Sequence record: SRR22947727_1615
Direction: 5' to 3' (one strand)
Length of the DNA: 44,394 nt
Shown here: piece after piece, positions 1 to 44,394 of the stretch
Layout of the letters: each line of letters starts with the position of its first letter
Numbering within the stretch: the first letter of the stretch is position 1
The notes under the pieces: model-generated
What the model was told of the DNA's origin: nothing
Seen by the model: only the letters and a program-made list of their open reading frames with translations
Database searches by the model: none
Made by a program: the position numbers and the translations under genes

Positions 1-522
1 GACGTAACAAATTCGTGCAGTCGTTATCCATTGCGTGACAGCACCATGCTGTTGTTTACGCACTTGTGTGGATTACGTGTTGGTGAAGTAGCTGCACTGC
101 GCTTTGACGACGTATTAGATGCAAACGACACTGTGCGAGACGAAATGACACTAGATGCAGCACGTACCAAGTCCAAACGAGCACGTAAGATATTCCTTCC
201 AAAGCAAATGCAGCGTCAGCTACAAGCATACGTTAGCAGCATCTCTCAGCGCTCAAAGCACGGTTATTTGTTTTCTACACAAAAGAGTGCAAGGTTTAGT
301 GCGAACACTGCTACACAACATCTACAACGCTTGTATGCACGTGCTGGAATTGCTGGCGCTACGTCACACAGTGGCAGACGCACTTGGTTAACTACGTTAA
401 GTCAGAAAGGTGTTTCAGTGTTTGTGTTAGCTGATATGGCTGGACATCGTAGCATTCAGACAACTCAGCGTTACGTTACAGTCAATGACGAGATGAAGCG
501 TAATGCTGCTGAATTGATTTAG
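1..522 (+). CDS. Small catalytic-domain-only tyrosine recombinase (5' end outside the window)
   Basis: Frame open from base 1; motifs GLRVGE, TKSK, SHSGRR, AGHRSIQTTQRY give R-K-H-R-H-Y; paralogous to 6111-6680. Confidence 0.92.
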   Translation, partial: DVTNSCSRYPLRDSTMLLFTHLCGLRVGEVAALRFDDVLDANDTVRDEMTLDAARTKSKRARKIFLPKQMQRQLQAYVSSISQRSKHGYLFSTQKSARFSANTATQHLQRLYARAGIAGATSHSGRRTWLTTLSQKGVSVFVLADMAGHRSIQTTQRYVTVNDEMKRNAAELI

Positions 523-1754
523 ATAACTTCAATCGTGCCATCTTCTCTGCGTCTGTAGTCAGCTACAGCGTTGGTTAAACGTATTTCGTCGTTAAGGTGG
601 TAATACGTTTTTTCAATCTGCGCCACGCTAGTGCCACACATATCTGCAATCTTCCTAAACGTTAAGCCACTCATAATACGCTGCGTAATCATAAAGTGAC
701 GTAGGCTGTAGGGAACTAAGTCACGTGTTTCCCTATCTGCAATATCAGCTAACTTAATCATCTTGTGGAAGTGGTATAGCAGCGTACGTTTGCTTAGTTC
801 GTTCTCGTTATCCACTGTAAAGATAAGTTCGTCAGCAGTTTTAGGTTTAGATATTTCACGCAAGCGTTCAAAGTACTGTCCATTGCGACACAAGAAGGTG
901 CGACTTGTACGCACTTTACTTGTCTCAGCGCGAACGTGGATACGTGCAAGCTTTTGTTGTTCGCCATTCACTTTGTGCTGTTCAATCTGCACATCACTCC
1001 AACGTAACTGTCGCTGTTCGCCAACTCGTAAACTACTGTTAGCTGCGATTAGCACGTAGTGCTGCACGATTTTTCGCACTCTAAGTTCTGTATCATCTAT
1101 GTTGTTGTGTTTGGCAGTATAGGTACGCATAGCACGGTACAGTGCTTCGTATTCATCGTTAGTTAGTGTTGCACGACGAATAGCTTCATTGCCTTTATCT
1201 AAGCGTGGTAGCTTCTTAAAGTCGAAGCCATCGATGTGTGTTTCGCCATTCTTATGCAGCCACTTCATCAGTGCATTAATTGTGCTTTGTTCGTTTTGCA
1301 CAGTGACTTGTTTGACGTTGCCGTTTGTAGCTTTGTGGCGATGGTAGAAGTAGTTTTCGCAGTCAGTGCGTTCTAATTCTTTCAGCTTAGTGTCTTTGCC
1401 AATGTAGCTTAGAAAGTGCTGTAAGTGCGTTGCGATTGTTGTGTGTCGTCCTTTGACTATGTGTCCAAGTTCAACGTCTCGCATACGAAAGCTAAGATAC
1501 TTCTCCACACCTTCTTTTGTGGTTATGGAGAAGTAGGATTTACCTTGTTGCAGATTAGCGTAAATCTCTAAGTACGCAGCTTTACCCTTTTCAATTGCAG
1601 TAGCTTCGCTGCGTGTGCGTAGGCTTTTACGTGCGTACTTGTTTTCTTTTGGCAACCACATACGAAACTGCCAATACTCACCTCGCTTGTAGATACAAGC
1701 TTCGTCAAATATGGCTATTTCGCCTTCAGCGAATTGCTGTTTCTTCAGTGCCAA
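519..1754 (-). CDS. Tyrosine integrase with N-terminal arm-binding-like domain
   Basis: 411 aa; WQFRMWL...KSLRT N-terminus, SLRVGEQRQLRWSDV, TSKVR, YSLRH, CGTSVAQIEKTY; adjacent to att site; TTG start. Confidence 0.92.
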   Translation of the reverse strand: MALKKQQFAEGEIAIFDEACIYKRGEYWQFRMWLPKENKYARKSLRTRSEATAIEKGKAAYLEIYANLQQGKSYFSITTKEGVEKYLSFRMRDVELGHIVKGRHTTIATHLQHFLSYIGKDTKLKELERTDCENYFYHRHKATNGNVKQVTVQNEQSTINALMKWLHKNGETHIDGFDFKKLPRLDKGNEAIRRATLTNDEYEALYRAMRTYTAKHNNIDDTELRVRKIVQHYVLIAANSSLRVGEQRQLRWSDVQIEQHKVNGEQQKLARIHVRAETSKVRTSRTFLCRNGQYFERLREISKPKTADELIFTVDNENELSKRTLLYHFHKMIKLADIADRETRDLVPYSLRHFMITQRIMSGLTFRKIADMCGTSVAQIEKTYYHLNDEIRLTNAVADYRRREDGTIEVI

Positions 1755-1795
1755 ATCTTAGTCTCTGAGTTACTACGAGTTTCAGTAGTCACACG

Positions 1796-1879
1796 TTTGT
1801 GCAACATTTTGTGTAACTTTATGAAAAAAGACTAAGGAAATCAACGATTGATTTCTCAGTGTGAAAGTAATGTGTAAGT
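1796..1879. repeat. Putative integrase arm-type sites of the distal element (two direct-repeat pairs)
   Basis: TTTGTGCAAC (1796) / TTTGTGTAAC (1808) and TGTGAAAGT (1860) / TGTGTAAGT (1871); spacing and distance to the core mirror 8130-8211. Confidence 0.65.
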
Positions 1880-1917
1880 CAATAATTAAATTAAATCAAT
1901 AACATAAACTAGAAAAA

Positions 1918-1932
1918 CTACTCCCACTCAAT
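1918..1932 (-). repeat. att core: displaced copy of the guaA 3' end (hybrid junction between the two elements)
   Basis: Minus strand ATTGAGTGGGAGTAG = I-E-W-E-stop; 14 bp identical to 8252-8265. Confidence 0.92.
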
Positions 1933-1975
1933 AATACCTATATTGTAAGTCATTGTTATTAAATATCGTTCTATA

Positions 1976-1998
1976 TACTTTGTAAGTACTTTGTAAGT
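1976..1998. repeat. Arm-type tandem repeat at the distal end of the proximal element
   Basis: TACTTTGTAAGTACTTTGTAAGT identical to 8189-8211. Confidence 0.85.
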
Positions 1999-2062
1999 CA
2001 GCATGGTACTCTGCTTTGCAACCAATCTCTATGCATCACTACTCATTTGCAATAGAAACATA

Positions 2063-2093
2063 GCAAGTGGATACAAACCTTGCATCCACTTGC
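2063..2093 (-). terminator. 14-bp-stem hairpin; probable terminator of the 2121-2597 transcript (or a recombination site)
   Basis: GCAAGTGGATACAA-ACC-TTGCATCCACTTGC; the single mismatch is a G-U pair on the minus strand; followed by TATGTTTCT on the minus strand. Confidence 0.55.
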
Positions 2094-2120
2094 ATCAAGC
2101 ACTTTTAGCCAGATAAACCT

Positions 2121-2597
2121 CTAACGTGAAACCCACACAGCGTTCACATTCCCGTAAGCAGAGATGGAAATAGTTTTATCAAACTTATCTCTGAAATCTT
2201 TTGCATACTGTTTGTTATAAGACGAGCCATAGTAAATGTAGCCCCTCTTAGTCGCAAACCCGTCGCTTCCGCTTACCTCTATAGTAGAGATTTCGGCGCA
2301 TTTGCCTTGATACAATAGTCTTGCTCTCGCTTTTTTTTGGGGGCGGAGGTTCTGCTCATAGATGTTTGTTTGTTGAATAAATGCATTATCGATATCCAGC
2401 ATGTCTAAACTAAACATCGCATTCGTGAAAAATGTATCCGTTTTATTGTCCATCTCCCAAGAGATATGGGCAAATTTTTCCATAGTTTGTTCACATTTCA
2501 GAAACTTAAGATTAAATTCTGCGTAAGCTGTTTGCGGCAATAAGGCGATAAATGTTAGTAAACACGCACTTTTGATTTTCACTGAACGCTTCGGCAT
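2121..2597 (-). CDS. Hypothetical secreted/periplasmic protein (cargo)
   Basis: 158 aa; basic N-terminus, hydrophobic stretch and A-Y-A signal peptidase I site; AGGGA RBS. Confidence 0.75.
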   Translation of the reverse strand: MPKRSVKIKSACLLTFIALLPQTAYAEFNLKFLKCEQTMEKFAHISWEMDNKTDTFFTNAMFSLDMLDIDNAFIQQTNIYEQNLRPQKKARARLLYQGKCAEISTIEVSGSDGFATKRGYIYYGSSYNKQYAKDFRDKFDKTISISAYGNVNAVWVSR

Positions 2598-2713
2598 CTC
2601 ATGTTCCCTTGTGTGTTATTGTTGTTCTGAAAAAGTATCATTATGGTATATCGAGTCAAGTCTTGAATAGATAATAAACTTGCATCCACATTTTCAATGT
2701 CATTGTAAGCAAG

Positions 2714-2890
2714 TTAGCCTTCCAACTGCTTCATCGCTTTGCCTCTTATATCACCTTTTGTAAGGTTGAATTCGAGTATCAGTCTCTTAACTGTAGCAAC
2801 TGCCTCTTTCTTGTGTGCTTTCACTGCCTTCTTTTCTTCTTCAGCAAGTGCTTTTTGTTCTGCGTGTATCTCTGCTAGTGAACGTACCAT
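2714..2890 (-). CDS. 58-aa truncated H-NS-like protein (N-terminal oligomerisation region only); not in the ORF track
   Basis: Hand translation MVRSLAEIHAEQKALAEEEKKAVKAHKKEAVATVKRLILEFNLTKGDIRGKAMKQLEG; GAGGAG RBS; starts 15 bp after the upstream stop. Confidence 0.75.
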   Translation of the reverse strand: MVRSLAEIHAEQKALAEEEKKAVKAHKKEAVATVKRLILEFNLTKGDIRGKAMKQLEG

Positions 2891-2905
2891 TGTAGTCTCC
2901 TCTGT

Positions 2906-3682
2906 TTATCCAAACTTACCTTCAGCAACATTGCGTATCGCATCTACTGCTGTCTTCTTTTTGCGTGTGACAGCGACTGAGATTGTTCTTCGTTCGTCTG
3001 CCACAGTCATTGCTTGCTCATTTAGCGTATCTTCTTTGCGTTTTACAACTAAACCAACACGCTTCGCTATAACATAGTTGGAAAGTTTAACATTGTTACG
3101 TTCTTTGTTAAGCAACATTTCATACATATTAAATGCCATCTTGTATGTCTCAACATTGATAGGCTTGGATAACTTATATCGTGCATTAGAACGATTAGGG
3201 TTGCGTGTCTGTCTCCCTCTTTCGAACGTCATCTCTTTTGCAAAGATGCGTTCAATAGCAACATCAATCTGTTTGCGTGTAAGTGATTTAGGTATTCGTA
3301 TCAGCAAACTACTCACATCTTCAGACGACTGTATTGCTGTATCTCTGTCTTCAACAAGCATCACTTTGTTAGGGGTAGGGGCTTCAGCAAACAGATACTC
3401 ACCACGTGTCTCTGTGTCACTTACCTTACCTCTCCACCACTTTGTGAATGCAAGATACTTGTCACCTTCATAGCGTACATCACCAAAGTCTTCATACACT
3501 TGTCTAATACTGTCATTCGTTTTGAAACGATTTGCTGATGGATTGCTACAAATCTCAACGTAATCTGAGTTAAGAGTAAGTGCTAACCACCAATAGAAGT
3601 ATGGAGATTTTTCAATCTTACTTGCGATTGGATTGGCATAACTTCCAAAGGTTGGATGCTGTGTAATGAAGTATCTACGCAT
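2906..3682 (-). CDS. Hypothetical protein, putative transcriptional regulator with C-terminal HTH-like segment
   Basis: 258 aa; SPYFYWWLALTLNSDY, VYEDFGDV, FTKWW motifs; LSNYVIAKRVGL helix-turn-helix-like. Confidence 0.7.
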   Translation of the reverse strand: MRRYFITQHPTFGSYANPIASKIEKSPYFYWWLALTLNSDYVEICSNPSANRFKTNDSIRQVYEDFGDVRYEGDKYLAFTKWWRGKVSDTETRGEYLFAEAPTPNKVMLVEDRDTAIQSSEDVSSLLIRIPKSLTRKQIDVAIERIFAKEMTFERGRQTRNPNRSNARYKLSKPINVETYKMAFNMYEMLLNKERNNVKLSNYVIAKRVGLVVKRKEDTLNEQAMTVADERRTISVAVTRKKKTAVDAIRNVAEGKFG

Positions 3683-3979
3683 ATCTAATAGCCACTGAGT
3701 TTGCTTGCACTGTTCTCACTCTATCGGTGTTTCTGTTATCAGCAATTAAATCTTTTATTCAGCGACAGACTACCAACGTCTATTTTTATGAGATGATGTG
3801 TATATCGTCACATAAACAAGTAGAAAAAGTCGAGCGTACTGAAGTGTTATCACTCATCAAAATACTTAATCAGCGTTGGAATAGGAAACACTGTTTTTGT
3901 GCGATTATAGGTACATGGTTAAGCAAACGTTTAGCTAAAACTTAAAGAAAATTAAACGACTTCAAATTAAAAAGGAAAA

Positions 3980-4168
3980 ATGGAAATGACACACGCAGAA
4001 AAGTTAGATAATTTAGCTAGGTTGAAAAAGACTATGGCAAAGTATGAAGCACAAGCAGAGAAGTTCAAAGACACTAGAGAATTGCTTGCTAAATTTGGCA
4101 AACAACACGGCTACTGGCACTTAGGTAGTAAAATCAATCTCTTGGAAAAAGAATTAGGTTTTAGGTAG
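3980..4168 (+). CDS. Small basic helical hypothetical protein
   Basis: 62 aa; AAAGGA RBS directly upstream; divergent from 2906-3682. Confidence 0.65.
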   Translation: MEMTHAEKLDNLARLKKTMAKYEAQAEKFKDTRELLAKFGKQHGYWHLGSKINLLEKELGFR

Positions 4169-4343
4169 ACAGCGCAATGACAAATGAATTGAGATAGTTA
4201 TGCCTACATGAGTGATTGTATAGCTCACAGGTATTTTGATACAGCAAAACTATGCCACTCAGTTATTCTGTCAAATACCCTATCGCATGATATAAAACCG
4301 TACGTTCTTGTGCGTTTTTCGTGTGGTAGGTGTTGTGGCTGCG

Positions 4344-4748
4344 TTAGTTCGATAACGTTCCAACACTTCCTTGTGGCTTGATTGGCTGACTTGCTGGTTG
4401 CTTTGCCATAAAGTCATTGCGTACATTTTGAATATCGTTTGCTGATGTTGATGTAGAAGACACAGCATTGGATGTTTGTAAGTTCTTAGACTTAGGTGTT
4501 GGAGGAGGGGTAATAGAAGGAAAGTTCTTTACCTTCTTTGCTTTACTCTTAGCGTTTGGCTTGTACTTGATTGCGTCATTGTCATTAGCATTCAAACTCT
4601 TTGCGACACGTGTGTTTATTCTATCACTCAAATCCTTTGTTGCTGTTGTAAGCGTTAGTAAGTCATCCATAGTGTCTGCTAAAGTTGCTTCAAAACTCTG
4701 TTGTTTGACAATATCAATCAACTTTCTCATTTCATTTTTGTAATCCAT
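4344..4748 (-). CDS. Hypothetical protein with Lys/Pro/Ser-rich disordered C-terminal half
   Basis: 134 aa; AAGGA RBS; N-terminus MDYKNEMRKLIDIVKQQSFEA. Confidence 0.75.
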   Translation of the reverse strand: MDYKNEMRKLIDIVKQQSFEATLADTMDDLLTLTTATKDLSDRINTRVAKSLNANDNDAIKYKPNAKSKAKKVKNFPSITPPPTPKSKNLQTSNAVSSTSTSANDIQNVRNDFMAKQPASQPIKPQGSVGTLSN

Positions 4749-4854
4749 TGATGGTGTTCCTTAAAAGAGAGGTGGTGTAAAACTTGGTAGGGTGATTAGA
4801 TTTTGAAAGTACAAAAAACTGCACAGCAGATTTTTCTGACTGCAAATACCTTTT

Positions 4855-5199
4855 TCAATGTACTGTTGCCTTTGTCTTATCTTCCATCAAACGCATCCAC
4901 TTTGATGTGCTGTTGTCACAGATAATCAAGTCAAGTTTAGAAGAGTAGTTTGCAAATACGCTTGCCAACTCTGTCATCTGTGTTGTGTTCTTCTGCTGTA
5001 GCAACTTGCTGTAGTGCTTGAGTTTGCTACTACATACTGCCAAAGCATCAGTAGAAGGTTGCTTGTTTACGTGTTTGAGATAACGCACATACCCTTCGCT
5101 TCTGTTCAGCCAATCCTCGTAAAACTCTCGTTTTGTATCAACTATTCCTATGTTGGATAGCGTATTGAATATTTCGTTCAGTGCTGTCTGATTTTCCAT
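4855..5199 (-). CDS. DUF6626-like HTH-type hypothetical protein
   Basis: 114 aa; LNEIFNTL..GIV.TKREF..DWLNRSEGY....K....PS.DAL pattern recalled for DUF6626; GGAG RBS. Confidence 0.6.
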   Translation of the reverse strand: MENQTALNEIFNTLSNIGIVDTKREFYEDWLNRSEGYVRYLKHVNKQPSTDALAVCSSKLKHYSKLLQQKNTTQMTELASVFANYSSKLDLIICDNSTSKWMRLMEDKTKATVH

Positions 5200-5280
5200 T
5201 TCTACTCCGTTTGTTTCTAACTTGGATAAATAAATGTGCGTTAGAAAATACGCACAATGTATTTATGTGGATTATGAAAA

Positions 5281-5772
5281 ATGAAGTTCAAAACGAGTTA
5301 TGAAGTAGAAGCGTGTCAAAAGATGAAAGAGGCTGTTGGAGAGTGGATTAATACTCAACGCTTTCCACTCTTTGGTACGGCAACCTATCGTCATCCACAT
5401 CATATAAGAGTTGAAAAGGCACACAGAGATGCATCACACTTTACAAGGCTTTTAAGTAGAAAAGTATTAGGCAAGCACTCAGTAGATAGACAAGGCAAAT
5501 ACCTAACAACAATGATGTTCGTAGAACAAGGCAAAGACAGACGCAACACTCACATACACTTCTTCATCAAAGGCTACACCCTCAAACACACCAAAGGCAT
5601 AATCTATAACGCTAATCGTATTTGGAAATCTAAGATAGATAATGCGTTAGACGTAATGATATTAGACGAACGTGAGGCAGAGAGGCGTACATACACTATG
5701 AAGGAACAACTTGCTTTGGATGATGAGATAATAAGTCCAAAAGCGTGTTTCCTTCCACACCTTATACCATAA
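5281..5772 (+). CDS. Minimal HUH endonuclease (rolling-circle Rep/relaxase-like)
   Basis: 163 aa with the three RCR motifs in order: FGTATY (I), E....THIHFFI (II, HUH), YTMKE (III, YxxK). Confidence 0.75.
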   Translation: MKFKTSYEVEACQKMKEAVGEWINTQRFPLFGTATYRHPHHIRVEKAHRDASHFTRLLSRKVLGKHSVDRQGKYLTTMMFVEQGKDRRNTHIHFFIKGYTLKHTKGIIYNANRIWKSKIDNALDVMILDEREAERRTYTMKEQLALDDEIISPKACFLPHLIP

Positions 5773-5862
5773 GACAAAGACATAACGAGTAAGACTATAG
5801 TTTGCTACGCACTACCTAATGCACTTAGGGTAAATCCTTACAAGTATTTATAGAGAGATTTT

Positions 5863-5897
5863 AATAGCGTGTTTTGAAATATTCAGAACACGCTGTT
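5863..5897 (+). other. 16-bp-stem hairpin downstream of the HUH gene (terminator or origin hairpin)
   Basis: AATAGCGTGTTTTGAA-ATA-TTCAGAACACGCTGTT; both mismatches are G-T pairs on the + strand. Confidence 0.65.
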
Positions 5898-6110
5898 CTT
5901 GTAAGTACAAACACTACTCACACACATACAACTCAAACACACACAGTGAGTACATCATAGATACAATGTAAGGAAATATACAAAACATTACATTATCAAA
6001 TAACCAACTGAGATTGTTGATGAATATTTAGGACATCATATTGGTAGGAAGTAGAAACATAAGAAAGTAGTTTGTTTGTAGCGATATTATTACATTTTGA
6101 GGTGATTGTG

Positions 6111-6680
6111 ATGAAACAAGCAAAGGTACTTACTGACAAGGAACTTAAGAAAGTCATTGGCTACATTGATGCGTTTGACAGACACGCAGAACGCAACAAA
6201 GCAATAGTGCTACTTACACACTACTTAGGCTTACGCATATCTGAATGTGCAAGTCTGCTTGTCACAGATGTAGTGAATGACGAAGGTACAGTGAATGATG
6301 TTATTCTTCTTTCTGTTGAACAGACAAAAGGAAACAAGAGTAGAAGGGTATTTGTTAGCAAGAAGGCAAAGTCAGTACTTAAACAGTATCTGCAAAGCGA
6401 TTTAAGCGTCATACAGCACACATACTTATTCCAAACGCAAAAGAGTAAGCGTTTCAACACCAACGCACTGACGCAACTTGTAAAGCGTTTGTATGACAGA
6501 GTTGGTGTAGTTGGTGCAAGTTCGCACAGTGGCAGACGCACATTCATTACGAAACTCGCTACAAGTGGTGTAAGTGTGCGTGTGATTGCTGAGGCTGTTG
6601 GACACTCATCTATTGCTACTACACAGCGTTATATTGATGTGAATGACGAGTTGATTGGCAATGCTGTGGAACTTATATGA
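6111..6680 (+). CDS. Small catalytic-domain-only tyrosine recombinase
   Basis: 189 aa from ATG 6111 (GAGGTG RBS); GLRISE, TKG, SHSGRR, VGHSSIATTQRY. Confidence 0.93.
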   Translation: MKQAKVLTDKELKKVIGYIDAFDRHAERNKAIVLLTHYLGLRISECASLLVTDVVNDEGTVNDVILLSVEQTKGNKSRRVFVSKKAKSVLKQYLQSDLSVIQHTYLFQTQKSKRFNTNALTQLVKRLYDRVGVVGASSHSGRRTFITKLATSGVSVRVIAEAVGHSSIATTQRYIDVNDELIGNAVELI

Positions 6681-6835
6681 TGCGTAAGTCAAAGCACAAG
6701 TTAGAGAAAGAGTTGAAACGAGAAGAACGACACAAAGAGTGGATTAGGAAGAACTTGCGAAACACTGATATAGAACTAAAAAATCAAAAGAAGTTGCTGT
6801 TGCTATACACTAATCTCCGTACGCATCAGACATAG
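6677..6835 (+). CDS. Possible 52-aa highly basic protein coupled to the small recombinase
   Basis: ATGA overlap with the recombinase stop; MMRKSKHKLEKELKREERHKEWIRKNLRNTDIELKNQKKLLLLYTNLRTHQT. Confidence 0.35.
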   Translation: MMRKSKHKLEKELKREERHKEWIRKNLRNTDIELKNQKKLLLLYTNLRTHQT

Positions 6836-8117
6836 CAACAATGTTTCCATTGATATTCATATAACGCTTTGTAGCAAAGGTACGCTTCTCATCATCACTT
6901 ACGTGTTTATAGACTTTCTCAATCTGCTGTATGGATGTTCCACAGTGATGTGCAATGCTATCAAAACTTGCTCCACTGAGTGACATATTCGTAATAAACA
7001 TATGACGAAGACTATAGATGACTAAGTCGCCTCTTCTGTCATACGCAATGTTTGTCATCTTCATAATGTTGTTGAAGTGATGGTTTAGTCTTCTGTTGCT
7101 GTACTCACTACCATCAACACTAAACACAAAGTCTTCTTCACTTGTTTTAACAGCACATTCCTTTTGAATATTCTGCCATCTCTCAATGTACTTGCCACAG
7201 TTAGCATATAAAGTGCGTGGTATTCTCACCTTACTCGTTTGTGCTTCAACTCTTATACGAGCAAGTGAGTAGGGCTTTTGCTTGCTATCGACGTGTCTTT
7301 CAACACTTACATTCTTCCACTTCAACTGACGAAGTTCGCCATTTCTAAATCCACTGTTTGCCATCACTAATAGGAAGTGTCGTGCTAACTGTTTCTCATA
7401 ATACTCTTCAACACTTGGATTGTTCTTCTTTGCACAATACGAACGCATAGCAACATAGAACGTCTGCCATTCCTCATTTGTGAATGTCTGTCGTCTTATC
7501 TCTTCGCCACTGTCATCATACTTTCTGCTTTGTATCTTAGGTACTTTGAATGCAGATATATCAGATAGTGCTTCTGTGTGTTCGTGTAAGAAAGTCATAC
7601 AAGCATTGATGCTTGCTATCTCATTTCTGATTGTACTGTCAGCAATGCTTTTGCGTTTTCGAAACAGTTCGTAGTCTATTGTTTCTCCCTCTCGTTCGTA
7701 CGAAAGGAGTGTGTTGATGCTTAAGTCTTTCACTTTCGCATCTTTATGTACGTACTCTAAGAAGTGCTTCATATGTGCTTTGATTGTTGTAAGTCTGCCT
7801 TCAACAATGCCATTTGCACCAACTATACCAACGTACTTTGCCTTGTCTTCAATATACATCTCTACTGCTTTTTTGATGCTTATTGAGTAGTACTTCTTAC
7901 CTCTACGCTTCATATACTTAATGTCTTCGTACAACGCTTCAGCATCAGCAATGGCTTTTGCTTTGTCTTTAGTACGTAGAGATTGGCGAATGTATTTGTC
8001 TTCGTCTGCTAACCACATACGAAACTGCCATACATCATAGTCATTTTGGTAAATGACTGCTTTGCTGTTGTAGATGCGTACTTCGTTCTTTGGCATATCA
8101 ATCACTATGAAACGCAA
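6810..8117 (-). CDS. Tyrosine integrase of the proximal element (start may be ATG 8096)
   Basis: WQFRMWL...QSLRT, SGFRNGELRQLKWKNV, TSKVR, YSLRH, CGTSIQQIEKVY; homologous to 519-1754; next to the guaA att. Confidence 0.93.
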   Translation of the reverse strand: MRFIVIDMPKNEVRIYNSKAVIYQNDYDVWQFRMWLADEDKYIRQSLRTKDKAKAIADAEALYEDIKYMKRRGKKYYSISIKKAVEMYIEDKAKYVGIVGANGIVEGRLTTIKAHMKHFLEYVHKDAKVKDLSINTLLSYEREGETIDYELFRKRKSIADSTIRNEIASINACMTFLHEHTEALSDISAFKVPKIQSRKYDDSGEEIRRQTFTNEEWQTFYVAMRSYCAKKNNPSVEEYYEKQLARHFLLVMANSGFRNGELRQLKWKNVSVERHVDSKQKPYSLARIRVEAQTSKVRIPRTLYANCGKYIERWQNIQKECAVKTSEEDFVFSVDGSEYSNRRLNHHFNNIMKMTNIAYDRRGDLVIYSLRHMFITNMSLSGASFDSIAHHCGTSIQQIEKVYKHVSDDEKRTFATKRYMNINGNIVAMSDAYGD

Positions 8118-8129
8118 TAGTGCGTAGAG

Positions 8130-8211
8130 TTTGTAAGTTTCTTTGTAAGTACAACAAAAAAACTCAACAAAGTCAAAGAGTGATTTATTACTTTGTAAGT
8201 ACTTTGTAAGT
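8130..8211. repeat. Arm-type sites of the proximal element (four TTTGTAAGT copies in two pairs)
   Basis: TTTGTAAGT at 8130, 8142, 8192, 8203. Confidence 0.85.
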
Positions 8212-8226
8212 GCGCTTTCACATATA

Positions 8227-8239
8227 AATCAATAGTTTA
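8227..8239 (+). promoter_or_regulatory. IHF-binding consensus in the att arm
   Basis: AATCAATAGTTTA matches WATCAANNNNTTR; a one-mismatch copy (1894-1906) lies the same 24 bp from the other core. Confidence 0.6.
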
Positions 8240-8250
8240 GCGCACTTTCC

Positions 8251-8265
8251 TTACTCCCACTCAAT
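8251..8265 (-). repeat. att core within the guaA 3' end
   Basis: ATTGAGTGGGAGTAA (IEWE-stop), repeated at 1918-1932. Confidence 0.92.
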
Positions 8266-9807
8266 CGTCCCTGGTGGCTTAGAGGTAATGTCATAGGTCA
8301 CCCGGTTGATGCCTTGCACTTCGTTGATGATACGCGTGGCTGTTTCGCCGAGGAATTCATGGGAAAACGGGTAGTAGTCCGCGGTCATACCGTCAACGGA
8401 TGTCACGGCCCGCAGGGCGCAGGCGAAATCATAGGTTCGGCTGTCGCCCATAACGCCCACGGTGCGCACCGGTAGGATCGCGACAAAGGCTTGCCAAATT
8501 TCGTCATACAGACCGTGCTTGCGGATTTGATCAATGTAGATGGCATCGGCACGCCGCAAAATCTCCAGCTTCTCGCGGGTAATTTCCCCTGGGCAGCGGA
8601 TGGCTAGGCCGGGGCCAGGGAAGGGGTGGCGGCCTATGAAAGAGGCAGGCAGGCCCAACTCGCGGCCCAAGGCGCGCACTTCATCTTTGAACAGCTCACG
8701 CAAAGGCTCCACCAAGCTCAAGCCCATTTTTTCCGGCAATCCACCGACATTGTGATGCGACTTGATGGTCACCGATGGTCCGCCCGAAAAGCTGACGCTT
8801 TCAATGACATCGGGGTACAAAGTGCCCTGAGCTAGGAATTTGGCACCCCCGACATCTGATGCATGTTTTTGAAACACATCGATAAACAACTTCCCGATGA
8901 TCTTCCGCTTGGTTTCCGGATCAGATTGACCATCCAATGCGCTGAGAAAAAGCTCCTTCTCATCGGCATGGATGAAGGGCATATTGTAGTGATCGCGGAA
9001 CATACCGATGACCTCTTCGGCCTCGCCTTGGCGCAACAAGCCGTGGTCGACAAAAACACATGTCAGCTGGTCACCAATCGCCTCATGGATCAGAACCGCA
9101 GCAACAGAGCTGTCAACGCCGCCCGAAAGGCCGCAGATCACCTTTTGATCTCCCACTTGATCGCGAATAGCCTGTAGGGCCTGCTCGCGGTAAGCCCCCA
9201 TGGTCCAATCGCCGGTAAATCCTGCACGGCGAATGAAATTCTCATAGAGTTTTGCCCCTTTGGGGGTGTGATGCACCTCTGGATGAAACTGCACGGCGTA
9301 AAATTCGCGGGCCGGGTCAGCCGTCACTGCAAAAGGTGCATTGGGAGAGGTGCCATAGACCTCGAACCCCGGCGCAATGGCGCTGACATGATCGCCATGG
9401 CTCATCCAGACCTGCTCGTCGCCCTCTTCAAACCAGCTTTCCAGAAGGCTTAGGGGGGCCTTTGGGCTCACATAGGCGCGGCCAAATTCCGCTGTTCCAT
9501 GCCCGCGTTCCACTTTACCGCCCAGACAGTGCATCATCACCTGTTGGCCATAACAAATTCCTAAAACCGGAATATTCATCTCAAACACAGCCATTGGAGG
9601 GCGTGGGGAGCCTTCATCAATCACGGAGGCAGGCCCGCCCGAAAGGATCACAGCTTTGGGCGCAAACTGCTGCAAAAACTCCTGCGTTACATTCTGAAAC
9701 GGGTGTATTTCGCAATATACATTAAGCTCGCGCAAACGCCGCGCGATAAGTTGCGTAACTTGACTGCCAAAGTCGATGATGAGTAATTTTTGATGCATAT
9801 GTTCCAT
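8251..9807 (-). CDS. guaA: GMP synthase (glutamine-hydrolysing)
   Basis: [41 protein letters not shown]. Confidence 0.99.
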
Positions 9808-9961
9808 AGCCCCCGATATTCTGACCTTTAAAAAGGTTCAACCCAAGGAGAGAGAAGATTTTACAACTTATGTCGTTTTCCCGTCCGAAGTGGCGGAAAT
9901 TAACGTCGCTTGGTTGAAGAAATGCCTAGAAGCAACGTAACAATCAGTTAGGGGTTTCAAA

Positions 9962-11503
9962 ATGTCCGAGACACGAGCGCGCAGATCACGCAGCGGCGGT
10001 GGCGCCGCCCGCCGAGCCGAACGCACAGCGGTGAGCGTCGAAACAGAACGCTATATTGAGCGCAATATCCCGCTGTATGAGTTCTTGGACGAAGCAACAC
10101 TTGAAATCATCGAGTATAATGCGGAAACCGTGCTTGAAGAAATCGGGGTGAACTTTGTGGACAGCCCGGAAGCCCTAGAGCGTTGGCGCTCAGTTGGGGC
10201 GACCATTGAGGGCGAGCGTGTTCGGATCCCGCGCGGTCTTGCGCGCGAGCTGTGCAAAACGGCGCCGTCGAAATTTGTGCAACATGCGCGCAACCCTGAG
10301 CGGAACGTGGAAATTGGCGGCAAAACTTTGGTGACGGCGCCCGTCTATGGCCCGCCCTTCGTGCGCGACCGCGATGGTGGCCGCCGGTATGCAACTTTGG
10401 CTGATTTTCAAAAGTTTGTGAAATTGGGCTATATGTCAAAATATCTGCACCATTCCGGCGGGACCGTTTGCGAACCCACCGATGTGCCGGTTAACAAGCG
10501 CCATCTGGATATGCTTTTGACGCATATGGTGTATAGCGATAAGCCGTTCATGGGGTCTGTGACCGAGCCAAGCCGCGCACAGGACTCCGTCGAGATGTGC
10601 GAAATTTTGTTTGGCAAAGAGTTTGTACAAAACAACACCGTGATGACATCGTTGATCAATATTAACAGCCCGCTCACCTTTGACAGCATTATGATGGGCG
10701 CCTTGGAGGTTTTTGCCTCCAACAATCAGGCCAGCATTATCTCGCCCTTCATCGTAGGTGGGGCGATGGCGCCGGTGTCGGTCGTGGGCACATTGACCCA
10801 GGTTCTGGCTGAAGTTTTGGCGGGTATCGCCTATAGTCAAATCATCAAGCCCGGGGCTCCCGTGATCTTTGGCACATTTGTCACCTCCATCGACATGAAC
10901 TCCGGCGCACCTACCTTCGGCACGCCAGAGGCCAGCCAAATTCTTTACGGAGCCGGGCAGTTGGCCCGCCGGATGAACTTGCCGTTTCGCTCAGGCGGCG
11001 GGCTTTGCGGCTCGAAATTACCCGACGCGCAGGCGGCTTATGAGACCGCCAATACGCTCAACGCCGCGCTTTTGGGCGGGGTCAACTTTATGCTTCACTC
11101 CTGCGGTTGGCTGGAAGGTGGGCTTGTGGCGTCCTTTGAGAAATTCGTTATGGATGCCGACCACCTCGGCACTCTGCAGAAAATGGGACTTGGGGTCTCA
11201 GCTGATGAAAACGGCCAAGCCATGGATGCCATCCGCGAGGTTGGGCCAAGCGGCCATTACCTCGGATGTGACCACACGCAAAAGAACTTCAAATCTGCGT
11301 TTTGGCGGTCGAATTTGTTTGACTACAAGCCCTTTGAGACCTGGTACGAAGAGGGCGCGCGCGACACCTATAGTTTGGCCGCAGAGCGCGTGGCCTCTCA
11401 ATTGGCCAACTATCAGCAACCGCCGCTCGATCCTGAAATTTTGGCGGCGCTTGAGAAATATGTGGCCGACAAAAAAGCGGCGATGCCCGACGCTTTTGTC
11501 TAG
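9962..11503 (+). CDS. Trimethylamine methyltransferase (MttB) family protein, non-pyrrolysine
   Basis: 513 aa; RRARRSGGG N-terminus, SDKPFMG, NINSPL, GAPTFGTPE, GWLEGGL; no internal amber codon. Confidence 0.92.
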   Translation: MSETRARRSRSGGGAARRAERTAVSVETERYIERNIPLYEFLDEATLEIIEYNAETVLEEIGVNFVDSPEALERWRSVGATIEGERVRIPRGLARELCKTAPSKFVQHARNPERNVEIGGKTLVTAPVYGPPFVRDRDGGRRYATLADFQKFVKLGYMSKYLHHSGGTVCEPTDVPVNKRHLDMLLTHMVYSDKPFMGSVTEPSRAQDSVEMCEILFGKEFVQNNTVMTSLININSPLTFDSIMMGALEVFASNNQASIISPFIVGGAMAPVSVVGTLTQVLAEVLAGIAYSQIIKPGAPVIFGTFVTSIDMNSGAPTFGTPEASQILYGAGQLARRMNLPFRSGGGLCGSKLPDAQAAYETANTLNAALLGGVNFMLHSCGWLEGGLVASFEKFVMDADHLGTLQKMGLGVSADENGQAMDAIREVGPSGHYLGCDHTQKNFKSAFWRSNLFDYKPFETWYEEGARDTYSLAAERVASQLANYQQPPLDPEILAALEKYVADKKAAMPDAFV

Positions 11504-11521
11504 GGCATTGGCCTTTGGTCC

Positions 11522-11803
11522 TTAGGTCTTTTTAAGACTGCCGTATTCTGCCAATATGGCAATAAGATATCGGATGTGGCGCGCTGGGGAATACTCAGCG
11601 CGCTTTTCTTTGCGCAATCGGTTGTAGGTCTCTTCAATGTCCAACAAACAATCGAGTTGGCCGGTTTTGCTGCGATGAAGCGACCCTCCTAAGAGCACCG
11701 GAAGATGGCGGCTGGGATCATAACTGGCCAGCCCATTGCGTGCCGCCTCTAACATGAGCTTGGGGCGTTTCAGAGTGTTCAATCTAAGTTCAATGTGCCG
11801 CAT
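11522..11803 (-). CDS. DUF6477-like protein, homolog of R. capsulatus rcc01866 (GTA-associated)
   Basis: L..LKRPKLML.AAR.G...Y...RHL and YSPARHI..LIAILAE; divergent from the gafA-like gene. Confidence 0.75.
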   Translation of the reverse strand: MRHIELRLNTLKRPKLMLEAARNGLASYDPSRHLPVLLGGSLHRSKTGQLDCLLDIEETYNRLRKEKRAEYSPARHIRYLIAILAEYGSLKKT

Positions 11804-11937
11804 GACGCACCTCCATTTTGAGAATCAACCCTTAGGCTGGCACAGGTGCCTAGGGTGTTGCGTCTCGCGGCGTTTGGCGTTCGGTCAATTCATAGATCGG
11901 CTAATTTTATCCATCATTCTTGGAGGCTTAGAGCGAA

Positions 11938-11952
11938 TTAACCAAGGCGTAA
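11938..11952. promoter_or_regulatory. CtrA-box-like site upstream of gafA
   Basis: TTAA-CCAAGGC-GTAA, one mismatch to TTAA-N7-TTAA. Confidence 0.45.
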
Positions 11953-12044
11953 TAATTATTACCATAATACTAATGCAACCTGTGAAAAGATTGGTGTCTG
12001 GAGTGCGTATCTCACAATTTGACTTTTCGAACGGTCGAGGCGGC

Positions 12045-13079
12045 GTGCCACATTCGAAAATGTCTGTCTGGATACCTCATGCGGTCAAGCTATATCTGGC
12101 CCATACAGAGCATGGACATTCTATTCGCAGTTTGGCCCGGTATTCTGGTGTTCACCCGTCAACGGTGTCGCGCTCTGTCCGCAAGATTGAGACATTGCGT
12201 GACGATCCTCTTATCGATCGCGCGGTCCAAGAATTGAGCAAATACTGCTTGGAATCAGCGCCTCGGCGCTTGGAGGATAAACCCATGAGCTTTCACAACC
12301 CCGATCCAAATCCCCCGTGCTACCCAGCTTCGCTGGATGCGCCGAGCATCACCGCCTTGCGGTATTTGGCACGAAAAAATACCGTCTTGGCTTTGGCGCA
12401 GGGGCTTGAATTGGCGGTTATTGTTCGTGAGGCGGTTCAAGGACAGGTTGAGAAATTGGACACGCTTGATCGGGCGCAGGTCATGGCCATGACCATGCAA
12501 GATTGGCTCAAATGTGACGATCCGCAAGCGCGGATCATGCGCTTTCACCTTACAGATGTCGGTTTAAAACTGCTGGCAAGACTGGAGGAGGCCGACACGA
12601 ATGACACAGACGGCCGAGAGGGCGGGCCCTCCGATCCCGTCAGCCGTGGGCGATTGCGCTACGGCCAGGCGATCAGCCCGGTGCACTCTTTGGCGCGCCG
12701 TCGCAACAAAGATGGCGAGCCATATATTTCACGCAGCCTTGTGAAACAGGCCGAGCGGTTACGGGAGGATTATGAATTGGCGCTGCTCGAAAGCAACGCG
12801 CCCATCGATTGGCTCGGGGCCATTCGCTCCGGTTTGAGCCGGAAGTCTCAGGCGCCCGCGGCCTCAGCGCTTTATCGCGCGCGCTCCGCTTTGGCAGATT
12901 TGGGACCAGGTCTTGGCGATGTGGCGCTGCGCTGTTGTTGCCGGCTCGAGGGGCTTGAGGCCGTGGAGCAGACCATGGGTTGGTCAGCGCGCTCTGGCAA
13001 AATCGTGTTGCGCATTGCTCTGCAAAGGCTGGCGCGCCATTACGAAGACACGCAGGCGGCTGAAGCCTTGGTCGGTTAA
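12045..13079 (+). CDS. gafA: GafA-like GTA activator (N-terminal HTH, C-terminal DUF6456); start uncertain (12003-12060)
   Basis: YLAHTE.G.SIR.LAR..GVHPSTVSR.VRKIE..RDDPL; LGPGLGDVALRCCC.LEGLE..E..MGWSARSGKIVLRIALQRL; located between guaA and lipA as described for gafA. Confidence 0.8.
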   Translation: MPHSKMSVWIPHAVKLYLAHTEHGHSIRSLARYSGVHPSTVSRSVRKIETLRDDPLIDRAVQELSKYCLESAPRRLEDKPMSFHNPDPNPPCYPASLDAPSITALRYLARKNTVLALAQGLELAVIVREAVQGQVEKLDTLDRAQVMAMTMQDWLKCDDPQARIMRFHLTDVGLKLLARLEEADTNDTDGREGGPSDPVSRGRLRYGQAISPVHSLARRRNKDGEPYISRSLVKQAERLREDYELALLESNAPIDWLGAIRSGLSRKSQAPAASALYRARSALADLGPGLGDVALRCCCRLEGLEAVEQTMGWSARSGKIVLRIALQRLARHYEDTQAAEALVG

Positions 13080-13166
13080 CGCCTCAGTGCATAACGGATA
13101 TTCCCAACCTTGGGGGTGGCTGTTTACGCGGGTTGTGTTAGTTTAAAGCAACTGAGGACGACTGAC

Positions 13167-14114
13167 ATGCGTGATTTAAAAATTCCCGAGCAACGCCATC
13201 CTGAAAAAGCCAAACGGCCGGACAATCCGCAGCCGAAAAAGCCGGCTTGGATTCGTGTGAAAGCCCCCGTGGGGCAAGGCTATCAAGAGACACGCAAAAT
13301 CATGCGTGACAATAAGCTTGTGACTGTCTGTGAAGAGGCCGGCTGCCCCAATGTGGGGGAATGCTGGAATCAAGGCCATGCCACAATGATGATCATGGGG
13401 GAGGTCTGCACAAGGGCCTGTACCTTTTGCAATATTGCCACCGGAAAACCGCCAGAAGATTTAGATGTGTTCGAGCCGGGCCGGGTGGCCGATGCCGTAA
13501 AAAAATTAGGGCTCAACCACGTTGTGGTCACCTCAGTGGATCGCGACGATATCGAAGATGGCGGTGCGGCGCATTTCGCCCAAACCATTCGCGCAATTCG
13601 CAAGCAATCGCCCAGCACAACGATTGAGATTCTGACACCTGATTTTATTCGTTGCGCCCCTGAAGCCCTGGAAGAGGTTGTGGCAGCGAAACCCGATGTG
13701 TTTAACCACAATCTAGAAACCGTCCCGGGTCTCTATCCTGAAGTGCGCCCCGGCGCGCGGTATTTTCACTCACTGCGTTTGCTGCAAAGGGTCAAGGAGC
13801 TCGATCCCATGATGTTTACCAAATCGGGCATCATGGTTGGTTTGGGCGAGGATCGCCAAGCGGTGCATCAGGTCATGGATGATATGCGCGCGGCCAATGT
13901 AGATTTTATCACCATCGGCCAATATCTCCAACCGACGCTCAAACATCACCGGGTTGACCGATTTGTCACGCCAGAGGAATTTGCCAGCTATGAGAAAGCG
14001 GCCAAAGGGAAGGGTTTCTTGATGGTCTCAGCCACCCCCTTAACCCGCAGTTCCTATCACGCGGGTGACGATTTTGCGAAAATGCAAAAGGCACGGCAGG
14101 CGGCGCAGGGTTAG
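13167..14114 (+). CDS. lipA: Lipoyl synthase
   Basis: [12 protein letters not shown] and CTRACTFC motifs, RSSYHA; GAGG RBS before ATG 13167. Confidence 0.98.
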
Positions 14115-14128
14115 GGCCAAAGGCTGCG

Positions 14129-14307
14129 TTAAAACCCTATGCCGCCGCGATGCGAATTCACCGTCAACCAATCTGGCCAGCCGATCAATCGTTCGATGCC
14201 AAAGAGGACCAAAGCGATCCCCACATCGCAATCCACAAGAGGATGGTTTTTCCCGAGGGTGGATGGCGCGCAATCCGCGCCATTTTTAGAAAAAATCTTG
14301 GATTCAT
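14129..14307 (-). pseudogene. Frameshifted small membrane protein gene (about 59 aa if repaired)
   Basis: ATGA-coupled to hpt; [27 protein letters not shown] continues in another frame as VGIALVLFGIERLIGWPDWLTVN; 179 nt, one base short of a full frame. Confidence 0.7.
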
Positions 14308-14840
14308 GTAAAACGAACTTTTCCAATAAAGGGCAGGTTGCGGTTGCGTTGGGCGAAATCAATACCATAGCCTACCACAAACTCATCCGGAATTTCAAAG
14401 CCTAAGAAGTCCGTCTTGATGTCAACCTCGCGTCGTGAGGGCTTGTCCAGCAGGGCGATGGTGCGCATGCGTTTGGGTTGACGGCGCAAAATATGCTCGG
14501 TCACATTTTTCATCGTGTGGCCGGTGTCGACGATGTCCTCGACAATAAGGACGTCACGATTCTCGATGGTGCCGCGCAGATCCTTCAGTATACGCACTTC
14601 GCGCGAGCTTTCCATGGCGTCGCCATAGCTGCTGACCTCCAGGAAATCGACCTCAATCGGCAAATTAATCTCGCGCACCAAATCAGCAATGAAAACAAAT
14701 GAGCCGCGCAAAAGTCCGACCACCACGAGTTTATCAGTATCTGCAAATTCTTGCTCAATTTCTGCGGCCAATTGCTCTATTCTGGCCGCGATAGACTTGG
14801 CAGAAATCATATTGTCGATGACATAAGGTTTTTGCGACAT
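14304..14840 (-). CDS. hpt: Hypoxanthine phosphoribosyltransferase
   Basis: [42 protein letters not shown] before ATG 14840. Confidence 0.97.
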
Positions 14841-14905
14841 AGTACCCTCTTGAATTTTCCCCAGCTTTCTACGACATCTTGCGCTCAAAGTCAGCGGGAA
14901 ACACA

Positions 14906-15361
14906 ATGCCTACGCATAATGAAACAAAAATTTTGCCATATTCTGCGCAGGGCATGTATGATTTGGTCGCAGATGTGGCCTCATACCCGGAATTTTTGCC
15001 TTGGTGTGCCGCCGCGCGCGTGAAATCGGTGACCGATGAGGGATCGCGGCAAATCATGGCGGCGGATCTTGTGATCTCTTTTAAAGTGTTTCGCGAACGC
15101 TTTGGCAGTCAGGTGATCTTGCATCCCAAGGATAAGTTCATCGACACGCAATATCTCGATGGACCATTCAAATATATGAAATCGACCTGGAAGTTTGAGG
15201 ACACAGCCGAAGGCTGCGCTGTTACATTCTTTGTTGATTTCGAGTTCAAGAACGCCATTTTACAAGGTGTAATTGGTCTGGTCTTTAATGAGGCCATGCT
15301 GCGGATCGTGCGAGCGTTTGAGACCCGAGCGGATGCGCTCTATGGGCAAGCCCGGCCATAA
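14906..15361 (+). CDS. RatA/Coq10 START-domain protein
   Basis: [37 protein letters not shown]. Confidence 0.93.
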
Positions 15362-15388
15362 AAAAGGCTCCCAAATGGCAGCCTTTTT
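15361..15388. terminator. Bidirectional intrinsic terminator
   Basis: AAAAAGGCT...AGCCTTTTT between convergent genes. Confidence 0.75.
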
Positions 15389-15407
15389 CGCGTATTTACC
15401 TTAGGTT

Positions 15408-16595
15408 TTACGACGTGTGATCATAGGCGCGCTCGCCATGGGCGGCCAGATCAAGCCCGGTGTATTCGTCTTCTTCACTGACCCGCAGAGGGGTCACGAG
15501 AGACACGAGCTTGACCAGCACCACGGTGACAACCACCGTGAAGATGCCGACAATGACAAGGCTGCCAATTTGTGCGACCCATGCGCCTGCTCCAAAGACT
15601 GCGATCATGATGGTTCCAAAGATCCCGCCGACACCGTGGACGGCGAAGACGTCCAATGTATCGTCTATTTTCAGGCTGTTGCGCACCAGATTTACCGCTT
15701 CCTGGCACAGGATGCCTGCGACTGAACCGATGAGGAGTGCCTCAATTGGACCAACGAAGCCAGAAGCTGGTGTGATCGAGGCCAGCCCTGCAATCGTGCC
15801 GGTGACCATACCCACGAGTGAGGCTTTGCCGTATTTGATCCGCTCCCAGAGCGCCCAGGTGAGCGAGGCCGCTGCGGCAGAAATATGCGTAACTGTCAAA
15901 GCCATAGCTGCACCGCCATCGGCCGCCAATTGCGATCCGCCGTTAAAGCCGAACCAACCAACCCAAAGCATCGCAGCCCCGAGCATGACAAAGCCAGGGT
16001 TATGCGGCGGGGTGGTTGTATTGCGCCGCGCGCCAAGCATCACAGCAATGACCAATGCCGCCAGCCCGGCTGTTTCATGCACCACAACACCGCCCGCGAA
16101 ATCCTTTAATCCCGTCGTGCCAAACAGGCCGCCATCGGCCAGGAAGCCGCCGCCCCAGACCCAATGGACAACCGGCGCATAGCAAAGCAGCATCCAAAGT
16201 CCGGAAAATGTCATCACAAACCCAAAGCTAATCCGCTCGACATAGGCGCCGACGATCAAGGCGGGGGTGATGATGGCGAAGGTCATTTGAAAGGCAAAGA
16301 ACAGAACCTCTGGCAGGGTGGTGCCATCGCGGACCGTACTGGCGTCAACACCGTTCAGGAACACATGGCTCAGACCGCCCCAATAGCCGGAGGTGCCAGA
16401 CCCGAAGGCGATGGAATAGCCGAAGGCCAACCAAAGCACACTCATGAGACAAGCAATGCCGAAACATTGCATAAACACGCTCAGAACATTCCGCGCGCGC
16501 ACCAGCCCCCCGTAAAACAGAGCCAGCCCAGGCAGTGTCATGAATAGCACCAATGCCGTGGCAACAATAATCCAAGCTGTATCAGCAGCGTTCAT
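15408..16595 (-). CDS. amtB: Ammonium transporter
   Basis: PGLALFYGG, FQMTFAIIT, DFAGGVVVH, GWFGFNGGS, DDTLDVFAVHG, HGERAY. Confidence 0.97.
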   Translation of the reverse strand: MNAADTAWIIVATALVLFMTLPGLALFYGGLVRARNVLSVFMQCFGIACLMSVLWLAFGYSIAFGSGTSGYWGGLSHVFLNGVDASTVRDGTTLPEVLFFAFQMTFAIITPALIVGAYVERISFGFVMTFSGLWMLLCYAPVVHWVWGGGFLADGGLFGTTGLKDFAGGVVVHETAGLAALVIAVMLGARRNTTTPPHNPGFVMLGAAMLWVGWFGFNGGSQLAADGGAAMALTVTHISAAAASLTWALWERIKYGKASLVGMVTGTIAGLASITPASGFVGPIEALLIGSVAGILCQEAVNLVRNSLKIDDTLDVFAVHGVGGIFGTIMIAVFGAGAWVAQIGSLVIVGIFTVVVTVVLVKLVSLVTPLRVSEEDEYTGLDLAAHGERAYDHTS

Positions 16596-16697
16596 AGTAA
16601 CCTCCTAAATCACGTGCCGGCCTTCTCGACCATAAGCGCAGGTGATGGAAAGGGTCATGCCGAGCGCGCTGATGTTTTTCAGGGTTTATTCAAAGTT

Positions 16698-16714
16698 TGC
16701 ATAAATTTTGGGCG
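16698..16714. promoter_or_regulatory. NtrC-box-like site upstream of amtB
   Basis: TGCATAAATTTTGGGCG (GC-N11-GC with AT-rich centre). Confidence 0.5.
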
Positions 16715-16735
16715 AAAATAACGCGCCGGGTTTAA

Positions 16736-17215
16736 TCAATGGGCTAAGTTGAGATGCACATGGATTAAGTTTAAGGCATGATTTAAAGCAGCCTGGCGCA
16801 CCGCGGCCCGGCCGAGCGCGCCAAAGTCCTGGGTTTCGCTTTGGGTGCCCTGAGCGCTGGCCAGGGCAAAACATACGCGGCCCTCGGGCTTAAATTCAGA
16901 GCCGCCCGGCCCCGCAATGCCGCTGACTGAGATTGCAATATCGGCCTGCGACTGGCGCAATGCGCCTTCAGCCATTTCGCGCGCCACGGGTTCCGAGACC
17001 GCGCCGTAATCGGCAAGGGTCTTGTGGCGCACCCCAAGCATCTTCTGCTTTGCCCCATTGGAATAGGTGACAAAGCCCTGTTCAAATATGGCTGAACTGC
17101 CGGCAATATCTGTCAAAGCGGCGCTAATCATCCCGCCTGTGCAGCTTTCGGCACAGGTGATTTTCAAGCCCAAAGCCTGGGTCCTGCGCAAGATTTCTTC
17201 GGCGATAGGGTTCAT
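16736..17215 (-). CDS. cinA: CinA C-terminal domain / NMN deamidase (PncC-like)
   Basis: AESCTGG, GSS..F..GFVTYSN, GAVSE, SGIAGPGG. Confidence 0.93.
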   Translation of the reverse strand: MNPIAEEILRRTQALGLKITCAESCTGGMISAALTDIAGSSAIFEQGFVTYSNGAKQKMLGVRHKTLADYGAVSEPVAREMAEGALRQSQADIAISVSGIAGPGGSEFKPEGRVCFALASAQGTQSETQDFGALGRAAVRQAALNHALNLIHVHLNLAH

Positions 17216-17673
17216 AAGGCCACCATCACAAGCGCCATGGCCAAGGCTACCATCACCCCGGCAATGATATCATCGAGCATAACGCCAAGAGGGCCAACAA
17301 GACGATCGGCCCATCCGACCAAACCTGGTTTTGTGATATCAAACAGGCGAAAGGCGACAAAACCGAACACATAATAGAAAGCGGCGCTGTCAAAGGGTAG
17401 GGGCCAAATCGCCAGCGGCAGCAAGGCAATCCATTGCCCGGCCACCTCGTCAATGACAATTTCCGAAGGATCATGGTCGCTTTTTCCAGCTGTTTCGCGC
17501 GCTGTGGCCCAATAGCCCAGCAGGCAAGCCAGGAAAATTCCAATGCAAAGCCCAATGAGCCCCGCGCCATTTATCACAGCGGCGCCACTGATCAACGCGG
17601 CCAAGCTGCCCCAGCTGCCCGGAGCCGGGCGCAAATGCCCGATGTAAAAAAAGGTGGCAATTATATGGCTCAT
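17212..17673 (-). CDS. pgpA: Phosphatidylglycerophosphatase A
   Basis: PAPGSWGS, DPSEIVIDEVAGQ, FRLFDITKP, GVMLDDIIAG; start coupled to the ispDF stop. Confidence 0.95.
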   Translation of the reverse strand: MSHIIATFFYIGHLRPAPGSWGSLAALISGAAVINGAGLIGLCIGIFLACLLGYWATARETAGKSDHDPSEIVIDEVAGQWIALLPLAIWPLPFDSAAFYYVFGFVAFRLFDITKPGLVGWADRLVGPLGVMLDDIIAGVMVALAMALVMVAL

Positions 17674-18812
17674 TGGCTCACCAAGGCCGCGGTGGCGATG
17701 GCTGCAATGCCCTCTTCGCGCCCCGTAAACCCAAGGGTTTCTGACGTGGTGGCTTTGATGGAGACTTGATCGCACTCCAGACCCATGATCTGTGCCATCC
17801 GCGCCTGCATCGCTTGTGCATGGGGGCCGATTTTTGGAAATTCGCAAATCAAGGTGCAATCCACGTTTTCAATGTGAAAGCCAAGGTCTTTGGCCAGCTG
17901 CACCGCGTGTTTTAGGAAAATATCCGAGGGGGCGCCCTTCCATTGGGGATCCGAGGGTGGAAAATGTTGACCAATATCGCCGCGTGCCAATGCGCCATAA
18001 ATGGCATCGGTCACCGCATGCATCCCAACATCTGCATCCGAATGGCCCAGCAGACCGGCCTTATGGGGCAGGGTGACACCGCAAAGCGTGATCTCTGTAC
18101 CCGGTCCAAATTTATGAACGTCAAACCCGTTGCCCAAACGTAGTTTCATGCGGCCTCGCAAAATTCGTTCCGCCCGGGCAAAGTCACCGGGCACTGTTAC
18201 TTTCAGATTATCGGCCTCTCCGGGGACAATGGCAACCGGGTGTCCCGCGGCGCGAACAACTTGCACATCATCCGTCGCCGGGTCTGTCGCGGCCGCATGT
18301 GCCGCATAAATCACCGGATAAGAAAAGCACTGGGGCGTTTGGGCCCGCCATAGATCACTGCGATCTACTTGCGCCGTCACTATATCACCGCCGCGCCACA
18401 AGGTATCTTGCACCGCGACTGCGGGCGCCGCTGCGCCCTGGGCGCACATGGCCTCAACGCAATGAGAGATCACTGAGTGGGTCACACATGGGCGGGCGGC
18501 ATCATGGATCAAAACATAGTCTGGGGCCTGATCCTTGAGCGCCTCAAGGGCGCAACGCACAGAATCGTCGCGGTTTGCGCCGCCGTGCAGGGAGCGCACC
18601 GCTGCCGGCAGCTGCGCGATCCGATCTTGATCGTCCGGGTGATGCACCACCACGACCGCATCGATGTCCGCGTGAGACATAAACGCATCGATAGACCAAG
18701 CTATCAGTGGCCTGCCCAGGAGCATTCGCCATTGTTTCGGCACTGTGCCGCCAGCGCGCGTGCCACGGCCGGCCGCCAGTACGATCGCGATAGTTTTGGG
18801 TGCATCTGTCAT
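17670..18812 (-). CDS. ispDF: Bifunctional IspD/IspF
   Basis: LAAGRGTR, IHDAARP, AQTPQ; GNGFDVH, GHSDADV, KATTSE. Confidence 0.97.
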   Translation of the reverse strand: MTDAPKTIAIVLAAGRGTRAGGTVPKQWRMLLGRPLIAWSIDAFMSHADIDAVVVVHHPDDQDRIAQLPAAVRSLHGGANRDDSVRCALEALKDQAPDYVLIHDAARPCVTHSVISHCVEAMCAQGAAAPAVAVQDTLWRGGDIVTAQVDRSDLWRAQTPQCFSYPVIYAAHAAATDPATDDVQVVRAAGHPVAIVPGEADNLKVTVPGDFARAERILRGRMKLRLGNGFDVHKFGPGTEITLCGVTLPHKAGLLGHSDADVGMHAVTDAIYGALARGDIGQHFPPSDPQWKGAPSDIFLKHAVQLAKDLGFHIENVDCTLICEFPKIGPHAQAMQARMAQIMGLECDQVSIKATTSETLGFTGREEGIAAIATAALVSQ

Positions 18813-18870
18813 AGGTTGTGCTTATATCTTTTGATTTTCTGCATGCAATCCTTGGTTTTGGCTGGATTTT

Positions 18871-18887
18871 TGCTTAATTTTTGTGCA
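18871..18887. promoter_or_regulatory. NtrC-box-like site upstream of dusB-ntrBC
   Basis: TGCTTAATTTTTGTGCA (TGC-N11-GCA). Confidence 0.6.
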
Positions 18888-18977
18888 AATGTATAAAAAT
18901 GCGGATGTAACGTAACGAAGGGCTTGTCGCCCGCGGGTCAGATCGTGTGAGTTTGTTGAGCGTTTGGAGATGAAATC

Positions 18978-19964
18978 TTGACCTTCGTATTGGGAAATCA
19001 ACCAGTTTTTCCTCCTGTTCTGTTGGCCCCTCTGGCCGGCATCACAGATGTGCCTTTTCGCAATTTGGTTCAGTCCTTTGGGGCTGGTCTTGTAGTGTCC
19101 GAAATGGTGGCCAGCCACGAGATGGTGCAAAAAAAGCCAGGTGTGCGCGAAAGAGCGGAGCTTGGTTTTGGGATCGAAAGCACCTCGGTGCAAATTGCCG
19201 GATGTGACGCCTATTTGATGGCCGAAGCGGCCCGGATGATTGAGGCCAATGGCGCAAAAATAATCGACATTAACATGGGCTGTCCTGCCAAAAAGGTCAC
19301 CAGCGGCCAGTCAGGCTCGGCGCTCATGCGCACACCAGATTTTGCCTTGGAGCTGGTCGAGGCGGTTGTGCAAGCCACATCGCTGGACGTCACTTTGAAA
19401 ATGCGCCTGGGGTGGGATGATAACAGCCTCAACGCCCCAGAGATCGCCAAAAGGGCTGAGGCTGCGGGTGTGAAAATGATCACAGTGCATGGGCGGACGC
19501 GCTGCCAGTTTTACAAAGGCGCAGCTGATTGGCAGGCCATTGGCCGGGTGAAGCGGGCTGTGTCCATTCCCGTCATTGCCAATGGCGATATTGTGGATGT
19601 GACCTCTGCGCGCCAAGCTTTGCAGCAATCGGGCGCCGATGGGGTCATGGTGGGGCGCGGGGCGCAGGGCGCGCCTTGGCGATTGGCGCAAATCGCGTCA
19701 GCGCTCTATGGCACGCCGGCGCCAAAGATCCCCCGCGGTTCAGACCTGGCACAGGTAATTTTACAGCATCATCAGGCAATCGTGGACTTCTATGGGGGCA
19801 CGCTTGGGCTGAAAAACGCCCGCAAGCATTTGGGTTGGTATTTAGATGGCTTGAATGTGGCTCCTGAGCTGCGCCAGTCGGTATTGAGATCCTTTGATCT
19901 GGCTGAAATTCGCGAGCTGATCTGGCGCGCCGTCGAGATGCCTTCCGCAGGTGTGGCCGCGTGA
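18978..19964 (+). CDS. dusB: tRNA dihydrouridine synthase B (NifR3)
   Basis: LAPLAGITD, DINMGCP, TVHGRT, NGDI; precedes ntrBC. Confidence 0.95.
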   Translation: MTFVLGNQPVFPPVLLAPLAGITDVPFRNLVQSFGAGLVVSEMVASHEMVQKKPGVRERAELGFGIESTSVQIAGCDAYLMAEAARMIEANGAKIIDINMGCPAKKVTSGQSGSALMRTPDFALELVEAVVQATSLDVTLKMRLGWDDNSLNAPEIAKRAEAAGVKMITVHGRTRCQFYKGAADWQAIGRVKRAVSIPVIANGDIVDVTSARQALQQSGADGVMVGRGAQGAPWRLAQIASALYGTPAPKIPRGSDLAQVILQHHQAIVDFYGGTLGLKNARKHLGWYLDGLNVAPELRQSVLRSFDLAEIRELIWRAVEMPSAGVAA

Positions 19965-21025
19965 GCCTGTATCGAGAACTTTGGTCACAGCTTCCAATCC
20001 CCGCCTTGCTGGTGACGGGCGATGATACCGTGCAAGAGCTGAACCTGGCCGCCGAACAATTTCTCGGAATTTCTGCCAAGGTTATCCTAGGTCAACCCAT
20101 TTGGAACTACCTGAGGGGGGAGGAGCTTTTGCCAGCAGGCCTAGAGCGGGCACGCGCGACCTCACGGCCCATCGTTATTTCGCAGATCACAACCCACGGT
20201 CGCACAACGGCACCCCAGACCTGTGCAGTCCATCTTTGTCCGATGACAGGGGCAGAGGGGCAGATCATGATTTTGCTCATTGCACATGAAACGCTCGGCG
20301 GTCGTTTTGGAGAAACCGCGCCGCTCTCGGCCGCGCATTCTGCCATTGGCATGGCCGAAATGCTGGCCCATGAGATCAAAAATCCCCTGGCCGGGATCAC
20401 GGGCGCGGCGCAGTTTTTGTCATTGTCTCTGCCGGCTGAAGATCTTGAAATGACGGATCTGATCGTCGAAGAAAGCAAACGCATTGTCAGCCTTCTCGAT
20501 CAGGTGGAACAATTCGGCGATGTCACGCCGCCAAGTTGTGCTTTCGTCAATATTCATGATGTGCTCGATCGGGCCGCACGCTCGGCCGTGTTTGGATTTG
20601 CTGGCGACATCCAGATTCACAAGACCTATGACCCCTCCCTACCGGAAGTCTGGGCAGATGCGGATAAAATGGTGCAGGTCTTTCTGAATTTGGTCAAAAA
20701 CGCCTGTGAGGCTTTGGGTCCAGAGGGAAAAGTGACTATTCGCACCTTCTATGACCCAAGCGTGCGCCTGCCTCTGCCGGATGGAACAGGGCGCCGCCTG
20801 CCTTTGCATGTGGAGATCATCGACAACGGCCCGGGTTTGCCGAAGGCGTTGGCCAATCATGTTTTTGAGCCCTTTGTGACCACAAAAAACAATGGCAAGG
20901 GGCTCGGATTGGCCTTGGTGTCCAAAATAATTGCCCAGCATCGCGCGTGGATCAGCGTCGCCTCACAGCCAGGTCATACGATTTTCAGAGTATCATTGTC
21001 GGTACATAACGAGAGTAGGAGTTAA
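19961..21025 (+). CDS. ntrB: Nitrogen regulation sensor kinase NtrB
   Basis: LAHEIKNPLAGITGAAQ, DNGPG, FEPFVTTK, GLGL. Confidence 0.93.
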   Translation: MSLYRELWSQLPIPALLVTGDDTVQELNLAAEQFLGISAKVILGQPIWNYLRGEELLPAGLERARATSRPIVISQITTHGRTTAPQTCAVHLCPMTGAEGQIMILLIAHETLGGRFGETAPLSAAHSAIGMAEMLAHEIKNPLAGITGAAQFLSLSLPAEDLEMTDLIVEESKRIVSLLDQVEQFGDVTPPSCAFVNIHDVLDRAARSAVFGFAGDIQIHKTYDPSLPEVWADADKMVQVFLNLVKNACEALGPEGKVTIRTFYDPSVRLPLPDGTGRRLPLHVEIIDNGPGLPKALANHVFEPFVTTKNNGKGLGLALVSKIIAQHRAWISVASQPGHTIFRVSLSVHNESRS

Positions 21026-21029
21026 CGCT

Positions 21030-22388
21030 ATGGATGGAACGGTTCTAATCGCAGATGACGACCGAACGATTCGAACGGTCCTAACTCAGGCCTTCACCCG
21101 GGCGGGATGTAAAGTCCACGCGACGTCATCGCTGGTCACTTTGATGCGCTGGGTCGAGGATGGCAAAGGGGATTTGGTGGTGTCGGATGTGGTTATGCCC
21201 GATGGCAACGGCCTTGAGAATTTGCCACAAATCACCAAACTGCGCCCCAATCTTCCGGTCATTATTATCTCTGCTCAAAACACAATCGTGACGGCCATTC
21301 GCGCCAATGAGGCCAAAGCTTTTGACTACCTGCCCAAACCCTTCGACTTGCCCGAGTTAATGCATCGCGCGGCCAAAGCCTTGGAGCGCCGTCATCCGCC
21401 GCAAGTGTCCGGGGATGTGGCCGAGGTGCAGGATGCTGAAATCCCGTTGGTTGGGCAATCGACGGCGATGCAAACGCTTTATCGGTTAATCGCACGCGCT
21501 ATGAACGCGCCGGCGCCTGTGCTGGTGTTGGGCGAGGCTGGCACGGGAAAGTCCTTGATCGCTTCCAGTCTGCACAAGTTTTCGAAACGTGCCGATCAAC
21601 CGATGGTGGTTTTGCATCCAGAGATGATGGAAAGCCAATCTACCATTCGTGATGCGCTCATGCGCTGCGGGTCTGGCACATTGATCTTGGATGGGGTGAG
21701 CGACTTGAGCCCAGCGGCGCAACTGCGATTGCTGCATATATTGGGGGAGCCGGGCGACCAAAACCTGCGTTTGGTCTCAACCGCTGCGCCAAATATTCTG
21801 GCAGATGTTCAAAATGGAAATTTCAGGAATGATCTGTTTTTTCGCCTGTCTAGCCTACAGCTGACCGTTCCGGCCTTGCGTGAGCGGGTTGAGGATATTT
21901 CAGTCTTGGCCCAGCATTTCATTGCGACGTTGCAAGCGGAAATAAAGTTTGAGCTCAGCCAGGCCGGCGCTGCGGCCCTGCGCGATTTCAATTGGCCGGG
22001 CAATGTGCGCCAATTGCAGAACGTCATCGGCCAATTGATGATGGAGTCCCCCAACACATTGCTTGATGGCAATGCTGTGAAGGAGGTTTTGAAAAAAGCT
22101 GGGCCGAGCAACGCGATCAGTGCGTTGTTACCCTCTGAAAGTCTGGCCGAATCCGTTGGGCTGCATGTGCAGCGGTATTTTGATCTTCACGGTGCGAACC
22201 TGCCTCCAGACGGGGTGTATCAAAGAATTTTGCGCGAAATTGAAGTTCCTGTGATTGAGATTTCACTTGCGGCCACCTCCGGCAACCAAGCCAAATGTGC
22301 CGATTTGCTCGGCATTAATCGCAATACCCTGCGCAAAAAAATCAACGACCTTGAAATTGTCGTGACACGCCGACGCAAAATGATGTAA
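21030..22388 (+). CDS. ntrC: Nitrogen regulation response regulator NtrC (GAFTGA-less)
   Basis: REC domain (ADDD, SDVVMPD), GEAGTGKS, WPGNVRQL, GNQAKCADLLGINRNTLRKK; AGGAG RBS. Confidence 0.92.
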   Translation: MDGTVLIADDDRTIRTVLTQAFTRAGCKVHATSSLVTLMRWVEDGKGDLVVSDVVMPDGNGLENLPQITKLRPNLPVIIISAQNTIVTAIRANEAKAFDYLPKPFDLPELMHRAAKALERRHPPQVSGDVAEVQDAEIPLVGQSTAMQTLYRLIARAMNAPAPVLVLGEAGTGKSLIASSLHKFSKRADQPMVVLHPEMMESQSTIRDALMRCGSGTLILDGVSDLSPAAQLRLLHILGEPGDQNLRLVSTAAPNILADVQNGNFRNDLFFRLSSLQLTVPALRERVEDISVLAQHFIATLQAEIKFELSQAGAAALRDFNWPGNVRQLQNVIGQLMMESPNTLLDGNAVKEVLKKAGPSNAISALLPSESLAESVGLHVQRYFDLHGANLPPDGVYQRILREIEVPVIEISLAATSGNQAKCADLLGINRNTLRKKINDLEIVVTRRRKMM

Positions 22389-22463
22389 AAGCGCAACAAG
22401 CGTGGCATTTTGGCACTTTTCCACAATGCGCAGGAATCGCGGTCATCAAAAGGGTCAGCAGAA

Positions 22464-24722
22464 ATGCGCCAAGGGCTTGTCAGTTCTTTATTAGACAAAA
22501 TGGCCGATCTGCGTGCGAACCCGCAGGTCAACTCGAACTTTACCTTTGTTTTGGTGGTTACGGGGCCTTTGCTGGTGTTCCTGACGTTCTATGCCATGCA
22601 GCCGATCAAAGGCGGGCGGGCATCGCTACGGTTTATTTTGACCGCTGATTTTGTTTATATTTTGTTTATCACAACATTGCTGATCCGCCGAATTGTCCAG
22701 CTGGCGGCCGCCCGCCGGGCGCAATCGGCAGGCTCGCGGTTGCATTTCCGCCTCACGACGGCCTTCGGGGTGATTGCGCTGTTCCCAACGATTTTGGTCG
22801 CCATATTTGCTGTGCTTTCGGTCAATCAGGCGCTGGAGGGGTGGTTTTCTGAAAGGGTGCGCAATGCGGTCGGTGCCTCTTTGAGTGCCGCGCAGGCCTA
22901 TGAGGCGCAGACTCGCAACGGGGTCATATCGGATACTAAAATTTTTGCGCAACGCCTTAATGATCTGAACCAAAATGAGTTTTTCTCCCGCAGCATAGAT
23001 ATGGACAGCCAACTCAGCCCGGCGCTCACCCGTCTTCAGACCCAGTTTGAACGCGGCTTTAAAGAGATCTACATCATCAACAATCTGGGAGAGTTGCGAC
23101 TGCGCGGACCGTCGTCCTATTTGTTTGATTACGAACAACCAACCGACGCGCAAATTATGGCCGCAGATGGGCTGGAGCTGGTGATTATGACAGATTGGCC
23201 CAGCAATGAGATGCGGGCCCTGATCCGATTGCAAACTTACACCAACCACTATCTTTACCTAACGCGCAGTGTTGAGGGATCTCTTTTGGCCTTGCTCGAA
23301 GAAACCACCGAAACCGCGCGCTACTATAATCAGCTTGAATCGGAACGCGGGCGGCTCTTGTTTGATTTTGGGCTTTTGTATCTGGCCTTTGCGGTGATTT
23401 TGATTTTGACCGCGACCTGGCTTGGGCTTTGGTTTGCTGAAAGATTGGCCAGTCCCGTGGGGCGCATGGCGGCGGCGGCGCAAAAGGTTGGGGCAGGGGA
23501 CTTAGACGCGCAGATCGAAAATATCAAAGGCGATGATGAGATCGCGATGCTGGCGCGTTACTTCAACCAAATGACCCATAGATTGAAAGGTCAACGCGAC
23601 ACCTTACTTAAGAGTGCTGATCAAGCGGAACGCCGAAGAAGATTGTTTGATTCCGTTCTGGCCTCTGTGACCTCCGGCGTGATTGGACTCGATCAAGCGG
23701 GCAATATTATGTTTTTAAACAAATCCGCCCAGCGGGTTTTGGATTTACCAGAGTCCGCTGAGCCGCGCGCGCTCTCGGAGGCGGTGCCTGAGTTGGCCAG
23801 TATGTTCACAGATTTCTGTTCAAGCCTGTCTGATGTGGCACAACGCGAAGTGCGGGTGGTGCGCCGTGGGAAGTTAGAGAGCCTTTTGGTACGCATTGCG
23901 CGCCGCTCGGGTGAGCTGTCTGATGCAGAGGGCTATGTGATTGCGCTGGAAGATGTCACGGATCTCGTCAGCGCACAGCGCATGGCCGCTTGGGGCGATG
24001 TCGCCCGGCGGATTGCTCATGAGATTAAGAACCCATTGACACCTATTCGACTGTCTGCGGAACGTATTAAACGCAAATTTTCACCACAGGTTGGCGAGGA
24101 GTCAGAGCAGCTGGAACGTATGACGGATGTCATTGTGCGCCAAACCAATGAGCTCAGCCGCATTGTCGACGAATTTTCGCAATTCGCGCGTATGCCGGAA
24201 CCAGATTGTCGCCACACGAATTTTGCTGACTTTCTCAAGGAGACGATCTTGTTGCAAGAAAGTGGACAGCCAGATGTGAAATTCACATTGGATCTGCCGA
24301 AAGAAGCGCTTTGGATTGATGCAGATGCTGCGATGATTGGCCGTGCTGTGACCAATTTGTTAAAGAACGCCGGCGAATCCATCGACGATAGAAAAGCGCA
24401 TCAGCCCGATCATATGGGCGAAATTCGCATTGCAGCGGCCCAAACAGATCGGTCGGTGGTTGTGGAGATATCGGACAACGGCGCAGGGCTGCCCGAAGAT
24501 CGCGCACGTCTGCTCGAACCCTATGTGACCAATCGCCTATCGGGAACGGGCCTTGGCCTGTCAATTGTAGTGAAAACCATCGAAGAACATGGAGGCACCT
24601 TTGCACTGACGGATGCGGAAGCCTTCCAAGAAGGCGACAGGCCAGGGGCAAAGGCAATCATTAGGCTGCCACGTCTGGCCGATAGCATCGCACAGAAAAT
24701 TGATCTAGGAATACCAGCATGA
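22464..24722 (+). CDS. ntrY: Sensor histidine kinase NtrY (start uncertain, 22410-22500)
   Basis: TM, HAMP and PAS regions; AWGDVARRIAHEIKNPLTPI. Confidence 0.93.
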   Translation: MRQGLVSSLLDKMADLRANPQVNSNFTFVLVVTGPLLVFLTFYAMQPIKGGRASLRFILTADFVYILFITTLLIRRIVQLAAARRAQSAGSRLHFRLTTAFGVIALFPTILVAIFAVLSVNQALEGWFSERVRNAVGASLSAAQAYEAQTRNGVISDTKIFAQRLNDLNQNEFFSRSIDMDSQLSPALTRLQTQFERGFKEIYIINNLGELRLRGPSSYLFDYEQPTDAQIMAADGLELVIMTDWPSNEMRALIRLQTYTNHYLYLTRSVEGSLLALLEETTETARYYNQLESERGRLLFDFGLLYLAFAVILILTATWLGLWFAERLASPVGRMAAAAQKVGAGDLDAQIENIKGDDEIAMLARYFNQMTHRLKGQRDTLLKSADQAERRRRLFDSVLASVTSGVIGLDQAGNIMFLNKSAQRVLDLPESAEPRALSEAVPELASMFTDFCSSLSDVAQREVRVVRRGKLESLLVRIARRSGELSDAEGYVIALEDVTDLVSAQRMAAWGDVARRIAHEIKNPLTPIRLSAERIKRKFSPQVGEESEQLERMTDVIVRQTNELSRIVDEFSQFARMPEPDCRHTNFADFLKETILLQESGQPDVKFTLDLPKEALWIDADAAMIGRAVTNLLKNAGESIDDRKAHQPDHMGEIRIAAAQTDRSVVVEISDNGAGLPEDRARLLEPYVTNRLSGTGLGLSIVVKTIEEHGGTFALTDAEAFQEGDRPGAKAIIRLPRLADSIAQKIDLGIPA

Positions 24723-26119
24723 CAGATATTTTGATTATTGATGACGAGCGCGATATCCGTGAATTGATCTCTGAAATATTGATCGATGAAGGCTACAAAA
24801 CACGGCTCGCGGGCACGTCTGATGCAGCCATGCGCCAGATTGCCGATGAGCGCCCGGCTATGCTGATCCTGGACATCTGGCTCAAAGACAGTGCGATGGA
24901 TGGCATTGATATTTTGAAGTCCGTGAAATCCAATTACCCGGATGTGCCGGTGGTGATTATTTCCGGTCATGGTAACATCGAGATTGCTGTTGCGGCGATC
25001 AAGCAAGGCGCGTTCGATTTCATCGAGAAACCTTTCAATATAGATCAATTGCTCGTGGTTATTCGCCGGGCTATGGAAGTGGCCAACCTGCGCAGTGAGA
25101 ACATCGCTCTGCGCAGCCAGTACCAACAACCCTTGGAACTAATTGGACAAAGTGCTGTTTTCAAAGCCTTGAAGAGCAGTCTCGATAAGGTCACGAAATC
25201 GAATGGGCGCGTTTTGTTAACGGGCCCATCTGGCGTTGGCAAGGAAACGGCTGCGCGCTACATTCACATCAATTCAAACAGGTTCAATACACCGCTTGTG
25301 GTGGTCAACTGCGCCTCTCTGGATGCTGAGACGGCAGATGCAAAGCTATTTGGCGTCGAGCTCAACGGCAGGCTGCATCAAATGGGCCTATTAGAGTCGG
25401 CGCATAACGGTATTCTATTTTTTGACGAAATTGCAGATTTACCGCTGGCCGTACAAGCTCGGCTTTTGCGGGTTTTGGTAGATCAAAGCTTCACGCGGGT
25501 GGATGGAACCGCCGCACAGAAGGTAGATATCCGCGTGATTTCAGCCACGGCGAAAGATTTGACGCAAGAGATTGAGCGCGGAGCGTTCCGTGAAGAATTG
25601 TTCCACCGCCTCAATGTGGTGCCGATTGCAGTGCCCAGCCTTGAGGAACGTCGCGAGGACATCTCAGTTCTTGCGGAGCATTTTTTGGGTGAGTTTCATG
25701 ACAAGCTTGGCCTGCCCAAGCGCCGCTTTAGCGAAGATGCGGCCACGACTTTGGAAAGTATGATTTGGCCCGGAAACATTCGCCAGCTTAAAAACCTCAT
25801 GGAGCGGGTGTTGATCATGGGTCCAACCTCGGGGGATATTGAGCCCGAAGAGCTGCCCAATGAAACAGGTGTAGCCGACAGCCGGGACGGGCAGATCGTG
25901 ATTTCAGGCAGTGTCGCCACCTATTCTTTGCGCGAAGCCCGCGAGCTTTTTGAGCGGGAATATCTTTTAACGCAAATCAACCGCTTTGGCGGCAACATCA
26001 GCCGCACCGCTAGTTTTGTTGGTATGGAGCGCTCAGCGCTGCACCGTAAACTAAAATCGCTCGGGGTGGTGACCTCAAATCGCAGCCGTGGGCTGCACGC
26101 ACAGCTTGAACCGGAGTGA
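24719..26119 (+). CDS. ntrX: Response regulator NtrX
   Basis: LDIWL, ISGHGNIEIAV, GNISRTASFVGMERSALHRKLK. Confidence 0.94.
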   Translation: MTDILIIDDERDIRELISEILIDEGYKTRLAGTSDAAMRQIADERPAMLILDIWLKDSAMDGIDILKSVKSNYPDVPVVIISGHGNIEIAVAAIKQGAFDFIEKPFNIDQLLVVIRRAMEVANLRSENIALRSQYQQPLELIGQSAVFKALKSSLDKVTKSNGRVLLTGPSGVGKETAARYIHINSNRFNTPLVVVNCASLDAETADAKLFGVELNGRLHQMGLLESAHNGILFFDEIADLPLAVQARLLRVLVDQSFTRVDGTAAQKVDIRVISATAKDLTQEIERGAFREELFHRLNVVPIAVPSLEERREDISVLAEHFLGEFHDKLGLPKRRFSEDAATTLESMIWPGNIRQLKNLMERVLIMGPTSGDIEPEELPNETGVADSRDGQIVISGSVATYSLREARELFEREYLLTQINRFGGNISRTASFVGMERSALHRKLKSLGVVTSNRSRGLHAQLEPE

Positions 26120-26196
26120 ATGAAAGAATTGACCTTCTGCATGTGGTCTGACACACCCGCTCGCAGAGTTCATCTGATTTCAAGGGGGCAAAACCC

Positions 26197-27573
26197 ATGA
26201 AAGTGATCATATGCGGAGCAGGTCAGGTTGGCTGGCAAATTGCACGCCATCTCGCCAATGAAAAAAACGACGTGACAGTCGTTGATCGCAATTCTGATCT
26301 GGTACGCCGGGCGACAGACACTTTGGATGTTCAAGGCATCGTTGGCTTTGCCAGCTATCCGGATATTTTGGCGCGCGCCGGTGCGCAGGATGCCGATATG
26401 GTCATCGCGGCCACCCATTCCGATGAGGTCAATATGGTGACCTGTCAGGTGGCGCATTCTGTGTTTAACATCCCGCGTAAAATTGCGCGCTTGCGGTCGC
26501 AAAGCTATTTGGATGCAATTTATGCTGATCTCTATCGCCGCGATCACCTGCCAATCGATGTGGTCATTAGCCCAGAGAAAGAAGTCTCCGAGGCCGCTTT
26601 ACGCCGGCTGCAAACGCCTGCCGCATTCGAAACGGAATTTTTCTTCAACGGTGATGTTCAATTGCTTGGGATTACTTTGGACGATAAATGCCCGGTTCTT
26701 AACACACCGTTGCGCCAATTGTCTGACCTTTTCTCAACACTTTCCGCCGTAGTGGTGGCCATTCGGCGCGATGGCACGCTGTTTGTCCCGAGCTCCGGTG
26801 ACCAACTCTTTGCCGGGGATTCTTGTTACATATTTGTGCAAAAACATGATGTGCAGCGGGCGCTGGAGGTCTTTGGTAAAACCGCCCATGTGCAAGATCG
26901 CATCGTCATCGTTGGCGGCGGCAATGTCGGGTTTGCTGTGGCCAAGAACCTCGAGAACCGCAGCAGCCGCATTCGGGCTAAGGTGATCGAGAAAGACCGG
27001 TTCACCGCAGAGCAAGCGGCTGAATTATTAGAGAAAACCATCGTTCTTCATGGGGATGGATTGGATGCAGATATGCTATCGGAGGCCAATATTGAACGCA
27101 GCGATGCGATCTTGGCGGTGACCGATGACGACAAAACCAATCTTCTTGCGGCCATTCGAGCCAAATCCATGGGCTGTCCGCTGGCGATATGTTTGATCAA
27201 CGATCCCTCGATGGAGCCCCTGCTGCGCGCCATGGGAATTGATGCGCATGTAAACCCTCGGGCGACGACCGTGTCCTCGATTTTGCGCCATATCCGTCAT
27301 GGGCGTGTGCGGGGCGTCTATTCCATTGGTGACGCAGAAGCGGAAGTGATTGAAGCACAGGTTTTGTCGACCTCCTCCATAGCGGGTCAGAATATTCGCG
27401 ATATTGAGTTCCCCGAGGGCGTGCTGGTCGGCGCGGTGCGAAAGGGGGATAAGATCCTAAAGCCTTCTGGCTCACTGCGTATTGAAGAGGGGGATCATGT
27501 GGTTCTTTTCTCCCTCTCAGCAGATGTGGCCGAAGTGGAACGTTTGCTTCAAGTTACGATAGATTTCTTCTAG
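26197..27573 (+). CDS. trkA: Trk potassium uptake NAD-binding subunit
   Basis: MKVIICGAGQVG, second GGGNVG; 458 aa. Confidence 0.97.
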   Translation: MKVIICGAGQVGWQIARHLANEKNDVTVVDRNSDLVRRATDTLDVQGIVGFASYPDILARAGAQDADMVIAATHSDEVNMVTCQVAHSVFNIPRKIARLRSQSYLDAIYADLYRRDHLPIDVVISPEKEVSEAALRRLQTPAAFETEFFFNGDVQLLGITLDDKCPVLNTPLRQLSDLFSTLSAVVVAIRRDGTLFVPSSGDQLFAGDSCYIFVQKHDVQRALEVFGKTAHVQDRIVIVGGGNVGFAVAKNLENRSSRIRAKVIEKDRFTAEQAAELLEKTIVLHGDGLDADMLSEANIERSDAILAVTDDDKTNLLAAIRAKSMGCPLAICLINDPSMEPLLRAMGIDAHVNPRATTVSSILRHIRHGRVRGVYSIGDAEAEVIEAQVLSTSSIAGQNIRDIEFPEGVLVGAVRKGDKILKPSGSLRIEEGDHVVLFSLSADVAEVERLLQVTIDFF

Positions 27574-27575
27574 TC

Positions 27576-29060
27576 ATGTGGGTGCGTTTTCAGAAATTGC
27601 CGCTGGCAATCTCAATCCCAACTCTTCTAATTGTGATGATGATGATCCCGTCGGTGCACGGATTCATATCCGGAGATTCCCACGAGGGGCGTAGCTTCTT
27701 TTATGCCGTGCTCATGGGGCTCTTTGGTTTGAGTTTTTTGGGGTTTTCTCTACAAGGCACTGTTTTTCCTATGCATCGTCATGCGCGACTCTGGTCGCTG
27801 ATCTCCTTCTTTCTCGGTTTTCCGATCCTTTTGGCCATACCACTTTATGAAGTCAGCGGAGCAGGTGGGTTTATTGACGCTTATCTTGATATCGTAAGCA
27901 CCGTGACAACAACTGGTCTTCCGGTCTTCGCCCCTGGCAGCTTGAGCGAAACATTGGTCATTTGGCGGGTCAGTCTGGGCTGGGCCAGTGGGTTTTTGAT
28001 TTGGGTTTTCGCCTGGGCGATTTTCGCACCGCTCAATCTGGGCGGATTTGAGCATCTGGGGGCCCGGGGAGAGGCGATGACCCGATCACAAAGCGCGCGG
28101 CAAACCGCAGGTCGACTGCCGGCAGAGAAATTCTGGCGCGAAGCCCATCGCCTCGGGCCGGTCTATCTGTGGATCACCCTGGTAACGGCTCTTGCACTTT
28201 TGATCGTCAGCGGCGACCCGAGCTATGCAATCTTGCGCGCCATGGCAACGATTGCGACATTTGGGATTGAAATTCCTGGACATGCCGGTGTCGGTGGTGT
28301 GTCTGGAGAGGTGATTTTGGCATTTGTGATGCTGTTTGCCCTGTCACGTTCTACGTTCTCAACAGTCTTTGCCCGAGCCCGTAAATGGCGCATGACCGAA
28401 GATCCAGAACTTCGCGTGGCCGCTGGCTTGGTTCTTGTGGCAGCGCTTGTTCTCATTGGACAAGGGGCGCGATATGTTGAGGGTCTTGGCGCGGGTCTTG
28501 AACTGATCTGGGGCGCGTTTTTTACCAGCCTGTCATTCCTGACCACTACGGGGCTGGCGTCCGAATCCCTGCCTTCGGGACTGGTAAACTTAGATCCGGT
28601 GGAAATCATACTTGTTGCGCTGGCCATGATTGGCGGCGGCGTGGCGACGACCGCAGGGGGCATAAAACTCTTGCGGGTTTTTATCCTGGCCGGTCATAGC
28701 CAAGCCGAGGTCAATCGCCTTACAGCACCATCACAGGTGATATCGGGGCAGATAAAAAGCCGCTCGCATGATCATCACAGTGCGATGTTGGCTTGTGTGT
28801 TTTTGGTGCTGTTCATTTTGGTTCTGGGGGCCACTACCCTGGCGTTGACGCTCACAGGCAGCCCGGTGAAAGAAGCATTGTACCTTACATTGGCCACTGT
28901 CACCAATACAGGACCACTTTTGCCAACAGGCGACGGCACCCAGACGCTGGTGATGGCACTTCCAACCCAGGCCAAGATGATCTTGGCTGCGGCAATGGTT
29001 CTGGGTCGGCTTGAGGTGTTGGCGCTCTTGGCCTTGTTAAATCCTGATATTTATCGCTGA
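27576..29060 (+). CDS. trkH: Trk potassium uptake membrane protein
   Basis: TTTG pore loops, TAGGIKLLR, MVLGRLE; follows trkA. Confidence 0.9.
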   Translation: MWVRFQKLPLAISIPTLLIVMMMIPSVHGFISGDSHEGRSFFYAVLMGLFGLSFLGFSLQGTVFPMHRHARLWSLISFFLGFPILLAIPLYEVSGAGGFIDAYLDIVSTVTTTGLPVFAPGSLSETLVIWRVSLGWASGFLIWVFAWAIFAPLNLGGFEHLGARGEAMTRSQSARQTAGRLPAEKFWREAHRLGPVYLWITLVTALALLIVSGDPSYAILRAMATIATFGIEIPGHAGVGGVSGEVILAFVMLFALSRSTFSTVFARARKWRMTEDPELRVAAGLVLVAALVLIGQGARYVEGLGAGLELIWGAFFTSLSFLTTTGLASESLPSGLVNLDPVEIILVALAMIGGGVATTAGGIKLLRVFILAGHSQAEVNRLTAPSQVISGQIKSRSHDHHSAMLACVFLVLFILVLGATTLALTLTGSPVKEALYLTLATVTNTGPLLPTGDGTQTLVMALPTQAKMILAAAMVLGRLEVLALLALLNPDIYR

Positions 29061-29168
29061 CGCAGAAATTTATGCCGATTTGCTACTAGAAATTGCTGAA
29101 AAACCACTACATACTAACCACTCCGGGGTGTAATTTTGTGTGTCCCCGCAAGAAAAAGGGCTTAAAGA

Positions 29169-29402
29169 ATGGCTTCCGATAAACAAAACTTACAAGACGC
29201 ATTTCTCAATCAAGTGCGCAAAACCAAGGTTCCTGTCACCATCTTTTTGATCAATGGCGTGAAGCTGCAAGGCGTTGTCACATGGTTTGACAATTTCTGC
29301 GTGCTCTTGCGCCGCGATGGGGCATCGCAATTGGTTTATAAACATGCGATTTCAACCATTATGCCAGCGCAGCCAATTTCTCTTTATGACGGTGAAGAAT
29401 AG
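29169..29402 (+). CDS. hfq: RNA chaperone Hfq
   Basis: [26 protein letters not shown]. Confidence 0.99.
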
Positions 29403-29407
29403 GCATT

Positions 29408-30712
29408 ATGGGCAATACGCCAGATGCGCATGAGACCCACGCTTGGGTTTTACATCCCGATATAAAAACCGATTATTCCGCGCGCGCTGCGACGGATGCT
29501 TTGGCTGAGGCGGTGTCATTGGCTCATGCGCTTCCCGGGCTCGAAGTGATGGGAGAAACCATTGTGCGTTTGCCCCGGGCTCATCCGGGCAAGCTCTTTG
29601 GCAAGGGAAAAATCGCTGAACTTGCTGAGTTGTTTAAAGCTGCCGAAGTGGAACTTGTGCTCATAGATGGGCATGTCTCGCCGGTGCAACAGCGTAACTT
29701 GGAGAAAGATTGGGGCGTCAAAATCCTTGATCGCACCGGCTTAATCCTCGAAATTTTCTCTGATCGTGCGCGCACCCGTGAGGGGGTTTTGCAGGTGGAA
29801 ATGGCCGCTTTGAGCTATCAACGTACACGGCTTGTGCGCGCTTGGACCCATTTGGAGCGTCAACGGGGCGGTCTTGGTTTTGTGGGGGGGCCAGGCGAGA
29901 CGCAAATTGAGTCGGATCGACGGGCCATTGATATCCAATTGGTGCGGTTGCAAAAACAACTCGACAAGGTGGTGAAAACGCGCGAGCTACACCGGTCGGC
30001 ACGGGCAAAAGTGCCTTATCCAATCGTGGCTCTTGTGGGCTATACCAATGCGGGCAAGTCGACATTGTTCAACTATATGACCGGGGCCAAGGTCTTGGCC
30101 AAAGACATGCTTTTCGCCACGCTTGATCCGACGATGCGTGCGGTGAAACTGCCCAGTGGCATGGATGTGATCTTGTCAGATACTGTGGGTTTTATCTCAG
30201 ATCTGCCAACCGAGCTTGTCGCCTCCTTCCGCGCGACTTTGGAAGAGGTGACGGCAGCGCAGCTGGTTGTTCATGTACGCGACATCGCCCATCCCGAAAC
30301 TGCAGAGCAGGCGCAGGACGTGAACACGATTCTCGAAACGTTAGGCCTTGATCACGATGTGCCACGCATTGAGATGTGGAATAAAAGCGATATCTTGGAC
30401 CCAAGCGCCTTGGAGGCGCTGCAAAACGCAGCTGAGCGGTCGGATGATGTCTTCATCACTTCGGCGCTCACCGGCGCAGGCGTGCCTGAGTTTTTAGATG
30501 CCGTGTCAAGGCGGCTGACGCCTGACAAAACCCAATCAGAGCTTGTGCTTGGCCTTGACGAAGGGCGCGCGCGCGCCTGGTTGTTTGAGCAAGGTTTGGT
30601 GCGCGACGAGCAACAAACGCAAGAGGGGTTTTCCCTATCAGTCTCTTGGACAGCACGCCAAAAGAAAGCCTTTAGCGATCAGTTTGGTCCAAAACTGGTG
30701 TCAGGGTCGTAA
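29408..30712 (+). CDS. hflX: GTPase HflX
   Basis: GPGETQIE, GYTNAGKS, FATLDPT, DTVGF, NKSD. Confidence 0.98.
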   Translation: MGNTPDAHETHAWVLHPDIKTDYSARAATDALAEAVSLAHALPGLEVMGETIVRLPRAHPGKLFGKGKIAELAELFKAAEVELVLIDGHVSPVQQRNLEKDWGVKILDRTGLILEIFSDRARTREGVLQVEMAALSYQRTRLVRAWTHLERQRGGLGFVGGPGETQIESDRRAIDIQLVRLQKQLDKVVKTRELHRSARAKVPYPIVALVGYTNAGKSTLFNYMTGAKVLAKDMLFATLDPTMRAVKLPSGMDVILSDTVGFISDLPTELVASFRATLEEVTAAQLVVHVRDIAHPETAEQAQDVNTILETLGLDHDVPRIEMWNKSDILDPSALEALQNAAERSDDVFITSALTGAGVPEFLDAVSRRLTPDKTQSELVLGLDEGRARAWLFEQGLVRDEQQTQEGFSLSVSWTARQKKAFSDQFGPKLVSGS

Positions 30713-33149
30713 GGCCAGTTGCACCCGCTCGGGCCAAAGTTTCATCCAATGTCATGGGCACATATTCGCCCCGGCGCCATAATTTGCCGAGATTGTCGTA
30801 ATGCCGCGACAAGGGATGCCCACTTTGCCCGGTCGAAATGATAAAAACAGAACTGTCAGGATCGGCAAAATCATAGACCCCACGATAGGCGCCTGCATGG
30901 GCGTTTAGATAGGGGTTCGGCCCCGTGCCGATGGTTTTGCCGCGTTGGAGGGTATGGTCTCCTCCGGAGGTTGATTGCCGAATGTTTACGAACCATCTCA
31001 AGATCGGAATATCGCCCAAAACGGGATGATCATGGGTGGCTTGATGCGCCTCTCCCCAGCGCAGAGCGGTGATTTCGCTGCCATAGGTCTCGACCAGTTC
31101 GGCGAGGGCATCATCCAGAGCCAAACGAGACATCTCAGAGCAGCTCTCCATTCTGCGCGACTGCACCACGTCACACCAAATGCTGGCGCCTGACACATCG
31201 CGAAACACCCGCTCAATGAAGAGCGGCTCGACATGGGTGAAGGCCTCATGCAACGGTCCAAGCTCATCCACTATGAGACGCTTCTGCAAGGCTCTGAGCC
31301 AGGCCGCATAGATCAATGGCTCTGGCAGGTGTTCATTCATCTCACCATTCCAATTGGCCAAAAGATCCAAGGCTGTTTGGCGTCTTCCGGCCGTGCTGTC
31401 TTCGGCCACGGCTTCTGATTGAAACCAAAGCTCTGCGCCGATCAGCGGCAAAATTGTGCGCGCGGCAGGCGACACGCTGTCCAATTGCGCTTCGATAAAA
31501 CTGTCGCGGGTGTGGGCCTCTCGGGTTTGGAGCAGGCGCGTCATCCGTTGAACCCTCTGACTGTCGCCCCAATCATAGCTGATATGTTCGGGAAAGCTGC
31601 GATCGGTGTATTTATTGTTAGTGTGTCCCAAAATACCACTGGCGGGATTTAGAAAAACCGGATTTACCGAGGGATCAAAAACGCCTTGCCACCGGTTTTG
31701 TGCCAGCCAGCCGGCGCTTGGCAGGCGCCCTTTGGATTGGTGGCGCGGATCGCGTTTGGGTAGGGCGCCGATGGTGCGCATGGCAATCTGTTTGGAATCG
31801 GCCAGCGTGAGTATCTGACTGGGCGCCACGAAACTGCGGGAGGCCTGCAAGCCTTCCTGCACCGACTGCGCGGCCATCAGATCAAAACCGGCCTCAACGG
31901 ATGTGTCCTGGCTCGATAGAAGCGTCCAAGCCACCGACGTGACATGACCGGCCGGGGTCACAGCGCCTAGGTTCGCATGGCTGCCGGGCAAAACCGGGCC
32001 GTTATCTGTCCAAAACATCTCCAACGTAACGGGTGATTTGTCTTTGATCCGAACAATGCTTTGCTTTTTGATAAAGGGTTTGTAGCCCTCTGGTGTTTGA
32101 TATTCGCTTGACTCCAGTGGGTTTAGCTTTTCAATGTAAATATCTGTATCATCAAGATTTGAGCTAGTTAAGCCCCAGCCAAGCTTTGCCGAGCGTCCCA
32201 CCAAAACCAGCGGAAGGCCGGGAATGGTGCCACCAATGACGCCGCCGGTGGAGAGCTCGAGACGCGCCAAATACCAAATTGAGGGGGCGGTGAGTTCGAG
32301 ATGCGGATCATTGGCCAGAAGCGTGCCGCGGGTGGCACTGCGCCCGGGCAAGGCGGCCCATACATTCGAAGCCCCCGAAAGGGCTATAGATTTGAACGGG
32401 GAGAGGGCTGAGCGCGGCGCTTCAGCTGTGGCTCTATTGGGTGGGATCTCTGGGAATAGGCGCGTGAAATCGATGATTTCCGCTTGGTTATTGCCCGGCA
32501 TATCGGGCAGTAAATCCTTGATCCGATCATCATCTAGAATGAGAGACGCCCGCGCGCGCAGCACTTCTTGTTGTAAATGACTGGAGAGCTGAATCCCCAT
32601 AAGTTTGATGATCGCCAGGCTGTCGGCGGCGGTCCACGGGGATATCGCGTTGGAAAATAGGAAAAACTCCGGCGCGCCGCGCCCGAGTGCACCGTTGTTT
32701 ATCTCAAGGAGCCGGGCATTCACCCCAAGCGCATAGGCATCCAGTTTGGCAAGCGTGTCGGGGCGAAGGGCCGACAGCGATTGCCGGGCGGCACTATAGA
32801 TCGCCAAGCGGCGCACCATCATATCAATAGGCAGGGTGGCCTCGCCAAAAAGCTCCGAGAGCCGCCCCTGCGCCGTACGACGCAGCATTGTCATTTGCCA
32901 CAGACGATCCTGGGCATGGGCATAGCCGAGGGCAAACAGTGTATCGTGATCATTTTTGCCGAAAATATGCGGCACATTGGCCGTATCGCGAACAATTTCC
33001 ACCGGGGCTATCAGCTGCTCAAATTGTACGGTCTTTGTGTAGTCCGGCAGGGAGCGGGACAGAACATACCAGGTGAAAGCAAAAAACAGGGCGCCAATGA
33101 CAGCCAGGCTGAGAATGAGACGCATGAGCCATACAAAAATGCGATCCAT
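30672..33149 (-). CDS. Penicillin acylase family (Ntn hydrolase) protein
   Basis: VPHI, GYAHAQDRLWQM, ASNVW (catalytic Ser), LANDPHL, TGQSGHP. Confidence 0.93.
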   Translation of the reverse strand: MDRIFVWLMRLILSLAVIGALFFAFTWYVLSRSLPDYTKTVQFEQLIAPVEIVRDTANVPHIFGKNDHDTLFALGYAHAQDRLWQMTMLRRTAQGRLSELFGEATLPIDMMVRRLAIYSAARQSLSALRPDTLAKLDAYALGVNARLLEINNGALGRGAPEFFLFSNAISPWTAADSLAIIKLMGIQLSSHLQQEVLRARASLILDDDRIKDLLPDMPGNNQAEIIDFTRLFPEIPPNRATAEAPRSALSPFKSIALSGASNVWAALPGRSATRGTLLANDPHLELTAPSIWYLARLELSTGGVIGGTIPGLPLVLVGRSAKLGWGLTSSNLDDTDIYIEKLNPLESSEYQTPEGYKPFIKKQSIVRIKDKSPVTLEMFWTDNGPVLPGSHANLGAVTPAGHVTSVAWTLLSSQDTSVEAGFDLMAAQSVQEGLQASRSFVAPSQILTLADSKQIAMRTIGALPKRDPRHQSKGRLPSAGWLAQNRWQGVFDPSVNPVFLNPASGILGHTNNKYTDRSFPEHISYDWGDSQRVQRMTRLLQTREAHTRDSFIEAQLDSVSPAARTILPLIGAELWFQSEAVAEDSTAGRRQTALDLLANWNGEMNEHLPEPLIYAAWLRALQKRLIVDELGPLHEAFTHVEPLFIERVFRDVSGASIWCDVVQSRRMESCSEMSRLALDDALAELVETYGSEITALRWGEAHQATHDHPVLGDIPILRWFVNIRQSTSGGDHTLQRGKTIGTGPNPYLNAHAGAYRGVYDFADPDSSVFIISTGQSGHPLSRHYDNLGKLWRRGEYVPMTLDETLARAGATGLTTLTPVLDQTDR

Positions 33150-33219
33150 AGGGTACCTTCACTGGCAGCATGGCAAATTGCCCTGCATTTTAGATTTTAT
33201 TTTACATACTATCAGGTTC

Positions 33220-33777
33220 TTACGGGATTATCCTTGTGTATTTTGTTCCTTCAAGCGTGGCGCCGAAGCGCAGGCCGGCCTGTGCGAAAACAACAGCAAT
33301 GACCGGATTAAACGTGGTGGTGGTGTCGGCGGCGAAGGAGTCGCCTTGATCTTGGTAAGCGTATTCAACATTTGCGCCAGCCACCCAGCCCGGTGAAGCT
33401 CTAAACCCGGCCAATGCGTCATCGGTCATGAAAAATAGCACATGTGAGTATTGCTGCGCACCAAGTTGCAACCCGGCGCTCGCCCCGGCCGCAGAATAGT
33501 AATCGACATTGGAATCACCAACCCGCAGCGCACCACGGCCAAAACTGCCGCCCAGGCCGAACCCCGCTTCGGTAATCAAAGGCATGACCAACATGCCGCT
33601 GGCGTTCTTGGCCAATTGTTGGGTGCCGGGGTAACTGTCAAACATGACCTGTAACGTTGACTCAACAGCCGCATCAATTTGCGGTGCCTTATTAGAACCA
33701 ATCGCATTTGAACAGGCCGCTGTGCCGCCAAGGGCGAGAAGGCCAAGTGAAAAATTTCGTCGTGTTGTCTGTGTCAT
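33220..33777 (-). CDS. Tat-signal lipoprotein, YSC84/SYLF lipid-binding family
   Basis: TRRNF Tat motif, AAC lipobox, GFGLGGSFGRG, GLQLGAQ. Confidence 0.85.
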   Translation of the reverse strand: MTQTTRRNFSLGLLALGGTAACSNAIGSNKAPQIDAAVESTLQVMFDSYPGTQQLAKNASGMLVMPLITEAGFGLGGSFGRGALRVGDSNVDYYSAAGASAGLQLGAQQYSHVLFFMTDDALAGFRASPGWVAGANVEYAYQDQGDSFAADTTTTFNPVIAVVFAQAGLRFGATLEGTKYTRIIP

Positions 33778-33864
33778 AGATGCTCCGCCTTTTTCTGTCC
33801 GATTTATCGGATCTGCGATAAATTTTATATCATTTCCTGATGCCTGTCACTAGCGCGCCCAGGT

Positions 33865-34875
33865 TCAATGCGCGCCGTTTAAGATTTCGGCGACCTCTGG
33901 CGCAAAATAGGTCAAAACCCCGTCACATCCGGCCCGCTTAAAGGCCATGAGGCTCTCGAGCATGACCCGGCGCCCTTCAAGCCAGCCATTTTGCGCCGCC
34001 GCTTGCAGCATCGCATACTCTCCAGACACCTGATAGGCGAATGTTGGCACGCCAAATTCGCTCTTCGCCCGATGGCAAATGTCTAAATAGGGCATGCCGG
34101 GTTTGACCATGACCATATCTGCCCCTTCAGACAAATCCCGCGCGATCATCCGCAGGGCTTCGTCGCTGTTTGCCGGATCTATTTGATAGGTATTTTTGTC
34201 GCCCGTGAGCGCACCCGTGGCCCCAACGGCATCTCGGAATGGCCCATAAAATGCGGAAGAAAACTTGGCAGAATAGCTCAATATGCTGACGTTGTGGAAG
34301 GAGTTTTGCTCCAACATGGTCCGCAAAGCACCGATGCGCCCATCCATCATATCAGACGGTCCAAGAATATCGGCTCCCGATTGGGCCTGTGCCTCGCCCA
34401 TTTTGACCAGAGCGGCCACGGTTTCGTCGTTAATGATCTCACCGTCCCGCACGATGCCATCGTGGCCGTTGATGTTATAAGGATCTAGCGCAATATCTGT
34501 CATGACCATGACGTCAGGAACGGCATCTTTGATCGCTCGAATGGCCCGATTGGACAGGTTGTCAGGATTCCAAGCCTCTTTGCAATCTTCGGTTTTTAAT
34601 GCCGGGTCGGTATATGGAAAAATGCAGATTGCAGGAATGCCGAGCTTATGGGCCGTCGCCGCCAAAGCGGGCAACCGATCAACCGTGTGGCGACTGACAC
34701 CCGGCATTGAGCTCACGGGTTCGTGGCTATCCTCTCCCGCCATGACAAAGATGGGCCAAATCAGATCAGCGGGGCTGAGATGTGTTTCGCGCACCATCGC
34801 CCGCAGTGCAGGATAGGCCCGCAGCCGCCGAGGACGCAGGGCAGGAAAGGGGGCTTGGGTTTGAAAACGCGCCAT
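33865..34875 (-). CDS. hemB: Porphobilinogen synthase
   Basis: RPRRLR, DIALDPY...GHDG, PSDMMDGR, FYGPFRDA, MVKPG, YQVSGEY. Confidence 0.98.
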   Translation of the reverse strand: MARFQTQAPFPALRPRRLRAYPALRAMVRETHLSPADLIWPIFVMAGEDSHEPVSSMPGVSRHTVDRLPALAATAHKLGIPAICIFPYTDPALKTEDCKEAWNPDNLSNRAIRAIKDAVPDVMVMTDIALDPYNINGHDGIVRDGEIINDETVAALVKMGEAQAQSGADILGPSDMMDGRIGALRTMLEQNSFHNVSILSYSAKFSSAFYGPFRDAVGATGALTGDKNTYQIDPANSDEALRMIARDLSEGADMVMVKPGMPYLDICHRAKSEFGVPTFAYQVSGEYAMLQAAAQNGWLEGRRVMLESLMAFKRAGCDGVLTYFAPEVAEILNGAH

Positions 34876-34972
34876 GACTGGAACCTCATTTACATAGATA
34901 GTTTGGGTTTTCTTCTGATCGGCTTAGGTGTAGCAGAGAAAAAATGCAAATTCCAAATTCAAGTGACCCTTA

Positions 34973-35458
34973 ATGAGCCTCATTGATCTTCTTTCATGGG
35001 ATGCCTTTGGCAGCGGATGGTTTTGGTCCCTTATTGTGTTGCAATGGTTTTGGCATGGCGCTCAAGTCCTCGGAGTGCCTATTGATTGCCTTCAATCCAA
35101 AGACAGGGGGCAGCTTTTTATGATCGTAAAGTGGCGCGCCCAACGCAGGGTTGATACAGCCCATCAAGCGCCGCTCGCCGTTGTGGTCGCCCTGTCGTTT
35201 TCGGTATCCGTGCTCTTCATATTGGGGTTTATCTACCAGATTGAACTCTGTGCCGCCGCCAGTCTTTTGATCCTTCCAGAATTGGTGATTTTCCGATTGG
35301 GTTATCGCACGGCGCAGACCATATGCGCCGATCATCAGGAGTTTGAGCCAGTGATCAAAGAGTTGAAAAAACTGCATCTAAAGATCTATGCCACAGGCGC
35401 CGCGGCTATTTTCTGCGCCGGGGTATTTGGCTACGGGTTCGAGGTCTTGACACAATGA
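34973..35458 (+). CDS. Conserved Rhodobacteraceae membrane protein upstream of mfd
   Basis: LIDL..F.S.WFW...VLGVP.D pattern; several TM segments; hemB-X-mfd synteny. Confidence 0.75.
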   Translation: MSLIDLLSWDAFGSGWFWSLIVLQWFWHGAQVLGVPIDCLQSKDRGQLFMIVKWRAQRRVDTAHQAPLAVVVALSFSVSVLFILGFIYQIELCAAASLLILPELVIFRLGYRTAQTICADHQEFEPVIKELKKLHLKIYATGAAAIFCAGVFGYGFEVLTQ

Positions 35459-35484
35459 TAAGACAAAAGGTTTGACGGGCTGAT

Positions 35485-38400
35485 ATGACATCCAACCACA
35501 TCTTGATGAGCGGCGTCCCGGAGGGCTTTGACGCGACCATTGTGAACAAAGAAGCGCAGCAGGGCGGGGTGATCCATGTCGCGCGCGATGCCCATCGTCT
35601 ACAGGCGATGCGGGCGGCTTTGGAATTTTTTGCCCCTGAGCTGCCCGTCTTTCATTTTCCCGCTTGGGACTGCCTGCCCTTTGACCGCGTATCGCCGAAT
35701 GCGGATATCAGTGCCCAGCGCATGTCGAGCCTGGCCAGTTTTCTTGCGCAAATGCCCAAGTCCTATGTTGTCTTAACCACGCTTTCGGCTGCCAGCCAGC
35801 GCGTGCCGGCGCGCGCGACTGTTGGATCCGCCGTCTTTCGCGCCTCGGTTCACAGCCGCGTGGATGAACAAGCCCTGCGGGCTTTTCTGGTGCGTATGGG
35901 TTTCACGCAAACGCCAACCGTTATGGAGCCGGGCGATTATTCAATTCGGGGGGGCATTATCGACATTTTCCCGCCTGGCCTTTCCGAGCCAATCCGTCTG
36001 GATTTTTTCGGCGATACGCTTGACGGCATTCGCCAATTTGATCCGGCAACGCAGCGCACAGTGAAATCGCTTGAGAAGGTTGAATTGTCCCCCGTGTCCG
36101 AAGTGATCCTAGATGAGGCCTCGATCCGGCGATTTCGACAAAACTACCGCATTGAGTTTGGGGCCGCAGGCACAGATGATCCGCTCTATGAGGCCATATC
36201 CGCAGGACGAAAACATCAAGGGGTGGAGCATTGGCTGCCGTTCTTTCACGAAGAAATGGACACGCTGTTTGACTACTTGCCCGATGCGACGGTTATTGTG
36301 GATGATCAATCGACCCCAGCGCGCTTGGCCCGCTGGGACACCATTGCTGATCAATATGACGCGCGCAAAACCGCATTCACGCAAAAGGGGCGTTTAGATA
36401 CGGTCTACAAACCCGCGCCACCAGAATTGCTCTATCTCAATGATGCCGCCTGGCAGGAGGCCTTGGCAGGGCGGCGGCAGGTTGCCCTATCGGTTTTGCC
36501 ACAACCGACGGGGTTGAATGTCCTGGATGCGGGCGCGCGGCTTGGCCGCAATTTTGCGCCTGAGCGTCAGAACGAGGCCCTGAGCCTCTTTGGTGCGGTC
36601 TCTGACCATATTAAGAACAAGCGCGCCGCCAAGCCTGTGGTGATTACCTCCTACTCGACGGGCGCCAGAGAGCGCCTGTCGGGCCTGTTGCAAGATGAGG
36701 GGCATGGGGAGCTGATTGAGATCAGCAATATAACAGGCCTGCGCGGTGCAGGCACATATCTGGCGGTCTCCCCGCTGGAACATGGCTTTGAAACCGATGA
36801 TCTCCTGGTGATCTCCGAGCAGGATATTTTGGGTGATCGTTTGGTGCGCAGCACGAAAAAGCGCAAACGGGCCGACAATTTCCTCACTGAAACCCAGAGC
36901 TTGAGCCCGGGCGATTTGGTGGTCCATGTGGATCACGGGGTGGGACGGTTCAAAGCTCTGGAGATTATCAGTGCAGCGGGAGCCGATCATGAATGCCTGC
37001 TGCTCGAATATGCCGAAAACTCCAAACTCTATTTGCCGGTGGAAAACATAGAGCTTTTGTCACGCTATGGCCATGACGAAGGCCTTTTGGATCGTTTGGG
37101 CGGCGGCGCGTGGCAAGCAAAGAAAGCGCGCCTCAAAGAACGCATCCGTGAAATGGCAGAAAAGCTCATTCGTGTGGCAGCGGAACGTGCGTTGCGCAAA
37201 GCGCCGCTGGTCGATCCACCTTTGGGCATGTGGGACAGTTTTTGTGCACGTTTTCCGTATCAAGAAACCGACGATCAATTGAGCGCCATTTCTGATGTGA
37301 TAGAAGATCTCGGCACCGGCCGCCCGATGGATCGGTTAATCTGTGGCGATGTTGGGTTTGGCAAAACTGAGGTTGCGATGCGGGCGGCATTTGTGGCGGC
37401 CTGTAGTGGTTTGCAAGTGGCCGTGGTCGCACCGACGACGCTTCTTGCGCGTCAACACGCGAAAAGCTTTGCTGAGAGGTTTCGCGGCTTTCCGCTCGAG
37501 ATCCGGCAACTGTCGCGTTTTGTCTCGGCCAAAGCGGCCAATGAAACCCGAGACGGGCTGGCCGGCGGCACAGTCGATATTGTGATCGGAACCCATGCGG
37601 TGCTCGCAGATCAGGTTCGTTTCAAAAACCTTGGGCTCTTGGTCATTGACGAGGAACAACGCTTCGGCGTGGGGCATAAGGAAAAGCTCAAACAATTGCG
37701 CTCTGACGTGCATGTGCTCACTCTGACGGCCACACCTATCCCACGGACCTTGCAATTGTCTTTGACCGGTGTACGAGACCTATCCATCATTGGCACACCG
37801 CCCATCGATCGGCTGGCCATTCGAACCTATGTCAGCGAGTTTGATACCATCACCCTGCGAGAGGCGCTATTGCGCGAGCATTATCGCGGCGGGCAAAGCT
37901 TTTTTGTGGTGCCCCGCATTCAGGATATCCCCGACATGGAGGCATTTTTGCGCGAGCATGTGCCGGAAGTTTCGGTCGTTGTGGGACATGGGCAGATGCC
38001 GGCGGGCGAATTAGATGATAAGATGAATGCATTTTACGACGGCAAATATGATGTGCTTTTGGCCACAACCATCGTGGAATCCGGTCTGGATATTCCCACA
38101 GCCAATACGATGATTATTTACCGCGCAGATATGTTCGGCCTGTCACAACTGTATCAAATCCGTGGTCGGGTCGGGCGCTCCAAAACGCGGGCCTTTGCCT
38201 ATTTGACCACCAAACCGCGTGCCAAACTCACGCCCACCGCGGAAAAACGCCTGCGAGTCTTGGGCTCACTGGATTCTTTGGGGGCGGGATTCACGCTCGC
38301 CAGCCAAGATTTGGACATTCGCGGCGCCGGCAATCTTTTAGGCGAAGAGCAATCAGGTCAAATGCGGGACGTGGGCTATGAACTCTATCAGCAAATGCTG

Positions 38401-38925
38401 GAAGATGCGATTGCCAAGATCAGGTCGGGCGAGACCGAAGCCAATCTGGATAATGACCAATGGGCGCCGCAAATAAACCTTGGGGTGTCCGTCCTGATCC
38501 CTGCGGCCTATGTGCCGGATCTGGATGTGCGCTTGGGCTTGTATCGTCGGTTATCGTCTCTTGCGACAAAAGTTGAGCTGGAAGGCTTCGCAGCCGAGCT
38601 GATCGACCGGTTTGGGCCTCTGCCCAAAGAGGTCAATACGTTGATGCTCATCGTGCGCATAAAAGCCATGTGCCGTAAAGCCGGGATCGCCAAACTGGAC
38701 GGCGGGCCAAAAGGGGCGACCATCCAGTTTCACAATGATAAATTTGCCTCGCCCGGCGGTTTGGTGGCTTTCTTGGAAGATCAACGCGGTCTTGCAAAAA
38801 TCCGTGACAACAAGGTTGTTGTACGCCGAGATTGGGCCCGTACATCCGACAAAATCAAAGGCGCCTTCGCCATTGCCAAGGATCTTGCCACGCTTGTGGC
38901 CGCAGAAGCGAAACGCAAAGCCTAG
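35485..38925 (+). CDS. mfd: Transcription-repair coupling factor
   Basis: GDLVVHVDHGVG, CGDVGFGKT, DEEQRFG, TATPIPRT, QIRGRVGR. Confidence 0.99.
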   Translation: MTSNHILMSGVPEGFDATIVNKEAQQGGVIHVARDAHRLQAMRAALEFFAPELPVFHFPAWDCLPFDRVSPNADISAQRMSSLASFLAQMPKSYVVLTTLSAASQRVPARATVGSAVFRASVHSRVDEQALRAFLVRMGFTQTPTVMEPGDYSIRGGIIDIFPPGLSEPIRLDFFGDTLDGIRQFDPATQRTVKSLEKVELSPVSEVILDEASIRRFRQNYRIEFGAAGTDDPLYEAISAGRKHQGVEHWLPFFHEEMDTLFDYLPDATVIVDDQSTPARLARWDTIADQYDARKTAFTQKGRLDTVYKPAPPELLYLNDAAWQEALAGRRQVALSVLPQPTGLNVLDAGARLGRNFAPERQNEALSLFGAVSDHIKNKRAAKPVVITSYSTGARERLSGLLQDEGHGELIEISNITGLRGAGTYLAVSPLEHGFETDDLLVISEQDILGDRLVRSTKKRKRADNFLTETQSLSPGDLVVHVDHGVGRFKALEIISAAGADHECLLLEYAENSKLYLPVENIELLSRYGHDEGLLDRLGGGAWQAKKARLKERIREMAEKLIRVAAERALRKAPLVDPPLGMWDSFCARFPYQETDDQLSAISDVIEDLGTGRPMDRLICGDVGFGKTEVAMRAAFVAACSGLQVAVVAPTTLLARQHAKSFAERFRGFPLEIRQLSRFVSAKAANETRDGLAGGTVDIVIGTHAVLADQVRFKNLGLLVIDEEQRFGVGHKEKLKQLRSDVHVLTLTATPIPRTLQLSLTGVRDLSIIGTPPIDRLAIRTYVSEFDTITLREALLREHYRGGQSFFVVPRIQDIPDMEAFLREHVPEVSVVVGHGQMPAGELDDKMNAFYDGKYDVLLATTIVESGLDIPTANTMIIYRADMFGLSQLYQIRGRVGRSKTRAFAYLTTKPRAKLTPTAEKRLRVLGSLDSLGAGFTLASQDLDIRGAGNLLGEEQSGQMRDVGYELYQQMLEDAIAKIRSGETEANLDNDQWAPQINLGVSVLIPAAYVPDLDVRLGLYRRLSSLATKVELEGFAAELIDRFGPLPKEVNTLMLIVRIKAMCRKAGIAKLDGGPKGATIQFHNDKFASPGGLVAFLEDQRGLAKIRDNKVVVRRDWARTSDKIKGAFAIAKDLATLVAAEAKRKA

Positions 38926-39563
38926 GTTTCGGCCAATTGCCCCTGAAGCTCAGAAATGATGGACGTCCAGACCTCTGGCGGTTGCGCGCCAGGCACAGCA
39001 TGTTGATTGGCAATAATGAATGTCGGCACAGCCGTGATGCCCATTTTTCGACTATGGGCGTCACGCTCTTGGATCATCGCGCGGTCGGCATCGCTCGACA
39101 AAAGCCGGGCGATGACATCTCGTTCCAGGCCAATCACCTCGGCAATGTCGCACAACGCCTCGCGGTTGCCGATGTCGATACCCATGCAGAAATAGGCTTG
39201 AAACAGCGCATCCACCACCGCATTTTGCTTTTGCTCCAACCCGGCCCAATGAATAAGGCGATGGGCATCTATGGTATTGGGGGTGCGCTTCATGGCGGCA
39301 AAATCGATGGGCAGCCCCAGCGCTTCCGCGGTTTGCTCAATTTGAGAATAAACTTTGATCGCGGCCTCTTTGCCGCCAAATTTGCGCTCTAAATAGACGC
39401 GGCGGTCCATACCCTCAGCCGGCATATCTGGATTGAGCTGGAAAGGATGCCATTCCACCGTGAAGGGGTGATCTGGGTGTTCAGCCAGCGCCTTTTCAAG
39501 ATGGGTTTTGCCGATATAGCACCAGGGGCAAATCGGATCAGACATGATATCAAGCTTAATCAT
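38922..39563 (-). CDS. DsbA/FrnE family oxidoreductase
   Basis: SDPICPWCYIG, PFQLNP, VPTF, GAQP. Confidence 0.93.
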   Translation of the reverse strand: MIKLDIMSDPICPWCYIGKTHLEKALAEHPDHPFTVEWHPFQLNPDMPAEGMDRRVYLERKFGGKEAAIKVYSQIEQTAEALGLPIDFAAMKRTPNTIDAHRLIHWAGLEQKQNAVVDALFQAYFCMGIDIGNREALCDIAEVIGLERDVIARLLSSDADRAMIQERDAHSRKMGITAVPTFIIANQHAVPGAQPPEVWTSIISELQGQLAET

Positions 39564-41056
39564 AACTCAGAGTTCCACAATTGGGGCAGGGCGGCCCGGA
39601 TTAATTTCCCATTTGGGTTGCGCGGCAAGGCAGGCACTTTTTGCACGATGCGAGGTTGTTTGTAACGTGCTAAATCCCGCGCGGCCAGTGCGTCGATCTG
39701 CGCAAGGTAGCAGGGGTCCTCACCCACAACGAAAGCGGCGATGACAAAAACATCCGGGCGCACCTCAACTTCGGTGACACCAACCTCTTGCACACCGGGG
39801 CATGCTTCTAACACTTGCTCAATTTCTCGAGGCGCAACGCGGTAACCACCGGCATTGAGGATATCCCCGCTGCGCCCGGCAAAGCCAATCCGACCATCTG
39901 CATACATCTGCCCTTGGTCGGCCGTGTGATACCAGCCGTTTTTCAGGGGTAAGTTGATCGCCGCATCCTCAATATAACCAAGCATCAAGCCCGGATCCCG
40001 CCCATCGACTGAGATGGTCCCGATCTGTCCACGCTCGGCCAGGGCATCACCGTCAAAGATGGCAATCTTGCGGCCGGGTTGCACGGCAAGATGCTCGGGC
40101 GCAGATGGCGTCGCCGATAGAAACGTAGAGCATTCGGTCATGCCAAAGGCTTCGCAAATCGGGGTTTGGGTGCGGTCTTGCCAGCTTTGGCGCACCGACC
40201 GCGGCAGCACATCACCGGCGCTCAAACCGTGGCGTAAGCGCGGCGGCTGCACAAAAGACTGTTGCAGCAACCGGCGGTAAATTCCAGGGGCAGCGGCAAA
40301 GATGCTCGCCTCTTCCGCCTGCATAATCTGCCACAATTCGGCGGGCTCTTGCGTGTTGGGGATGACAGCACTGGCTCCAATTGCCCAAGGGTCCATCAAT
40401 CCCGTTCCCAATGTATAGGTCCAATTAAAGGCACCGGCGTGCATCATGACATCTTGCGGCGTCAGCTCATACCAGCCAGTCCACATCATCCTGCGCGCCC
40501 AAACTGCGCGATGAGCATGCAGAACGGCGCGCGGCTGGTCGGATGTGCCGGAGGTGAAGATAATATAGCCGGGGCGATTGGGATCACCCAGGATCGGCCG
40601 GGCCGGGGGAAGATTTTGAAATGCCTGCAGCTGCGGGGTCTGCAATGTCAGCCCGTCAAACCCCGCCAAGCCATGGCTTGGGTCACAAATCATGGCTTTG
40701 GGCTGGGTTTTGCCCAGCAGCACTTGCACCTCGCGGTCCGTTAACGCGATTGAACATGGCATCGCAACAGCATCTAACGCAGCAAGGGCCAAAAAGCAGA
40801 CGGGAAAATCGACAGTATTGCCGATGCGCAGCAAAACACGGTCTCCGGCGGCAATCCCCGCCCGGCGCAGACCTGTGGCCACGCCAAATACTGCCCGCGC
40901 CAGTTGCGCATAGCTGTATTTGCGCGCAACACCCGCCTCATAGACGGTCAAAGCAACCTTGCCCGGCGTATTATTTGCGGCAGCCAGGACATAGGCCGCC
41001 AGATTGAAGTTCTGGGGGCAGGGTGGCGCAGGAGAAAGGTCAATCAAAGCATCCAT
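39560..41056 (-). CDS. AMP-dependent acyl-CoA synthetase/ligase
   Basis: FTSGTS, FGMTE, GRSGD...GGYRV, LPRNPNGK. Confidence 0.92.
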   Translation of the reverse strand: MDALIDLSPAPPCPQNFNLAAYVLAAANNTPGKVALTVYEAGVARKYSYAQLARAVFGVATGLRRAGIAAGDRVLLRIGNTVDFPVCFLALAALDAVAMPCSIALTDREVQVLLGKTQPKAMICDPSHGLAGFDGLTLQTPQLQAFQNLPPARPILGDPNRPGYIIFTSGTSDQPRAVLHAHRAVWARRMMWTGWYELTPQDVMMHAGAFNWTYTLGTGLMDPWAIGASAVIPNTQEPAELWQIMQAEEASIFAAAPGIYRRLLQQSFVQPPRLRHGLSAGDVLPRSVRQSWQDRTQTPICEAFGMTECSTFLSATPSAPEHLAVQPGRKIAIFDGDALAERGQIGTISVDGRDPGLMLGYIEDAAINLPLKNGWYHTADQGQMYADGRIGFAGRSGDILNAGGYRVAPREIEQVLEACPGVQEVGVTEVEVRPDVFVIAAFVVGEDPCYLAQIDALAARDLARYKQPRIVQKVPALPRNPNGKLIRAALPQLWNSEL

Positions 41057-41120
41057 AGGCTTCGGCTAGCGCGCGTCACCCCAGGTTGCAAGCCTTGTGC
41101 GGGCAGTTTATGACGGGCCT

Positions 41121-41744
41121 ATGACAAAAAATGATCCCAGTTCGATTATCCAAATCGCCCGTGAAAATGGCAATTCTGAAGATGGATTGCCTCTCAACCT
41201 TGGGTTGCGCGTGCGCGAATTGCGCAAAGCGCGCAATTGGACGTTAGAGCAAGCCGCGAGCCAAGCAGGTCTGGCCCGCAGCACCCTATCAAAAATCGAA
41301 AATGGGCAAATGTCTCCGACCTATGATGCGTTAAAAAAGCTTGCCATTGGCTTGGAAATTTCCGTGCCACAGCTCTTTACCCCACCGGTCAACAATCAAA
41401 TCAACGGCCGTTTGGCCCATACCAAAGCGGGCGAGGGGCAAAGCCATGTCACCGCCACATATGAGCATGAGCTTTTGGCCAATTCCCTGTCAAAAAAACG
41501 CATGTTGCCCTATCGCGCCGTGGTACACGCCCGGTCGATGGAAGAATTCGATGGCTGGGTGCGTCATGATGGTGAGGAATTCCTCTATGTGCTGACCGGG
41601 GTGGTTAAGCTATATACGGAGTTCTACGAACCGATTGAGATGCGCCGGGGCGATAGCGCCTACTACGACGCCTCTATGGGGCATAATGTGGTGACGCAAA
41701 GCGCGGAAGATGCGACCATTTTATGGGTCACCTCGCTCGGTTAA
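41121..41744 (+). CDS. XRE-family HTH regulator with C-terminal cupin
   Basis: WTLEQAASQAGLARSTLSKIENG; HDGEEFLYVLTG...GDSAYYDASMGH. Confidence 0.93.
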   Translation: MTKNDPSSIIQIARENGNSEDGLPLNLGLRVRELRKARNWTLEQAASQAGLARSTLSKIENGQMSPTYDALKKLAIGLEISVPQLFTPPVNNQINGRLAHTKAGEGQSHVTATYEHELLANSLSKKRMLPYRAVVHARSMEEFDGWVRHDGEEFLYVLTGVVKLYTEFYEPIEMRRGDSAYYDASMGHNVVTQSAEDATILWVTSLG

Positions 41745-42400
41745 CCGCTTGTTTCGGTGTTAAAGACGGCCCTTACAGCCCAAAGCGCCAGGGCCATTCC
41801 GATCAATTGGCATAGGATAAACATTGGCACATGGGCCGGATCAATCCCTGCAAAGGTATCTGATAGCGCCCGCGCGATGGAGACCGCAGGGTTGGCAAAG
41901 CTGGTGGAGGCGGTGAACCAATAGGCTCCTGTGATATAAAGCGCGACCATTGTGGCAATGGCTTTGGAGTTTTGTGCCAAACCGCCGAAAACGATCAGCA
42001 GCAGCCCGAAACTTGCAAAAATTTCGGACACCCAAAGCGGCCCACCGCTCCGCGGGGTTTGCGACAGCTGAAACAAGCTTTGGTCAAACATTGCATGGGT
42101 CAAGATCACTCCCGTTATTGCGCCAAAAATCTGCGCTGATATGAAGGCGCAGGCCCGCGTGATTGGCAGCTCGCCGCGCAGCACAAAGGCCAGGGAGACA
42201 ATGGGGTTGAAATGCCCGCCAGAGACCGCACCAAATAGGGTGATGATACAATAGAGCATACAGCCCGTTGCAATGGCATTGGCCAATAGCGCCAAAGCAA
42301 TATTTCCACCAGCCAGAGTCTCAGCCATGATTCCGCTGCCAACCACTGAAACTAATAGAAAACCTGTCCCCAAAAACTCCGCAAGAACTGCATTTTTCAT
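41741..42400 (-). CDS. MIP/aquaporin family channel (AqpS-like)
   Basis: AEFLGT, GSGIMA, SGGHFNPIVS, TASTSFANPAV; start ATG 42400. Confidence 0.92.
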   Translation of the reverse strand: MKNAVLAEFLGTGFLLVSVVGSGIMAETLAGGNIALALLANAIATGCMLYCIITLFGAVSGGHFNPIVSLAFVLRGELPITRACAFISAQIFGAITGVILTHAMFDQSLFQLSQTPRSGGPLWVSEIFASFGLLLIVFGGLAQNSKAIATMVALYITGAYWFTASTSFANPAVSIARALSDTFAGIDPAHVPMFILCQLIGMALALWAVRAVFNTETSG

Positions 42401-42431
42401 TGTTGATCTACTCCAATATTTACCCCAGCGC

Positions 42432-44252
42432 CTATTGCGCTTCATACCACCAAACATCCGGCAGAAATCCAATCCAATCGCCATACATCGGTAGGCGTTC
42501 GGGATATTTGATTTCTTTGACATGGGCCAATCTGCTGAAAGAACTCGTGTGAATTGGAATAACGTAGCGTCCCGCGGTTAAAATCCGGTCCAGCGCCTTC
42601 ACGGCCGCGAGAAAGTCCTCTCGGCTGGTCGAGCTCACCAGTTTTGCAATCATAGATTCGGCAGCGGGAGAGTTCATCCCCATCCAATTGCGGGTGCCGG
42701 GCTGATCCACCCCATAGCCGCCCCAATAGAGCATCTGTTCATTGCCGGGGCTCAGCGACAGGCCGCGCCGATAATAGGCCATATCAAAATCATAGATCTG
42801 CGTGCGCTCTTTATATTGCGCCGCATCGAGCACTTCGGTCGTGAGGCGAATCCCCAGACGTTCAAGGGCTTGTTGGTAAATATCCATCATCGATTGGCTT
42901 TCCGTGTCGCCCTGCTTCAAGGTGACGGTGATTTCAAACGGCGTGCCCTGCGCGTTTCGGCGCAACCCGTCTTGAACTGTCCAACCCGCTTGTGTCAGCA
43001 AAGCATCGGCTGCACGAATATTCTTACGATTGCGCGCGCTGCCGTCAGATTGCGGCAGGCGGTAGCCTTCAATCGTGCCGGGCAGCAGGGTGTCCGCATA
43101 GGGCTCCAACAACTCAAGCACCCGACCTTTCGCTGGTCCCGCCTCCATTGAGAGCACCGAATTTGAGAAATAGGAGGTGATACGCTCCTGGCGCCCACCG
43201 GTGTTCGCCTGATTGATGAACTCGAAGTTAAACGCCGCAATCAAAGCCTCGCGCACACGCCAATCTGCGAACTTGGGCTTGCGCGTGTTCATCACAAAGC
43301 CTGTGATGCCGCTGGGGCGCTGGTGGGGTATGATGGATTTGACGATCTTCCCCGTTTGGACGGCGTCAAAATCGTAAGAGTTTTCCCAGCGTTCTGCGTT
43401 TAACTCTCTGAATGAGGAAGATTCGCCCGCTTTAAATGCCTCGAACTGCACCGATCCATCGGCGTAAAAATCCAATCTAATCTCATCAAAGTTGTTGGTA
43501 CCCCGACGAAATCCAATGTCTTTGCCCCAATACTCTGGGTTCCGCATGAGACGAACATAGTTTCCCGGATCAAAATCGCGGATAACATAGGGGGCGCTGG
43601 AAATGGGGATAACATCAAGACCGGAATTTTCGAAATCTGCACTCTCCCATTGTGCCTTCTTCAAAATTGGTCTGAGACCCACCAAGAGCGCCAACTCCCG
43701 GTCCTGATCGGCAAAGGTGAATTTCACCTTACGCGGTCCGGTCTGGCTGACCGTTTCAATTTTCTTCCAAAGCCCGTGGTAGCGCGGATGACCAATGGTG
43801 CCCAAAGTTTCATATGACCAAATCACATCCTCCACCGTCACCGGGCTGCCATCAGAGAATCGCGCCTCTGGATGAAGCGAAAATTCAACCCAGCGGCGGC
43901 TCTCATCGGTCTCAATCGATTCGGCCAGAAGCGTGTAAAGGGTGAAAGGCTCGCCATAAGAACGGCCCATCAGGCTTTCATAGGCCAGGAACCGAAGCTG
44001 CCAAGGCACAGAACCTTTGCGGACATGCGGATTGAGTGAGGTGAAGGTGCCTCCTTCTGCGGACACGATGGTTCCCCCTTTCGGCGCGTTTGGGTTTGCA
44101 TAGGGTAGGGACACAAAATCATGTGGTAAGGCGGGGTCACCATACATAGCTATGCCATGCGTTGGCTCTGCCATCCCCAAATTGGCCGCCAGCAAAGCGG
44201 CGGCAAAAACCGCGCCAATAAGTTTGGAATTGATCCCTTGTCCATATGTCAT
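42432..44252 (-). CDS. Peptide ABC transporter substrate-binding protein (family 5, YejA-like); start 44252 or 44291
   Basis: Signal peptide then HGIAMYGDP, YANPNAPKGG, YTLLAE, FSDGSPVT, SPGNEQ. Confidence 0.93.
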   Translation of the reverse strand: MTYGQGINSKLIGAVFAAALLAANLGMAEPTHGIAMYGDPALPHDFVSLPYANPNAPKGGTIVSAEGGTFTSLNPHVRKGSVPWQLRFLAYESLMGRSYGEPFTLYTLLAESIETDESRRWVEFSLHPEARFSDGSPVTVEDVIWSYETLGTIGHPRYHGLWKKIETVSQTGPRKVKFTFADQDRELALLVGLRPILKKAQWESADFENSGLDVIPISSAPYVIRDFDPGNYVRLMRNPEYWGKDIGFRRGTNNFDEIRLDFYADGSVQFEAFKAGESSSFRELNAERWENSYDFDAVQTGKIVKSIIPHQRPSGITGFVMNTRKPKFADWRVREALIAAFNFEFINQANTGGRQERITSYFSNSVLSMEAGPAKGRVLELLEPYADTLLPGTIEGYRLPQSDGSARNRKNIRAADALLTQAGWTVQDGLRRNAQGTPFEITVTLKQGDTESQSMMDIYQQALERLGIRLTTEVLDAAQYKERTQIYDFDMAYYRRGLSLSPGNEQMLYWGGYGVDQPGTRNWMGMNSPAAESMIAKLVSSTSREDFLAAVKALDRILTAGRYVIPIHTSSFSRLAHVKEIKYPERLPMYGDWIGFLPDVWWYEAQ

Positions 44253-44394
44253 CTGGGGTAGATCCTTTTGTTTTTGCCGGGCTGTGGCCACAGGCTAGCG
44301 TGGGAATATTACATTTTCAAACTTTTAGCTTGGACCCGCTAAACAGTTTGTTTATAGTATTTGTACTGCTCGATAGGTTTCTTGCCTGTATGAA

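Follow-up and report, generated by a model that had tools for sequence, protein, structure and literature searches.

What kind of mobile element sits at the 3′ end of guaA in this stretch of DNA, and how might it replicate and move between cells? The window (the whole analyzed stretch of 44,394 nucleotides from sequence record SRR22947727_1615) carries at 1919-8265 a 6,333-bp AT-rich element, E1, with a G+C content of 0.382 as against 0.545 across the remaining window. A 14-bp direct repeat, TACTCCCACTCAAT, lies at 1919-1932, where E1 adjoins a second element (E2), and recurs exactly at 8252-8265, a spacing of 6,333 bp. The guaA gene occupies 8251-9807 on the minus strand, and its final codons and stop are provided by the right, guaA-proximal repeat copy. 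The nearest genome, G001, is of the same species and lacks E1; it is 100% identical to the window from 8255 on and has no match leftward. At its site, which is free of both E1 and E2, the guaA stop is TGA, and in the window it is TAA. The precise 6333-bp borders at guaA given in an earlier note on this DNA are borne out by the repeat at the guaA stop and by this same-species genome without the element. Next to each core copy lies an att arm on the plus strand, the distal one (1933-2000) with three TTGTAAGT repeats (at 1943, 1980, and 1991) and the integrase-proximal one (8131-8211) with four. Of the window's 11 matches to TTGTAAGT, 10 fall in E1, all on the plus strand, with a chance expectation of 0.73. 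The distal arm sequence is kept at the junctions of relatives, and both arms and the core of E1 are intact.

Beside the proximal arm, E1 encodes a 435-aa tyrosine integrase (6810-8117, minus strand; PF00589, E 6e-11; phrog_1, E 3.8e-25) that shares 96-98% identity with those of the relatives L004, L007, and L017 but lacks a close counterpart among 72,556 plasmid records (best match, 24.6% identity). In the cycle that we propose, this integrase would bind the TTGTAAGT arm repeats and recombine the 14-bp core with the conserved final guaA codons, both inserting and excising the element, and repeated insertions would give tandem arrays. In one run, a contig reads along the E2 side to 1932 and then carries on into the 13 nucleotides found directly after 8265, which is guaA joined without E1. 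The circle junction (8251 back to 1933) was not found in the Logan contigs of four runs, an assembly type that drops rare forms. Two relatives are circles or identical tandems: L013 (7,362 bp) closes on itself within one p58 codon, the ORF remaining intact over the joint, and L018 (7,109 bp) closes by a 202-nt overlap identical at 201 of 202 positions. L014 runs from the integrase to p58 with host DNA absent between them, and L019 holds the same 7,109-bp unit as L018 with ends identical at 481 of 539 positions, an array-like arrangement. Excision is supported at the population level. The earlier proposal that the element excises, amplifies by rolling circle, and resolves its multimers therefore stands for excision, through presence/absence and closed relatives, whereas we infer the rolling-circle and resolution steps.

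A search for co-occurring homologs recovered the E1 genes as a conserved module elsewhere, as the earlier note had envisaged, in 19 metagenome loci, in a Rhizobiaceae-group MAG, and in Marinomonas. The 19 metagenome contigs were retrieved with the HUH protein (Rep), and our counts take the loci that reach a given gene. The order p134-DUF6626-Rep-small recombinase-integrase is kept in 19/19 contigs as far as each one reaches, with the DUF6626 gene in 17/17 loci, the small recombinase in 15/15, the convergent integrase in 13/13, and p134 in 16/16 (in two loci by blastp alone); p258 is intact in 8 of 11 loci and present as a fragment in one more. Both the backbone and the guaA core recur in elements of 7,348 bp in the Rhizobiaceae-group MAG and 7,621 bp in Marinomonas transparens C1424, a cultured strain; in a Marinomonas MAG the backbone is combined with a different integrase. 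The hosts belong to two classes, across which p258 is 57-75% identical, and the elements keep a G+C of 34-38% regardless of host, a pattern that points to horizontal spread. We place E1 in a family that has no name as yet, whose members are integrative, AT-rich, and small (about 4.5-8.6 kb) and occur in marine Alpha- and Gammaproteobacteria; our literature searches found no published description of it.

At the center of the module is Rep, a 163-aa HUH-Y1 protein (5281-5772, plus strand) with the motifs FGTATY, HIHFF, and YTMKE in order, all conserved in A1 and A6 (our labels). PF23343 matched E1 Rep weakly (E 5e-4), no curated Pfam threshold being reached, and was found in 15 of 33 Rep family members (best E 2.3e-6). 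Across 33 distant relatives the HUH histidine is invariant and Tyr-x-x-Lys/His-Glu is conserved. The AF2 model (pLDDT 80) has a beta-alpha-beta-beta-alpha-beta core; its matches in the PDB are ferredoxin-like folds of a generic kind, and its top BFVD match is an ORF2/G2P-domain protein (E 3.6e-4). Among the 50 BFVD matches listed, 13 are named, nine of them as replication proteins. We conclude that Rep is an ORF2/G2P-type initiator of rolling-circle replication; ORF2/G2P is the domain that serves as initiator in plectro- and inoviruses. Downstream of Rep, alignments of 10 relatives delimit an origin-like conserved non-coding block (5802-5906, plus strand) comprising, in order, an invariant GCTACGC, hairpin A (5815-5829), hairpin B (5866-5894, an 11-7-11 palindrome), and a TTGTAAGT copy at 5899. 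In these relatives both stems show compensatory changes, with loop or spacer variable, and the plus strand of the block folds better than shuffled sequences (z -2.3). The HUH endonuclease beside a hairpin-rich region described earlier was thus recovered with its motifs present and two stem-loops preserved by compensatory change. Rolling-circle amplification is plausible, given a Rep with intact motifs next to conserved hairpins: Rep would copy the excised circle from this region with host replication proteins.

The same enzyme raises the alternative that E1 is a satellite of a filamentous (ssDNA) phage, like RS1/TLC of Vibrio cholerae, with Rep making single-stranded circles that a helper inovirus would package by way of a hairpin signal. 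ORF2/G2P is the only family that Rep resembles, and the conserved hairpins adjoin Rep. Those two satellites, whose helpers are filamentous vibriophages, are likewise tiny integrated elements with an inovirus-type HUH initiator as main enzyme and helper-dependent particles; they use host XerCD at dif and lack an integrase and second recombinase of their own, whereas E1 has both and does not use dif/XerCD. Moreover, a Zot-type ATPase gene is present in neither of the complete genomes G001 and G315, and we recognized no coat-like or ssDNA-binding gene. We regard a filamentous-phage satellite as highly improbable.

The second recombinase (6111-6680, plus strand, with an alternative start at 6072) is a 189-aa protein consisting of a tyrosine recombinase catalytic domain only (PF00589 over residues 5-179, E 2e-32), so that PF00589 confirms the pairing of a tyrosine integrase with a minimal second enzyme reported before. 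Over the 19 metagenome loci it is 75-97% identical to that of E1, and the integrases are 22-98% identical; in L021-L023, one of which (L022) has no Rep ORF, it is 63-69% identical. L013 and L014 have backbones 97% identical and unrelated integrases. By these comparisons the small recombinase goes with the Rep backbone while integrases get swapped. It aligns end to end with NCBIfam models of tyrosine-type DNA invertases of 198-200 positions (E 4e-8 and 2e-6, with scores far under the model cut-offs) and, like FimB/FimE-type enzymes, lacks a separate N-terminal DNA-binding domain. However, its best catalytic-domain scores are with Xer-type models (E 1.5e-30), and no invertible segment was found. 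A role in resolving multimers is plausible: the enzyme would act on an internal site and keep copies monomeric, and symmetry nominates the 11-7-11 palindrome, which precedes the gene by about 215 bp, as the most likely, though conjectural, target.

We scanned the nine E1 ORFs against Pfam, PHROGs, and NCBIfam. These profile searches upheld the reported absence of transfer and packaging genes, returning no T4SS, coupling protein, primase, helicase, terminase, or capsid family, and we recognized no excisionase; the 258-, 134-, 62-, 58-, and 158-aa ORFs match no Pfam family at E <= 0.01. The DUF6626 protein (4855-5199, minus strand), divergent from Rep, is secure as noted before (PF20331, E 4.7e-26). 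The remaining gene descriptions fared unevenly. For p134 (4344-4748, minus strand), a backbone protein with a helical N-terminus, a low-complexity tail, and no family, none of the three databases supported a phage-head-like leader. The supposed truncated H-NS is p58 (2714-2890, minus strand), a conserved 58-aa helical protein whose copies in relatives are 43-84% identical; Histone_HNS_N appears in 4 of 10 family members, always below threshold (best E 0.028), so that p58 is possibly H-NS N-terminal-domain-like. The 258-aa protein p258 (2906-3682, minus strand) is conserved, with 320 homologous clusters, and is a candidate regulator. Its AF2 model (pLDDT 70) has RovC as top fold match (Z 4.8, not significant), and the helix-turn-helix assigned to it corresponds to fold resemblances in the C-terminal part that exist but are weak (Z 2.5-2.8). 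DUF6626, p134, p258, and p58 may be control proteins. The cargo gene (2121-2597, minus strand) encodes 158 aa; a signal-peptide-like N-terminus, read by eye, makes it a candidate for the secreted protein described earlier, and it has no family. Relatives carry at this position Wzz (two), an O-acyltransferase (one), or a polysaccharide lyase (one).

E1 differs from its relatives in a variable slot, of which a residue of 313 bp remains (3906-4218, plus strand, with the 62-aa ORF at 3980-4168; defined by blastn against L004, L005, and L008), against 2.2-2.8 kb in the relatives. Most larger relatives hold here a protein of ~129 aa and one of two alternative sets, either a ~310-aa protein or a ~285-aa protein paired with an AAA ATPase that resembles clamp loaders, this ATPase being 26-27% identical to clamp-loader subunits of large lytic phages. 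Because the distant cousins L030 and G315 keep the ATPase pair with no clear Rep, the indispensable engine might be the slot module instead of Rep, and E1 could be crippled. E1 could then be a decaying, immobile remnant, disabled by loss of the module and persisting as an island, at a site where guaA gathers debris (fragments in G001 and L006). Against this, all nine ORFs are open, the two att arms are intact, as is the core, and larger relatives such as L003-L006 share 94-97% identity with E1 in Rep, DUF6626, and p134. Still smaller members, which lack p258 in addition, sit at guaA (L012; L016 has a different integrase). Contigs of two other runs (X1 and X2) bridge the 313-bp slot, and the reduced layout is therefore not a one-off. 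We consider a remnant distinctly unlikely; E1 is an intact but reduced family member. That it is such a member of an integrative rolling-circle family and follows the cycle proposed here is, in our judgment, probable, with modest confidence.

Because E1 has no transfer or packaging genes, it would move between cells as a hitch-hiker on a carrier encoded outside it, and a helper is likely involved. One candidate is a virulent tailed phage, whose infection would trigger excision, rolling-circle concatemers, and headful packaging in helper capsids, as in a PICMI- or VEIME-like satellite. The size, the marine habitat, the lack of capsid genes, and the tandem or closed units agree with what the available parts of the PICMI (PMC10803314) and VEIME (PMC9618062) papers describe. 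The related complete genomes G001 and G315 each lack a resident HK97-type capsid, Zot ATPase, or VirD4-type coupling protein gene (0/2 for each), and any helper would therefore come from outside. The earlier inference of a satellite with a helper, probably a lytic phage, is neither supported nor refuted by our results, this absence being the one indirect point in its favor. The ATPase of relatives resembles lytic-phage clamp loaders, as given above, and surface-polysaccharide genes, which are common in phage-linked elements, are the cargo of the relatives listed above. However, HUH initiators with a single tyrosine generally yield monomers rather than concatemers. We recognized no AlpA, primase, terminase, or pac-like feature, and a search of 50,697 phage records gave no match to Rep or DUF6626. 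Relatives of Rep and p258 were also absent from 2.9 million IMG/VR contigs, which is weak evidence because capsid-less elements are probably unlisted there. A satellite of a virulent phage is in our view possible, if unlikely.

PICMIs of the Vibrionaceae, as far as the available text goes, are defined by int, alpA, and a primase (DUF3987/DUF5906) next to fis (PMC10803314). They resemble E1 in being ~6 kb, marine, and flanked by short direct repeats, with a tyrosine integrase, few genes, and a replication function of their own but no capsid or packaging genes; E1 differs in lacking an AlpA or primase family and in having an HUH Rep, a second recombinase, and the guaA site. VEIMEs are, in the accessible part of the paper, an operational class of concatemers found inside virions, from under 5 to 16.8 kb, for which the authors suggest plasmid-like rolling-circle copying (PMC9618062). 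They share with E1 the size range, an integrated state without capsid genes, and hosts among marine bacterioplankton including Alphaproteobacteria.

Alternatively, E1 could be an integrated rolling-circle plasmid with no dedicated helper, excising and copying itself and spreading passively by vesicles, transformation, or generalized transduction. Searches of Pfam, PHROGs, and NCBIfam revealed nothing among the E1 genes that suggests a particular helper, and closed-unit contigs occur in bulk metagenomes. The tycheposon preprint, in the portion available, describes similar small arrayed elements (bioRxiv 10.1101/2020.12.28.424599), and passive spread of much this kind has been proposed for cargo-type tycheposons. 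On the other side, spread over two classes, p258 identities of 57-75%, and a stable low G+C suggest efficient transfer, and we hold this reading rather unlikely. Tycheposons, by the same portion, are small marine integrase-plus-replication elements in hot-spot arrays that carry cargo without capsid or transfer genes, with excised forms and tandem junctions in subpopulations; unlike E1, they target tRNA genes and carry a lineage-specific recombinase and primase/helicase/polymerase modules, and that portion mentions neither guaA nor rolling circle.

A third carrier would be a co-resident conjugative system, with E1 an integrative mobilizable element (IME) whose HUH protein doubles as relaxase and whose hairpin block is the oriT. 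In the part of PMC5704250 available, 118 of 144 streptococcal IMEs encode relaxases related to rolling-circle initiators, plasmids can be mobilized by Rep_1 initiators, and the guaA 3′ end is used by tyrosine-integrase IMEs (ATE-1, the IncP island, and GIsul2). As in E1, the streptococcal HUH initiator is the sole DNA-processing enzyme and no T4SS is carried. However, the initiators there are Rep_trans, Rep_2, PHA00330, and Viral_Rep, that of E1 is ORF2/G2P-like, and GIsul2 and the IncP island carry RepA/RepC, unlike E1 (PMC5704250). The documented cases cited there are all from Firmicutes, E1 has no MOB or T4SS family, Rep has no match in 72,556 plasmid records, and the VirD4-type coupling protein is missing from G001 and G315. 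Conjugative mobilization seems very unlikely. E1 fits none of the families tested (PICMI, PICI, P4, RIT, tycheposon, and GIsul2), and the mismatch with canonical PICI, P4, and RIT layouts asserted by the earlier note holds, the defining features being missing in E1.

The earlier note mentioned neither the reduced state of E1 nor E2, the second, diverged element that lies in tandem on its left and extends beyond the window edge. E2 encodes a small tyrosine recombinase (1-522, plus strand, an open-ended ORF with its 5′ end outside the window), 46-48% identical to family small recombinases, and, convergent with it and overlapping by 4 nt, a 411-aa tyrosine integrase (519-1754, minus strand; PF00589, E 8.5e-12; phrog_1 integrase, E 9.5e-28). 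Arrays of unlike copies are common, occurring in the window and in L004, L005, and L006, and guaA also holds debris, namely a 473-bp fragment with a core on either side in G001 and fragments of 0.56 and 1.3 kb in L006.

Open reading frame listing, composition and a repeat search of the window revealed that the DNA left of guaA (8251-9807, minus strand) forms an AT-rich block. Within it, the integrated element E1 (G+C 0.382, against 0.545 for the remaining window) lies between two exact copies of a 14-bp direct repeat, the att core TACTCCCACTCAAT, at 1919-1932 and 8252-8265, 6,333 bp apart; guaA takes its final codons and stop from the right copy. The nearest genome compared, the 3.3-Mb complete genome of the same species (G001), is 100% identical to the window from 8255 onward and has no counterpart of positions 1-8254. 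The guaA stop codon is TGA at the G001 site and TAA in the window, which places the crossover inside the shared core. E1 is thus a real element, integrated at guaA and present or absent depending on the strain, and its description in the earlier note as precisely bounded and 6,333 bp long holds, given the exact repeats and its absence from G001. Eleven copies of the octamer TTGTAAGT are present in the window (0.73 expected), 10 of them within E1 and all of these on the plus strand, with three plus-strand copies at 1943-1998 in the distal att arm and four at 8131-8211 in the integrase-proximal one, a layout that suggests arm-type integrase sites.

To the left of E1 lies a second set of genes, E2, with an integrase (519-1754, minus, PF00589) and a small recombinase whose 5′ end is beyond the window start (1-522, plus), the two being convergent with a 4-nt overlap. 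E2 is a diverged sister element in tandem with E1, its integrase being about 40% and its small recombinase about 46% identical to E1-type proteins. In one contig from sequencing run X1, the E2 side extends as far as 1932 and is succeeded there by the 13 letters following 8265, joining E2 straight to guaA without E1, so that E1 is a separate unit found in some cells only. Comparable arrangements were found elsewhere. The left flank of two relatives, L004 and L005, holds the integrase or arm of another element, and on a 136-kb metagenome contig (L006, 2484-12962) an 8.6-kb element precedes two fragments (1.3 and 0.56 kb), with cores bounding each; one of these two fragments contains part of a p134-like gene. 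The G001 guaA site, which has neither E1 nor E2, carries an AT-rich fragment of 473 bp that contains a 111-aa ORF and has cores on both sides (L001 1029-1515, equal to L051 15694-16180). Arrays and debris are therefore usual at the guaA core. At one locus (L020, 2738-3628), a small serine recombinase of the Resolvase family lies directly past the att core.

The nine E1 ORFs of 58 aa and up were scanned against Pfam (E ≤ 0.01), PHROGs and NCBIfam. Families were matched by the 435-aa integrase (6810-8117, minus, PF00589), the 189-aa small recombinase (6111-6680, plus, PF00589 catalytic domain only), the 163-aa HUH protein, here called Rep (5281-5772, plus, weak PF23343), and the DUF6626 protein (4855-5199, minus, PF20331, E 5e-26, 91.5 bits against a cut-off of 27.3). 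The 258-, 134-, 62-, 58- and 158-aa ORFs had no significant family in these three libraries; the 134-aa ORF (p134) gave one NCBIfam match (E 0.0064; 15.5 bits, cut-off 737 bits), and the phage-head-like leader claimed for it found no support in any of them. None of the nine ORFs matched a transfer, packaging, primase or helicase family in the same libraries, in agreement with the earlier claim that T4SS, coupling-protein, primase/helicase, terminase and capsid genes are missing. Two further assignments were at best weakly borne out. The truncated H-NS of 58 aa (p58) is weakly reflected in sub-threshold Histone_HNS_N matches of 4/10 members (best E 0.028), and its profile had no match in the PDB; the secreted cargo of 158 aa has a start that is signal-peptide-like by eye and no family in any library scanned. 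PADLOC returned nothing meaningful for the cargo, p258 (the 258-aa protein) or the proteins of the variable slot between the p258 and p134 genes, and an Rfam scan of the window gave no match. Contigs of metatranscriptome run X14 cover 26 of 30 bins, a figure that is not taken as a sign of expression because DNA may be present. For p258, Foldseek gave a best E of 1.2, the best VIA match was RovC at Z 4.8, an Atlas lead to PF20109 covered 14% of one cluster, and among 26 members scanned with Pfam DUF3141 alone recurred (8 members, best E 0.005); a profile search of the PDB had no match. On these results, the label of RovC/FseA-type activator was rejected for p258.

Several observations bear on the function of Rep. 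Its sequence contains FGTATY (residues 31-36), HIHFF (91-95) and YTMKE (138-142), that is, motif I, the HUH motif and the tyrosine motif in the order of Rep proteins; an HUH ahead of the tyrosine motif distinguishes these from relaxases. Across 33 relatives, the first HUH histidine (H91) is invariant and H93 nearly so, the motif-I "FGT" precedes the HUH, and a consensus Tyr-x-x-Lys-Glu (motif III) follows it. PF23343 (REP_ORF2-G2P) scored 20.7 bits on Rep itself, against a cut-off of 27.8, and matched 15/33 relatives (best E 2.3e-6), with no other family recurrent. In an AF2 model (pLDDT 80), a C-terminal helix accompanies a beta-alpha-beta-beta-alpha-beta core, and the top match of the model among predicted viral structures (BFVD) was an ORF2/G2P-domain protein (E 3.6e-4, TM 0.53). 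Named rows among the 50 BFVD matches listed include three microvirus replication initiators, a "putative Rep", a "replication gene A protein" and a rudivirus replication protein, and also a capsid and a transglycosylase. Foldseek found nothing in the PDB at E ≤ 0.001; a wide VIA search of the PDB returned only generic ferredoxin-like folds (Z up to 8.9), with SIRV1 ORF119 at rank 35 (Z 7.2). On its motifs and predicted fold, the 163-aa protein is a predicted rolling-circle initiator. An IS200/RAYT-type transposase was rejected in view of the fixed position in the backbone and of ORF2/G2P as the sole family matched.

Homologues of Rep form 20 clusters in a set of 5.8 billion proteins, all metagenomic and none named, and its profile retrieved 51 proteins of 57 to 225 aa (E ≤ 0.001) from 1.84 billion representatives. 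The same profile had no confirmed relative in 185,579 species genomes and IMG/VR; three genomes do hold divergent Reps (29-40% identity), revealed by a later p258 scan, so the Rep profile scan had missed them. One distant relative (P0188) continues into a stretch like a tyrosine-integrase C terminus (PF00589, E 9e-5), a join that may reflect either gene fusion or an assembly error in the gene call.

The 338-bp gap between the Rep and small-recombinase genes contains an origin-like block conserved in 10 relatives, which opens with GCTACGC, invariant among the relatives aligned. It includes hairpin A (5815-5829), one pair of which is U-A in six relatives and C-G in four, and hairpin B (5866-5894), with a 14-pair stem in which two pairs are preserved by double changes; the plus strand of the block folds better than shuffles (z -2.3). 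As a duplex, hairpin B is an 11-7-11 palindrome with conserved arms and a spacer that differs among subfamilies, a layout suggestive of a tyrosine-recombinase core site. Over its full length, the small recombinase can be aligned to invertase models of 198-200 positions; for the catalytic domain, Xer-type models score best. Tyrosine recombinases share a conserved Arg, Lys, His-x-x-Arg, His and Tyr, and all these positions are readable in its sequence. An inverted repeat (6619-6645 / 6848-6874) was rejected as a recombination site, as it consists of the C-terminal coding regions of the convergent recombinase pair, which are homologous.

Using the Rep profile, we collected 19 metagenome loci and counted each gene at those loci whose contig reaches its position. 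DUF6626 was present at 17/17 assessable loci, the small recombinase at 15/15, a convergent integrase at 13/13 and p134 at 16/16 (two by blastp only), so these genes do co-occur elsewhere as a conserved module. An intact p258 was found at 8 of 11 assessable loci, with one further fragment; it is missing from L012 and L016. The small recombinase is 75-97% identical to that of E1 in the 19 metagenome loci and 63-69% in three genome loci (L021-L023). By identity to that of E1, the integrases are of three types (96-98%, about 44% and 22-26%), and two loci with 97% identical backbones (L013 and L014) have unrelated integrases; integrase modules are swapped on an otherwise conserved backbone. A guaA-type half-site persists as a fossil in L016 (226-240) and L021 (14032), both with other integrases. 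The integrase end of L016 adjoins another host gene, a GC-rich one, at its 3′ end.

p258 is found far more widely than Rep (320 clusters at E ≤ 0.001 among 524 candidates), and scanning species genomes with its profile gave 10 loci. They include a MAG of the Rhizobiaceae group with 7,348 bp enclosed by a pair of E1-type cores at guaA, Marinomonas transparens C1424 (L023) with a 7,621-bp element, an E1-type core and a Rep 29% identical to that of E1, and a Marinomonas MAG with the full backbone and a different integrase. guaA is the site in the window and in L005, L006, L012 and L022 (Alphaproteobacteria or kin) as well as in L023 (Gammaproteobacteria), and follows next after the integrase in L005, L006 and L012. 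Among sampled reference genomes the family is rare: DUF6626 was found in 6/301 of the class, and the p258 profile matched 7/401 of the order, only one strongly.

The slot between the p258 and p134 genes spans 2.2-2.8 kb in relatives and only 313 bp in E1 (3906-4218, with a 62-aa ORF). In relatives it encodes a conserved protein (about 129 aa) together with either a product of about 310 aa, at times joined by one of about 170 aa, or a product of about 285 aa that is constantly paired with an AAA ATPase of about 230 aa (L005 3507-4214, L013 1942-2622, L021 8071-8769, L022 8292-8981). This ATPase is similar to the clamp-loader subunits of phages (phrog_168, E 7e-24; 26-27% identity to the subunits of large lytic phages); the pair is found in more distant cousins too and is missing from E1. 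Contigs of runs X1 and X2 span the short slot, so the reduced form circulates, and L012 and L016 are smaller still. By its gene content, E1 is a reduced member of the family. The distal cargo position of relatives holds surface-polysaccharide genes, namely Wzz (n = 2), an acyltransferase-SGNH protein (n = 1) and a polysaccharide lyase (n = 1), at L021 12606-13769, L022 10884-11648, L023 10803-12839 and L004 1143-2072. A Mutator-family transposase is also present in L021.

Three metagenome contigs, L013, L018 and L014, cross the junction of integrase arm, core and distal arm, with break points elsewhere. L013 starts and stops in one p58 codon, and the ORF becomes continuous once a 5-nt overlap is removed (unit 7,362 bp); L018 has a terminal overlap of 202 nt with one mismatch (unit 7,109 bp); and L014 runs from integrase through p58 to p258 with host DNA nowhere between. 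Such contigs are compatible with a circle as well as with identical copies in a row. L019 matches the L018 unit at 7,108 of 7,109 positions while its ends agree at only 481 of 539, and looks like an array of unlike neighbours. The circle joint of E1 (8251 to 1933) was not found in contigs of four runs; Logan contigs lose rare forms and are uninformative on circles.

We infer replication by Rep and resolution of copies by the small recombinase. E1 would then be an integrative rolling-circle element in which the integrase would control entry and exit at guaA, Rep would copy the circle from the adjoining origin-like block, and the small recombinase, as part of the replication backbone, would probably resolve the copies at the 11-7-11 palindrome.

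The hallmarks of PICIs, cf-PICIs, P4-like satellites and PLEs are terS, capsid and sid/psu genes and a primase-helicase, and none of these was found in the E1 ORFs (Pfam, PHROGs, NCBIfam). RITs consist of three adjacent tyrosine recombinase genes in the same orientation, whereas E1 has two, convergent; the earlier statement that E1 matches no canonical PICI, P4 or RIT layout is thus supported. Filamentous-phage satellites of the RS1/TLC type integrate by XerCD/dif and depend on a helper inovirus, whereas E1 has its own integrase at guaA and the Zot family is absent from G001 and G315, a second related complete genome. PICMIs, as their definition is worded (PMC10803314), combine an integrase, alpA and a primase (DUF3987 / DUF5906) beside fis. 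Only the integrase has a counterpart in E1 (PF00589 in 6810-8117): no AlpA (PF05930 / PF12728) was found at E ≤ 0.01 in the nine ORFs and no DUF3987 / DUF5906 primase by Pfam, PHROGs or NCBIfam, the replication candidate being the HUH protein, and the site is the guaA 3′ end rather than fis. Tycheposons are described with tRNA-gene targets, a lineage-specific recombinase and other replication genes (bioRxiv 10.1101/2020.12.28.424599), whereas E1 lies at guaA in a window with 0 tRNA genes. VEIMEs are, in the account of PMC9618062, an operational class of concatemeric repeats recovered from purified virions.

Integrative mobilizable elements (IMEs) of the GIsul2 and IncP-island type share the guaA 3′ end with E1; guaA-targeting IMEs and initiator-type relaxases are both described in PMC5704250, in each case with different proteins and hosts. 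By analogy, the HUH initiator of E1 could serve as a relaxase for a helper T4SS; E1 has no canonical MOB family (Pfam, NCBIfam), and a VirD4-type gene is missing from both related genomes. Unlike GIsul2 and the IncP island, E1 has no RepA/RepC family in the same libraries, and the nearest plasmid-borne relative of its integrase is 24.6% identical. Among open-access papers, we found no description of the family, including under DUF6626 and the guaA islands of Rhodobacteraceae, and those joining guaA, rolling-circle replication and tyrosine recombinases concern streptococcal or general ICE/IME biology. The family is real and apparently unnamed, a new form of the small integrative hitch-hiking element, set apart from PICMIs, tycheposons and the GIsul2 and IncP-island IMEs by their descriptions.

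The family occurs in two classes, with p258 57-75% identical and G+C steadily low; as E1 has no transfer genes, carriage by something else is likely. A Zot ATPase, a VirD4-type coupling protein and an HK97-type capsid were each found in 0/2 of G001 and G315, neither of which is the window's own genome, and these absences mildly disfavor resident conjugative, filamentous or GTA-type helpers, leaving incoming phages or passive routes. Rep and p258 had no relative in IMG/VR, Rep had no match in phages and plasmids (tblastn), and DUF6626 had none in phages. With low confidence, we propose that the elements are marine phage satellites of a new class: a virulent phage, on infecting the host, would trigger excision from guaA, copies would be rolled out and ride in phage capsids, and the cargo and slot genes would counter or exploit phages. 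Were this so, the design would be an HUH Rep of the ssDNA-phage type, an exchangeable integrase and a backbone-linked minimal recombinase, with surface-polysaccharide modifiers and clamp-loader-like ATPases as cargo and slot genes. In a bolder version of this proposal, rolling-circle copying would yield a single-stranded hairpin whose folded form may be the substrate of the small recombinase, as attC is for integron integrases.

Small elements without capsid or transfer genes are thought to form much of marine mobile DNA, and to our knowledge a gene set has been defined, or a laboratory model set up, for few such families. The present family is useful in this respect: the backbone order is constant in all relatives examined, the landing site is the near-universal last codons of guaA, and the hosts come from two classes. 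Moreover, M. transparens C1424 is a cultured carrier of a full member, which makes excision, replication and helper directly testable.

Two distant cousins, L039 and L040, lie elsewhere in G001 as islands of about 10 kb with G+C nearer to that of the host. Their backbone comprises a small recombinase (41% identity), the ATPase pair, a p258-like protein, DUF6626 and a p134-like protein; L039 adds a 208-aa Rep relative (E 4e-10), and L040 a 509-aa integrase whose gene overlaps that of the small recombinase by 4 nt. In another distant relative (L030, 1495-2121), a serine recombinase of the Resolvase family stands where the small tyrosine recombinase would be. On the Azospirillum plasmid pAB510d (L042, 7001-8331), a 190-aa "site-specific integrase" is 45% identical to the small recombinase, and its gene is likewise convergent with its neighbor, with a 4-nt overlap. 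Legionella plasmids (L043) carry a Mu-like transposase/ATPase pair flanked by similar small recombinases.
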